Notes under the pieces: model-generated | The model's database searches: none | Told to the model about the DNA's origin: nothing | The model's input: only the letters and a program-made list of their open reading frames with translations | DNA from: Podarcis vaucheri | Lineage: Eukaryota | DNA length: 64,000 nucleotides | Assembly (NCBI GenBank): GCA_965113315.1 | Contig: OZ220376.1 | Direction: 5' to 3' (one strand) | Made by a program: the position numbers and the translations under genes | Shown here: positions 1 to 64,000 of the stretch, piece by piece | Numbering within the stretch: position 1 is the stretch's first letter | Layout: each line of letters starts with the position of its first letter

Positions 1-430
1 TTTGCAATCTGAAGTACTGCATGGCTACAAGGTATTATTCTCCTGCTGCCCACACTAACAGCTTTGCTGGCTTCATTTACACAAGAACTTCCCGAACAAG
101 CATCCAGCTGCTATCAGGAGGCAGCTCCTTGAAGCAGAAAAGCAACATGGTTGAGGGCCTGTTATTACAACAGTAGCTGAGACCCACTTCAGCACGAGAG
201 TCCCATTAGCAAGGTGTGTACCACATCCAGACATTTGGCAACCAACAACTTGGAAGGAGCAACAGGGGGAAAAGGGGGAGGCAGGCTGTAAATTTTGAGA
301 GGATCAACAAGGTTCTCCAGGCATGTGGTTGGTAATGTTGAAGTGCAGGAGCTCACTGTGACAGCCCTTAGAGCCACGCTTCCAAAGAGCGTCGAAAAAT
401 GCAGGCAGTTTTCCTGAACTCATTCACATA

Positions 431-656
431 CAGTGGTACCTCAGGTTAAGTACTTAGTTCGTTACGGAGGTCCGTACTTAACCTAAAACTGTTCTTAACC
501 TGAAGCACCACTTTAGCTAATGGGGCCTCCTGCTGCTGCTGCACCGCTGGAGCACGATTTCTGTTCTCATCCTGAAGCAAAGTTCTTAACCTGAAGCACT
601 ATTTCTGGGTTAGCGGAGTCTGTAACCTGAAGCGTATGTAACCCGAGGTACCACTG
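431..656 (+). mobile_element. Tigger/pogo-like (Tc1-mariner) MITE, family A, copy 1
   Basis: TIR CAGTGGTACCTC...GAGGTACCACTG flanked by TA on both sides; internal TTAACCTGAA repeats; six further copies in the window. Strand is arbitrary (orientation A). Confidence 0.92.
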
Positions 657-1024
657 TATATGTATCACACACACAACACACACACAGCAGTATGTAGCAG
701 CAACAGTCCCTAGCGCAATGCCCAAACCCTATGCATAGTTTACTCCAATGCTATGACTCCAGTCCTATGCAAAGTTGCCCAGGAGTAAACTCCCTTGAGC
801 TCAAGTGGTGTTTAATTCTGACTGCATAGGTTCAGCTTGTAACACTGAGGTTTAACAAAAGAGATTCAGCCAGCTGAAACGCAACTTTTAGTATTTAATA
901 AGAGGTGCAAGCAACCTTGCAGGGAAGTGTAGGAACACCATCCAAAAAAAGAGAAAGAAGTACCCAGCCTCTATTTGATTCCTTGCCCCCATTCTCTGAC
1001 TTCCTCTGTGGTAGTCTGCCATAA

Positions 1025-1372
1025 AGGTAAAGGTAAAGGTACCCCTGCCCGAACGGGCCAGTCTTGACAGACTCTGGGGTTTGTGCGCCCATCTCACATC
1101 TATAGGCCGGGGGCCAGCGCTGTCCGGAGACACTTCCGGGTCACGTGGCCAGCGTGACAAAGCTGCATCTGGCGAGCCAGCGCAGCACACGGAACGCCGT
1201 TTACCTTCCCGCTGGTAAGCGGTACCTATTTATCTACTTGCACCCGGGGGTGCTTTCGAACTGCTAGGTTGGCAGGCGCTGGGACCGAGCAGTGGGAGCG
1301 CACCCCGCCGCGGGGATTCGATCGGCAAGCCCTAGGCGCTGAGGCTTTTACCCACAGCGCCACCCGCGTCCC
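1025..1372 (-). mobile_element. Sauria SINE (divergent subfamily)
   Basis: Minus strand starts GGGACGCGGGTGGCGCTGTGGG and ends in an (ACCTTT)n tail; TSD GTCTGCCATAA at 1014-1024 and 1373-1383. Confidence 0.92.
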
Positions 1373-2099
1373 GTCTGCCATAAGCAATAGCAAAATCAGA
1401 AAGTCTTGTCATCACCTTTGCTTGCCCGGCTAAGAATGGCAGACGATGCCATCACTCCTGCCCCCCCCCCAAAAAAAAACCCCTGTTCTGGAGCTGTTCT
1501 CTCCCTTTACTATGCAACCAACAATGATGTTATCAGCCTCCACTCCACTTCTAAGAACTGTGTTGTTTTTAATTTTTCATGTTCTTATTGTGTGGTTTGT
1601 CTTCTTTTTACTGTTATAAACAACTTTGATACATTTTTGCAATATTTTTAATATAATTCCGGTGCTCAATTTTTAAAATTAATTTTACTTTATACACTGC
1701 CTTTCATTGGAATAGTTCAAAGCAGAGGACCTGGTTCTCCACTCACCCTCTTTAACTGCTCAGCAACTCAGTAGAGGCAGGTTAGGTTGACTCTGTGTGT
1801 GTCTGGCCCAAGGTTTCCCTCTCAAGGAATCCCAGGAGCTATAGGGTGTTGGAAATTGTAACTCTGTGAGAGAGAAACTACACTTCCCATGAGTTGCAGT
1901 GCCTGTATCCAAAAAAGCTTTTTACAAATATGGAGCCTTGCTTAAGCACCACTGACTTATGTTTAACAGGTCTTACTCTCAAGGAGGTCCATGTGTAGTA
2001 ATGCAGCCTAACAGACCTACTGAAGTCCACAATTTTAGGCACTCACTTCCTCCAAATACCGCACCACTGATTTAAAGCCCATTCTGCATGTCAGGCCTA

Positions 2100-2454
2100 G
2101 GGACTCAGGTGGCACTGTGGGTTAAACCACAGAGCCAAGGACTTGCCAATCAGAAGGTTGGTGGTTCGAATCCCCACGACGGGGTGAGCTCCCGTCGCTC
2201 GGTCCCTGCTCCTGCTAACCTAGCAGTTCGAAAACACGTCAAAGTGCAAGTAGATAAATAGGTACTGCTCTAGCGGGAAGGTAAACGGCGTTTCCGTGCG
2301 CTGCTCTGGTTCACCAGAAGCGGCTTAGTCATGCTGGCCACATGACTTGGAAGCTGTACACCGGCTCCCTCGGCCAATAAAGCAAGATGAGCGCCCCAAC
2401 CCCAGAGTCGGCCACGACTGGACCTAATGGTCAGGGGTCCCTTTACCTTTACCT
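2100..2454 (+). mobile_element. Sauria SINE (POM/Squam1-type), full length
   Basis: tRNA-like head with B box GGTTCGAATCC, AAGTGCAAGTAGATAAATAGG core, CTTTACCTTTACCT tail. Confidence 0.95.
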
Positions 2455-3721
2455 ACATCTCAGGAATTCTGAAAAATGTACTGTGCTAGACTTGATGGGC
2501 CTTTGGGATTGATCCAACAGAGCTTTGCTGAGTTCTTCTTAATTGCTTTCACTTCACTCATTCCTGCTAGCACTGGGAAGAAACTACCCACAACCCCTGC
2601 TCTAGCATTGTGGCTGAACAAGGAATCAGGTTTTTGTAATGGAACAAACCATGGTGATAAGCTAGGGCTTGTCCTTGGCTCATCAACCGTGGTTTGTTTG
2701 AGTTCAGAGATGGTGGTTTTTTCCCTCCCCAGGCTAGCAGGGTTGAGGGAAGCAGGGGCAATGAGCTCACGTGTGATAAGCTCTGGTTTATGGCCTATTG
2801 TGCCATGTGGGTGTGGCCTTTGAGGTGTTGAAGCTATTCTAGAACAATAGCCCAAAATCAAACTATACTGCTGCATATTGTGCTGAACACAGGCACAATA
2901 GTTCTGCTAAGTCTTCAAGGTGCTGACAAGGCTCTGTTGTGTCATACCAGAATATGTCTGTCTGGAGCCGCTTGACCTCAAGCTGTTTGTGTGAAGGATC
3001 AAAGAAGCCAGTCAGTTCTTCAGCTAAAGTGTGATTTTTAACAGATGTTTTGGTATCCTGGTTCTCAGATCTCCTCAGGCTCCCTTTAGCATGTGGATGC
3101 ATGGCTAAGGGTTGCCCAGGTCATAGAAGCTTATGAGCTACCTTTGATCATGTTAGATCTGACCCAACTTGCTACTCTAACTGGCAGTAGCTAACCTGTG
3201 GTCTCCAGCCAATGTCTTGCAGATGTTGTTCTCATCACTTGATGGGACTTTTGACGTGCACAGCACATACTCCACCACTCGTCCTCTCCCACAGGTCGAC
3301 TTTGACATTGGAGCAACCAAACCAAAAGCTGAGACTCCATTAATTCTGGGATGTGGGATCAGCTTAGCAAATGGATTGGGCAGGCAGGGATGGTCACAGG
3401 TCAAACAGAACCTTCAAGAGTGAACACAACCCATATATAACTCTGGTGCGAAGGCCTATCCATCAAGGCAAAGTGGTGGCCGTGAGCACAATGGGGCTCT
3501 TGAGGCCTTCCCCTGGCACCCATGAGGCCTCTGAGCCTCTCCACTCAGCTGTCTCTGAGGACATGAGGTAGTGAGGGGAGGTTTCACCCTGACATCTCGC
3601 GGGGTCAGGCCACCGCCAGGGCCCAGCGCCCTGAAGGAGGAACAAGCTGCATTGGCTCTGGCGCTTCGCGTCTCATTCCTCCCTCGATTTGAGGGCCAGG
3701 GAGCGATGGTGCCTTTCCCCA

Positions 3722-3840
3722 GCCTATACTTCTGTTGATGCAGCCTAGAATAGCATTAGCCTTTTTTTGCTGCTGCTGCTGCATCACACTGTTGACTCAT
3801 GTTAAGCTTGTGGCCCACTAAGCCTTTAGATCCTTTCCCC
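3722..3840 (-). mobile_element. CR1 LINE ORF2 fragment
   Basis: Minus frame encodes KKANAILGCINRSI, a typical CR1 ORF2 C-terminal motif. Confidence 0.8.
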
Positions 3841-4283
3841 TTGTACAGCTAGTAAGCCACAGATTCTGGCAACTGCTAGCATGGAGGAGGAGGAATGTGG
3901 TCCTCTAGCTACTGCTGGACGGCATCTCCCATCATCCCATGGGCCACGTTGGCTGGGCCTGATAGGAGTTGGGAGGTTCCACCAACATCTGGAGCCACCC
4001 AGAGTGGCCAGGGCGGCCCAGTTGGATGGGTGGGGTAAAAATATCATCCTCATCATCTGGAGGGTAACAGCTTCCTCATTCATGCTGTGCTACAGAGGAA
4101 TGCTATAGATCCTCTTAACCCAGTTGACATGTTTCTGTTGAAACAAAAGTTGAAATGCCAGTCTGACCCATCCCCCCAGTATGGTGCAAGTGATCACATA
4201 GGTGTTGGTGGATGTGGTTTCTGATGCAATCTGTTGCTGTCAGGCAAGAAGCAAGGCTGATTTTACTTCTCTTTTCTTTTCAG

Positions 4284-4318
4284 AATAATACTGTAATAAT
4301 AAAAATTCTACGGATGTG
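4284..4318 (+). other. Candidate 35-nt exon of an unidentified host transcript
   Basis: Branch-like GCTGAT, long polypyrimidine tract ending TTTTCAG, then 35 nt and donor TG|GTAGGG. Only one frame is open (NNTVIIKILRM). Confidence 0.35.
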
Positions 4319-4616
4319 GTAGGGGAGGGAAATCCTCTTTACCTCAACCAGGAAGACTCAAAAGCACTTTTGTTTTGTCAGTTTTTTGCGGGGGCGGGGT
4401 GTTAACAACTTACTTCTACACACCCTTTTCTTGGGAGTAAGCCCCACAGGTTTCAGTGGGGCAGTGGCTTTCAACTGGTCCAGATCCAAGATTCCCCTCT
4501 TACTTCCAAGCTGTGACATGGGACCCACTTTTACATTTTTGCATTTGAATTCTGCTTAATAGGGTTAATAACACTCGTTATTTGATCTTAAAAGGGCAGA
4601 CAATAGGGAGTATGTT

Positions 4617-4978
4617 ACGCGGGTGGCGCTGTGGGTTAAACCACAGAGCCTAGGACTTGCCAATCAGAAGGTCAGCGGTTCGAATCCCCATGACGGGGTG
4701 AGCTCCTGTTGCTTGGTCCCTGCTCCTGCCAACCTAGGAGTTCGAAAGCATGTCAGAGTGCAAGTAGATAAATAGGTACTGCTCCGGCAGGAAGGTAAAC
4801 GGCGTTTCCATGCGCTGCTCTGGTTCTCCAGAAGCGACTTAGTCATGCTGGCCACATGACCTGGAAGCTGTCTGCGGACAAACGCCGGCTCCCTCAGCCA
4901 ATAAAGCGAGATGAGCGCCGCAATCCCAGAGTTGTTCGCAACTGGACTTAACTGTCAGGGATCCTTTTACCTTTACCT
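4617..4978 (+). mobile_element. Sauria SINE
   Basis: ACGCGGGTGGCGCTGTGGGTTAAACC head through TTTACCTTTACCT tail; near-identical to the 2100-2454 copy. Confidence 0.95.
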
Positions 4979-5261
4979 CAGGGTTACTACTAAATGAAAA
5001 CTAGTTCTGCAAAGTGGCAAGAGAAAGCTGTGAGCCTGTGGTTAACCAGAAATACGTATCTTATTTAAAAGAATGGTTCATCCCATTCAGCACTCGTGGA
5101 AATTGATAAAATGAGCTTCTAATCACAATATCATGCCCTAGTCCTGGCACACGTATAGTTCTGCTCTGGTCTAGTCAGCCTAAGCTGGAATCCAGCATGG
5201 TGGCCCCAGCTTTGCTGCAGCCCACCTGGTATGGCCTCCCGATCTACCTGTGGGTTCTGAC

Positions 5262-5619
5262 CAGTGTTAGAAACTCAGACATATAAGCTAGGCGCCAAAT
5301 GGCCCCTTAAACTAGGGTTGTGGTCGCCAAAAATGCCTAGTTGCCATTTTGGGGCCAGACAGCTCGAAAATTGTATTTTTCAATACAACTTTTTGGTTCC
5401 GGAAATTCGTTCTGATTGTGCAGATAAAAAATAATGGATAGAATTCTATAGGATGTGTCGCTAATGTGTGAAAACTGTCAAGATCCAAGGATCCCCAGGC
5501 ATGCAGCTCCGGATGGTGGAGAAGTCAGTTGCCATCCTGGCGCCTGGGCATCTTCACTTGGTCACAAGTGGCCGATAGCCAGGTGCAAAATGTTCCTGGC
5601 ACCTGAATTTCAAACACTG
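5262..5619. mobile_element. hAT non-autonomous DNA transposon
   Basis: TIRs CAGTGTTAGAAACTCAG / CTGAATTTCAAACACTG; degenerate 8-bp TSD GTTCTGAC / GTCCCAAC. Confidence 0.8.
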
Positions 5620-6384
5620 GTCCCAACCCACTGCTTGAAGACCTGTGCAGTGGGATATACTTCTGAGGAAGCAGGCATAGGATCATGCTTTAGACCTCTT
5701 TCAGCAGAAAGAAATAGTGGTTGTATGGTATTGAAAGGCTAACGGATCGGTTTATTGCATCAGTTTTTGTGTTTTGGAGTCACACACCCAGGGTGAAGTA
5801 AAGCCTTCATGCATGCCGTGAAGCGGACTTCAATCTTATGATCAAATTATCTTTCTGTTTTGTTTTGAAACTTTCCTTTTGCTTGAAAATGTTCTCAGCT
5901 GTTACTGTTGCAGTGTGTATTTTGGTTTTTTTATGTTTTGTACACTACTTGCTTTTGTCTGAGCTTTTCTTTGCTCTTGTATGCCTGCCTGTTGTGTGTG
6001 CACACACCTTAAGAGATGGTTTCAGGAAAAGGGGGCAAAGGCTTCAGCTGTGGGGCTGCCCCCTTTGAGAAGTCTGGTGCTGGCCATAAGCCTGCTGTAC
6101 TTATTGAAGAGCAAGAGTTAGCCAGCCACTTTTAACATTTTTGATTAAAAGAGTAAATACACACACACACATATCTGGAAAAAAAATATTCAGAACATGA
6201 AATGTTCAAAATTAGCCAGGCACCCTGTGCATTTTGTGACTGGCATGGGTCCAATTGAGACCATGTGAGATCTCTGGATTTAGTGGCTGGGTTGGCAACT
6301 GACATCTCCACCTGGCTGGCCCCTCCAGCTTTCTTAAGCAGGTAAGCAGAAGAGCCTGCGTACTGCATGTATATTACACCTTTT

Positions 6385-6550
6385 CCTCCAAGGAGTATAT
6401 AGTTCACCCTCCCCTTCACACTTAATGCTTACAATGACCATGTTAGGTAAATTAAGAGACTGCGATTGGCCCAAGGTTACCCAGTGAGCTTTATGGGTAG
6501 GGATTTGAACCCTGATCTCCCAGGTGCTGGTCCAACACTCTAACCATGAC
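6385..6550 (-). mobile_element. MIR/Squam3-like core SINE fragment
   Basis: GGCCCAAGGTTACCCAGTGAGC...GGGATTTGAACCC is the reverse complement of a tRNA B box plus the core region. Confidence 0.6.
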
Positions 6551-6751
6551 CTTGGCTTCCTAGAGCACTTCTGCTATGGGGCAGCTATATAAATTAAGCA
6601 GGTAAATAAATATGGGAGAAACAAAATGTCACTTAGAGAAGGATCTGTGATATTTTCCTTGAAGCTTGCATTTGTTTTATTCAGGCTTGTTTTATTTGCA
6701 GTTTTAATGTATTGTCAACCGCTTTGAGATTTTTTTCTTTAAAGTCTAAAG

Positions 6752-6887
6752 CAGGCATAGGCAAACTCGGCCCTCCAGATGTTTTGGGACTACAACTCCC
6801 ATCATCCCTAGCTAACAGGACCAGTGATCAGGGATGATGGGAATTGTAGTCTCAAAACATCTGGGGGGCTGAGTTTGCCTTTGCCTG
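6752..6887. mobile_element. Palindromic hAT (Charlie-like) MITE
   Basis: Near-perfect 136-bp hairpin CAGGCATAGGCAAACTC...GAGTTTGCCTTTGCCTG; perfect 8-bp TSD GTCTAAAG. Confidence 0.93.
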
Positions 6888-9800
6888 GTCTAAAGTGATA
6901 TTGAAATGAAATTTATAAAATAAGGCTCATTGAAGAAGAATAAAAAGTGCCTAGACATTCCGTTGTGGCAACTGTAACCTAGGTTTAAGGCGCCATTTGG
7001 CAATTAACTTACATATCTGAGTTTCTAACGCTGAGAACATGTGAACCATAATTATGTAGCCCAGCCAGGGCAACAAGCCCCATCCTATCTGATGGATGGC
7101 CCTGTTGGCTGTGACCAGTAATAGGCCTGAGATCTCCACTGCTTGGTCAGATACAGGAATGTCCACCATCTAATCCACAGTGTTATTCTGCTGAGTTTGG
7201 GGTTGGGTATATTGCAGAAGGCCATCCCTGACCATTGGCCATGTTGGTTAAGCCTGAGGAAGTTGGGTGCCCAGCAGTGCCAGGAGGCCCACAGGGTCCT
7301 CACCTCTGGGCTGAAGACTGCTAAGGATGTGCTCTGGTGAGGGGAGCTCAGGAATCTTAACAGCAAAAACGCCTGTTGAAGGGCAAGCCATATGCATATG
7401 CACACCCACAAGCAAAGAGGAGCTGTGAGATTCACCACTGATGGAATGTCATGGCTGCTTTTGAAGTGTCAGTACAATTCCATAATGAGTATCATCAGCC
7501 AGATAACATCCCATAGATATGTTCCGTTTGATCTATTTCTGGAGCGTGCAGAATTGGGAAGAAAAATGAGGGAGATGCTTAATAATTTTGTGGCAAAAGC
7601 TAAGACTCCACCAAATTGTTGTGGAGACCGCTCCCAGCTCAAGGGATGTATTTTCTCCCCTTCTCACGCTGATATCACACAAGCTTTGTTCTGTGGGCTG
7701 CCCTCTCTGAAAAAGGAAACAATTTGTTTCATTCAGACCTCGAAATGTTTCTGTGTATTCCATTTCCAACACACAGCTGGGTCTTTCTCTCCCAGTGAAT
7801 AGGGTGATCGTAGACGAGTCTGCTCATTGAGTTCAGTGGGATCTCCTTCCATATTGGTGGGTCACATTTAGGCTGCAATCCTATACGCTGTCATGTTCAC
7901 TTCGTAGAGTCTGGTATGGCTGCTTTGTAAAGTCCAGTCAAAGCTAAAGCTGAAACTGGTTCCAAATTTTATGTCTTAAACCCATAGGTGGTCAAAAATG
8001 AGCCATGTTTGCAAGCCACCAACAAAAGTGGCTTCACTCTGGCCATGACAGTGTGAACATGCTGGCTCCCAAGAATGTAGGAATGTTTTGTTCCTGGATT
8101 ATTTAGGAAAACTTTTTGTTGCAGAGCATGGTTCAGGAAGAGGAGACATCATAATCCAGGGTTTGGACAATGTGCTTAAACCAGTAGTGTTCATCTTTTT
8201 CACACCCAGGATCCACCTTATCCAAACATACATTTGGAGACCAATTTATTGATATTTTACCATATATTTGTACGGTAGGTTGTGACCCACCTTGGATCCA
8301 GCCATGACACAGTAATGGTTCCCAAACCACCAGCTGAAGATCAGTGTGCTAAGCCCGAACCTTGGTTGGAGTGGAGCAAAGTGGTTGCAGTCTCTTCCTT
8401 GGAAGCCATTGTGTTTGTGCAATGCTGCTAAACTATGGTTTGACCCAGTGCTATGTGTGAATGAGGCTGTTGTGGTTTGCTGCCAGAAATCAAACCATGG
8501 TTAGTCCGCTGGGCTGGGGCTGGTTCTGAACAAACCACAGTGTAGCGAAACAAACCCTTGCTTGGTATTGAGAGCTATAGTGTTTCAGCTAGGAGTTCAT
8601 ACCCATCCAACACATGAAGGGTATAATAGAAGCCCTATGACCTTGCTCTCTGACCAATTATAGGCATGTAAACAACTCCCCCTCCCATTTGTTGCCAATA
8701 ACAAGACCCCCACCCTCAAACACTTGAATGCACAGACTTTAAGAGCAGGACAAGCGAGTTTGTGCATTGTCCCCTCTACATGTTGGATGTATGCACAACC
8801 CTAATGCCTTCCTCCATGTTCATATTTAGTCTCCCCTTTAAGTCTACTTATATAACTCTAGCGGGTGGTGGGACTTCTGGAGCGCAGTGCCTTTCTAAAA
8901 CGGATATTGCTGTTTTTCTGAAAATTGCTTACTTTGTAAGATGGACTGTTCTATTTATCTGTATGCACCTGAGCATCCTTTATGTATCCCCCCCCCCCGC
9001 TGACTTCGTTAAGCTCCTTCTAAATTACATTGTTTTTATGGGGCTCAACACATTGCCTTGCTAAAGATGCTCATGCGGAAGGTAATTAGCATTGAATTTT
9101 GCAGTGTGATGGATTGTGGTGAAGCTTAATTGCGGCTTGTAGGTGCGTTGAGCTCTCTATACATATATTTATGCTTAGCTGTGTGATTTTTTTCTCTCTC
9201 TTTTGGAATTGCTACAAGCAGCTGAGTTTCTATTTTGATAACAACTCACTGCTTGGCCATTCCATAAAAGTGTGTGTTGCTGCTGTCATTTTTTAAAAGT
9301 GAAAACAACATTATGCAATATAACACAGGGTCACTGCTTCAGACAAGGGGTGGGGCACCTTCAGCCCTCGAAATGTTGGATTGCAGACCATGCTTGCCAA
9401 CCTTCACTGTGGCTTGTTGAAACCAGGCAGCTTCTTGGCCCATGGTCTGAAGTTGCCTTCCCCACCCCCCAAACAAACCATAGTTAAGATGAATCATACA
9501 AACCATAGTTAAGATTAATGGTTTTAAGTGGCATGACAAGCCACTCGCAGTAGCTCATTCTCATATGGTTTGATGTGACATCTAAACAGTGCCAATGCTA
9601 TTTCACTACTTTTGAGTTATTTTTATCTGCTTCTTCCTTGTAGCCATTATGCAGAACCAAGTCAGAACTTACTAATTTCCCATACCTTACATTATTTTTA
9701 ATGGAAGGTATGCCCATATCCATCCTTTTCTTTAGAATCTCTCAAGTTGATTCTACAAGCAATTTGTTCCGTTCTGCAACTGGTCTGCTAATCAGAGGTT

Positions 9801-10367
9801 GCAGTTTGAACTTATCACCCTTTGTCATCCTTTGTGGTGTTAGATTACCTTTGCTGTTGAGATTACAGATGTCCTTCTCCTTGTTTGAGGCTGTTTTTCA
9901 AAAGGTGGAAGGTCACCAAAAACTCCTCAGTATTAAAGGCTGAGAAAACTCTGTTCTTTTATCCTTTCTTTTACTGCATGTTTTTACAGCTTCTATCATC
10001 TTTGACTGTCTCTTCCAGTTTCTCTGGTGCTGCTTTAAATTGTGGCCAAACTGCTGTTCCTTCTATTATCTTAAGAAAAGGAAAAAGTGGTTCCTGCTTT
10101 TCTTCACAGCATTGAATCAACCTTTTTGCTGTTTGCTATTCTCTATCTCAGCTCAGACGTCTGATTCGAGCCATTGCTAAGGGAAACTTCACTATGGTTT
10201 GCAATCAGCTGGCAAACCAGAATTCGAAACTGTGGTTTGATGTTGCTGAACTTCTATGTGCCCTGCAGCTTTTGAAAGTTCAGAGTTAGGTCAGGGGGTG
10301 GGTATAGCGAAGGGGCAAAACTCTACCCACTATACCACACTGGCTCTCTGGGTAGCATCTCTCCAGG

Positions 10368-10415
10368 ATTGGACTAGATGACCCTCATGGTCCCTTCCAG
10401 TTCTGTGATTCTATG
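10368..10415 (+). mobile_element. CR1 3' terminal fragment
   Basis: TTGGACTAGATGACCCTC...GGTCCCTTCCAG...TTCTGTGATTCTATG, the CR1 3' hairpin and octamer tail. Confidence 0.75.
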
Positions 10416-10585
10416 CAAAGCATGCGCTCTTCCACCTAGTCACAACCAGCATAATGCAAAAATGGAATTGAACAAACAACAAAATCTAACATTTGATGCA
10501 GGGGCAGACCTGCTGGATTAGGGCAAGGGGGCCAATTTGCTGCAGCATCCTCTCTCCAGCCAGATTCCTCTGAGACATTGGAATA

Positions 10586-10827
10586 CAGTGGTACCTCAGG
10601 TTAAGAATTTAATTCGTTCTAGAGGTCTGTTCTTAACCTGAAACTATTCTTAACCTGAAGCACCACTTTAGCTAATGGGGCCTCCTGCTTCCACTGCGCT
10701 GCCGCCGCACGATTTCTGTTCTCATCCTGAAGCAAAGTTCTTAACCCGAGGTACTATTTCTGGGTTAGTGGAGTCTGTAACCTAAAGCGTATGTAACCTG
10801 ATGTGTATGTAACCCGAGGTACCACTG
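10586..10827 (+). mobile_element. Tigger-like MITE family A, copy 2
   Basis: CAGTGGTACCTC TIRs, TA TSD. Confidence 0.92.
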
Positions 10828-11570
10828 TATAGCTTACTGATCGCTGTTGACTCCACCCCCCAACCACCACCAAAATTGAGTTTTCAACCCTTCTTAGGTT
10901 AATCAGTGGTGTCCTCAAAAGCTTAAAACTATTTTTGGATAACTTGAGCAAATATTGCCAATCCTGTTGGCTCAAAGTAGCCCCTTGAAAGGAAGAATGG
11001 AGATAAAGTAAAAGGAATCCCACATGACAAGCTGAGCAGCCTTTGGGGTAAAACTGGAAGATTTAGATAAGCCGCCTCTTCTCTCTAAATGCCTTGCCGT
11101 CCGGGTGCCAAAGAGGTCATCCTGGAATTTTGGCTTGCCCAACATTTAATCATTGTCTTAAATATCTCCTTTATGGGCAGATGCCAAAGCCGGATTATTA
11201 CCACTCCCTAACCTTTGGGCAGTTTTGAGATATTTATGACTCCATTTTTTCCCCAGAAACTGAGGAAGCTGAAAAAGCTCGCGCTGCAAGTGTTTTGTTA
11301 CTTAAAACAAATCCGCCCAGGCAACAAAAAGCAGTTAGGATTGATGGCAAATTAGGAGAGGGCCGGGGAAACATTTTTTGACCAAGGGCCACATTTCCTT
11401 GGGGTTCCCCTTCTGAGGACTGCATGCCATTGGTGGGCAGAGCAGCAAAAGTAAATTTTGCTTTCGGGCAGTGGGCTGTCCTCTAGATTACACTCACAGG
11501 GTTGTTCAGAAGGGAATGCAACGCTTGGGCTGAAAAAGTTTCTTCACCCCTGGCTTACACCGATTCTGGC

Positions 11571-12030
11571 CTGACTGCATTGGCTGCCAAATAGCTTCTA
11601 GGCCCAAATAGCTTCATAGGCTGGTGTTTACCTATGAAGACTTATGTGGCTCAGGACTTCAATACCTGAAGGACCGCTTCTCCCCATATGAACTGACCCA
11701 GACCCTGTGCTTGTCATCCAAGGCTCTTCTCTTTGTCCCCACTCCCCGAGAAGTTCGCAGGGTGGCAGCACAAGGAGAGGCCTTTTCTGTGGTGGCTCCC
11801 CATCTGAGGAATGCTCTTCCCGGTGAGGCTCGCTTGGCACCATCATTACAGGTCTTTCAGCGCCAGGCAAAAACATTCCTCTGTACCCAGGCCTTTGGCA
11901 ATTAAGTAAACTCTGGCCTGTTAAAGGTGTGGAGGGGGGGACTGTTATTATAATTATTTTTATTACTATGCTTTGCTTTATGTCTTTATTATTATGCACC
12001 GTAAAATATGTTTTTAATGTTGCACACTGA
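11571..12030 (+). mobile_element. Older L2 LINE 3' fragment
   Basis: ORF 11624-11905 (YLKDRFSPY...AFSVVAPHLRNALP...KTFLCTQAF) matches the L2 ORF2 C-terminus; its tail resumes after the BovB insertion. Confidence 0.8.
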
Positions 12031-12043
12031 TAAAGGGCATTAT

Positions 12044-12565
12044 TGTTGTTGTTGTTGTTTAGTCGTTTAGTCGTGTCCGACTCTTCGTGACCCCATGGAC
12101 CAGAGCACGCCAGGCACTTCTGTCCTCCACTGCCTCCCGCAGTTTGATCAAACTCATGCTAGTAGCTTCAAGAACACCATCCAACCATCTCATTCTCTGT
12201 CGTCCCCTTCTCCTTGTGCCCTCCATCTTTCCCAACATCAGGGTCTTTTCCAGGGAGTCTTCTCTTCTCATGAGGTGGCCAAAGTATTGGAGCCTCAGCT
12301 TCACGATCTGTCCTTCCAGTGAGCACTCAGGGCTGATTTCCTTCAGAATGGAGAGGTTTGATCTTCTTGCAGTCCATGGGACTCTCAAGAGTCTCCTCCA
12401 GCACCATAATTCAAAAGCATCAATTCTTCGGCGATCAGCCATCTTTATGGTCCAGCTCTCACTTCCATACATCACTACTGGGAAAACCATGGCTTTTACT
12501 ATACGGACCTTTGTTGGCAAGGTGATGTCTCTGCTTTTTAAGATGTTGTTTAAAACTCCATGGAC
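12044..12565 (-). mobile_element. BovB (RTE) LINE, 5'-truncated 3' end
   Basis: ORF with KAMVFPVVMYGSESWT...YFGHLMRR...SRTRLND; (CAA)n tail; TSD AAAGGGCATTAT at 12032-12043 and 12566-12577. Confidence 0.95.
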
Positions 12566-12866
12566 AAAGGGCATTATATAAATTGAAATAATAATAATGA
12601 TGATGATGATGATGATGATGCCAGGGATGTGAACCTGGGACTGTCTGTATGACAAATCATACATCCTACCATCAAGCTAAGCTCCCTTCCCAAGTATGAG
12701 TGGAACATAGGAAGTTCCCAGGCCTGATGACACAAATAGAGCACATTCTTTGTGATAAACCCTGTGTTGTGGAACTACCTCTCCACAGAGGTACATCTGC
12801 CACCTTCAATATACTTCTTTTGGTGAATAATGAACATGCACCACTTAACCTTTACACCTGGGATGT

Positions 12867-13239
12867 GTGTTGGTGCTGACCTTTAAAGCCCTAAACGGCC
12901 TCGGTCCAGTATACCTGAAGGAGCGTCTCCACCTCCATCGTTCTACCCGGACACTGAGGTCCAGCACCGAGGGCCTTCTGGCGGTTCCCTCGCTGCGAGA
13001 AGCCAAGTTACAGGGAACCAGGCAGAGGGCCTTCTCGGCAGTGGCGCCCTCCCTGTGGAACGCCCTCCCACCAGATGTCAAAGAGAACAACTACTACCAG
13101 ACTTTTAGAAGACATCTGAAGGCAGCCCTGTTTAGGGAAGCTTTTAATGTTTGATGTATCACAGCATTTTAATATTCTTTTGGAAGCTGCCCAGAGTGGC
13201 TGGGGAAACCCAGCCAGATGGGTGGGGTATAAATAATAA

Positions 13240-13278
<39 letters not shown>

Positions 13279-13288
13279 TATTATTATT
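12867..13288 (+). mobile_element. Young L2 LINE 3' end with (TTA)n tail
   Basis: ORF LTFKALNGLGPVYLKERL...APSLWNALP...FREAFNV, 3'UTR and TTA microsatellite tail; sits inside an older L2 remnant. Confidence 0.9.
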
Positions 13289-13412
13289 TTCAGGACCCAC
13301 CCCTAACCCTGTGAGTGTAATTTGTTTTAGCTGTAATTCTGAATTTTAAATTGTTGCAACCTGCCCTGGGACTTGCTTGTGAAGTGTGTGTGATAAATAT
13401 TATCATTATGTA

Positions 13413-13628
13413 CAGTGGTACCTCAGGTTAATTCATTCCGGAGGTCCGTTCTTAACCTGAAACTGTTCTTAACCTGAAGCACCACTTTAGCTAATGGGGC
13501 CTCCCGCTGCTGCCGCACCACCGGAACACGATTTCTGTTCTCATCCTGAAGCAAAGTTCTTATCCCGAGGTACTATCTGGGTTAGTGGAGTCTGTAACCT
13601 GAAGCGTATGTGACCCAAGGTACCACTG
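13413..13628 (+). mobile_element. Tigger-like MITE family A, copy 3
   Basis: TIRs plus TA TSD. Confidence 0.9.
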
Positions 13629-13654
13629 TATATGTATGATATGTTAGGGAAGAG

Positions 13655-14290
13655 GTAATGCCTCTGGTGGGGGATGTTTCCTTCTCCTTCTGGGGCATTT
13701 TGCCCACCTTTAGTCCCCATCCTGCACTGAGCTCCTGTGGCTCCTAGAAGCTGTCAGCATGTGACAGCAGCCACAGCCCGGGAAACGGCTTCAACTGGCT
13801 GGCTAAACCAGGTGAGGGTAACTGGTGGGTCTCAAATCCTCAGTGAATTTGGGACTTCCCCAGCAAATGAAAACAGGTTCCAGTGAATTGAGTGGATGAG
13901 ACCAATAGTGGATCCAACCATCAAGAAAGCAGATTCTGCACATGCTGAGGAAGAAAGTGAGGGGCAGATGGGGCTGGACAACCAAGGAAGGTAACCCATC
14001 TAGGAGAAGGAAAACTCTGATCCTATTCCTCCACTGTCTTGCGAGATATCTTCGGGAGAAGATAAGGCTCAGGTGTAAACCCTACACAAATCTGGAGTCC
14101 CTAAGTCCCTCCTGCAGCCAAGCTGGTGCTGAATGTATTTTTCTGTTTTCCTTTGGACCACATCAGGGAAGTCTGAGAGGGGAGTCTTGTCATCTGGGCA
14201 ACCCAGGAACTCCATACACCATCTTGTACACTGTGGGAGGTCACTTAGGTGCTGCTTACGCAGCAGATTGACTTCAACCCCTGGAGACAC
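13655..14290 (+). mobile_element. RTE-clade 5'UTR-like / non-autonomous element with structured RNA head
   Basis: Contains ATCTAGGAGAAGGAAAACTCTGATCC...GTAAACCC, which I recall from RTE-related 5' regions, and nested hairpins at 13735-13776. No RT ORF. Boundaries are approximate. Confidence 0.55.
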
Positions 14291-14491
14291 ACCTCATTGT
14301 CTCTTGAGAGACAGTGAAAGGGAACTCACGGGTCATCTAGTCCAGCCCCTGCAATGCAGGAGGGCTTGTTGTTATGCTGCTGCTACTACAGCAACAATGG
14401 TATTGTGGCTGGAGGAAGGATCTGCACTTGGGAAAAATGACTGCAGCATTACTATATGGGATAAATGTTTACTCTTTCCCATTGGTGCCTG

Positions 14492-14494
<3 letters not shown>

Positions 14495-14530
<36 letters not shown>
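14495..14530. repeat. (CA)n microsatellite
   Basis: Directly visible. Confidence 0.95.
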
Positions 14531-14532
<2 letters not shown>

Positions 14533-14941
14533 TCTCCAACATGGTCATTGCCCCAGTGGCTAAGAAGGCAACAGACAGAGATCGTCATTGTGTTGGCACC
14601 CTGCTTAGCACTGCCACATCGATTCACTTTGGGAATGGGCCGGGGGCCGGAGGCAAAGAAAACCATCTTAATGGGCTCTGAATGAGCCCCAACCGCCAGC
14701 CATTGTTGGATGCCAAAAGGCTGCAATCCCTGAGTTATGGCAGTGCCTGCCGAATGCTGTGCTAGATCAGGGTCAGGAGGCAGCTTAGCATGACATCAAT
14801 CAAGAGCGGCAACACAGAGGGGGCCTGCTGAGGCTGGGGCGGCATTCCCAGGAAACGCGCAATGAGGGGAAGAGGGCGATTAAATGGTGTCTGTCTGCAG
14901 TGCTGGGCTTGGAGCTGCAGCTAGGGACAAAAAAAGGGACC

Positions 14942-14947
<6 letters not shown>

Positions 14948-14982
<35 letters not shown>
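14948..14982. repeat. (GT)n microsatellite
   Basis: Directly visible. Confidence 0.95.
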
Positions 14983-14984
<2 letters not shown>

Positions 14985-17475
14985 CTGACTCTACATGCTG
15001 AACCGTTAAGTAGCTGGTTTTGAGCATAGCGGAGATCTTCATTCCTTGGGCACTGCTAGCCCTCCCCCCAGAACCTCTCTATCTCCCTCTAATGCCTCTG
15101 CTCTTCTGCACTGCCTATCCCATATGCTTGGAACCATTTCCCAGAACCTGTGTGATGCCTCCAGGATTCTTCATGCTTTTAATGTGCACCAGATTTAACG
15201 TTAAGTGTGTGGTGCAGATCTGCTCTCTGTTTCCATCGACTTGCTGTTCACTTGTGAACTAGGGTCAAAAGCCTGTTTTCTGAGCAAACCCCGTGGTTTG
15301 ATTAAACCAAGAAGCATCACACGCAAGGCAAAGGGAGGTGGGGGAGGGAGCACGCAAGCGTTGGGTTCATATCCAGTTCTCCAAACCATGGCTGGGAGGG
15401 TCATCTGAATGCAGTCACAGCTAAAAATTATATTGGTATTTCAACAGTCCTCTCTGCACTCCTTTGCAGGCTTGTGTGGTGCAATTCAGATGTTGGACTT
15501 AATGTTCTCACCAGGACGGGAGGCTCTTTGGATGTTAATATGTATTGTTTCAAAAGGTGATGATCCAGCACTGTTGCATTTGAGAAACTTACTGCTCATT
15601 ATTTGGATTGTTACCCCAGACACCTGCCCAATGGCCTGGGGACGGTCCTTCTTTGCTTTAAAAGCTACATTTTGCTATTCATATTAAGGAAGCAGTGAGC
15701 TTTGGCCCATTGCATCGAAAATTTATCAGCTGTGACATTCCTTTTCCTGAGTTGCAATCTTCCCCCAAAACTGGGCAATGGGTTGCTTGAGATTTGACAT
15801 AAATAACCCTGGAGGTTATTTGGATATATGGCAAGGTCCCATATATCAATGGAGGACTATTCAGGGATTCTGAGTGACCTGGGATTTCCAGCACAAGATG
15901 TACAGAAATGAAGTTCTGAAGATCAAAAGTGGGCTTACAAGATCATTAACTAGGTGGTAGGGAAAGGCAGTAAGCCAATATTACCGCACTTGTCTTCTAG
16001 ATTTTCCTGATCTGTTTTCGTTTGAGTGATTGTTTTCACAACTTGTACACATACATGAACTCCTTGTTCATTTGCATTAGCCTTGACCAGACTTCCTACA
16101 ATATTTTGAAATCTAAAGGTCAGGGGTTTTTTGGGTGAGGGGCTGGGTAGTGTGATGATATATGCCACTTTTATCTCTTATCTCTAAGATAAATGCTCTG
16201 AGAGAAATGCAAAATAAAACCTCTAAGATAAATGCAATCTTAAGAGCAAATCAGTACAGTTACTGTTGCCAGTTATCAAAGGTCGAGTTCAGTTGATTGT
16301 GGTTGTGCTTATATACGCATTTGCTTCTTAATAAAATGCCTGTTCTAAATTACTGGACTGAATCAGAAATGTCATATAGAATACAACACAGTAAGGTGGG
16401 TTGATAAATAGATAGGCCAGGGATGGGGACATTGTTTGACCCTCTTAGATGTTGCTGGACTACAACTGTCATAATTCCTTACCATTTGGCCATGCTTTGC
16501 TACAGCTGATGGGTGCTGGAGTCCAATAACATCTAGAGGGCCCTTGCAGAAGGGCCATAGGTGAGTGGTAGAGCATCTTGCTTGCATGCAGAAGGTCCCA
16601 TGGCACTGTCCTTCTGCATTTCATGCCCTTATTAGTTGGCCACAAAACAGCCCTGTTGTCTCTCCACTTGCCTATCACCCTTTGCCTTAGGCCACGCCAC
16701 CAGCATGTACCACAGGGGCCACAGAAGTGGATTGTATAGAAATGGGTTGTCCAATTGATTTGATTTGAATACCTGCAGACAATTGGTTAACCGACTTGAT
16801 TACTTTTAGGGAAACTAATCAATTGCCTATTGATTGATTGATTCTTTTCTATTTTCTCTTTTTTCTGTGGAGGAGGTTACTCATATTTGGACAATTTGAG
16901 AACTAACCAGTAGGATTTTAAAAGGAGATGTCTAAGAAGAGAGAAAGGGTGGGCTTCAGTGGGATGGAAGGAAGGAGTGGAAAGGAAAACATGAACTTAG
17001 TAAATGTTTCCCCCCAAAATAAAATGACTACAAGGCTGACAGCATCATCATCAACAACAATGGGAAAATGTAGATTCAGATAAACCAAATTTGATAATAG
17101 TTTTGAGAAATTTGCTTCTGGCTAGTTCCAAAGTTTTGAAAGTGAAATTAAAACATTCAGAACCAATATAATAAATACTATGAATGATGCAGAAAGTGGA
17201 TTAGCAAATAGATTGACCTTGTTAAAAACAAAGGCTGATGGAGCATGAAAATAATAAGAAACAAACAAACATAACTAAGGCATTCAAACTATTGGAGCAA
17301 GACTTTAGCCAGCGAGAAGTAGACTTTGCATATGCCACAACTGAAGCAGTAGAAAATAAAGTCAGATAGCAGAATATTAGACACAGGGGCTTTAACAAGA
17401 ACCTCGGGGGGAATTATATAAAAGCTTCTCTCTCTTTCTCTTTGCTGAATGTAAGATAGGAGATGCTAGGTAGAA

Positions 17476-17528
17476 AGCCTAGCTGCTCAGAGTGGCTGGG
17501 GCAACTCTGTCAGGTGGGCAGGGTACAA

Positions 17529-17573
<45 letters not shown>
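17476..17573 (+). mobile_element. L2 3'-terminal fragment with (TTA)n tail inside the L1 relic
   Basis: CAGAGTGGCTGGGGCAAC...GGGTACAAAT(TAT)n. Confidence 0.8.
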
Positions 17574-17577
<4 letters not shown>

Positions 17578-18276
17578 CCACCACCACCATTAGTGATACA
17601 GGATCTAGGAATAAGAACATATGTACCCAGAAAGTGCCCTAGAGACATACTAATTCTGTTTATGAGAAGAAGAAAAACAACCTAAACAACCAGGAGCAAC
17701 CTAAAGTTGAAGAAAATGGAGAAGTGTTTATATTGACTGATCTCTGCCCAATAATATTCAAGAAAAGGAAAAAATGAACTTTTGAGCAGTTTTTATGATA
17801 AAGCACTGTTCTGCGATTGTATTGCACTGATCTGTTACTTTAAAAATTGAGGGAGGAATTACAGATAAAAAGTTAATTTATGACTATAAATGGGAATGGA
17901 ATGGCCTGAATAGGCCAATTCAAAGATGAGGCTTAAAGAAAATTATATTTTATGACAATCCAGATATTCTGTCTGTTCAAGAGACATATTTCAAAGAAAG
18001 ATAAACAATTCCTGAAATAATTTTTGAGGGAATTATTTACCATGCTGCTGCATAATAAAAAAGGGGGTGAGTTATGCTAGAGCTCAAGACTGCAGGCATA
18101 GATAATTGTTAATAAAAAATGGATTCAGAAGGCAGATTCTAGTTCCTAAAAATAAAGATGCAGGACAGAATCACATCAATCCATATTCCTTCTATTGGAT
18201 TTCCCCCCCCCCCCCCCCAAGGACATGATATATCAAACTGCACACCGGATATTAACCAGAAATTTCAGTGTGCCAG

Positions 18277-18620
18277 TGCAGCTCCTGGAATATAGCAGAT
18301 TGGTCCTCTAAACAAATTCTGGATTTTCTGAATCATTTTGACATTGTACTTTTACAAGAGGACTGACAAGTTGAATTCATAATTCTTAATAGGTGCCACT
18401 ACCTGGCAGCTATTCAGTCTGAGAAGGAAGGGATTGTTAGCATGCATTATTTTATTTTATTTTATTTTAGCTAAGGCCTATGATTTTTTGCAAACCTTTG
18501 GCAATTGCTGTACTAATTAGGCTCCCAGAAATCCTTCTGATGGTGGTCAATGGATACATATCACCCTGCTCTACCAGTCCCAACCATTATGATTAAAAGG
18601 ATTACAGAATGTGAATAAGT
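18277..18620 (+). mobile_element. Second LINE endonuclease (APE) N-terminal fragment, clade uncertain (RTE-X-like?)
   Basis: Translates CSSWNIADWSSKQILDFLNHFDIVLLQE*, i.e. the SWN and D...QE motifs of APE. Confidence 0.6.
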
Positions 18621-20136
18621 ATTTCATACAACAATGCATAAAGCCCCCAGAATAACATGTAAGGCAACAGAAAAGAGAAAAGAAGATGGTAGTCCTTTAC
18701 AAATATTAGTGGATGCTCCTCGACAACTTATAAAATTTCAAATGCTATTATCTAGTTTAGTGTCTCCAAAGGAACTATTATCAGAAGCATGGAACATGCT
18801 ATCAGGTATACAAAATGGCAGCCCTGAAGTTAAAACTTCAGTAGTCAGGATAAAAAGGTTTCAAATACTGTTCCCATGTTTCAGTACTGACAGAGACTGG
18901 TTCGTTACATATCGTGATGGTCACAAGACTTTACTGATGTTGTGGTAAAGGAAAACTTCTAGATGATGTGTGGTACTTGAATTCGCACAAATCACATGCA
19001 ACACACACACGAATTACCTATCATTTTTAGCTTAGAGTTGCAGCCAAGATCAAGAGGTATTTAGACACATTTGGCAGAATTACAAGATTATAATGATTTT
19101 CTGAATGATGATGATGATGATGGTTATAAATGATTGAATTACAAACCACAATTAGAAATGAACCCCATCAAGGTATACACTTGTGCAGTGGGTCTTTCTC
19201 CCCCTCTCTTCCCCCTACATGCCCCCTAAATCTGGGGGTTACTCTACAAAACAGATTTCGGGTAGAGGGAGGAACGGGGGGAAAGTCCCATTTTGCAAGC
19301 ACGTACCCCTGTGAAGACAGGATGATTACCTAGTGTTACATTGGATGCAAGCCTATCTATTTTGTTGAAATGTTCCAAAGGGAGGTGATAGGATCTGTTG
19401 AAGTGGATTCTGGTCCAGGAAAGCTTATGCTGAAGTGAATCTGTTAATCCTCGAAGCTTCTTGTAACCCTGTCTCTCTCTTTTGGTGTATCTGCTGCAAC
19501 AGGCTAAGACGGCTTCTACGCTGCAAGATTTACTAATGTAATCTTTGCTTGCCAGATTCTCCGTTGGCTAATTCACAGGTTAGGAGTGCTGCTGCAGCCA
19601 GCCTTAAGTGGAGCCCTTTGTACATCTCTGGTCAGTTCCATCTTCTCCCCCACCAGCCCAGTGCGAGCTGTACAGTTGTACTTAAAGACAACCGAGCTGA
19701 TGCAAGTTATTTATGCAGTAATGATCTTGGAAGCGGGCATTTATCATCCTTTTCTAAACACACGACACACGGCTCTGCCCTCAAGGAATACAGTTTAAAA
19801 ACCAATATAAACATAGCTCTAGTCTGCCTGATTCCATTAGTCTTCGCTGTGCTGAGTGCATATTCAAGGACTCTGAAAGAAATGGCAGCGGTGGAAGGGA
19901 GTTAAAGAAACCATTCTTCATTTTGTAGTTACACTTGGGTGTAAACAGCACATTCGTTCAGCGAAATTGGGCGGCGTTTCTTTCTGTGTCTGTTGCGAAT
20001 AATTTTTGTATTAAAAAAACCTCAAAAAGGCTGCCTAGATGGAAAGGTTGTCTAGAATTCACACCCTTTCCCCATAATCTTGGGTGATGGCAAGGGGGTG
20101 TTGACTCACTGCCTTTCAGCAGTAAGTAGGGGGGCT

Positions 20137-20318
20137 CAGGGGTGCCAAATATTGAAATATTGGGGGGAGGCAGGTAAGCCCCGCCCTACATAATCAATCA
20201 CAAGACAACACACACACACCATTTGAACACACCGTTAACTTTGGGGAGGGGCAGGCCCCTTGAATATATTATTGGGGGAAGGCTGAAGGGACCTTGGCCC
20301 TAGGAGTTGGCTCCTGGG
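20137..20318. mobile_element. hAT MITE
   Basis: CAGGGGTGCCAA...TTGGCTCCTG termini; 8-bp TSD GGGGGGCT at 20129-20136 and 20319-20326. Confidence 0.8.
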
Positions 20319-20414
20319 GGGGGGCTACTTTTAAAGCTACAGTATATCATTAAAGACTTTAAATAATCATGGCTTTCGCCCAAGAATCTTGGGGACTATA
20401 GTTTGCTAAGGTTA

Positions 20415-20766
20415 AAAGGTAAAGGGACCCCTGACCAATTAGGTCCAGTTGTGACTGACTCTGGGGTTGCGGCGCTCATCTCGCTTTATTGGCCGAGGGA
20501 GCCGGTGTACAGCTTCCGGGTCATGTGGCCAGCATGACAAAGCTGCTTCTGGCGAACCAGAGCAGTGCACAGAAACACTGTTTACCTTCCTGCCAGAGCA
20601 GTACCTATTTATCTACTTGCACTTTGACATGCTTTCGAACTGCTAGGTTGGCAGGAGCTGGGACTGAGCAACGGGAGCTCACTCCGTTGTGGGGATTTGA
20701 ACCACCAACCTTCTGATCAGCAAGCCCCAGGCTCTGTGGTTTAGCCCACAGCACTACCCACATCCC
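20415..20766 (-). mobile_element. Sauria SINE
   Basis: Full-length reverse copy; TSD TAAGGTTA at 20407-20414 and 20767-20774. Confidence 0.95.
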
Positions 20767-20896
20767 TAAGGTTAGGAGGCTGCAAAGTGTTAGGAGGCCC
20801 CTGTTCCCCTAACAGTGCCAAAGTTCCCTTGTGGAGAGGGATCAATTTTTAAATCACTCCTGGAATTGTAGTCCTGGGAGGGAACTTGGGGTGTCC

Positions 20897-21230
20897 TGGC
20901 GCTGTGGTCTAAACCACAAAGCCTAGGGCTTTCTGATCAGAAGGTCGGCGCTTCAAATTCCCACGATGGGGTCAGCTCCCATTGTTCGGTCCCAGCTCCT
21001 GCCCACCTAGCAGTTCGAAAGCATGTCAAGTGCAAGTAGATAAATTATGTACAGCTCTGGCGGGAAGGTAAATGGCGTTTCTGTGCGCTGTTCTGGTTCG
21101 TCAGAAGCGGCTTAGTCATGCTGGCCACGTGACTGTACGCCGGCTCCCTCAGCCAATAAAGTGAGATGAACGCCGCAACTCCAGAGTCGTCCGCGACTGA
21201 ACCTAATGGTCAGGGGTACCTTTACCTTTA
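20897..21230 (+). mobile_element. Sauria SINE (slightly 5'-clipped)
   Basis: TGGCGCTGTGGTCTAAACC head to TACCTTTACCTTTA tail. Confidence 0.93.
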
Positions 21231-21414
21231 ATAACTCTAAGTAAACTCTCCCCTTCAGTGGTTTCTGTCAACTGTATTCAGAAGCATTACTGTCTTTGAC
21301 TGTGGAAGAAGCCTTATCCTCTGTGAATTTGTCTAACCCTCTTTCAAACCCATACAAGTTGGGGAGCATCACCACCTCGAAAGGAACAGGCAATGAGGAA
21401 AGGACCTTAGTTCA

Positions 21415-21435
21415 GTGTGTGTGTGTGTGTGTGTG

Positions 21436-21466
<31 letters not shown>
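21415..21466. repeat. (GT)11-GCGCGC-(AC)12 self-complementary microsatellite
   Basis: Directly visible. Confidence 0.95.
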
Positions 21467-21467
<1 letters not shown>

Positions 21468-22312
21468 GGTATTTTAGGTCTCTTTCATTTGGTTGGCCAC
21501 CTAATTTGTTTTTCCTTGGTCTCGGCACTCCCATGTCATCCTGGACACCACGAGTTAACTTTAGGGCTTAGAAGAATCTGTCTGCATTGGGCCTCCCTTG
21601 AAGGCCACATGAGAGGGGTTTGCTAAGTCTGGCTGGTGTATTAATGGCTTCTTTCATAAGAAGTGTAAAGACTGGCTTCATGTCAAGTTTGGACAGGCAC
21701 TCTGCCCTGCCATTGCACACAGAACGGTGGTTCTTCAGAGAGCCACGGAGCCAGATGCAATGCGCTTTCTGTCTTTTGAGAAAAGCAGCCATTTCAGAGT
21801 GGTCTGCCCCTGACAAGGAGCCGATTGTGTGGCAGGGAGTCTCCTACGTCAGCCAAGGTCATCTGCGACTGAATCACAGTTGCTCCGCACTTCTTCAGAA
21901 GCAACTGTCTTAATATGCTGCGTTCCCTCAGCATGGAAGGAAGCAATTTGTAGTAGACTGCTTATAAAGTCATTTCCTTTCTCGGGAAGGGTTTTGACTA
22001 TACTGCTGGAGGTTTTCATGGGGAAAAAGCGGTGGCAAGCTCAGCTACGTCATGTGCCCACAGGAAGCGGGGAAAGGAGGAAGAAAGGAGGTTCCATAAG
22101 TCTCTACCCCTATTGTATCCATGCAAGAACCAAAAAGCAGTCAGCAGCTACAGTCACTTCATATGTTAAAAGCACTGTGATGCCACGTGAAACACTCATG
22201 GTTTCACCCAAAGAATTCTGAGAGCTGTAGTTTGTTAATGGTGCTGCGAGTTGTTAGGAGACCTCTAGTTCTCCCACTGAGTTACAGTGGTTTGACAGTC
22301 AACCCCTCTTCC

Positions 22313-22591
22313 CAGGGCCGGATTTAGGTTTGATGAGGCCCTAAGCTACTGAAGGTAATGGGGCCCTTTATATGTCCAGCCGTCCTTTGTCAACAACAAA
22401 TTGTCTCTGTTTTTTGTGTTGAATATATGCAATATGGTAATTTATGGACCTAATAGGTATCTAAAGCCATTTGCCACTGCTGTTGTATGTACGTTTTATT
22501 TTATTTGTTTATTTGTTATTTTATTTGGGGGGGGCAAGAGAGTGGGGCCCTAAGCTGTAGCTTGTTTAGCCTATACATAAATCCGCCACTG
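22313..22591. mobile_element. hAT non-autonomous element
   Basis: TIRs CAGGGCCGGATTTA / TAAATCCGCCACTG; perfect 8-bp TSD CCTCTTCC; inserted in a family P repeat (about 22167-22610). Confidence 0.9.
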
Positions 22592-23963
22592 CCTCTTCCC
22601 AGGGAAGGCCCATAACTAAAATTATGCATGTCCGGAAGCAGTCATCACCATCCCACCATTCCAGAGGCCTGCGTGAATTGTTCTCTTTGCCTACACCTCC
22701 CTGCAGTTTATGTTTTTTCAAGTGGTAAATAAGAAAATTGAATGTTTAAAAGTAAGGCTCTGGAGGACATTGGATGATAGTGCTTGAAAAGCCTAGTAAG
22801 TGGGCTTTTGATTGGATACTCAATCTGACCGTGCGAGTCTCCTTCATTTCTACAGCAGCACCGCTGGTTTGTGTTACGAAAATTTTGGAATGCAGTCTTT
22901 TGAGGGAAGGCCTGTTCTTCTGCTTCAGAACCCCCCATAATAGGATGAGATCTTTTCTTTCAAATCTTGGGAGTTCTTGGAAGTTTCCCTTTTCCCATTC
23001 CCCAATTACATAAGAGTGTGCGCTTTTTTTTACAACTTGGTACATACAAACAGAAGTGTGGAAGAAACGAAACTGGACAGATGTGCAGGAAGCAATATAT
23101 TGCGGCATATTTCTGTTGCTTTTGCAATTTATAAGAAAGTTGCCTTTTAAGTAAAGAGTCCATAGGGCAGGGGGCAGAGTCTCAGATCCAAGGGCCAATG
23201 TGGCCCTCCAAGCTTCTTTGCCTGGACCTTTAGACTCTCTCTAGGCCACACCCCTCTGAGACCCTGCTTTGCCTCCCGAGCATTTTTGCCTGACCAGAAT
23301 GTATCCTGTTACTATTTCCTCCTTTTTTAGATGTAGCAGCCATTTTGTTTTACGCTAAAACCAAAGCAGCCATTTTGTGACTGGCACCTGCAGCGCTTCC
23401 TCAAAATTCCAAACATGCCCACTGGCCCAAAAGGGTTTAGATAGATCTGGTATGAAAAAATTAATGTGGATTTGCTCCCAAGTCCACTATGAGTTGACTC
23501 TCTTCTCCCACCGTCTAATACAAAGCAGTTAAAAGGCTTGAGGAAACCCATAGCAAGAGAACGTGCTATGCTAATAGGCTTAAAAATAATTTTTCCCCCT
23601 TGAGGAAGGATTGAGCAGTGTTGATTTGCTCTGAGAATGATGTTTTATATTCTCAAGTAGTTCACCAGAAAGAAAAGCTGATTTGACGTATCTATAAACA
23701 AGTTATTCCTTCAGTTGCAGGGTATTTGGTGAGAAAAGCCTATATATATTCTCTTGACGTTTGGAGTTTTTGCAAGAGGAGTGTTTTTACTTAAGAAGGT
23801 TTTGTACATCCAATGTACAATGTAATGTCACTTACAAAGATGCTTTTGCACTACTAACACATTTCTGGCCAAAGTCCCATGCCTACCTATGTTAAATGGA
23901 AATGCTACAATTCATAGCTTCACCGTCCTCCTCCCCAAATGCTGACAGTCTAATGAACTAGAT

Positions 23964-24150
23964 CAGGGATGAGGAGCTGGTGGCCCTGAATATGTTTTGG
24001 ACTACAACTCCCATCATCCATACCAACTGAGGCTGATGGACGTTGGAGTCCTTGAGTACCCGGTATATGTTTTGGACCACAACAGCCATCATTCCTATTG
24101 GCCATCCTAGCTGGGGCTGATGGGAGCTGAGAGTCCAAAACCTATGCAAG
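23964..24150. mobile_element. Tandem dimer of short hairpin hAT-MITE remnants
   Basis: TATGTTTTGGAC(T/C)ACAAC...CCATCAT...GCTGATGG...GAGTCC occurs twice in tandem. Confidence 0.6.
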
Positions 24151-26416
24151 GCTTTGGGTTGGCAAGGGCTGGCCTGCACTGATAGGCAGTGTCTCTCCAA
24201 GGTTTCAGGCAAGGATCTTGCCCAGACCTACTTGGAGATGCCAGGGATTGAACCAGGGATCTTCTTCAAACAAAGTAGCTTCTCCATCAGGACTGCCGTT
24301 GAACCAGCAGCCCACCTGTCTTGTCCCAGTGTAACAAGATGCGTCTTGCTGAGCAGCCGGTCTTGCCTGTAAATTGTTAAACAGTAGAGCACAGAGGGGG
24401 CAGACTGATGGGATCTTTCTGGATATACAGTCCTGATCTGGATTAGAGCCCCCTACATGGGCAACTACTGTTGTGGGTGTTTTAAAAAACCAAAAACAGC
24501 CCTTCACTTATAAGGCATGATGCCGTATCTAACAGCAACTCGTTATTTGGCCTTTAGACCTTCCTAAGGACTGCAAGAGATAAGGAGTGTACTCAGTGAT
24601 GGATTCAGCCAAAATCGGTGCAATTAATAGGTTAAGGCTTGCAAAAAAAAGGAAAAGGAAAAATACATTATAAATGTCCATGTGTCTATTTTATGTAATT
24701 AGGAAGCTTGTAATGTGTCCAGTTAATGATTAATTGGCATGTTTTCTGCTGACATACCTTCTCCTCTTCATTACCTTATGGCACACAGCACAGCTAGAAG
24801 TTGCTGTGGCTAAGATATGAGACAGTAGGTTTCTTTTCAAAGCTTTTAGATCAGGGATGGGGAACCGTCGGCCCTCTGGATGCCCTTGGACTCCAACACC
24901 CATCATCCCTGACCATTGGCTGTACTTACTGGGGCAGGTGGGAGTTGGAGTCCCCCACCTTGCTCACCATCTCAGTTTTAGGTTACGTCAGGGCAGAATA
25001 TAAAGTCCAAGTTCAAAATGTGGGATCTAAGGTTGTATCCAGTGCCAGACCTAGTCAGTGGACCCATTCAAGTTAATGAAATTGACAAACTACGTCTACA
25101 GAATCTCACATTCATATCTGGATATGTGCTGCTTCAAGTTCTCTCCATCGTTCTCTTATTGTTTACTTCCTGCATCCGCATTAACCCTGTTGTTAGTTTT
25201 AGATTGTCCACCCATCACATTGGTGGTCATCCCCTTGGTCTTTAAAAATTGTAGGGTCTTCATACTAACACTGCTTTTAATTTGTATACTGTACTGCCTC
25301 TCTGTATTGCTATACGCAAGGCAGTTTACAAGCTGAAGAAACAAGCAACAACAAAGATCGCACACCTTGTAACAAACTGATCCAGTACAAAAATATCCTA
25401 ATAGAAACGTAACTTTAAACAACTTATATTAAATAAAGTAATATTCAATAATACATTTGAATATAACAGCACACCGTAAAATCAAATATCAACAAATAAC
25501 AATTAAACAGAAATTCACTCTTAACAATTACAGTTAATAATTTCTAAACTATAATTAATAAAAGTCATCTCTTGCCACATGTCCTGTATATGTTGATTTT
25601 AACTTTGCGGCATTTCCACTACATCTGTGACTTGATCATGGTTGTATCCAGTTATTAGTTTTTCTGTCTTTTAATGCTGTTCCTAACATTGCATGTTGTA
25701 TTGTTCACAAGCTGTTGATGTTTCTCTGGGTCATGGTCCTGTTCTCTGCTCGGTAACACACCACAGGTAATGTGCATATATTGAACACGTTTTCAAAGGA
25801 AATGACTAACTTAGAGCCATTCGTTTCAGTGGGTCTACCCTGAACTGGATACAACCCCCCAGTGTCGCTTTTTTATGCGAAGCTGAATCTGAAGATGACC
25901 TTCTATAACATTGCAGATTCATATCTCCATGAGGCAGCGTTCTCATCCTGCAGGCAGGAATTTTAAAGCAGAATGGGAAGATAATGTACCATCCAGCCAA
26001 GCTGCAGCAGATTAACAGACTTTTTTTTTTTGTATATTGTGGAATGGATGTGTTTGAATTGCCATGTATCCAGTTCTTTAGTGCTTAGTGTTGTTGAATC
26101 CACTATGTTCCTGAATTGTGCTCTTACAAATGATGTAAACAACTTGGGTTGTCCTTGTTTGGTCTTTCCACAAACAACCTAAGTTTATACTAATGAAGGG
26201 GAAAGCTCTTGGGTTGTATCCAGCAACTCAGAGTAGACCCAAAACACATTTGCTTGCAGTGGTGTTGGTGCTTCGTTGGTGCTTTCCTCTTGCTTCGTGG
26301 TCCCAACACAAACAGCCTCCCCCAGAATAGCTTTTCTGGCCCTGAGGACTCAAGAGCAGCTTCTCTTCTGCTGAGAACATCAGCTTGGGAAGTGGGAGAG
26401 AAGCCAGTCCCAATAC

Positions 26417-26472
<56 letters not shown>

Positions 26473-27333
26473 TTATTATTTGTACCCCGCCCATCTGGCT
26501 GGGTTTCCCCAGCCACTCTGGGCGGCTTCCAACAAAGATGAAAAATACACTAAAATGTCACATATTAAAAACTTCCCTGAACAGGACTGCCTTCAGATGT
26601 CTTCTGAATGTCAGGTAGTTGTTTATCGCTTTGACATCTGATGGGAGGGCGTTCCACAGGGCGGGCGCCACTACCGAGAAGGCCCTCTGCCTGGTTCCCT
26701 GTAACTTGGCCTCTCGCAGTGAGGGAACCGCCAGAAGGCCCTCGGAGCTGGACCTCAGCATCCGGGCAGAACGATGGGGGTGGAGACGCTCCTTCAGATA
26801 TACTGGACCGAGGCCGTTTAGGGCTTTAAAGGTCAGCACCAACACTTTGAATTGTGCTCGGAAACATACTGGGAGCCAATGTAGGTCTTTCAAGACCAGT
26901 GTTATGGTCTCGGCGGCCACTCCCAGTCACCAGTCTAGCTGCCGCATTCTGGATTAATTGCAGTTTCCGGGTCACCTTCAAAGGTAGCCCCACGTAGAGC
27001 GCATTGCAATAGTCCAAGCGGGAGATAACCAGAGCATGCACCACTCTGGCGAGACAGTCCGCAGGCAGATAGGGTCTCAGCCTACGTACCAGATGGAGCT
27101 GGTACACAGCTGCCCTGGACACAGAATTGACCTGTGCTTCCATGGACAGCTGTGAGTCCAAAATGACTCCCAGGCTGCGCACCTGGTCCTTCAGGGACAC
27201 AGCTACCCCATTCAGGACCAGGGAATCCTCTGCCCCCACCCGCCCCCTGTCCCCCAAAAACAGTACTTCTGTCTTGTCAGGATTCAGTCTCAATCTGTTA
27301 GCCGCCATCCATCCTCCAACCGCCTCCAGACAC
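26417..27333 (-). mobile_element. L2 LINE 3' 0.9 kb with (TAA)n tail
   Basis: ORFs 26826-27308 and 26558-26920 (RLRLNPDKTE...DYCNALYVGLP...LHWLPV...LWNALP) joined by one frameshift. Confidence 0.95.
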
Positions 27334-27506
27334 TAGTGCACACAAACACACCACAGCTGTTAGTTGACACCCCACTTCCCCAACCCCCAAAAACAAAGTA
27401 GGTGAAGAACAATTGCACATTTTAGCAAGCCTGCAGGATGGCTTGGTGGAGTTGACATACTGTAAATAAGATGCTCTGTCTCCACAGTCAGAGGCAGAAG
27501 GAATAT

Positions 27507-27588
27507 TAGGTCAGTTGGTTAGAGTGTGGTGCTGATAATGCCAAGGTTGCAAATCTGATCCCTGTAAGGGCAGCTGCATATTTTTGCA
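27507..27588 (+). mobile_element. tRNA-Ile-derived SINE, partial
   Basis: TCAGTTGGTTAGAG..TGGTGCTGATAATGCCAAGGTTGCA; same family as 54171-54320. Confidence 0.7.
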
Positions 27589-27602
27589 ACAACAATCTGC
27601 AT

Positions 27603-27930
27603 GCTGCCCATCTGACTGGGTTGCCCAGCCATTCTGAGCGGCTTCCAACAATACAACATGAAACATTAAAAAACTTCCCTATACAAGGCTGCCTTCAGAT
27701 GTATTCTAAAGGTTGCATAGTTACTTATGTCCTTGACATCTGATGGGAGGGCGTTCCACCAGGTGGGTGCCGCTACCAAGAAAGCTCTCTGCCTGGGTGA
27801 CTTCACTTCTCATAGTGAAGGAAGGTCCTCGGAGCTGGACCTCCAAGTCCAGGCTAAACAACGGGGGTGGAGCCGCTCCTTGGAAGTATACAGGGCCGTT
27901 TAGGGTTTTAAAAGTCAGCACCAACACTTG
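27603..27930 (-). mobile_element. L2 3' fragment (degraded, internal deletions)
   Basis: Homologous to the 3' part of the 26417 copy. Confidence 0.85.
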
Positions 27931-28374
27931 TGAGTCTGTGTTTTGTTTTGTTTTTCTTGTCCTGTAAATATAATAATTCTCTCTCACGCGTGCACACACA
28001 CAATCCCACTCTTGAATGTTTGAACTGATTGCACTGTGTTACAAACCAGCATGCCTCATGTTAGGATTTGGATTTAGGCCAGTGTGAACCGAGAGCAGAG
28101 CCCAGCTGTGAGTTAGCTCCCTCTCTCTCTTTCTCTGTGGGAGGCTTAAAACAAGAAGTAGTACTTCTGTAATAGTCCCTTGGGGGAAAGGATAATGAAA
28201 CAACCAGGCTTCGAGTTAGTTCTCTTTCTGGAGGAAGTATTGCAGGAAGGGAAGCCTTTATACCACTATGGCATTCTGTTTTCTTGTTCCCTTTAGCCTC
28301 TGACATGAACTGTGACTCAGCCACCGAAAACGATAGGGCAGAAATTTGATTCAGTTCACATTTAAAGGTGAAAT

Positions 28375-29409
28375 TGTAGCACCCTGCTTGTGGTTAACGC
28401 TTAGCTGGAATGAAATATTCAACGCAGCAATAGAGAAATTAAAATAATAATTTATTTGTCAGACAAATAAATGAGAGACACAGTGGTATATGGTTACCAA
28501 AGCTCTGCCCACTCTAGCCCTGATGGCCAGCACTTATATTTCCTCAACCTAGCCCCCTTGCTCCTCCTTTGGCTGCCTCTGTCCAATCAGCCTGGTTGAA
28601 ATTCATATTGGCTGTTTGCTAGAACCAATCATAAAAGATACACCCACTTCCTATTACCTTTTATGGGAGACAAAGAGTTATATTTCCTTCTATCCATAAA
28701 TGTAAAGTAGTAGCCATATATCTTACATTTGCCTCGACAAGGCACCTTAATTACCAGATCACCTTTTGCCCTATTGCCCCTTCACTCCAAAACAGATGGC
28801 TAAAACAGATGGCTCATGGTAACAGAGATCTTGGGTTCACCTTCTCACACACCATCAATGAAATAAGAATCTAACATAAGAATCTAACATTTCTTACTTT
28901 CTAAATCCTTTGCATAATTACATTAAGCCAATATATTTCATACATAACATAGATAGATTTTTAGAAGAAAAGGAACTTAGTAAAAACAGTTTCAAAAGCA
29001 ACCTCTTCAATTTACAACTCCCTTTCCCAGCCAGCTGCTTTTCCTATTAGCTCTTGCCCTTTAACCTTAGGAAGATATGGCTAGAGTCTGATAGGAGGCA
29101 CATGGTATTATTTTCTGTTAAACAATAAATCTTACTATTTACCAACTCTTAATTAGTGTTTTTGCAGCTTGATTGTATTCTGTAATATGTATGGTCAGTA
29201 TGACCTTTGCTCCCAGCCTGTAATTCCCTTTTACAACTTTGAGGAACGTGTCTCCTGCTACTGCTATAAATCAGGGGGGCCTTGAGCAGGAAGATAAACA
29301 ACTGCCAGAGTACTCAGCCAGCTGCTTTATGTATGGCATGAAACATACAAACATTTGCAAATATATCTTTAAGCTCATTTTAAAATACAGGCCTTGATCA
29401 GATGCCTCA
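28375..29409 (-). mobile_element. Solo LTR, ERV1-like (1035 bp)
   Basis: TG...CA ends with 4-bp TSD AAAT (28371-28374 and 29410-29413). On the minus strand: CCAAT boxes (about 28583-28629), TATA (28534-28539), AATAAA (28451-28456); short tandem duplications in U3. Confidence 0.8.
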
Positions 29410-29454
29410 AAATCACCTTTTCCCCCTTTCCAGAGCAATATGCAAACCAAAATA

Positions 29455-29706
29455 CAGTGGTACCTTGGTTTAAGAACAACTTAATTTATGAACAACTTGG
29501 ATTAAGAACACTGCAAACCCGGAAGTAGGTGTTTTGATTTGTGAACTTTGCCTTGGAAGCAGAATATGTTTCGCTTCCTGTTAAGTGTGTTCCATTTGTA
29601 ATCTGAGTCCCCCACTGTTAAGGAAAAGCACTCCTCGGTTTAAGAACGCTTTGGTTTAAGATCAGTCTTCTGGAATGGATTAAATTCGTAAACCAAGGTA
29701 CCACTG
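29455..29706. mobile_element. Tigger-like MITE, family B
   Basis: TIR CAGTGGTACCTTGGTTTA / TAAACCAAGGTACCACTG, TA TSD; interior differs from family A. Confidence 0.9.
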
Positions 29707-31582
29707 TACAGCCATCCTTTGGAATTCTCTGTATTTCACAATGCAGTTCTCCAGCCAAGCAACGTGTAGAAAAAGAGCATTTGCTAGGGTCAAATGTGTA
29801 TTGAAATGCATATATAAGGGAAATAACATATAAAATAAATTATAGTTGTGTATGAAAATGTGTACAATGGGAGAAATTTGCACTAAAATGCTGGTGTGTT
29901 TTCATTTGAACCTTTTTTAAAAGGAAGAATAAGTACACTTGGAAATGTGTAGAACTGAACTATAGGTTGGGGAAATGAGAAACAGAGAAATTGAAATTGG
30001 CAGATTCTCCCAGCCCTGGCTGTAATTTTGCAACGAGCTTTTGTTTCTGAGTGGGCAAGCTGATGTTCAGTCAGAGCTATGAAATCCTCCACTGATTTTC
30101 TGTGAGCTGTATTTGTTGGAGACAAAAAGTTGACCTCCAATATACATCCAGAAATTCCCTCTCAAGATACTGGCATGGGTTGCTGCCTAGCGTTCTTGTC
30201 TTGGTGGTCGTTGATGCGATAATATTGCATTAGTGGTGGATTCATACTGGACCATCTATATACATCATTCCGCTTTGTTAGTTCCAGGGTGATTCCTCGA
30301 TATTACAACATTATTGTCATTTTTAGCACCATGGTGCAACAAAAACAAGAGATATAAAAAAAAAAACCCCAAACTGGAACATTTCGGCAGGAAGTTAGGG
30401 GACATGGATTGATGGGAAACGAAACAGCATGTCTGCCCTGAAAGTTTTGTCAGCGCAAACGGTAACGAAAGAACGATCACAAATAACTGCCCCAGTACCA
30501 CCCTAAGCCACAAATGCCCAATAGAAAGGATGCCAGAAGGAGACCTTAGAGACTGATCTTATTGATTGTTAGATGGGATGGGGGGCGGGCTCTGGTTTTG
30601 GTGTCTTTTGTGTGAGTGATGGCACGTCCCCATTTGCCCAAGCTGAAAATCACCCCAGCTCGCTTTCCTTCTCTGCAGGCTTCTCCAAGTTCTCTTTATT
30701 AAACGGTATCATTTGTGCCATTGTCGGGGGAAAGATGGCTTTGCAAATGCCAAACCGAGTATCACCGCAGCCCTATTGTGTGTCAGCTCCTGAAAGGAAA
30801 GATAAACCTGCTCGTTAATAAATTAAAACACTGGTGATCGCTCTCCCTGTAACATGTTATACAACATAGCTGACTTGTGTAACTGACAGGTTCAAATATC
30901 TCCAGTGGACAGCTGTGTGATGCTGCCATCTCAGGCAAGCAGGGAGCAAAGAGGACCTGGGAGAATTGTCTCATAGAACAGTATTAGTATAGCTTTCCGT
31001 GGAAGTTGATGGATTTGAGTACTCTTGGAGCCCCCATGAATGCATCTTGTAAAATAGAAAAATGGTATTTTTGCTCCTTCTTTCCTGCAAGGTCTAGGTT
31101 TTCCCGTTTGTGTGTGTCTACAGACTCCAGTTTGCTTGTTCCAGATGCTATGTGGCAGCAGTGGGGAACATTTGACCCTCTGGAGGTTGCTGAACTACAA
31201 CTCCCATCAGCCCCAGCAAGTGTGGTGAGGGGCCAGGGATAATGTTTTAATTATTACATGGAATGTGCCGCCTCAGATTTCTTGCATTCCCTTTTAAAAT
31301 GTGTTTATCAGCAGCAGTTTTTTGGCTGGAAGCTGGCTTGTCTTCCTCTGAATGTTGGGCTTGATCTCGAGCCTTCAGATTTTAGTTGAAGACTGTTTAT
31401 GGACGGGGTTGCCCAACTTCTCATGTGACGTGGACTGCAATAGTACTTCAACATGGAACCTGCAGGCTGCCCACTGCCTTGTGACGCAGGAGTGGGGAGC
31501 GAGGCCAAAATTTGACACACACCCACACACACACCCTCATGCTGCCTTCCCAAAACCAGGCAATGGGAAGGAGGTATGGGGG

Positions 31583-31583
<1 letters not shown>

Positions 31584-31632
<49 letters not shown>
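31584..31632. repeat. (GT)n microsatellite
   Basis: Directly visible. Confidence 0.95.
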
Positions 31633-31635
<3 letters not shown>

Positions 31636-31844
31636 GTTGCTGAGAGCCACCCAAAAAGGCTGCGAGGGCTGCATGTGAGGGCCACCCTGTGCTAACACAT
31701 TCTCATGATATTTGTACCTTCTTCAAAAGGATGTTTACGTTAGCTGATGGTCCAAATCTTTTAGTAATAAGCCACATCAGTTAGGTCTTTCCATAAACGT
31801 TATTGATGTGCAAGGGTGTTGCCAGGCAAAATTTAGAGGACATA

Positions 31845-32028
31845 CAAGGCTGCCTTGTACCGAGTTAAACTATCAGTCCACTTAGCTCCATACTGTCTAC
31901 ACTGACTGGCAGCCTCTCACCAGAGTTTCAGGCAGAGGACGTTCCCAGCCCTGACTGGAGATGCTGGGGATTGAACCTGGGACCTTCTGCATACAAAATA
32001 GATGCTGCGTCTCTGAGCCATAGCCCTT
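31845..32028 (-). mobile_element. tRNA-Ala-derived SINE (older squamate family)
   Basis: Reverse complement has a tRNA-like head with GGTTCAATCCCC B box and a CAGTCAGTGTAGAC core. Other copies at about 16552, 24165, 35787, 38640, 39003 and 45047. Confidence 0.75.
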
Positions 32029-32971
32029 TCCCACATAACCTCCGGTTTAAGGACATCCATGCACAACAACATTCCATGTTAACTGCTCATAAAATCTGCT
32101 CTGTGACTCATCTTGGTGTGTCTTTTGAGTTTTCGGAGGGTCCTGCTGATCATTTGGATAACCTGGCTGTTGCCAAACATCAGCTAACCTTTTCTAGGAC
32201 TAGACCTGCCTTCCTTCTGCTGCACTGAGGGGCCATTTGGTGGGTAAGCCATATAACATAGGACTCTCCAGCAGGAATCAAGCAACGGAAACATGAGCAC
32301 GTCTTTTGTTTGCATGTATGCAACAAACCACATTCAGTGAAACCACATTGTTGGGCTAATGTTTTATCACTGAAATTCCAATTGACTTCAGTGTTCATTA
32401 TCTTCCTTTCTTTGAAGGAAATAAAGCAGTCCCCAACTGCTGCTAGAGATTAATGATTTACATCATCTGGGCAATGGGACGTTTGACCTTTATTTTATTT
32501 GATGAGATGATTATTTCAGGATCTGATTGGTAATTTCTCTGCCCTCCAGATATTTAAATGGGATGAATTGTAATGCAGTTTTAAAATCATGAGGAGATCG
32601 GGGGTGGGGAGGGAGAGAATGCGTATACAGGGCGCTGTTAATGTGGCTTTTCAAAAATACAGATGTGGAAACCCAATTGCAAAGTTTAAGATCTGGTATA
32701 GATTAGTCCTACTCGGTGTAAGGCAGCCTCTTAAAGTGGAAACACAGGTTTCAGTCAGCACCTAGCTGTGAGCAGGACCCTACGTGCCTCAGAGCTACTC
32801 ATAGGTTTTCATATTGGGGCTGGCGGCGCTTGCTTTTGAGAGTTCCCTTTCTTTAATATTTCTATGTAAGAGGTTGTCACCTGATATCTCCCTGTAAAAC
32901 ATTGTCCTGGGTTGTCTCCAAACTATCAGCATTTTGCCGGAGGGATTCAATCACATACATCCCACTCATCT

Positions 32972-33450
32972 AACGGGAGTGGCCACCAGGACCATAGAAC
33001 ACCGGTCCTGAGAGATCTGCATTGGCTCCCAGTACGTTTCCAAGCACAATTCAAAGTGTTGGTGCTAACCTTTAAAGCCCCAAACGGCCTTGGCCCAGTA
33101 TACCTGAAGGAGTGTCTCCACCCCCTTAGTTCAGCCTGGACACTGAGATCCAGCGCCGAGGGCCTTCTGGCAGTTCCCTCATTCTGAGAAGTGAGGTTAC
33201 AGGGAACCAGACAAAGGGCCTTCTTTGTAGTGGCGCCCACCCTGTGGAACACCCTCCCATCAGATGTCAAGGAAAAGGCAGCTATCCTCCTATTTTTAAA
33301 AGACATCTGAAGGCAGCCCTGTTTAGCGAGGTCTTTAATATTTAATGCTGTATCGTTTTTAACACTCGATTGGGAGCCACCCAGAGTGGCTGTGGAAACT
33401 CAGCCAGATGGGCAGGGTATAAATAAATTATTATTATTATTATTATTATT
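32972..33450 (+). mobile_element. L2 LINE 3' end with (TTA)n tail
   Basis: RDLHWLPVRFQAQFKVLVLTFKA... followed by an in-frame stop, 3'UTR and tail. Confidence 0.92.
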
Positions 33451-33501
33451 ACGACGACGACAACTACTATTACTATTATTACTACTACTACTATTACTAC
33501 T

Positions 33502-33793
33502 ATCTAACTGGGTTGTCCCAGCCAGTCGGGGCAGCTTCCAACATATATAAAAACATAACAAAACATTAAACATTTTTTTAAAAAAAAATCCTCTGCAGGG
33601 CTGCCTTCAGATGTCTTCTAAAGGTTGTATAGTTACTTATCTCCTTGGATCGGGGTTCTCATAACTCCATACCCTGCAACATTTCTCCAATGAAAACAGG
33701 GGCGTCCTAAGGAAAAGTGGGACATTCTGGGATCAAACGGGAAACCGGGATGGCTTCTGTAAATCCGGGACTGTTTCTGGAAAATAGGGACAC
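33502..33793. mobile_element. Composite hAT-like MITE carrying an L2 3' end, truncated copy
   Basis: Same L2/MITE junction (GGTTGTATAGTTACTTATCTCCTT...CATAACTCCATACCCT) as 58485-58907. Confidence 0.8.
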
Positions 33794-35075
33794 AAGGGCC
33801 TGTGGTGTGGCTGTGGCCTAACCTCTGCATAAAGCTTCTTGCAAGCAGATCTGGATGAAAGTTCAATCAACAGGTTGTCTGAAGGGGCCCTTAGGCCTCA
33901 ACCAGGAATTGCCCCCTTGTGTCATGACACCCCCCGGAGCTTTGGCTTTGCTTTCTCACATGTCCTGCTGTTGCAGTTATGACAGCTGCTCCCAGACTGT
34001 CTCACAGGCCTCGGGCTACAGGTTTGTTTTTTTCTGAGCTTGGCTGTCTTTGACACAGAGTACCTCTTGGAAACAAAGCTGCTGGAAACAAAGCTGTTGA
34101 AGTGGAAGTTTTTGAGGGAAGGAAAGGAAGAAGGGATGGAGGGGGAGCCCACACCATTGCTTCCCATTCTTGAAAGGCATCCATTGTGCCTGTCAAATGT
34201 GCGTTTCCACCAGCTGTTCCTTTTGCAATAGTGCTGGAAGGTGCCCCAGTACTTTGAAATGCTGTGAGTTTGGCCTTCCTGCCTGTGAGAATAAGCCCCC
34301 ACTTCCCCCCTCTGAACCCCATGCTTTGATTAAACAGGACGTTTCTTAGCGGCGGTGGAAGCAAGAGGGTGTCAGGCCGAACCTCAGCCTCTCTCATTTG
34401 GCCCACTAGATGCGATAACTTCCGCTTTGACAGCTGCACAAACGGCGACACATCAGCTTACGGCACACGGTGTTTCTTTGCCCATTAGACAGGAAGTGTG
34501 GCGCTGGGTGCCAAGGCTATTTGCAGGTTCCCCAGCCGCAAAATAGCTCTCAGTTGTGTAGGAGCAGGTCCAGCTGAGGAGAGAAAGAAGCTATTCTTGT
34601 CAGGGTGTTGTGTATTGGAGAGAGGTGTGTGTGTGCGCTTAAAAAGAGAGTTTGTGCACATATATATATGGGATATTCAGGCGTGGTATCTGTTGCCAGC
34701 TTGGCAAATAGGAATGCTTTACGTGAGTCAGGCATTGCCCAGGGTTTAACCCCCGAAGCAGAGAGCGGAAGGGGCTGCTTACGTAAACGAGCTCTTTCAT
34801 TCTTCTTCTCCCTCTCTTGCAACTCCTGCTAACAATATCCCAGCTGCCATTCATGAGGGAGGGTGCTGGGAGGTTGGAGAGGATGAAAAGAGGGTCTCCG
34901 TGTAAGACCCTCTTTGCAGAGGATTTGGCAAATCCTGCTTCATTCCCAACCCCCATCCTGGCCCTCCTGCGAGAAGCAAATAGGAGAAGGACCAGGGTTC
35001 TATTCAGATTCCTTGGTTACCGAGAAAAAGGGGGTATTTTTCCTTACCCGGTGTCTCATTTGGGAGGAAGGAGGC

Positions 35076-35197
35076 AAACTTGGGTCTCCAGCTGTTTTTG
35101 GACTACAATTCCCATCATCCCTGACTACTGGTCCTACTAGCTTGAGATGATGGGAGTTGTAGTCCAACCGCCGGAGACCCAAGTTTGGGAAAGCCTG
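35076..35197. mobile_element. Palindromic hAT MITE (left end damaged)
   Basis: AAACTTGGGTCTCC...GGAGACCCAAGTTT hairpin; relative of 45177-45312. Confidence 0.8.
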
Positions 35198-35321
35198 ATC
35201 TAAAGAAAGGTGCAGTGTGTGGTTTATCAACCGCTGAATAACTGCAGTCTATACTCTATACATCTTGTGGTTGCGGTGAGACGGTCTTCCCAGGGACTCG
35301 TTGCAAGTCTTGTGCTTGTAA

Positions 35322-35790
35322 CAGAAGAAGACCCCTGCTGCTGGATCAGGCCAAAGGCCAATCTAGTCCAGCATCTTGTTCTCACCATGGTGAACGAGAT
35401 GCCTAGGAAAAGTCCACAAACAGCACCTGAGCACAGCAGCACTCTACTCACTTATGATTCTCAGCAACAGTAGAAGAACATAGCCTTGTCCCCCCATGAA
35501 TTTGCCTGGTCCCCTTTTAAAGCCATCCAGATTGGTGGCTGTCACTCCATCTTGTTGGAGTTGGGTTCCGTTCAGTTTAACTGTGGGCTGTGTGAAGTAG
35601 TTATTCTTGTTTGTTCTTCATCTTTGTTGGATGGCCTCACGTTCTAGTTTTGTGTGAGAGAGAGAAGAATATTTCTCAGCTCACTTTATCCACACTCTTC
35701 ATCATTTATCCACACGCTTACCGTCTTCATACACTCTTATTGTGTCCTCTCTTACTCACCTTTTATATGATTAAAAAGTCCCCCAAAGCT
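35322..35790 (-). mobile_element. Old CR1-type LINE 3' end
   Basis: CTGCTGGATCAGGCCAAAGGCC..TCTAGTCCAGCATC 3'UTR and CCCTTTTAAAGCCATCC motif; mirrors 57790-58478. Confidence 0.7.
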
Positions 35791-36251
35791 CAGTGGTAGA
35801 GCAGATGCAGAAGATTCCAGGTTCAATCCATGGCATCTCCAGTTGAAAGAATTAAGTGGCAGGTTCTGGGAAGGAAAGTCCTCTGCCTGAGACCCCAGGC
35901 AGGTATATCAGGGGTGGGGAACATTATTGAACCTGGTGAAGATCTGTCCCACCCTCCACCAGCCATTTTTCTTAGGTGGGCAGGGTTGCCCACCTGATAT
36001 CACCATGATATCAGGTGACAACTTCACATGGGCTCTTTTCTCAGTCTTCAAGATCGCATCCCGACCCACCGCTGACTGTTTTTGCCAAGTGTGGTATGGT
36101 AACTGGTCCAAGGTCAGCCCAAGAACTTCATGGCTGAATGGAGATTTGAACCTGAGTCTCAAATATGAGGTGTGTGTGTTTTGCTTTTGTTTCAGTTTAA
36201 TCTTTTCAGTTATTCTGTGTATTTGCACATGCATGAGGGTATTTGTGCATG

Positions 36252-36282
<31 letters not shown>

Positions 36283-36583
36283 ATATATCTTCTGTTCAGT
36301 CAGCAGTTCTGCATCTCTGTTCTGTTTTGGACAGGCTCCAAGGCTCCCCGGGACAGCAAAACTTTCTGGCAGCAAACCCAAGCTTAGCTTCCACCTATTT
36401 TCATTGCTCTCTCCTAGAATTCCATTATCTCACAGCATGTTAAGCTAACACTTAAGAAACATTATTGCATGCCAAGGTCGTAATGGTGGAACCCTGGGGA
36501 GCGAGACCACACAATATGGTCTACAGGCACCATGATGTTTGACTTTTCTTTCTCCCTCCTTCTTAGCAGCTTAAATTCTGTTT

Positions 36584-36624
<41 letters not shown>

Positions 36625-38117
36625 CTTCACTTTTGTTAATTGGATAGCACCCTTAATTGTAGAATAGAAGCTGTTGTGGTCTATTCTCTTAAGCTCTGTG
36701 GTCCAGGGCTGGTGTTTGATGCGAAGGTTATCAGTTTCTAACCGGAAATGTTACTGGAAAAACCTCTGCAGCGGGTGTGAGGAACCTTTGGCCCTCCAGC
36801 TGTTGTTGAACTACAACTCCCATTATCCTTTTTTAAGGGTCCAGGGCAGGGGCCACCCATGGGCCCTTCGAGGGCATTGGGGCCCAAGCTGCTGTCCATG
36901 TATGCAGGCAGCTCTTCAGGTAACCTAGTCAAAGTCCATTTACAGGTCCATAAGCAGGCCCCCAAACTGGGTAAGAAATGTCAAGCATTCAGAGGGGCCC
37001 AGAATTTTCTCATTGACAGGCTGTGTTGAGAAAGTAGCAGCAATTCTGTTTCATGAGTTGAGCTTTTGATTGCTTTTGGAAGCCATGCAGAGTTCCGTGT
37101 AGCTTATAGCATAAGTCTTCCTTGGCTCCGAGTTCAAAATCAAATTAGCGATGAATAGTTTCTGACAACTTTATCATAATAATGTAACGGTGATACCCAG
37201 TGCAGTGAATAGTTTAATTATTCCTCCTTTTGACAGACGAGTTTGGTGCCAGGAACTAAGTATATAATTGTTTTCTGTCTCTCTGGAATACAGTTTGGGT
37301 GCACCTGGAGCTTGCCCTCCTCTTCCTTTCATGTTGCCTTCCTTAGCTGTTAACAGGGCCTGAACAAAGTCATTCTGGACAGCTTAACCAACCATCTGCC
37401 AGACAATGGAATGGTTGGCCAGTAGTCATAATGCCCATTGCCAGGACCCAGGTTTTGGGGACCCTTGGGCAAGATGCCCAAACTGGAAGCCCCTACCTGA
37501 GTGGGCTCATTTCCTCCTCACTACCCATTTTATTGCCCCCCTTCCCTCTGGTCCAAGTCCATACCACCAGCCAGAGAGAGCAACATTCATATTCCAGCCA
37601 GGCAAAAACACTCAAGGAGGGTGTGAAGGAGGACTTGTGAGGGCAGTGGTTTGGGGAGAGGCGGTGTGGCCTGACGGGAGTTTTGAGAGCTTGAGGTTCC
37701 CCACTCCTGCTCTTCACATTTGTCTGGAGAGAGGAACATGCTAAGAGATGATGGAGGAGTTGAGTGGCAAGACATCCAGGGACAATAATGGGCCCTCTGC
37801 AGGTAGCCAGCAGTGCCAGCTCCGACACTAGTCCTGGTAATGGCAGTAACCAAAATGTGAGTGATTTCTTTGAAGTAGCTTTTCTTGTAACATGTAAGGG
37901 CCACTGCCGTATTTATGTTGGGACTTCAACTGGCATTCAACCAGCAGTCTTGGAGATGGGAACCCTCTTGCCTTCCCAGAGCACTGCATGGAAGTGCTTG
38001 GAAGATGCTCACTTCTCCCCTTCTCCTTCTACCCAGCTTATCTCGAGGACCACCCTTCTCTATACTGATATGGCTTCTTCCGAAAACTCTTTCAATGCCC
38101 TCTTCCAGGAAAGTGAC

Positions 38118-38552
38118 TGTCAGGGAACTGCCATCAGTGTCCGAGGGAGAGAGCAAGCTCCAAAGGGATCCCAGAGAGCGTCCCGGGAGTGGGAGAGGCA
38201 GCCCATCTTCTGGGGAAGAGAATCAGCATAGCTCCAGTGGAGAAGGGGGGCAGACGGGGGAATCGGTGAGGTGGTCCCATGACTCCTTGTCGGGGACCAG
38301 TGGGGAGAGGAAGGGTCCTTCGCTGCCTACGCCCTCCTTGCGCAGAAGGCTTCCGCGCAGGGAGAGTAGGAGGAGACTTGGCGTCAAAGAGCTTTTTTGC
38401 TGGAAGAAGTTTAAGAAATGCCCACTGACGGATTCTGCCAGCGATTGAGACAGCCACGGGCGAGTGGCTGCCCAGACAGGAAAGGTTCACTCAGGCAACC
38501 CAGCCAGAGGTTGGGACAAGCTTACGCACGAGCAACCCCTAGAACCATTACA
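38118..38552 (+). mobile_element. Solo LTR, Gypsy-like (435 bp)
   Basis: TGTCAGG...ATTACA ends with perfect 5-bp TSD GTGAC (38113-38117 and 38553-38557); GC/CpG-rich. Strand is tentative. Confidence 0.85.
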
Positions 38553-39071
38553 GTGACCTTAGAAGAGGGCATCAGAAGCTGCCTCAGACTGAGTCAGACC
38601 TGTTTATCTCAGTTCCATGTAGCTTGACTGGCAAGGACTTAATAGGAATTCAGGCAAGGTTGTCTTCCAGCCCTACCTGGAGACGCCAGAGACGGAACCT
38701 GGGACCTTCTACATGCAAAACAGATGTTCTGCCATTGAGCTGCTAACCTTCTGGGTCTTACCTGGCAGTGCAGATGTCCCTGTTCAGCTTTGTCACTGCA
38801 TCCCTGTAGCTTTCCTAAGCAAGATGCATCAATCAAAGAATCATAAAGAGCTAGAATGGGCTGCTGGGGGCGTGTTGTCCAACCCTTGTCATGGCAGAGC
38901 TGACAGTCAGTTTAGGCAGCTCCCAGCTAGATGGCCCAGTGGTCTCACTTGGTATGATGCAACTTCCCGAGTACCGAATGCAGCCACTGGTCATTGGAGG
39001 ACAGGACACAGCTCAGTGGTAGAACGCAGATTTTGTATGCAGAATGTCCCATGTTCAGCCTCCAAGAAGTA

Positions 39072-39297
39072 CAGTGGTACCTCAGGTTACATACGCTTCA
39101 GGTTACAGACTCCGCTAACCGAGAAATAGTGCTTCAGGTTAAGAACTTTGCTTCAGGATGAGAACAGAAATCGTGCTCCGGCAGTGCAGCGGCAGTAGGA
39201 GGCCCCATTAGCTAAAGTGGTGCTTCAGGTTAATAACAGTTTCAGGTTAAGAACGGACCTCCGGAACGAATTAAGTACTTAACCCGAGGTACCACTG
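39072..39297 (-). mobile_element. Tigger-like MITE family A, copy 4 (reverse), inserted in a tRNA-Ala SINE
   Basis: TIRs plus TA TSD; SINE head at 39003-39071 resumes at about 39300. Confidence 0.92.
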
Positions 39298-39982
39298 TAT
39301 AGCTGGGGGAGACTCCTGTCTGAAAATTGCTGCCAATAGGCATAGACAATACCAAGGACCCAGATAGATCAGCTTCCTGTCCTCACTAGATGAATAGAGA
39401 AGTTGCTTCCCAGAATTATTAATGTTTCTTTTAGCATGGAATCGTGCAGCTATAAAGCCATGCCTCATCAGGTTCGTAAAGAGGAAGAGGAGCATGACAG
39501 TTACCTGTTGCTATTTTGCCCGGCGGCTCTTCAGGAGTAGATTTGCAGGTAGTTGCAATAACCAAGATGGTTAGAATTCTTCATCTCGGAGGGAGTGGGG
39601 GTGAGCCCACACCCCCCATGAAGTGACAAGCAGGAACCAACTGTAAACAGAAGCCTTCTAATTCCGACAGGCGTGATGGATGAAAGAGAGAGCATCATTG
39701 ACCTGGTTTCACTTCGTTAAGCTTTCCAATTAAGCAGGGGTGCGAATAGAAAACGAGTCTGCAGGAATATCTGCAGCCATCAAGCACAGATGTTTTGCAG
39801 AAGTGTGCATGTTTCTTTTGTACTTAACAAACAAACAAACAAACAAACCACACAACTATTTTCCTTAAAAAAGAAAAATCTCATTGAACTTGGGGAGGGG
39901 GCAGGGTTCTTAAATTCCCATCTTCTTCCCAGAATTTGAGTTCTGGAAAACATGGTCATAGTGGCTAGTACGCAGAGTAGTA

Positions 39983-40226
39983 CAGTGGTACCTCGGGTTA
40001 CATACACTTCAGGTTACAGACGCTTCAGGTTACAGACTCCGCTAACCCAGAAATAGTACCTCGGGTTAAGAACTTTGCTTCAGGATGAGAACAGAAATCG
40101 TGCTCCGGTGGCGCGGTGGCAGCAGGAGGCCCCATTAGCTAAAGTAGTGCTTCAGTTTAAGAAAACAGTTTCAGGTTAAGAACAGACCTCAGGAACAAAT
40201 TAAGTACTTAACCCAAGGTACCACTT
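39983..40226 (-). mobile_element. Tigger-like MITE family A, copy 5 (reverse)
   Basis: TIRs (terminal G mutated to T), TA flanks. Confidence 0.9.
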
Positions 40227-40795
40227 TACTAGCATTGGATACAACCCTTTGTTCTTGGATTATTTCTGACATACATTGACTGAGATAAAAACTTGGAACT
40301 GAACATTTCAGTCCTGCTGGAAATTATGTCTGAGGACATTAAGGGGTGGGGCAGGCACTTGCTCCCCTTCCGCATCACACCATTGAATGGAAACTGCCTT
40401 ACGCTATGCAGTGAGGAGACCACCAGAACATTTTCAGCCTCCTCTTGAGCCAGAGGACAGGGATTTAGAGCTGCTCTTGATCCCAGTTCTGGGACCGAAG
40501 GAGCTCCAGCTTATCCTCAGGAATGTAAGGATGCAGCGATTTCCATCCTGTTCTGGATTCATGGCAATCAGCACTGTTTCTATTCTGCTACAGTTCGGCT
40601 TCCAATGAAATCTTTTTTCCCCCTTCTTTTTTTTTGTCTTGCTATTTGCTGCAACCGAAACTTACACAGTTAATTAGATAATTAATTTTAGTGAATTTCA
40701 ATGAAAGGGAAATGTCAAAAACAAAGCAGAAAAATAATGTATTGGCTTATGTAATGTTTGTGGACTAAAAAAAACCCCCCAATACTGTGAATATT

Positions 40796-40799
40796 AATA

Positions 40800-40851
<52 letters not shown>
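40796..40851. repeat. (TAA)n microsatellite
   Basis: Directly visible, about 65 nt upstream of the candidate exon. Confidence 0.95.
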
Positions 40852-40916
40852 GGTATGTCTACTTGCAATTGGCCTCTTTGAAATAATCCATTTATTCTTC
40901 TGTGTTCTTCTTGCAG

Positions 40917-40955
40917 GATCAGCCTCTCAATCCTTACAAAGGCTTGGAAACCCAG
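40917..40955 (+). CDS. Candidate 39-nt frame-preserving microexon of an unidentified host gene
   Basis: Acceptor TTCTTCTGTGTTCTTCTTGCAG and donor CAG|GTTAGT; all three frames open (DQPLNPYKGLETQ / ISLSILTKAWKP / SASQSLQRLGNP); lies in unique sequence. Coding status is not established. Confidence 0.5.
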
Positions 40956-43900
40956 GTTAGTTCTTTATTATCATGTCCTCTTCTTAAAGTCTTTATTCAA
41001 ATTCTGGGTTGTTCTGGCATGCCCTTCCTTTGAAAGCCAGCAAAGCCAGGATGTCGCCTGTCATTACATCTCGACTGTGCCTTGTTGAAAAGTGTACATT
41101 TTGTCAGTTCTAAGGATGTCATTCCCACCTTGGAGGTGAAGCAACCTATTTGTACTGCACTTTCTGTATCGTCTCTTTATTTCTTTGCTCATCCTCCCAG
41201 ACAGATGGCACGTTGGGAAGAAAGACAATGGTGTCTCTTTTCAGATTTTCACCTTCAGTGTAAAAAAATGCATCGTGTGTCAGACTTTGCTTTTAAGGTC
41301 ACCACGATGGGAAGTCTTTCACATATTCAGTGAGAGACATGTTCAGTTTATTTATTATTTATTAAACAAAATTTTGGACCACTTTGCACCATAAAGCCAT
41401 TGAAGTGGGTAAGAGTGGGGAGAACAGAGTACAAGACAGACACGCAAGCTCTAGGCATAATAAAATCAGTTTAGCAAACTCTGAAACAATAAAACCATCC
41501 ATACAAACTCTATAAACAACAAAACAATTTCATCAGGCTTCCATAAATGACTGAGTCATATATTTGCAGCCCTTTGTGTGATGGTGTCATTAAATTCCCT
41601 TCTTCATTTCTTTGATTGGGGTGTGTGTGACAATTATCTTGGTGACAGGGATGCAGCGAGATGGCACAGATTTAATCCGTTTGCCTCAAGTGTGTCTGAT
41701 ATCGTTGGCAGCTAGAATAAGTATTTCTGCCCTTGCCTCCTGATCTCTTAGGGTGGTATCCAACTGAGAGTAGACCCACTGAAATTAGTGGCCTTCACAA
41801 ACTTAATTTCAGCAGATCTTCTCTGAGTTGCCTACAACCTTTAACTCTTATTGACAGATCTTCTTTTTATGCCATTGGCTTAGCTGCTGTGATGTCACAG
41901 CAGCAGCTCATGGAAGCTGAGTGCTAGCTACAGTCCACAATGAAGCTGCTGTTAAACTGCTTCACCTTTTGCCCATGGGCAGTAGGTTTTAGAGGTTGTT
42001 AAAAGGAACTTGGCTTGTGTGGTTTTCTGTGGCTATTTCATAGCCGCCTGTTGAAGAGGGAAGAGGATGGTCGCAGCTTGTGCATAGAATGGCTTTTTAA
42101 AAGTGTACTGGTGGGAGTGGTGTCTACCACAACTTTACCTCATCATTGAGTAAAAACAACCAGCGCTACTACCGGGCAAAGACCTTTCCAAAGCTTTTTA
42201 GATGTGATTTCAGTTCTGCCAAGTGATTCTGCCGATGCTACTTTTGTGATTTTGTGACCTCAGTTTATTTTGTCATCAGTGGGTGTAGTGTGTGTGTTGT
42301 TGTTAATCATTTTATTCATATTTTTTTAACCACCCTGAGAACATGATTCAAGGCAGTGTAAACCTACTTTAGAAACCAAAAAAAGGGGGGGTTTAAGAGC
42401 AGCATGCCTCTTAGGAATGGGGGACAAATTCAATATAATTTGAATATATCAGTGAACCTGCCTAATAATTCACACTTTCTGGAACAGTACAATGCAAGCA
42501 TCCTTCAAAACAGGAAATTATTTGCATTTTCCAATGCTGTTCTCCAGCCCAATAAATGTGTTCAAAAATGCGTGTAGTGAGATCAATGGGCAGGGAATTC
42601 CAGAGAGTAGGTCCTGCTGCCACACTGTAGCTTGGATTCCTTGGAAGCGTGGAACAAAAGTCATGTGGCAACTGTAAAAAATGCCAGTTATCCAATTGGT
42701 CACATGATTGCTAATGGTGGTGGTTTGGGGAAAGGGAGCCAAAATGGCACCCAATCTCACCAAGACTGGTAAATCTTTCCTGCCTCAGTTCCTCCCTGAA
42801 CACAGCTAGGTAGTGTGCGCATGTATGTGTGCATGCATACAGTTGACCACAGTAGACATCGAGCATTTTAAAAGTCAGGAATTGCCAAGCCTGAGGCCTG
42901 TGGTTTTCCATTTAGCCACAGAGCGTGTATAAAATGTCTTTGGCATCTGCCCTTCTAATTTGCCTTCCCCAACCCGAATGTAGTTCAGCCTTCATGCGTA
43001 TTAATTCCTTGCTAAGTGAGTGCCAAGGCGAATGCCAGCTGGCTTTCAAAGACTCTGTGGTCCCCCCCCCACACTTTTTTTCCAGGAGGACATAAATATT
43101 TCCAGCAGGCAGAAGAAACTGTGCTTATACACTCACACATGCACACCTGTTCTTAAATAATTAAGATAGAGATTAAGTGTGTGGTTCTACATATGGATAA
43201 GAGCAAATGGGGGAATTGCTGGGTGTGTTTCAGAGCTGGGACTTCTCAGCCAACTGTTTTGCTAGTCTCTTTTATTTGAGATCTATTACGGGGGCCGGGA
43301 AACAGCTTTTCATGTGCGCCGTCTTTGTACCTTGCGGTGCTGAGACCGAGTCAAAGCAGTTCAAAAGCAGGAACTGAGATCAAGGAGGGCTTACCGGGGA
43401 GACAAAACTCAAATGATCGTGTTTTGCATGTTGTGAAAGGGCCAGAGTTTGAGCATCAAGAGAGATGATCATCGGAGGCAAAAAGATTTGGTTTTTGCTG
43501 CATTTTCTTCTTCTTTTCTGAAGCCATATTTCTCATGTTCAAAGCTGGCAGCAGAAAGTACGGAGGAGGAAATCTCCCATGTCTGTCAAGCAAACTCTGC
43601 ATTAGGTTCTGACTTAAACTATTGCACTTACTCCCATGTGTGTATGTTTTGAAAAGAAGAGCACATAGCAGGTTTGAAATGTTCGATGCAGCTGATTTTT
43701 TGTGTGTTTGTGTGCGTGTAGCACTATCTAATGTAAATCTATTAATTTTCCACATCACACACAAAACACCATATTGCACAACACATCAACCACTTTGCTT
43801 TAAAATATTGTATCAAATTCTTACAGTTCACTCCAGTCCCCCCCCCCTGCATATTGCCATGAGATCTCAGGAGGTTATAAACACAATGTTCTTGATGCAT

Positions 43901-44178
43901 ATAATCCAAAAATGTTTGCCACACATTATAGCAAAGATGGGGGTTAGAATTCCCTTTGGTCTCACGAATCTGGCACGTCAGCTTTTCAGCCAGGGCTATT
44001 GTCCATGCTCTGAATGCACCTGATTCTTGAAAGGTTGTAAAGCCCTATTACCTCTGGCAGCAGAAGTTTGAGGAATAATGGTGGTACTAAGCCAGGAATA
44101 GTAAACATGATGCCTTCTAGATATTGTTGGACTCCAACTCCCATCATCCCCAGGCAGCATCAGCAGTGGTCGGCTGCG

Positions 44179-44831
44179 ATGCATAAATATAGGATGGGGG
44201 ACACCTGGTGTGGCAGGAGTTCAGGTGAAAAGGACCTCGGGGTCTTAGTGTTTGACATGAGTCAACAGTGATGCAACAGTGAAAAAAAGCTAATGGTTTT
44301 GTGTACCAGATCAAGGGAAGTAATAGTATCACTTGGAGTCCTGAGTCCAGTTCTGGGCACCAGAGTTTTAAGAAGGGTGTTGACAAGCTGGAATGTATGT
44401 AGATGAGGTCAACCAAGAAGATCAAGGGTCTGGAAACCAAACCTTATCAGGAACAGTTGAGGGAGCTAGGTATGTTTAGCCTGGATAAGAGGAGACCAAG
44501 AGGTGATATGAAAGCCATCTTCAGATACCTAAAGGGCTGTCACATGGAGATGGAGCAAGCTTGTTTTCTGCTGTTCCAGAGGGTAGAACCCAAACCACTG
44601 GATTCAAATCACAAGAAAGGTGATTCTGACTAAACATCAGGAAGAGCTTTCTGATGGTAAGAGCTGTTGACAGTGGAATGGACTATCTTGGAAGGTGGTG
44701 GGCTCTCCTTCCTTGGAGGTTTTTAAGCAGAGGTTGACAGGGATTGTTTAGCTGTTTTGCTGCATTGCAGGGCATTGCACAAAGATGACCGTTTGGGTCC
44801 CTTCCAACTCTACAATTCTGTGATGCCATGA
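44179..44831 (+). mobile_element. CR1 LINE 3' end (0.65 kb) inserted in a hairpin MITE
   Basis: HKYRMGDTW...EKDLGVLV and QLRELGMFSL..RR.RGDM..FRYLKG motifs; 3' GGTCCCTTCCAACTCTACAATTCTGTGA. Confidence 0.9.
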
Positions 44832-45176
44832 TGGGTGTCGCAGTCCAACAGCACTTGAAGGGCACTGGCTGCCCCTGTGCTAAAGGACTGGAAAGGAAGG
44901 GTGGATAAAAAGAAATCTGATTTCATAACTCCTCTTATAATCCGTATGTCCAATACTTGTGAGCAGCAATTTCAGGATAAGAACATCATGGGACATTGCT
45001 AGTTGTCCACCAGCTTTAGTTTGCTGTTGGCCATGTTTGGGGCAAAGGGTTGTTGCACAGTGGTGGTGCATCTTACTTGCATACAGAAGGTCCCTGGTTC
45101 AGTCCCAGCATCTCCTGGTAGGGCTGGGAAAATCTCTGTCTGTAACCCTGCAGAGCCACTGTCAATCAGTGTAGAC

Positions 45177-45312
45177 CAGGATTTCCCAAACTTGGGTATC
45201 CAGCCGATTTTGGACTATAGTTCCCATCATCCCTGACCACTGGTCCTGCTAGCTAGGGATGATGGGAGTTGTAATCCAAAAAAACCTGGAGACCCAAGTT
45301 TGGGAAACACAG
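45177..45312. mobile_element. Palindromic hAT MITE inserted in a tRNA-Ala SINE
   Basis: 136-bp hairpin; TSD GTGTAGAC / GTATAGAT; host SINE spans about 45047-45382. Confidence 0.85.
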
Positions 45313-46454
45313 GTATAGATTGTACGGAGGTAGATAGAACAGTAGTCTGGGTTTGTATGTATATGGCAGCTTCCCATGTTCTTCAAAGTAAATGCAAGAA
45401 AAAATCAAATCAGTTGATGGCTTTCCTTTAGGTCTTCCATTATCTACTCTCCAGATGAGTTAGTGATTATCAAGCCATTGCTGATCTAGAATATGTTGCC
45501 AGCAAGGAGTGTGGGTGGATGAGTGAAAGGCAGCAGTTAACCATGCAGTTTGTACTATTAGACTAATAAATTGGATTTACTGGAAAATTTTACAATGATA
45601 TAGTATTAACTCCCAACTCGTTGATGCTTCCAGAAGTCTTATTAACGTCAGTTTCATAAATATTCTCCCTTTCCATTTTTATTATTATGCTCAAGGCAAT
45701 TTTCATCAAAACTGACAAACGTGTAACAGCAATGAACACATCAGCCTGTGAAACAATTACACCACAATATACACAGAACAATGGAATGAACTGAAACTGT
45801 TCATAATAATAAGACAGTAGACATAAATATCAAGACACTGATATCTGGTAAAATAAATTATATTTTGAAATATTACTCAGTATAATAATCAGTAAAGTCA
45901 ACCACATCAATCAGTTTATAATTCCATGTTCCCAGGGATTGGCCTTTGCCACCCAGCAGTGGAGGGAGAGAGCAGCCAGCGTCTCAGTCTCCCATATGGG
46001 AGGAAATGCTTTGCATTTGCATGTGAGACTGAGAATTTGTGCGGGAACTTAGGAGCCAATCAGTGTGCACGCTGGGTATGTTATAGCAATCTTCACAACG
46101 TTCTATTGCCAGAAGAGGCATTAGGCTGCAACGTTAGTGAGGAGGAGTGCCCTTCCTGATCTCTTAAGGGATCTTGGATCAGAAATCCAGTTCAGGGGCT
46201 GATGGGCCACAGCACCCTCTGTCAGGAGTCAGGTGGTGGAGTCTACCAGAATCAGTTTGCGCCATAGGCAGACCCCCAACAACAGTTGACTCACAGGTGG
46301 GCTGTGTGGATCAGGGATGACAGAAGTTATAACATCTGGAGGGCCACAGTTCCCCATCCATGGCTTAGGTTAGCCTCTTCTCCACAGGTACGCAGGCGCT
46401 GCTACATCATGGTTGCTGTTGAAGGGTCAGAAAGGAATTTTCCTGCATTGGCAG

Positions 46455-46563
46455 GAAAAAGGGAAGTTTTTAATGTATGATATTTTAGTGTTTTTTTGGT
46501 TTCTGTGGAAGCCGCCCAGAGTGGCTGGGGAAACCCAGCCAGATGGACGGGGTCAAATAATAA

Positions 46564-46602
<39 letters not shown>
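46455..46602 (+). mobile_element. L2 3'-terminal fragment with (TTA)n tail
   Basis: AGGGAAGTTTTTAATG...GAAGCCGCCCAGAGTGGCTGGGG...(TTA)n. Confidence 0.88.
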
Positions 46603-46666
46603 GCCTTTCCCGTAGCAAAACATCACAACTTTGGCAGTTTCAGGCCTTGGGCGGAATCCTTTAGAC

Positions 46667-47167
46667 CAGGGGTCAGCAACCCGCGGCTCCGGAGCCGCAT
46701 GTGGCTCTTTTACACCTTTGCCGCGGCTCCGGGGCGGATACTAGCGAGGGGAGGAGGCGCATTGTGCGCCCCGACACTCCCCACTGTGGTAGGCGCTGTA
46801 CTGGCTGTGACGTCGCATGGGGGCGGTGTGTGTGTTAGTCACGCACTGTCCCGACGTCACCTTCCCGCCCGCCTGCCCGCTACATTGTAAGCGGCATGTA
46901 CGCTGGTCACTGCATTGAAAGGGGGCATGTAAGCTGGTCACTGTTTTGAAGGGGAGTGAAGAACACACACACACACACAAAAAGGTAACTTGTTAATTTA
47001 ACGTTTATTTCTATGAGGAGGAGTAATTCTGAGGGGTCAAACAAAGAAATAATAAAAAAGTGACAAAAAGGTTATTTTTATAATGACGAGTTTTGCGGCT
47101 CCCAGGATTTTTTTCTTCGGAAACGGGTCCAAGTGGCTCTTTTTGTCTTAAAGGTTGCAGACCCCTG
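46667..47167. mobile_element. Young CpG-rich hAT (Charlie-type) non-autonomous transposon, 501 bp
   Basis: TIRs CAGGGGTCAGCAACC / GGTTGCAGACCCCTG; perfect TSD CTTTAGAC (46659-46666 and 47168-47175); subterminal GCGGCTC repeats. Confidence 0.95.
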
Positions 47168-47217
47168 CTTTAGACTATCTTCCTAAAGGGGGGGGACATA
47201 AAGCGGTGACCCCCCCT

Positions 47218-47570
47218 TGTGGCAGTGATCCCAGGGTTCCCTGTTAAAGGGGTCTTGAGGGGAGGCATTGGCCAAGAGGTTGTCATTGCTCTCCCCTGTG
47301 ATGGTGGCAAAACGGGGGGTGGGCTCTCTGCTTGAACATATGTTCTCCAGAGCCAGCCCAATCCCCACACCTTCTGGATAACCCTGATGTCTCCCAGAGT
47401 CCCGGCTGGGGACTGGGAAAGATAAACGCCCAATGCCTGAGCCAAGTTCTCCCTACATCTGAACCTTAATAAAGTTGTGGCCAATTTTAATCCCATAGCA
47501 TGTTGTCTTGAGTCATTATTCCACTCGGGGGTTGCCTGGGGTTGGGGAGACTCCTCCTGGCCACGCAAAA
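47218..47570 (+). mobile_element. LTR-like fragment
   Basis: GC-rich U3-like part, AATAAA at about 47468 followed by a U5-like GT-rich tract, ending CCACGCAA; no TSD found. Confidence 0.45.
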
Positions 47571-50500
47571 TCTTTATAGCCAAGGAAACATTTGAACCAT
47601 GGCCAAAGCTCAAGAAGGCTGCATGCAGGACTTGCCCCAAAGAACCATGGGAATTGTAGTTTATTCAGGGTACTGTGAGTTATAGCTCTGTGGGAGATTA
47701 ACCACAGTTCCCAGGATTCTTTGGCAGAAGTCATGCTTTTCAAATGAATAGTTTGTACGCAGCCTAATAGGACAGCTGTGGGTCGTGTAAACTTTCAAAG
47801 TTACGTAGCCCCTGCTTCTGTAGAACCTGAAAATAACTTTATAGAAAGCTGATACCTCAAATCTTGATAATAAAGCGGCAACAAATCAATTAAGTTTTAT
47901 CAGTAAGCTCCAGATCGGCTTCATGGTAACCTTTCAAAGCTGCCTTTTTCTTTTGACTTTGAAAACCCAGAAACGTGTCACTTGAGAGCTGGAAGAAATG
48001 GAGGTCGCCACCTTTTATTTTTGGCATCAAACTGATGACTGGCAGAAGTCTTCTCCCCCTCCCCCCCCCCCGCCGGCCGCCCACCACATTTTTTTAAATA
48101 AAAAAAATTCATTTATCCCAATCAAAGAGTTTGAGCACATACAGCATTCTTCACAGTTTGACCTTTTAAAACTGTCAGAATGATATTAAACTGGGAGCAT
48201 TATCATCTTATTTCGACTTGCCAGCCAGGGTGCCGTCTAAATCCTGCTTCGAATGGCGACTTTTTAATGTGACCTTTGGCAAGTTGCTTGTGTCGCAGCC
48301 TCACAAGGACATGTGGCTTGGGGTTGTTGTATTGGAGGCAAAGCCTCAGAACTGGCATCCTCTCTGCAGCCGTTGGAGAGGGTGGAAGTCACCGTTTCCA
48401 CCCAAGGAGCTGTGGGGTTAAGCTCTTGTTACGACGATTATTGTCGTTTCCTTAATTGCCTTCCAAGCAACAGTCATGAGGCAATTTACACATTAGATTA
48501 TTAGAAGCGGTTAAAAAAACACAAAAACAGCCATTACCTCATAAAATAAAGTACATTCTCAAGAGACTACATGCTGAATTGAATGTTAACAACAAAAACT
48601 GACCCGATACAGAAAAAGAACAAAATAAATGCTATGAATACAAAAATAAAGCCGTATTTCATTGGGACTTTCCATCTCCATAATAGACCTTTCATAAAGG
48701 TAACAAATGGCCGACAAATGGAGGCAAACTCCATAGGTTCAGCTGCATCCAGAGATACTCTTAATTTTATAAGTCAGGGCTTTTTTCTAGGAATTAGAAT
48801 AAACATTACTTTGTGGAACCAGATATTTAAAGACAAACCCTAGGACTCCCTGTGATATGGTCAAAGGGGCAGCTACTGATAGAAAAATGACAAGATGTTT
48901 GCATAGGAAGTCTGTATTTCACTCGTCAGAAATTGGCAGAAGATGCAGTTGGGGCTGTGAACTCTGGTTTTGTTGTTTTATACTTTTCCTTTTCCTTTTC
49001 ATTTTATTACTGGAGGGCTGTTTAAACTTCATAATGAAGTCTTGAGATTAAACAACAACATCTAACATAATATTAAATCCATACAAAGCAGACCCTTTCG
49101 ACTAAGTCCCATTTATCTAGCTTGATAAAAGCCTGTTAGAACAAAATGTCCTTTTTTACTATAAATATTTTTATTTCGTTTTTTTGAAATTATACAGCTA
49201 AGAAGATACACGTAACAAGTTACAATAGCATTTCCCTGTAATCCCTCCATCTCTCTCCCTGACGCGGGAACGGAGCGGTGTTTTTAATGGAAGATGTTGT
49301 TCCAGAGCTGCAGGTCTGTGTGTTGAGGATGCCGCACTGCAGAATTGTCCATTGAAAAATAGTGAAGGGATACCAAGTTTTTATAAAGTCATCCGCATTT
49401 TGTTTACCCCTCAGGGCTTTCAGGTGTTTAGTGAACTTTTCCATTAATGCCGCTGTCCATATATTTTTATCTGCATATGGAGACAATGTGAAGTGTCTTC
49501 GCTTGTTTCCAGAAAGTGCAGATATAGGGCGCCTGAGCTTGGAAATACGTTACATTAGGGGAAATTGCTGTGTCAAAAAAAATTAAAATGTGTATTTTAG
49601 ACAAAATTGCATACAACTGTATATTCTGGAAGAAATTCTTATGGCAATATTGATGAAATTTCATGAGAACTTTAAAAAAAAATATCACAAGCTGGTGTGG
49701 AAGTGTGCAGAACTGAAATTAAGTTTGGGGAAATGAGAAATGAAAATAGACAGATCCACCCATCCCTAATCTGCAGTTTCTAGCAAGTAGCAAGGTGAAT
49801 CCTGCAAGCCTAATGCCTACCCACCTCTGCCCTAAGCTTCAGAAGGGGATATTGGCAGCTTCCAACGAGATGGCACCAGTGTGGGCGTTCTGGGGTCAAC
49901 ACACACGCTTCAGGTCAACGAGGGCTTTAGCTAATTGGTTTATTATAATGGAAGCTCTTGTAAGCAAGCTTCTGCTTCATCACTTGCAGATATTGGACTA
50001 AGAAGGAGATGGGGGGGTGTGATAGATTTTTACATACGTGCAGTGCAATATTTAGCCATCGGTTAGTGTCATCTTTTTCAAATGACTGTATCCACCACTC
50101 CATCCGATCCACCAGCTCCATGCCTGGCTGGAGGTCCATCCTTTGGTGAAGGTCTGAATTGTATTTGTGCAGCCTCCTCTGTGCAATCAGGGCTCCAGAT
50201 CACATGGAGTTGCCTCTTCCAGTGGTGCTGAAGTCAAAAGGCTGGGCCAGTGATGTGACCCAGCTCTCCCTTCCCCATCAACCTTAAGAACCTAAGAAGA
50301 GTCCCTTGCGTCAGGTCAGTATCCCATCTAGTCTAGCATCCCATTCTCACTGTGACCAACCAGATGCCTTTGGGAAGCCCACAAGCAGCACCTGAATGCA
50401 ACAGCCCTCTCCTCTCCTGTGGTTTCCAACTACTCACATTCACAGGTGGACTGCCTTCGACAGTGGTGGGCTTCCCCTGCCTTTTGCTCCAACCTGTATG

Positions 50501-51904
50501 GAGGAAGGAAATATCATAAGAGACCTCTGCATGCTTCCTTCTTGTTCCAGCCCACAAATCCCAAGGCTATAAAGCCACCCCGGTGGTGGAGGGGTGCCCA
50601 TAAAGCAACTCCACAAAGCCATCTGCACTTCATGGTAGCTGGTCTTAATCATTTTTCCAATCAAAGGCCGGTTGGCATCCTAATTGATTTTATATTATGT
50701 CCCTTACCAGAAGGGAGAAGGCGTGTGCTTACCAGGGCAGCACAAAGAGAGCAGGTCTATTCTTACTGCTGTATTTAATGCTGCTGCTAATCACGGAGAT
50801 TAGGCTGAAACAATTACAACAGCTAATTAAAGAACAATGCGGGTTTTGGCATCTTTTTTGCAGACAGCACTACCGGGAATTCCTAACTCAGGCAAAGTAG
50901 AGATAATTAAAAATCGAGCTCCGGTTTCCTCGCACGGGCATCTGGATCATACTGATTAAACTGCAAACAAAACAAACGCACACGCAAAAACAGATGAAAC
51001 CAACACTTTGCAGCCTATCCAATTTCACTTAAAGGGCCTTTTGGACAATTCATAAGCAGGAAAGTAGAAAGGGAGAAGAAAAGGCAGGGAGACAGCCAAC
51101 TCTCAGCAGCCAATTAGGTGACTAAGCTATGAAGATGGATTGTGACTCTCCCTCACCCTTTTAAATGCCAAACGCTGAGTATTGCGAGCAATAGAGCCTC
51201 GTGGAGCACTCAAAATCGTTGGCGCTGCTACTGACCGTGTCTGGACAATCAGCTTAATAAGCCAAGAGGGGAATGAGCCTTTTGGCTGCACGTGCCACTA
51301 GGGATGGATGGATCAGGCTCAATTCAGGCTGTGCCAATTTTACATGTGGCTGGTATTAAGTTTATTCAGTCCTGTTATGAGCTGCATGTGTAGTTCCTCT
51401 CCTGCTCCCAGCCCCCCCAAAAACTGCAAAGATCATTCGGCTAAGGAAAGCTACTTCCAATGAGTTGTTTGGATGCCAGACAATAGGAATCCCTGGTGTC
51501 CCAAAGGTCTGCTTTTCCCCCCTCTTCTTTTGTGCACTTTTCCTCTTTCTGGTTGCCCTTCCTTTTCCCCTCGCACTTAGGATGCAGCTTTTCTGTGGTG
51601 GCTTTGACTGAGATCAGGTAGTCCCTAGAAGTTGTTTCCTGCAATTGCTGCTTTGCGATAAGTGAGGGTGGGTGGAGAATCCCATTCCTCCCAAAAGGCA
51701 AATTTGAAAACTTTGCCGAGAGGCTTAAACAGCAGTTGAAAGCCAGACACTCATTAAGAATTCACCGTACTGTACAGTTAATTTATAGTACAATGGTGTA
51801 CATGTCTGCTCATAAATGAGTCTCTGTGTTTAATGGGGCTTCCTCCCAGGTTAGTGGATACAGGATGGCAATGGGTTGGTGTGGGAGGAAAACTGTGTTC
51901 TTGT

Positions 51905-52039
51905 CAGTGCTATTTTTCTAGAGAAAGAGATGCCAGAATTCACCACGAACACCTCCCTTGTTCTCTTATTATGGCAATGGCACCCACCTGAGAGATGCCG
52001 GGACTGAGTTCCGGCGAGTTCCAGCTTTAAAAAGCCCTG
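51905..52039. mobile_element. hAT MITE
   Basis: CAGTGCTATTTTT...AAAAAGCCCTG termini; TSD GTTCTTGT / ATTCTTGT. Confidence 0.85.
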
Positions 52040-52678
52040 ATTCTTGTGCCTTTAACAGCTGCATGGCAGGCAAATTCCACAGGTTAAGCATTTTCTAATA
52101 TGGAAATGCAATTATGGGGAAAGCTGCTCTCTAATTTTGAGTGAAAACATGCCCTCCATGGCGGCCATGTTGTGTTAGGCCGCACTCCCATCGCAGCTGC
52201 TTTCTGATTGGCATCCACAGGACTCTCTCAAAATTTGAAATCTTCCCACTGGTCCATAAAGTTTGGCATCCCTTCAGTTAGGTGATGGAATCAAGGACTT
52301 GCAGGAGTTCTTCAAGAGGAGGCTGGGGACAAGGGCATTTTTAGTTCTGGATTTCATGAAGTAAGCAGAAGGCTGGATTTGGACTGCTTCACAAGGCAGT
52401 TTATTCAGTTTCTCCATTTGTGCGTGGCATGTGAACTTCCACATGACATCAAAGCCACTTCTGGAGAACTAATGGAATATAGCGCATGGTTGGAGTTTAT
52501 TTCCATGTTATTTGATTCCAGGAAAAAAACATATTTGCAGCTGCTTAACCCAGAAAATTGCTGGAACAGAGGGACAAAATTTGGGGTGTTATACTGGCAT
52601 ATGAATTCTTCCCTGCTGTTTTCTTGAAGGAATCAGGGGGGAACAGAAGTAGACATGTGCAGAAAAAAATGGAGTAGT

Positions 52679-53167
52679 ACAGCATCTTAAAAAGTAGAGA
52701 TATCGCCTTGCCAACAAAGGTCCGTATAGTTAAAGCTATGGTTTTCCCAGTAGTGATGTATGGAAGTGAGAGCTGGACCATAAAGAAGGCTGATCGCCGA
52801 AGAATTGATGCTTTTGAATTATGGTGCTGGAGGAGACTCTTGAGAGTCCCATGGACTGCAAGAAGATCAAACCTCTCCATTCTTAAGGAAATCAGCCCTG
52901 AGTGCTCACTCGAAGGACAGATCCTGAAGCTGAGGCTCCAATACTTTGGCCACCTCATGAGAAGAGAAGACTCCTTGGAAAAGACCCTGATGTTGGGAAA
53001 GATGGAGGGCACAAGGAGAAGGGGACGACAGAGGACGAGGTGGTTGGATAGTGTTCGTGAAGCTACCAGCATGAGTTTGACCAACCTGCGGGAGGCAGTG
53101 GAAGGAGTGCCTGGCGTGCTCTGGTCCATGGGGTTACGAAGAGTCGGACACGACTAAACAACAACAA
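52679..53167 (+). mobile_element. BovB (RTE) LINE, 5'-truncated 3' end
   Basis: ORF 52708-53157 nearly identical to the 12044-12565 copy; CTAAACAACAACAA tail. Confidence 0.95.
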
Positions 53168-53959
53168 GTGACATTGTCCAATGACACCGATTGTTGTGTC
53201 ACACTCTGTCTATTGGTTTATAGGACATGTATGCCGTTCCAGTATATCGGTTAAAAAGCCACAGTTCCATAGACAGCTGCTGCAGTGAGGATGGAACATA
53301 AGAAAATGGGTCAGAAGCACTAGCATTATAATCGGGAAAACTAATATAGTATTACCCACATCTGAATGTGTGGTGATCTGTAACACTTCCTCCAATCCTA
53401 TGATTCTCTCAAGTGCAATACAGTACTGCATTTTGGGGGATCAGAGTTTAAAATAGATATTACTAATGTTGCATGAACAATATTTACATGCTTGTGTGTG
53501 TGTGTGGCACAAGGTGCCGCACTTAACATTGCTTGAAAGTATTTGAGCACACATCCTCTCATAAAATGGGACGGCTAGATTTACAAACCTAGCTCACCTT
53601 GGAATTCCCAGGGACGGCAGCAACGCTTAACATGCATAAACAACGGTGCAATATAAAAGATATTGATGTAAAAAGGCTGTAAATTGCTTTCCCAAATATA
53701 TGCTTTCATGTCTCGTCCAATGCACACGATTACTCATATTTGTGCAGGGCAGAAAGGGGAGAACGTTAAACCGTTTATCAAACAATACATAAAGCTCAAA
53801 AGCTAATGCAAAAGCAGTGGGTCAGTTCTCCCGGCAAAAGGGATAGCACACAACTGTGAAAAGTTATTGGCATGTTGCATTAATTCCCCACATTCTGCCC
53901 CCCTTTCAACAGAAATGCTCAGAAAATGTCAACTGGATGCCCAAAATCCAATCATCCTT

Positions 53960-54025
53960 GTTGTTTAGTCGTGTCCGACTCTTCATGACCCCCTGGACCA
54001 GAGCACGCCAGGCACTCCTGTCTTC
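53960..54025 (-). mobile_element. Ultra-short (66 bp) BovB 3' insertion
   Basis: BovB terminal sequence with perfect 12-bp TSD CCAATCATCCTT (53948-53959 and 54026-54037). Confidence 0.9.
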
Positions 54026-54170
54026 CCAATCATCCTTACCACCATCCAAATTCATGTAGGAGCAGCAGAAGCTTTCAGCACCAATCCAATGCAGCAACAG
54101 AATCTGGCTTTGCACAACATTCTGGTAACAAAGGAGGGAACTGCTGGCCATGTCAGCCAGGTCTTGCAAA

Positions 54171-54320
54171 TAACTCGGTTGGAGCATGGTGCTGATAATG
54201 CCAAGGTTGCAGGTTCGATCCCCCCTTGGGACAACTGCATATTCCTGCATTGCAGGGGGTTGGACTAAATGATCCTCAGGGTCCCTTCCAGCTCTATGAT
54301 TCTGTGAATTCTATGATTCT
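54171..54320 (+). mobile_element. tRNA-Ile-derived SINE with CR1-type 3' tail
   Basis: GGTGCTGATAATGCCAAGGTTGCAGGTTCGATCCCC head; GGTCCCTTCCAGCTCTATGATTCT tail. Confidence 0.85.
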
Positions 54321-55636
54321 CTGTCAATTTAAACAGCCTGAAGGGGACACCTACATGCCTCATTAGAAGGGCATAATTTCACTAATGGGCTGGTTCAAAT
54401 GCATTGTCAAACCATGGTTTGCAGTAGCAGTAGATTCCATACCATGCCAAGTGTTCCACAGAGACATACAATCCATAGTTTCTGCTCTTTACCTTTCGCC
54501 CTGTCTTTCTTCATAATCTCCCAAGATTAATAATCCCCTGGTAGAGCAATGTCTCAAACCAGGGTTTGTCAGTTGAGGGTGCTGGCACTGATTTCCCCAA
54601 ATATGGATTGCAAACAAACTTCAAACCATGGCTTCAGATCCTTTTTGAGCAGATGCTCACAAAGCATGGCTTGTCTGAGCCTGTTGGTTGAGAATTCTGG
54701 GAAACCATGGTTTGGCATTATGTTTTGGGTCACTCTCAGTGAATCCTGTCCTGTAGAGATGTGTGGTGGGGCAGTTACCACACAAAAGGGACACAGACCA
54801 CAAATACAACTCTGCTCTGCAGTAGTGCATTTGCTGTACTCCAGCTCAGTTGATGCTCCCCTGAAGTACAACCCAGCCTTCGCCATGGCTTAAACAGAGA
54901 ATCCCCATTGCACAACTGCTTTAAGAGCCCTGCCAAAAATTGCCCGTGCTGCCTTATTTTATGTGGGGGTCAGGCCCACATAGGGTGCATTGTCGTAATC
55001 TTAGAGGGGCCACACCTCCTCCAACCCCTGTGGGCCATTTTGACAGGTGAGCAGAGACTCCCACCTGTGAATCACTTGACATCACAGCAATGCCAGGTGA
55101 CCCATCGTAAAGGTTTTCCTTTGCAAACACCTGCAGAGGAGTGTCCTTTGCATTGCAGGCTTGAATTGAAACTGGCAGTGCAAAGGGTTATTTGTGCTTA
55201 CAGCAAATCAGTGTAGTTCTCAGTGGGGAAGTCTGTAGCACAGCTGATCCCAATGGGTTTGTTGTCATTGGTGCCAACAGTAAGCCTAAGCTTTCCAGGG
55301 GTCCTCCATCCCTGGCATACATCAACAGTGGCTAGACCTGGTTTCTGCAGCTGAGGTTGTGTAGAGGGCATTTCTGGGCACAGCAGCTACCTGAGCATCC
55401 AAGAGTACTGCCAAAGGTTCCCTGGCTGCTAGTCCAATGTCCTACTCTGTGCCGGAAATCCAGAGCTGGCACACCCCTGCCAGATGGCTGTCCAGCCTCT
55501 GTTTGAAACCTCCTGCAAGGGAGAACCCACCACACCACTAGGTAATTGCTTCCTTTGCTGAGCTGATCATTGAGATGTTTCTCCTAATTTCCAACTGAAA
55601 CCCACCTTTCTGTCTCTTATGCACATTAAGGAAGTA

Positions 55637-55867
55637 CAGTGGTACCTCAGGTTACATACGCTTCAGGTTACAGACTCCGCTAACCCAGAAATAGTGCTTC
55701 AGGTTAAGAACTTTGCTTCAGGATGAGAACAGAAACCGTGCTCTGGCAGTGCAGTGCAGCGGCAGCAGGAGGCCCCATTAGCTAAAGTGGTGCTTCAGGT
55801 TAAGAACAGTTTCAGGTTAAGAACGGACCTCCGGAACGAATTAAGTATGTAACCAGAGGTACCACTG
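55637..55867 (-). mobile_element. Tigger-like MITE family A, copy 6 (reverse)
   Basis: TIRs plus TA TSD; lies next to CR1 remnants (about 55470-55625 and 56180-56225). Confidence 0.92.
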
Positions 55868-56953
55868 TATAGGGGATTTTCTTCTGCAAGTCCCAAAGAT
55901 CTCAGAAGACCACTCCTCAGTAACCCAGAACAGTGTGGCTGCCCCTGTTGTGTGGAATAGCATTTCTGCTGAAATACAACAAGGCACCCACTATCTGAGC
56001 TTTTCGGAAACAGCTGAATACATTTTTGTTTCGACAGGCGTTCCCAGCTGACTAAATGGGACTCTGCCATGAGTGTCTATTTTGTATGCTTTTAGACTTG
56101 TCTTAACCGTATTTGCTCTCTTGAGTGGGACAGCCCTTTGGGTATTTGAATGCTGTCATTCCCACCTCCACCACCAACTCCGTCTTCTCTTCTCCAGGCT
56201 AAACATACTCAGTTTCTTCAACCTTATGCATATTTTTTGCAGTGTCTATTAATCCAGTTTCTGGCTGTGACCCTCTGTCTTCCCAGAATGCCTCTCCTGT
56301 GCCTTTAATGTGAAATGGCATTCAGGATGTGCCAGCTGGGGAAAAGAGACCCTGCAATTTCCAGCTGTGGGGCTTAGGAACAATTTTGTATTCCACCCTT
56401 CCCCCCCTTTTTAACGAGATAATTGCAAACATTGGGGCCAAATCATTGCTTCCCTTGTGCCAACCGTGGCCTGGACTTCTGCACTGTGTGTAGGAGGTGC
56501 ATGCATTAGTAATCTGGCATGGACACACCAGTTGAATGTTTTGTATTTCCCAAGAATCAGTGCTTTGTGTTTGTGTGTAGGCACACACACAAAAACCCCT
56601 CTTTCTACAGTGCTCAGTACAGCCTTGGGGGTTATCATAACAGTTTTGGCTGACTACATTTGCAAAGGGGGAAAGCTGGCAGGAGGGTGAGAGAGACAGA
56701 ATTGGGTTTCCACGTCCAACAATCTGGTCAAACCCAGTTCAGTTATGCCTCATTCTGGCAGCAGGGAGCCCAGAGGAATTAAAGAGGCATGGTTTTCCTT
56801 GCTGGTTAAGCAGACGCTCAAAGGAAGCTAACCACGGGAAGGAGCAACAACCAATAAGGTCTGATACTGTAATAATATGTGGCATTATTGCATATGCATG
56901 AGTCATCCATAACCGGAGCCACTGGCCGTTTTCATATAGGGCAGAAACTTTTA

Positions 56954-57156
56954 CAGTTCTGGAGGTCTGTTCTTAACCTGAAACTGTTCTTAACCTGAGG
57001 TCCCACTTTAGCTAATGGGGCCTCCTGCTGCCGCTGCGCAATTTCTGTTCTCATCCTGAAGCAAATTTCTTAACCCGAGGTACTATTTCTGGGTTAGCGG
57101 AGTCTGTAACCTGAAGTGTCTGCAACCTGAAGCGTCTGTAACCTGAGGTACCACTG
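56954..57156 (+). mobile_element. Tigger-like MITE family A, copy 7 (left TIR deleted)
   Basis: TA-CAGT joined directly to TCTGGAGGTC; right TIR and TA intact. Confidence 0.88.
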
Positions 57157-57789
57157 TATTTCCCACAAGTAGCAATGCCTGCTGTTACTTTGTAAAACTG
57201 TAAACTGTGTATTTGTAACATTTGTAATATTTGTAACATCCCATGCTTGTTTCTTTTTTGGAAATAGCACTGAAATGGCCCTCTCGCTCCAGTAGCTATA
57301 ACATATGGGATAAAATGTAAGCTGTATTTAAAATATACATTTATTGACAGGCTTAACCTTTCCAGATAATATTGCTTGCAAAATACAGAAATATTAAGCC
57401 TATCCCCAGATTAAACTAAGCACTCTGAGATTGCTTGGATCGAAAAGGCCACCTGTTACAAAACTGGCTGCCGGTGAGAGAACTGTTGGGCATACCAATT
57501 ATCCAGAGCTCTGATGAAGCAAGGAGATGCACTTTAGATCTGGGTATTCTGCTGCCTTATCCTAATATACTGAAGGGGAGAGGGATGGTGGTGGCATAAC
57601 CCCAGCTGTCTTGTTTATTTATGTGCATTTATATCTTGTGTTTCTTCTGTCAAGGAACTCATTTGCTTTCCATTATCGGATCACCTATCCATTTACGCCA
57701 TCCTTGCTGCTCAGATATATTTAAAACTGGCCTATAAAATATAAAGGAGTACTAGTAGAGGAACATAGGAAGTGACTTTGTACTGGTCA

Positions 57790-58478
57790 AGTACCAAAAC
57801 GATCAAGGGGACGGATCAACTCCCCTATGAGGAAAGGTTATAGCATTTGGGACTTTTTAGGTTAGAGAAAAGGCAAGAAAGAAGTGATATGATAGAGGTT
57901 TCTAAAATATTGTATGGTATGGAGAAAGCAGCTAAAGAAAAAGTTTTCTCCCTCTCTCTTAACCCTATAACTCCAGAGAAACTGAAAGTTGGAAGATGCA
58001 GCACAGATAAAGTTCCGTATTTACTCGATCCTAATGCGCCATTGAATCTAATGTGCACCTCAAATTTCAGAACCTTGAAACCAACAACAAAAACAGTATT
58101 TGCTGGAGAATGTAGTCAAATCTAATGCCCACCTTAATTTTCGCATCATAATTTGGCAAAAAAAGGTGAACATTAGATTTGAGTAAATACGGTATTTCTT
58201 CACTCATCGTTAAACTTTGGAACTTGCTCACACAGGAAGCAGAGAAGGCCACCAATCTGGATGGCTTTAAAAGGGGATTGGACAAATTCGTGGAGGAGAA
58301 GGCTATCAATGGCTCCAAGCCACAATGACCATGCTTTCAGTCAGAGGCAACATGCTTCTGAATACCAGTTGCTTGAAAACACAGATGGGGAGATGGCTCA
58401 TGGGCTTGAGTCTTGTCTTTCAGGTTTCCTGCAGGCACCAGGATGTCCACTGTGAAAACAGGATGCTGGATTAGATGC
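57790..58478 (+). mobile_element. Old CR1-type LINE 3' end
   Basis: GLFRLEKRQERSDMIEV.KI..G motif, GGCTTTAAAAGGGGATTGGACAAATTC, and 3'UTR. Confidence 0.8.
58015..58192. mobile_element. Tc2/pogo-like MITE nested in CR1
   Basis: TIRs CCGTATTTACTCGATCCTAATG / CATTAGATTTGAGTAAATACGG; right flank TA, left flank TT. Confidence 0.85.
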
Positions 58479-58484
58479 CTGAAG

Positions 58485-58907
58485 CAGACCCTCCAACATT
58501 TTTCTGATGAAAATAGGGGTGTCCTATTCAGTAATGATAATAATAATAATTTTATTATTTATACCCCGCCAGTCTGACTGGGTTGCCTGAGCACTCTGCG
58601 CGCCCTCCAACATAAATAAAACATAAACATTTTAAAAACATCCCTATACAAGGCTGGCTGCCTGCAGATGTCTTCTAAATGTTGTATAGTTACTAATCTC
58701 CTTTGCTCAGGGGTCACATAACTCCATACCCTCCAGCATTTCTCCAATGAAAATAAGCAGGTCCTATTCCATACTCTCAAGCATTTCTCCAAAGAAAATA
58801 GGGATGTCCTAAGGAAAAGAGGGACATTCCAGGATCAAATCGGAAACCAGGACAGCTTCTGTAAATCTGGGACTGTCCCTGGAAAATAGGGACACTTGGA
58901 GGGTCTG
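58485..58907. mobile_element. Composite hAT-like MITE carrying an L2 3' end, full copy
   Basis: TIRs CAGACCCTCCAA / TTGGAGGGTCTG enclose an antisense L2 tail (about 58530-58700) and repeated CCCTCCAACATTTCTCC.ATGAAAATAGGG units. TSD unclear. Confidence 0.85.
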
Positions 58908-59945
58908 CCAAAGTACGTAATTTTTGCTCTCTGTTCCTTTCCTGCGGGCAACTCCCAGCTTGCCCAGGGATTCTGGGAGTCATAGTCCAGCAGCATCTAC
59001 AGGGCTGCAGGTTCCTAATCTCTGTCATCATTATTGTTGCTGTTATTTCAATTTATTATTAATAATTTATCTCCCACCCTTCTTCAAGAAGGAACTCAGG
59101 GAGGCAGCAGTAACTCCTATGTGAAGCAGCGAGAAACTTTCAGTGCCAGCTAGTTAATTGCCTATAAATCTATCAGCCTTCCATTATTAAAAAGTAGTAG
59201 AAGAAATCAGCCTCCTAGTCCTCTTCATATCAGGGGTTTCTGATATTTATTTTAAACCCCTAATTTTACACCGAGGCATTTTAATTAGTGTTGTTCACCC
59301 TAGTTTAGCTTCCCTCAAGCAGAAACTTGCTGGGATGAGCCAACAAAAGCTTCTGTTCATGAGGTAAACTCAAAAAAAAGGTTATTTCTCATGTTAAGAG
59401 TAATTCTTGCAGCCTAATCAAATGTCTGGGGACAAGTAATAAGCAATAATTGGCAGTCTTGGCTGTTTGTAACTAGAAAGATTGATTCAGCCAAACCAAA
59501 AAAAAGAAGTTATTTTTTCTCCTCTCTCTCTCGAGTTCTTTTTCTGCAGTACCGTTACATTACTAACGTCATGGATATTAATTGTCTCCAATATTCATTC
59601 CATGGGGATTCCAGAGAACAGTGGCTCCGTCAGTTAATAAATTCACATAGTTTGAGGAAAGTTTTAGTTTATTAGAGCTACAGTATGACTTATTTTTTTC
59701 CAGGAATTGGTTAGGAGTGAGATATTTTGCAGTCACCATTATATATATATTTTTCTCTCTCTATTTTAAAAAAATAAAATTTAAAAACCTCCCCAGGCAG
59801 CTAACATGAAAACCATGACATACAGATATGTCAAAGCAAATTAATGGAAGAGACACTTACTCACATTATTTCACCCGTTCTTGGTGAAGCTAGAGAATGA
59901 GTGTTTACGGCTGCTGGGGTCTGAACCTATATCCACACCATCTAT

Positions 59946-60225
59946 TTAAAGCACTATTGTACCACTTTAGCCATCATGGCTTCCCCCAAAGAATCCTGGG
60001 AAATGCAGGTTGTTAAGGGTGCTTAGGTTGTTATGACACACACACACAAAATTCCCCTCACTGAGCTTCAACTCCCAGGGTAGTTTAGCAATGAATTCCT
60101 TTCCCTAGAGAACTGTGGGAATTGTAACTCTATGAAGGGAATAGTGGTCTCCTGACAAACTCTCAGAACCCCTAACAAACTACAGTTCCCAGGATGCTTT
60201 TTGAAACTCCATTTGAACACATTGG
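59946..60225. mobile_element. Palindromic MITE-like repeat, family P
   Basis: Arms CCAAAGAATCCTGGGAA / TTCCCAGGATGCTTT around an inner hairpin. Confidence 0.75.
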
Positions 60226-61399
60226 CTCAGGTCCAACCCTCTGGAGCAGCAGAAAACAAGCCCGCTCCATTTCCTCAGCATCTCAAACATAGTGTTGGTG
60301 TAGGGTATCACAAGAAATTTTAGTAGCCACTGCAAGCTACCACAATGATCAGATAAGTGATGCTCCTTTAGGTGCTTGCTTGCTCTTGAGAGGACAAGTC
60401 GACCAGTTGCCCCCAGTATTGGAGCCATGGGGCAGATCAGAGGGAGGGCTATGCACCAATCTGTGTATAAATCCTCCATAATAAATGATTAAATAAGCCC
60501 ACTGTTTTCTCTTCCTACCCCAATAAGTGCATTTTTACAAGGGACCTCTCAAACCTGGAGTTGGCTGTGTTGAGGGGCCAAGACAGAAAAGGCCTTGCTC
60601 TCCCTCACCCCTCTCTTCCTGCTAAATTTGCACATGGATATAAACATCAGAGCAACAGAAAACCCTTTTGCGATGACTCATGAGTTTTGGGACTAGGTGT
60701 TGGGTACAGCGAATGATCCTCAGTTCCTATGCCCAAGAACTCCCCCTACCCTATAATCATTTTTCTGCAGTTTCACCACAATGAGTTTTGAGATAACCAC
60801 CTCATTTTAATTTTATTTTAAAATTTTACTGGAGGCAGGAGGGAAAATGTGCTTTTCTTTCTGTTCCCCGTTCGTTCAGCAATGCCGTGTTTGTGCACTG
60901 GAGGTTGGCAGTTAGTTAATTTTGAGCAAGTAGATGTATAAAAAAAAGAGAAGATACTTCCTGTTGATCATAAAGAAGAGCTCTGTCTTCTTCCAGGAAA
61001 ACCACACACACACACACACACACACACGGCACTGAAAGCTGCACTGTAGTATTTCACAAATCTGTTTTTTGTCCACATTGTATTTTGGACCTCCGACAAG
61101 GGCAGTCCAGTCGCCCTTCTGCACAGGGTTTATTCAGAGACCGGCTGTTACAACACAACCTCATTGAATCTGCAGCTGCGGAACAAGGGATTCATTCAGC
61201 CTCCAGTCTATAAATGTTGTGTTTTCCTCCATTGTGAGGAAGCAAAGCTCTGCCACTCTTTAAGGAAAGGACGACGCTGGCCTAGTTTTCACCGAGACAG
61301 TCAACCCAGGGCCAGATTAAGATGGCAGCGTGAGGGAAAGGACAAGATGGCAGCCCCTCATTCCTCAAGCAGTCTTGAGCCCTGTTTGCTATATACAGC

Positions 61400-61676
61400 T
61401 AAAGCACTATTATACTACTTTAAACAGTTATGGCTTCTCCACAAATCCTGGGACCTATAGTTTGTTATGGGGACTGAGAATTGTTAGGAGATCCCCACAG
61501 TTCCCCTCACAGAGCTACAATTCCCAGAGTTCCCTGGGAAGAGGGATTGATAGTTAAACCACTCTGGGAATTGTAGGGTTCTTTTGAAAAAGGAATCACA
61601 TTTTTCTCAGCACCCTTAACAGTTCCCAGGATGCTCTGGGAGCAGCCATGGTTGCTGAAAGTGGTACAGTATTGCC
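61400..61676. mobile_element. Palindromic MITE-like repeat, family P
   Basis: Inner perfect arms CTACAATTCCCAGAGT / ACTCTGGGAATTGTAG; outer arms degenerate. Confidence 0.75.
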
Positions 61677-63717
61677 ACTTCAGAAGAGAAGAGCCCTGAA
61701 GAATCTGGCCAGGAGCCCATCTAATCCAGCATCCTGTTCTCACAATTAAAACAAAAAAAAGCTTGTCCAAATGAAGCCAATCAGTGGTGTATGGCAATCG
61801 CAACATTTTCAGTGATGAGGATGAGCTGCTGACAGAGCTTTCGTCCATGAGCAAATTCTACCTTCCTCCAGAGGAGCTCTCAAAAGAGCGGTGGTTGGCA
61901 GGTTCCCTTCCCTCAATTAAATCCTGTCAGCTGAGAGAACATCCTCTGGCCTCCTCTCCCCCCTCCCCCTTCCCTCAACCAATCTACCCATTTGCTTTAG
62001 TGCTGGATAAAACCAGCTGTGGACCATATGGATACATTGTAAGCTCTTTTGGATTCTCTAAAGTATGATTTAATGACCATGTGCTTGAATGAAGAGCATT
62101 ACGATGGCTATTAGTTGACCTACATAATCAGGGGAAATGGGAGCCGTCAGCATTCCGCTGCCTTCACTTCAGGATTATTTAGTTAAAATGTCCATTCTCA
62201 CACACACCCCACCTCTCGCTTTCCTCTGCTCTGCTTGCTGCTTTTCAGGAGATGCAAATGCTTCTGAATCGTAGAGCTGGAGTGAACTCATAGCAGCTCA
62301 GGCGGAATACTTGCTCAGGCTTTGCGTTGGCAAGGTTTCCAGTTTGGCTCTCAACATCTTCATATAGATATATGAGCCAAACTACATGTGACAGTATGCA
62401 TGGTCTCCAGCTGAGTTTTACTCAAGAGTAGACTCACTGAAATCAATGGCCCTAAGTTGGCCATGCTTATTAATTCCAATAGGTCTACTCTTGAGTAGGA
62501 CAAGCGTTCTATGCAACCCTTGGTATACAAATGCAATTTGCATGCACGTTTCAGATTAGTTTTTTTATATACTGCTTAATCCCAAAATAGGCTTCTAAAG
62601 CAGTTTACAAGTATAAAAGCACCCACCAAGTCTTAAAAGTACAAGCAGGCACAATTAAAATTTGCAATAAAACATGGCCGTTTGAACAGCGCAGCAAGTA
62701 AAGCAGTAGACTTAGGCCAAGGGAAGGTCTGTATAAAATAAGGGAATCTTCAAAAGCTGGCAGGAAACCAATACAGATGTGGCCTCTCATCTTTCGGCAG
62801 TGAGTACATTCCCTAATACCAAGTGCCATCAGTGGAAAAATCCTGCTTCTGCATCACCACTAGCCAATAATCATTACGTCATGCTGAGACTAAATGGGTT
62901 CCAGGTGTTTATCTTAAGACCATCATCAGGCAAAGGTGGGGAACTTGAGTCTTGTAGGAGTTTTTGTACAAACCCTGAGTTGCAAGCTGAGTTGCAAGTT
63001 GTTTTAATGTGCCCTGGAGTGTTTAGGGGCTTGTCCAAGCTGAAGTGGGATCTCTGTGAGACCCTTCAAGTTGTGCATATTTCCTCTTTAAATATAAAAA
63101 TCAAAATTTAGAGGCACTTCCCTTCCTGTAATTTGGCATCCTTGAACCATTCTGTAGGGGTTACAATGTCTGCAAATTTCATCCACTTCTGTAAAAAGGG
63201 AGGGTGGAAGTTTGAGCTGCTTTTGACTCCCCATAGTAGTGATGGGGAAGTAACAGAGATTGTTTTTCATGAAGCAGATTCTGAACTGGACCTGGAGTCA
63301 AACTGGGCAGTGCACAAAACACTCTGGGATGAGGCAGGCTGTTCCTGAAGTAGGATCCAAACTGAATCTTGATCCCACTGCACACACCTAATAAATAGCT
63401 TTAATGAGGGAGCCTGAGCAGCTTTGAGACTGTACGGAAGGAGAGTCCAGTTTTCCCTCTCCCTGCCACGGTCCTAACAACAACTGCTTCTGCATAGTTG
63501 CTTTGAGTTTCCCAGGAAGCTCCCGTTGGCACCAATGAGCTTCACACATCCATGCACCGCAGATTTTCACTTAGTTGATTTAAAACAGGGTTGGGGGACC
63601 TTTTTCAGCTGAGACCCACATTCCTTTCTGGGCAACATGCAAGTTGGGTGGGTGGGGCCAGGGGCATAAAGTGGGAGGGACAATGAATTCAAAATTTCAC
63701 CTTTTGTATAGGAGGCT

Positions 63718-64000
63718 AAGGGTAAAGGGACCCCTGACCATTAGGTCCAGTCGTGACTGACTCTGGGGTTAAGGTGCTCATTTCGCTTTATTGGCCGAGG
63801 GAGCCGGCGTACAGCTTCCGGGTCATGTGGCCAGCATGACTAAGCCGCTTCTGGCGAACCAGAGCAGCGCATGGAAACGCCGTTTATCTTCCCGCCAGAG
63901 CGGTACCTATTTATCTACTTGCACGTTGACGTGCTTTCGAACTGCTAGGTTGGCAGGAGCAGGGACCGAACAACAGGAGCTCACCGCGTTGCGGGGATTG
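63718..64000 (-). mobile_element. Sauria SINE (runs off the window end), inserted in a hAT-like remnant starting about 63587
   Basis: AAGGGTAAAGGGACCCCTGACC tail and SINE body in reverse. Confidence 0.93.

Follow-up and report, generated by a model that had tools for sequence, protein, structure and literature searches.

A decayed lizard copy of a short RTE-derived element whose family head is predicted to fold as an HDV-like ribozyme bearing an additional L3 hairpin

What stands at the head of a short, ORF-less repeat in a 64,000-nucleotide stretch of Podarcis vaucheri DNA (contig OZ220376.1; hereafter the window)? The original prediction placed there, at 13720-13830, a variant of the twister ribozyme at the start of an RTE-like element. 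The letters on which it relied are all in place: the stem CTGTGGCT (13735-42) / AGCCACAG (13769-76), the hairpin at 13750-68, CCCGGG, the small CGGC/GCTG stem (13786-89 / 13798-801) and CTAAACCAGGTGAGGGT. Our reading of them is a different one: the locus is probably a decayed copy of the 5' head of a short non-autonomous RTE retrotransposon, and the sequence of the family to which it belongs accommodates every part of an HDV-like ribozyme, loop L3 being enlarged by a hairpin, with cutting predicted before the first base.

The repeat is abundant. With window positions 13660-13900 as the query, 3035 first-look candidates were found in the lizard's own genome, and the 40 that were scored, window copy excluded, show 80-85% identity. 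Alignment of 30 loci defines an ORF-less element of ~750 bp that begins with GGGGTGT and ends with a CAA-type tail; a 32-nt motif from its 3' end has 369 exact matches in the genome. Target-site duplications occur in the family, as does a short tandem 3' tail.

Both halves of the element lead to the same kind of LINE. The last ~65 nt share 75-92% identity with 5'-truncated LINE copies, the ORF remnants of which match APE+RT proteins of ~1047 aa, while the 5' part is found joined to RT remnants in L145/L155 and to the APE region in L252, L259 and L238. Since the 5' part and the 3' end, common to a single-ORF APE+RT LINE, both occur in copies of it, the element is, judged from sequence comparison, a bipartite non-autonomous RTE derivative: its 5' region reaches approximately family position 686 and is followed by the ~65-nt 3' end common to RTE LINE copies. 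Assignment to the RTE clade rests on the domain layout, on a C-terminal motif, which we take to be a mark of that clade, and on one protein homolog named after F52C9.6, presumably the C. elegans RTE-1 protein. A Vingi/Ingi origin was considered and rejected, the ORF linked to the element being of RTE type.

Several features of this repeat landscape are recorded here in their own right. At family positions ~650-710 (window 14225-14285) a long predicted helix joins the two halves, with CAGC common at the junction, and a longer subfamily (L084, L086, L061) retains extra sequence on either side of the 5'/3' junction. Two further RTE-type families are present in the genome (L381-L384 and L244-L266), one of them young, with open frames of 1036 aa; their 5' heads differ and begin with a short GC-rich hairpin-like stretch.

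To describe the head of the element we used a family model, namely the majority sequence of 49 copies with CpG sites restored (L031, L055, L082 and L155 were removed as duplicates). Its helices are arranged in HDV-type order: P1, a ~95-nt J1/2, P2, P3 (GGC), L3, P3 (GCC), P1 (ACACCCC), GG, P4, J4/2 (GCTAA) and P2. Family bases 1-7, GGGGTGT, are complementary to ACACCCC and give P1 with 7/7 pairs, counted from the predicted cleavage-site G (G1). P2 comprises 11 pairs stacked on a 3-bp P3, P1.1 two pairs between the CC of L3 and the GG that follows P1, and P4 four base pairs. The equivalents of U20, G25, C75 and A77/A78 are intact in the model; among individual copies, the catalytic-C equivalent in GCTAA is C in 45/49 and the G25 equivalent is kept in 45/47. 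The roles of C75 and of U20-G25 in HDV-like cleavage are described in PMC13635239. The order and complementarity of these elements make it very probable that the family head has an HDV-like nested double pseudoknot fold. In its more general claim, a ribozyme-type structure heading an ORF-less RTE-derived element, the original prediction was right.

In the window the element is in poor condition. The copy occupies 13633..14309 on the plus strand and aligns to family positions 5-729 of 749; it lacks the first ~4 nt of the family as well as the 3' CAA-type tail, and no target-site duplication was found around it. An unrelated inverted-end element of ~216 bp with a TA duplication (13413..13628), which we take to be of MITE type, is inserted at its 5' end, and ends similar to those of this insertion recur at several sites of the window. 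The predicted structure begins not at 13720 but ~90 nt further upstream, at ~13629. Its P1 5' strand or strands (13629..13644) are decayed and offer only 3/7 or 4/7 pairs. They are followed, all on the plus strand, by the J1/2 peripheral domain (13645..13731), for which a stable structure is predicted (family model, ~95 nt: -43.9 kcal/mol), the P2 5' strand (13732..13738), with a 4-nt deletion and 7/11 pairs, the P3 5' strand GGC (13739..13741), L3 of 28 nt (13742..13769), the P3 3' strand GCC (13770..13772), the P1 3' strand (13773..13779; ACACCCC in the family, C>G at 13776 in this copy), the GG of P1.1 (13780..13781), the 4-bp P4 hairpin (13786..13801), J4/2 GCTAA (13802..13806), with C13803 in the place of C75, and the P2 3' strand (13807..13818), from which a single C is bulged. 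Within L3, the U20 equivalent is at 13742, the CC of P1.1 at 13743-44, the G25 equivalent at 13747 and the inserted hairpin at 13750-68. The remaining RTE 5' region and the ~65-nt 3' end fill 13819..14309, with a predicted helix across their junction.

As both P1 (3/7 or 4/7) and P2 (7/11) are broken, the window copy, with its decayed 5' head, is likely inactive; a decayed copy was indeed one of the options originally offered. A strict intactness rule is passed by 2/49 and 8/80 family copies, the set of 80 having been chosen on part of the core; L308, L331 and L346 are examples of intact copies. As to the intronic location supposed in the original prediction, none of the 122 window ORFs of at least 88 aa matched Pfam. 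Three raw RNA runs, 6-12% of each sampled, contain almost no coverage of unique sequence over 6001-22000, and with this near-zero coverage no splice joints over the same interval were found among the rows listed. It is a fossil copy, and nothing points to a function of its own.

The decay also accounts for how the two hairpins flagged in the window should be read. The letters of the 8-bp stem are there, but it is not a family helix and only its central GGC/GCC, that is, P3, is shared: the outer C-G pair depends on G13776, a position at which 33/47 family copies have C and 2/47 have G, and the TGT/ACA pairs on either side are in competition with P2 and P1, from whose strands they are taken. The 7-bp hairpin is real in the window copy, but its seventh pair is a product of CpG decay, 25 of 49 copies having C at this site and 24 having T; the ancestral L3 hairpin likely had 6 bp and a 7-nt loop holding the palindrome GCAUGC.

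Support from outside the lizard comes from a metagenome set, in which 80 of 114 loci were fetched by the APE N-terminus, the RNA motif not being used. A covariance model built from 24 lizard copies and run on these 80 loci and the window matched the window copy, L158 (E 8e-12) and L193 (E 2e-8) only, these E-values being rough. Covariation, which the original prediction had named as a check, comes out in favour of a conserved structure: relative to the lizard model, the two distant homologs carry compensatory changes at four pairs (two in P4 and a single one in each of P1 and P2; six cells). The P1 change is found in L193, and one P2 pair is C-G, G-C and A-U across the three lineages. By hand count 0/27 pairs are broken in L158 and L193, P2 differing in bulge and length only. 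A formal count, which points the same way, gives nine pairs changed on both sides; it is drawn from three rows, and L193 is out of register by one base in P2, which inflates the figure. We prefer the hand count of four, itself from a small sample of two homologs. P1.1 is without covariation, because its CC/GG is invariant in both. Rfam HDV-like models match no lizard copy, nor L158 or L193, and since the latter two are missed as well we regard these models as insensitive here.

A descriptor for HDV-like ribozymes with a short L3 matched 8/80 of the upstream regions; the reverse complements gave 1/80, and five Markov controls gave 1-3. Two of the eight matches are probably noise, and six appear genuine: L158, L165, L193, L228 and the nearly identical pair L198 and L227. 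L165 has a weak match to Rfam drz-agam-1 (E 0.17, below cut-off). The short-L3 HDV-like folds of L165 (158-418), L198, L227 and L228 lie upstream of RTE-type ORFs and are unrelated in sequence to the lizard head. Pattern scans yielded 12 loci in genome contigs, judged to be chance from the expected number and from their prokaryotic titles, and one unrelated locus in viral contigs.

The feature that sets the lizard family apart is L3. The loop is 28 nt long in this genome, including the 6-bp hairpin, versus 7 nt in L158 and L193, and exact matching across the genome returned 279 long forms and 0 short ones; 87 of the 100 long-L3 matches listed, out of 279, have an identical 22-nt spacer. Autonomous (L252, L259, L145) and non-autonomous copies alike have the hairpin. 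It is located 3' of the G25 equivalent, near the position of HDV U27, a base that is extruded and dispensable. No relative with the insert was found among the 80 metagenome loci (positive control: 15/80 lizard copies), and the hairpin itself is therefore without covariation support. L3 is 7 nt in CPEB3 and 8 nt in genomic HDV, and CPEB3 ribozymes dimerise in crystals via a palindromic L3 (passages of bioRxiv 2022.09.22.508989); L3 forms the HDV-like active site (passages of PMC4908430). Since L3 forms the active site and has only 7-8 nt in CPEB3 and HDV, a 21-nt insert could kill activity, and because a loop of 28 nt falls outside the short-L3 (7-8 nt) definition we treat the family as an HDV-like variant. 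In addition, a helix that competes with the pseudoknot gains stability from the insert and comes close to P1 (-10.1 kcal/mol versus -11.8 for P1), and this competing helix is the one picked in the minimum-energy fold of the family model. We have found no paper on such an L3 hairpin or on this family, in a literature that did not extend to Ruminski 2011 or to the supplements of Ruminski 2011 and Kojima 2018, which may list the family; the available parts of PMC13708176 and PMC9901934 contain nothing on either.

One amplified set of copies deserves a separate remark. In a single region (C29:71.97-76.36 Mb, L280-L299) one copy of the element has apparently been amplified at least 41 times; at L282, the sole translated locus of this set, the opposite strand carries a C2H2 zinc-finger frame, and reads matching the amplified copies are abundant in the RNA runs. 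A transcribed variant suspected of having a short L3 was rejected: it is a long-L3 copy, amplified in a gene cluster.

If the family RNA cuts itself before G1, the 5' ends of its copies should bear the mark. For this we used 80 of the 100 copies listed (of 279) with an exact match to the core flanks; most copies with odd spacer lengths were omitted, plus some previously collected. In this set chosen on the core, the 5' end falls at G1 in 19 copies and within positions 1-11 in 57. The single 5' site for which the original prediction proposed to look is seen in part, as a cluster at G1 with a tail from position 1 to 11. Letters upstream of G1 are not conserved, except for T at -1 in 16/24, and as the query itself began at G1 it is this absence of upstream conservation that marks the end. 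Target-site duplications were scored in 10/23 copies with both ends, compared with 7/111 in the control; in the four scored copies that start at positions 1-2, the duplication ends at 0, +1, -1 and -2 relative to G1. In the first copy set a duplication was scored in 11/36 copies; its end ranges between -25 and +22 and lies at -1 or +1 in four. G1-type cleavage at the element 5' end has been reported for RTE, R4 and Drosophila R2 (passages of PMC3774820). The clustering fits cleavage at G1; an internal promoter would look similar. GGGGTGT is present in tandem at family positions 1-7 and 10-16, and either repeat could form P1, with 9 nt between the two predicted cut sites. Cutting at the second GGGGTGT as well is possible; ordinary 5' truncation would leave similar ends. 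The family RNA reads show no pile-up of read starts.

Sequence divergence among copies counts against a function. Purifying selection on the core was suggested at first (0.082 vs 0.138), and the signal was gone with a gap-masked alignment, in which the core (0.088) and the flanks (0.092) show neutral decay (30/80 copies spanning positions 20-400). There is no subfamily structure among the copies of the 80-copy set.

Is the fold that of a twister after all? The class named by the original prediction has some appeal, given that the RTE element Perere-3 is headed by twisters and that the short words CCGG, an xUAAA word and GAGGG resemble the layout given in parts of PMC8501958, yet we consider it highly improbable. 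Rfam returned no match at gathering score in the window, and neither twister nor any other ribozyme in 13500-14100 at E up to 10; a twister descriptor, run without a positive control, had no match in the window and 0/80 among family copies. The defining features that were looked for are absent. No UA cleavage site precedes the P2-like strand, where CTCTC stands instead, and a twister L4 with its T1/T2 pseudoknot bases is missing between the P4 arms (layout from passages of PMC8501958). The canonical GUCCCAAGC loop, its absence already noted in the original prediction, does not occur between the CCGG arms, and 9-mers resembling it (<=2 mismatches) lie almost all downstream of GAGGG, outside L4. 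GAGGG is paired with CTCTC in P2, and the homologs covary in HDV-type pairs; the motif order taken for that of a twister is made of letters that fully fit the HDV-like fold, as the 3' half of its pseudoknot. Nor do we give more than the slightest credence to chance hairpins in a decayed repeat of no ribozyme ancestry. The flagged stretch, 13720-13830, does fold no better than shuffles (z = 0.07; 98/200 shuffles equal), and its stem is partly copy-specific, but five helices follow in HDV order from the first base of the element and distant homologs carry compensatory changes. Chance is thereby refuted for the family, while the 8-bp stem of the window copy is still partly accidental.

The alternative to be taken most seriously is that the family is a ribozyme relic, of HDV-like ancestry and inactivated by the L3 insertion, which spread via an internal promoter or read-through RNA and has its 5' ends set otherwise. 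L3 belongs to the catalytic core (passages of PMC4908430), the competing long hairpin wins the minimum-energy fold, no diverged relative with the insert was found among the 80 loci, and in L1Tc the internal promoter shares a 5' stretch with the ribozyme (passages of PMC3383444). Against this, the 27 pairs and the equivalents of U20, G25, C75 and A77/A78 have stayed intact in the family model, though much of the adjoining sequence is beyond blastn detection versus L158 (outside the core, only family positions 147-195 and 521-688 align). The insertion would need to be very late on that branch, and it is present in autonomous and non-autonomous copies alike. We hold a relic to be possible but rather unlikely, and lean towards the L3-hairpin form having been active in the master element. 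Distinctly more speculative, and in our view doubtful, is an active ribozyme with a functional fifth helix in L3, in which the GCAUGC-loop hairpin would gate cleavage, either by a switch between long hairpin and pseudoknot or by loop-loop dimerisation of element RNAs.

Were the L3-hairpin form active, a host read-through transcript would fold P1, P1.1 and P4 together with P2 and P3, and cleavage 5' of G1 would be carried out by C75 and a Mg2+ held at U20-G25. The L3 hairpin, being 3' of G25, would point away from the core, and the structured J1/2 and long P2 may speed up cleavage, as in drz-Agam-2-1. The RTE protein would then act in trans and reverse-transcribe the released RNA, beginning at the 3' tail that the two elements share. 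Should the 28-nt form cleave, peripheral domains would be tolerated in L3 as they are in J1/2 and P4, large retrotransposon families would escape descriptors that require a short L3, and insertions right beside the core would become available to engineers. L158 and L193 are natural short-L3 controls.

HDV-like ribozymes are known at the 5' ends of the non-LTR retrotransposons RTE, R2, R4, Ingi/L1Tc and baggins (passages of PMC5786205, PMC6765202, PMC3774820), and for RTEs in particular (also PMC4035085, in part). The family resembles these in its location at the element 5' end, the nested double pseudoknot, the cut predicted at P1 base 1, the catalytic C of J4/2 and the conserved G of L3. It differs in the 28-nt L3 with a hairpin, in the two tandem candidate P1 strands, and in that cutting is predicted only. 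The Perere-3 twister and its T-variant (PMC8501958, in part) share with the family a position upstream of an RTE ORF and a few similar short words, but have another topology, with the twister L4, T1/T2 pseudoknots and U-A site that the family lacks. In drz-Agam-2-1 J1/2 is likewise large and structured and P2 is lengthened to 11-12 bp, the arrangement by which it is activated; passages of its description mention no L3 insertion (PMC4908430), and lizard copies have no match to the Rfam drz-agam models. RTEs have been predicted to carry such ribozymes and to form bipartite elements, and WALLSI3 and Bov-A, bipartite RTE LINEs, are built as the lizard family is: a LINE 5' part and a 3' tail, no ORF, and the LINE 5' end retained (passages of PMC5786205).
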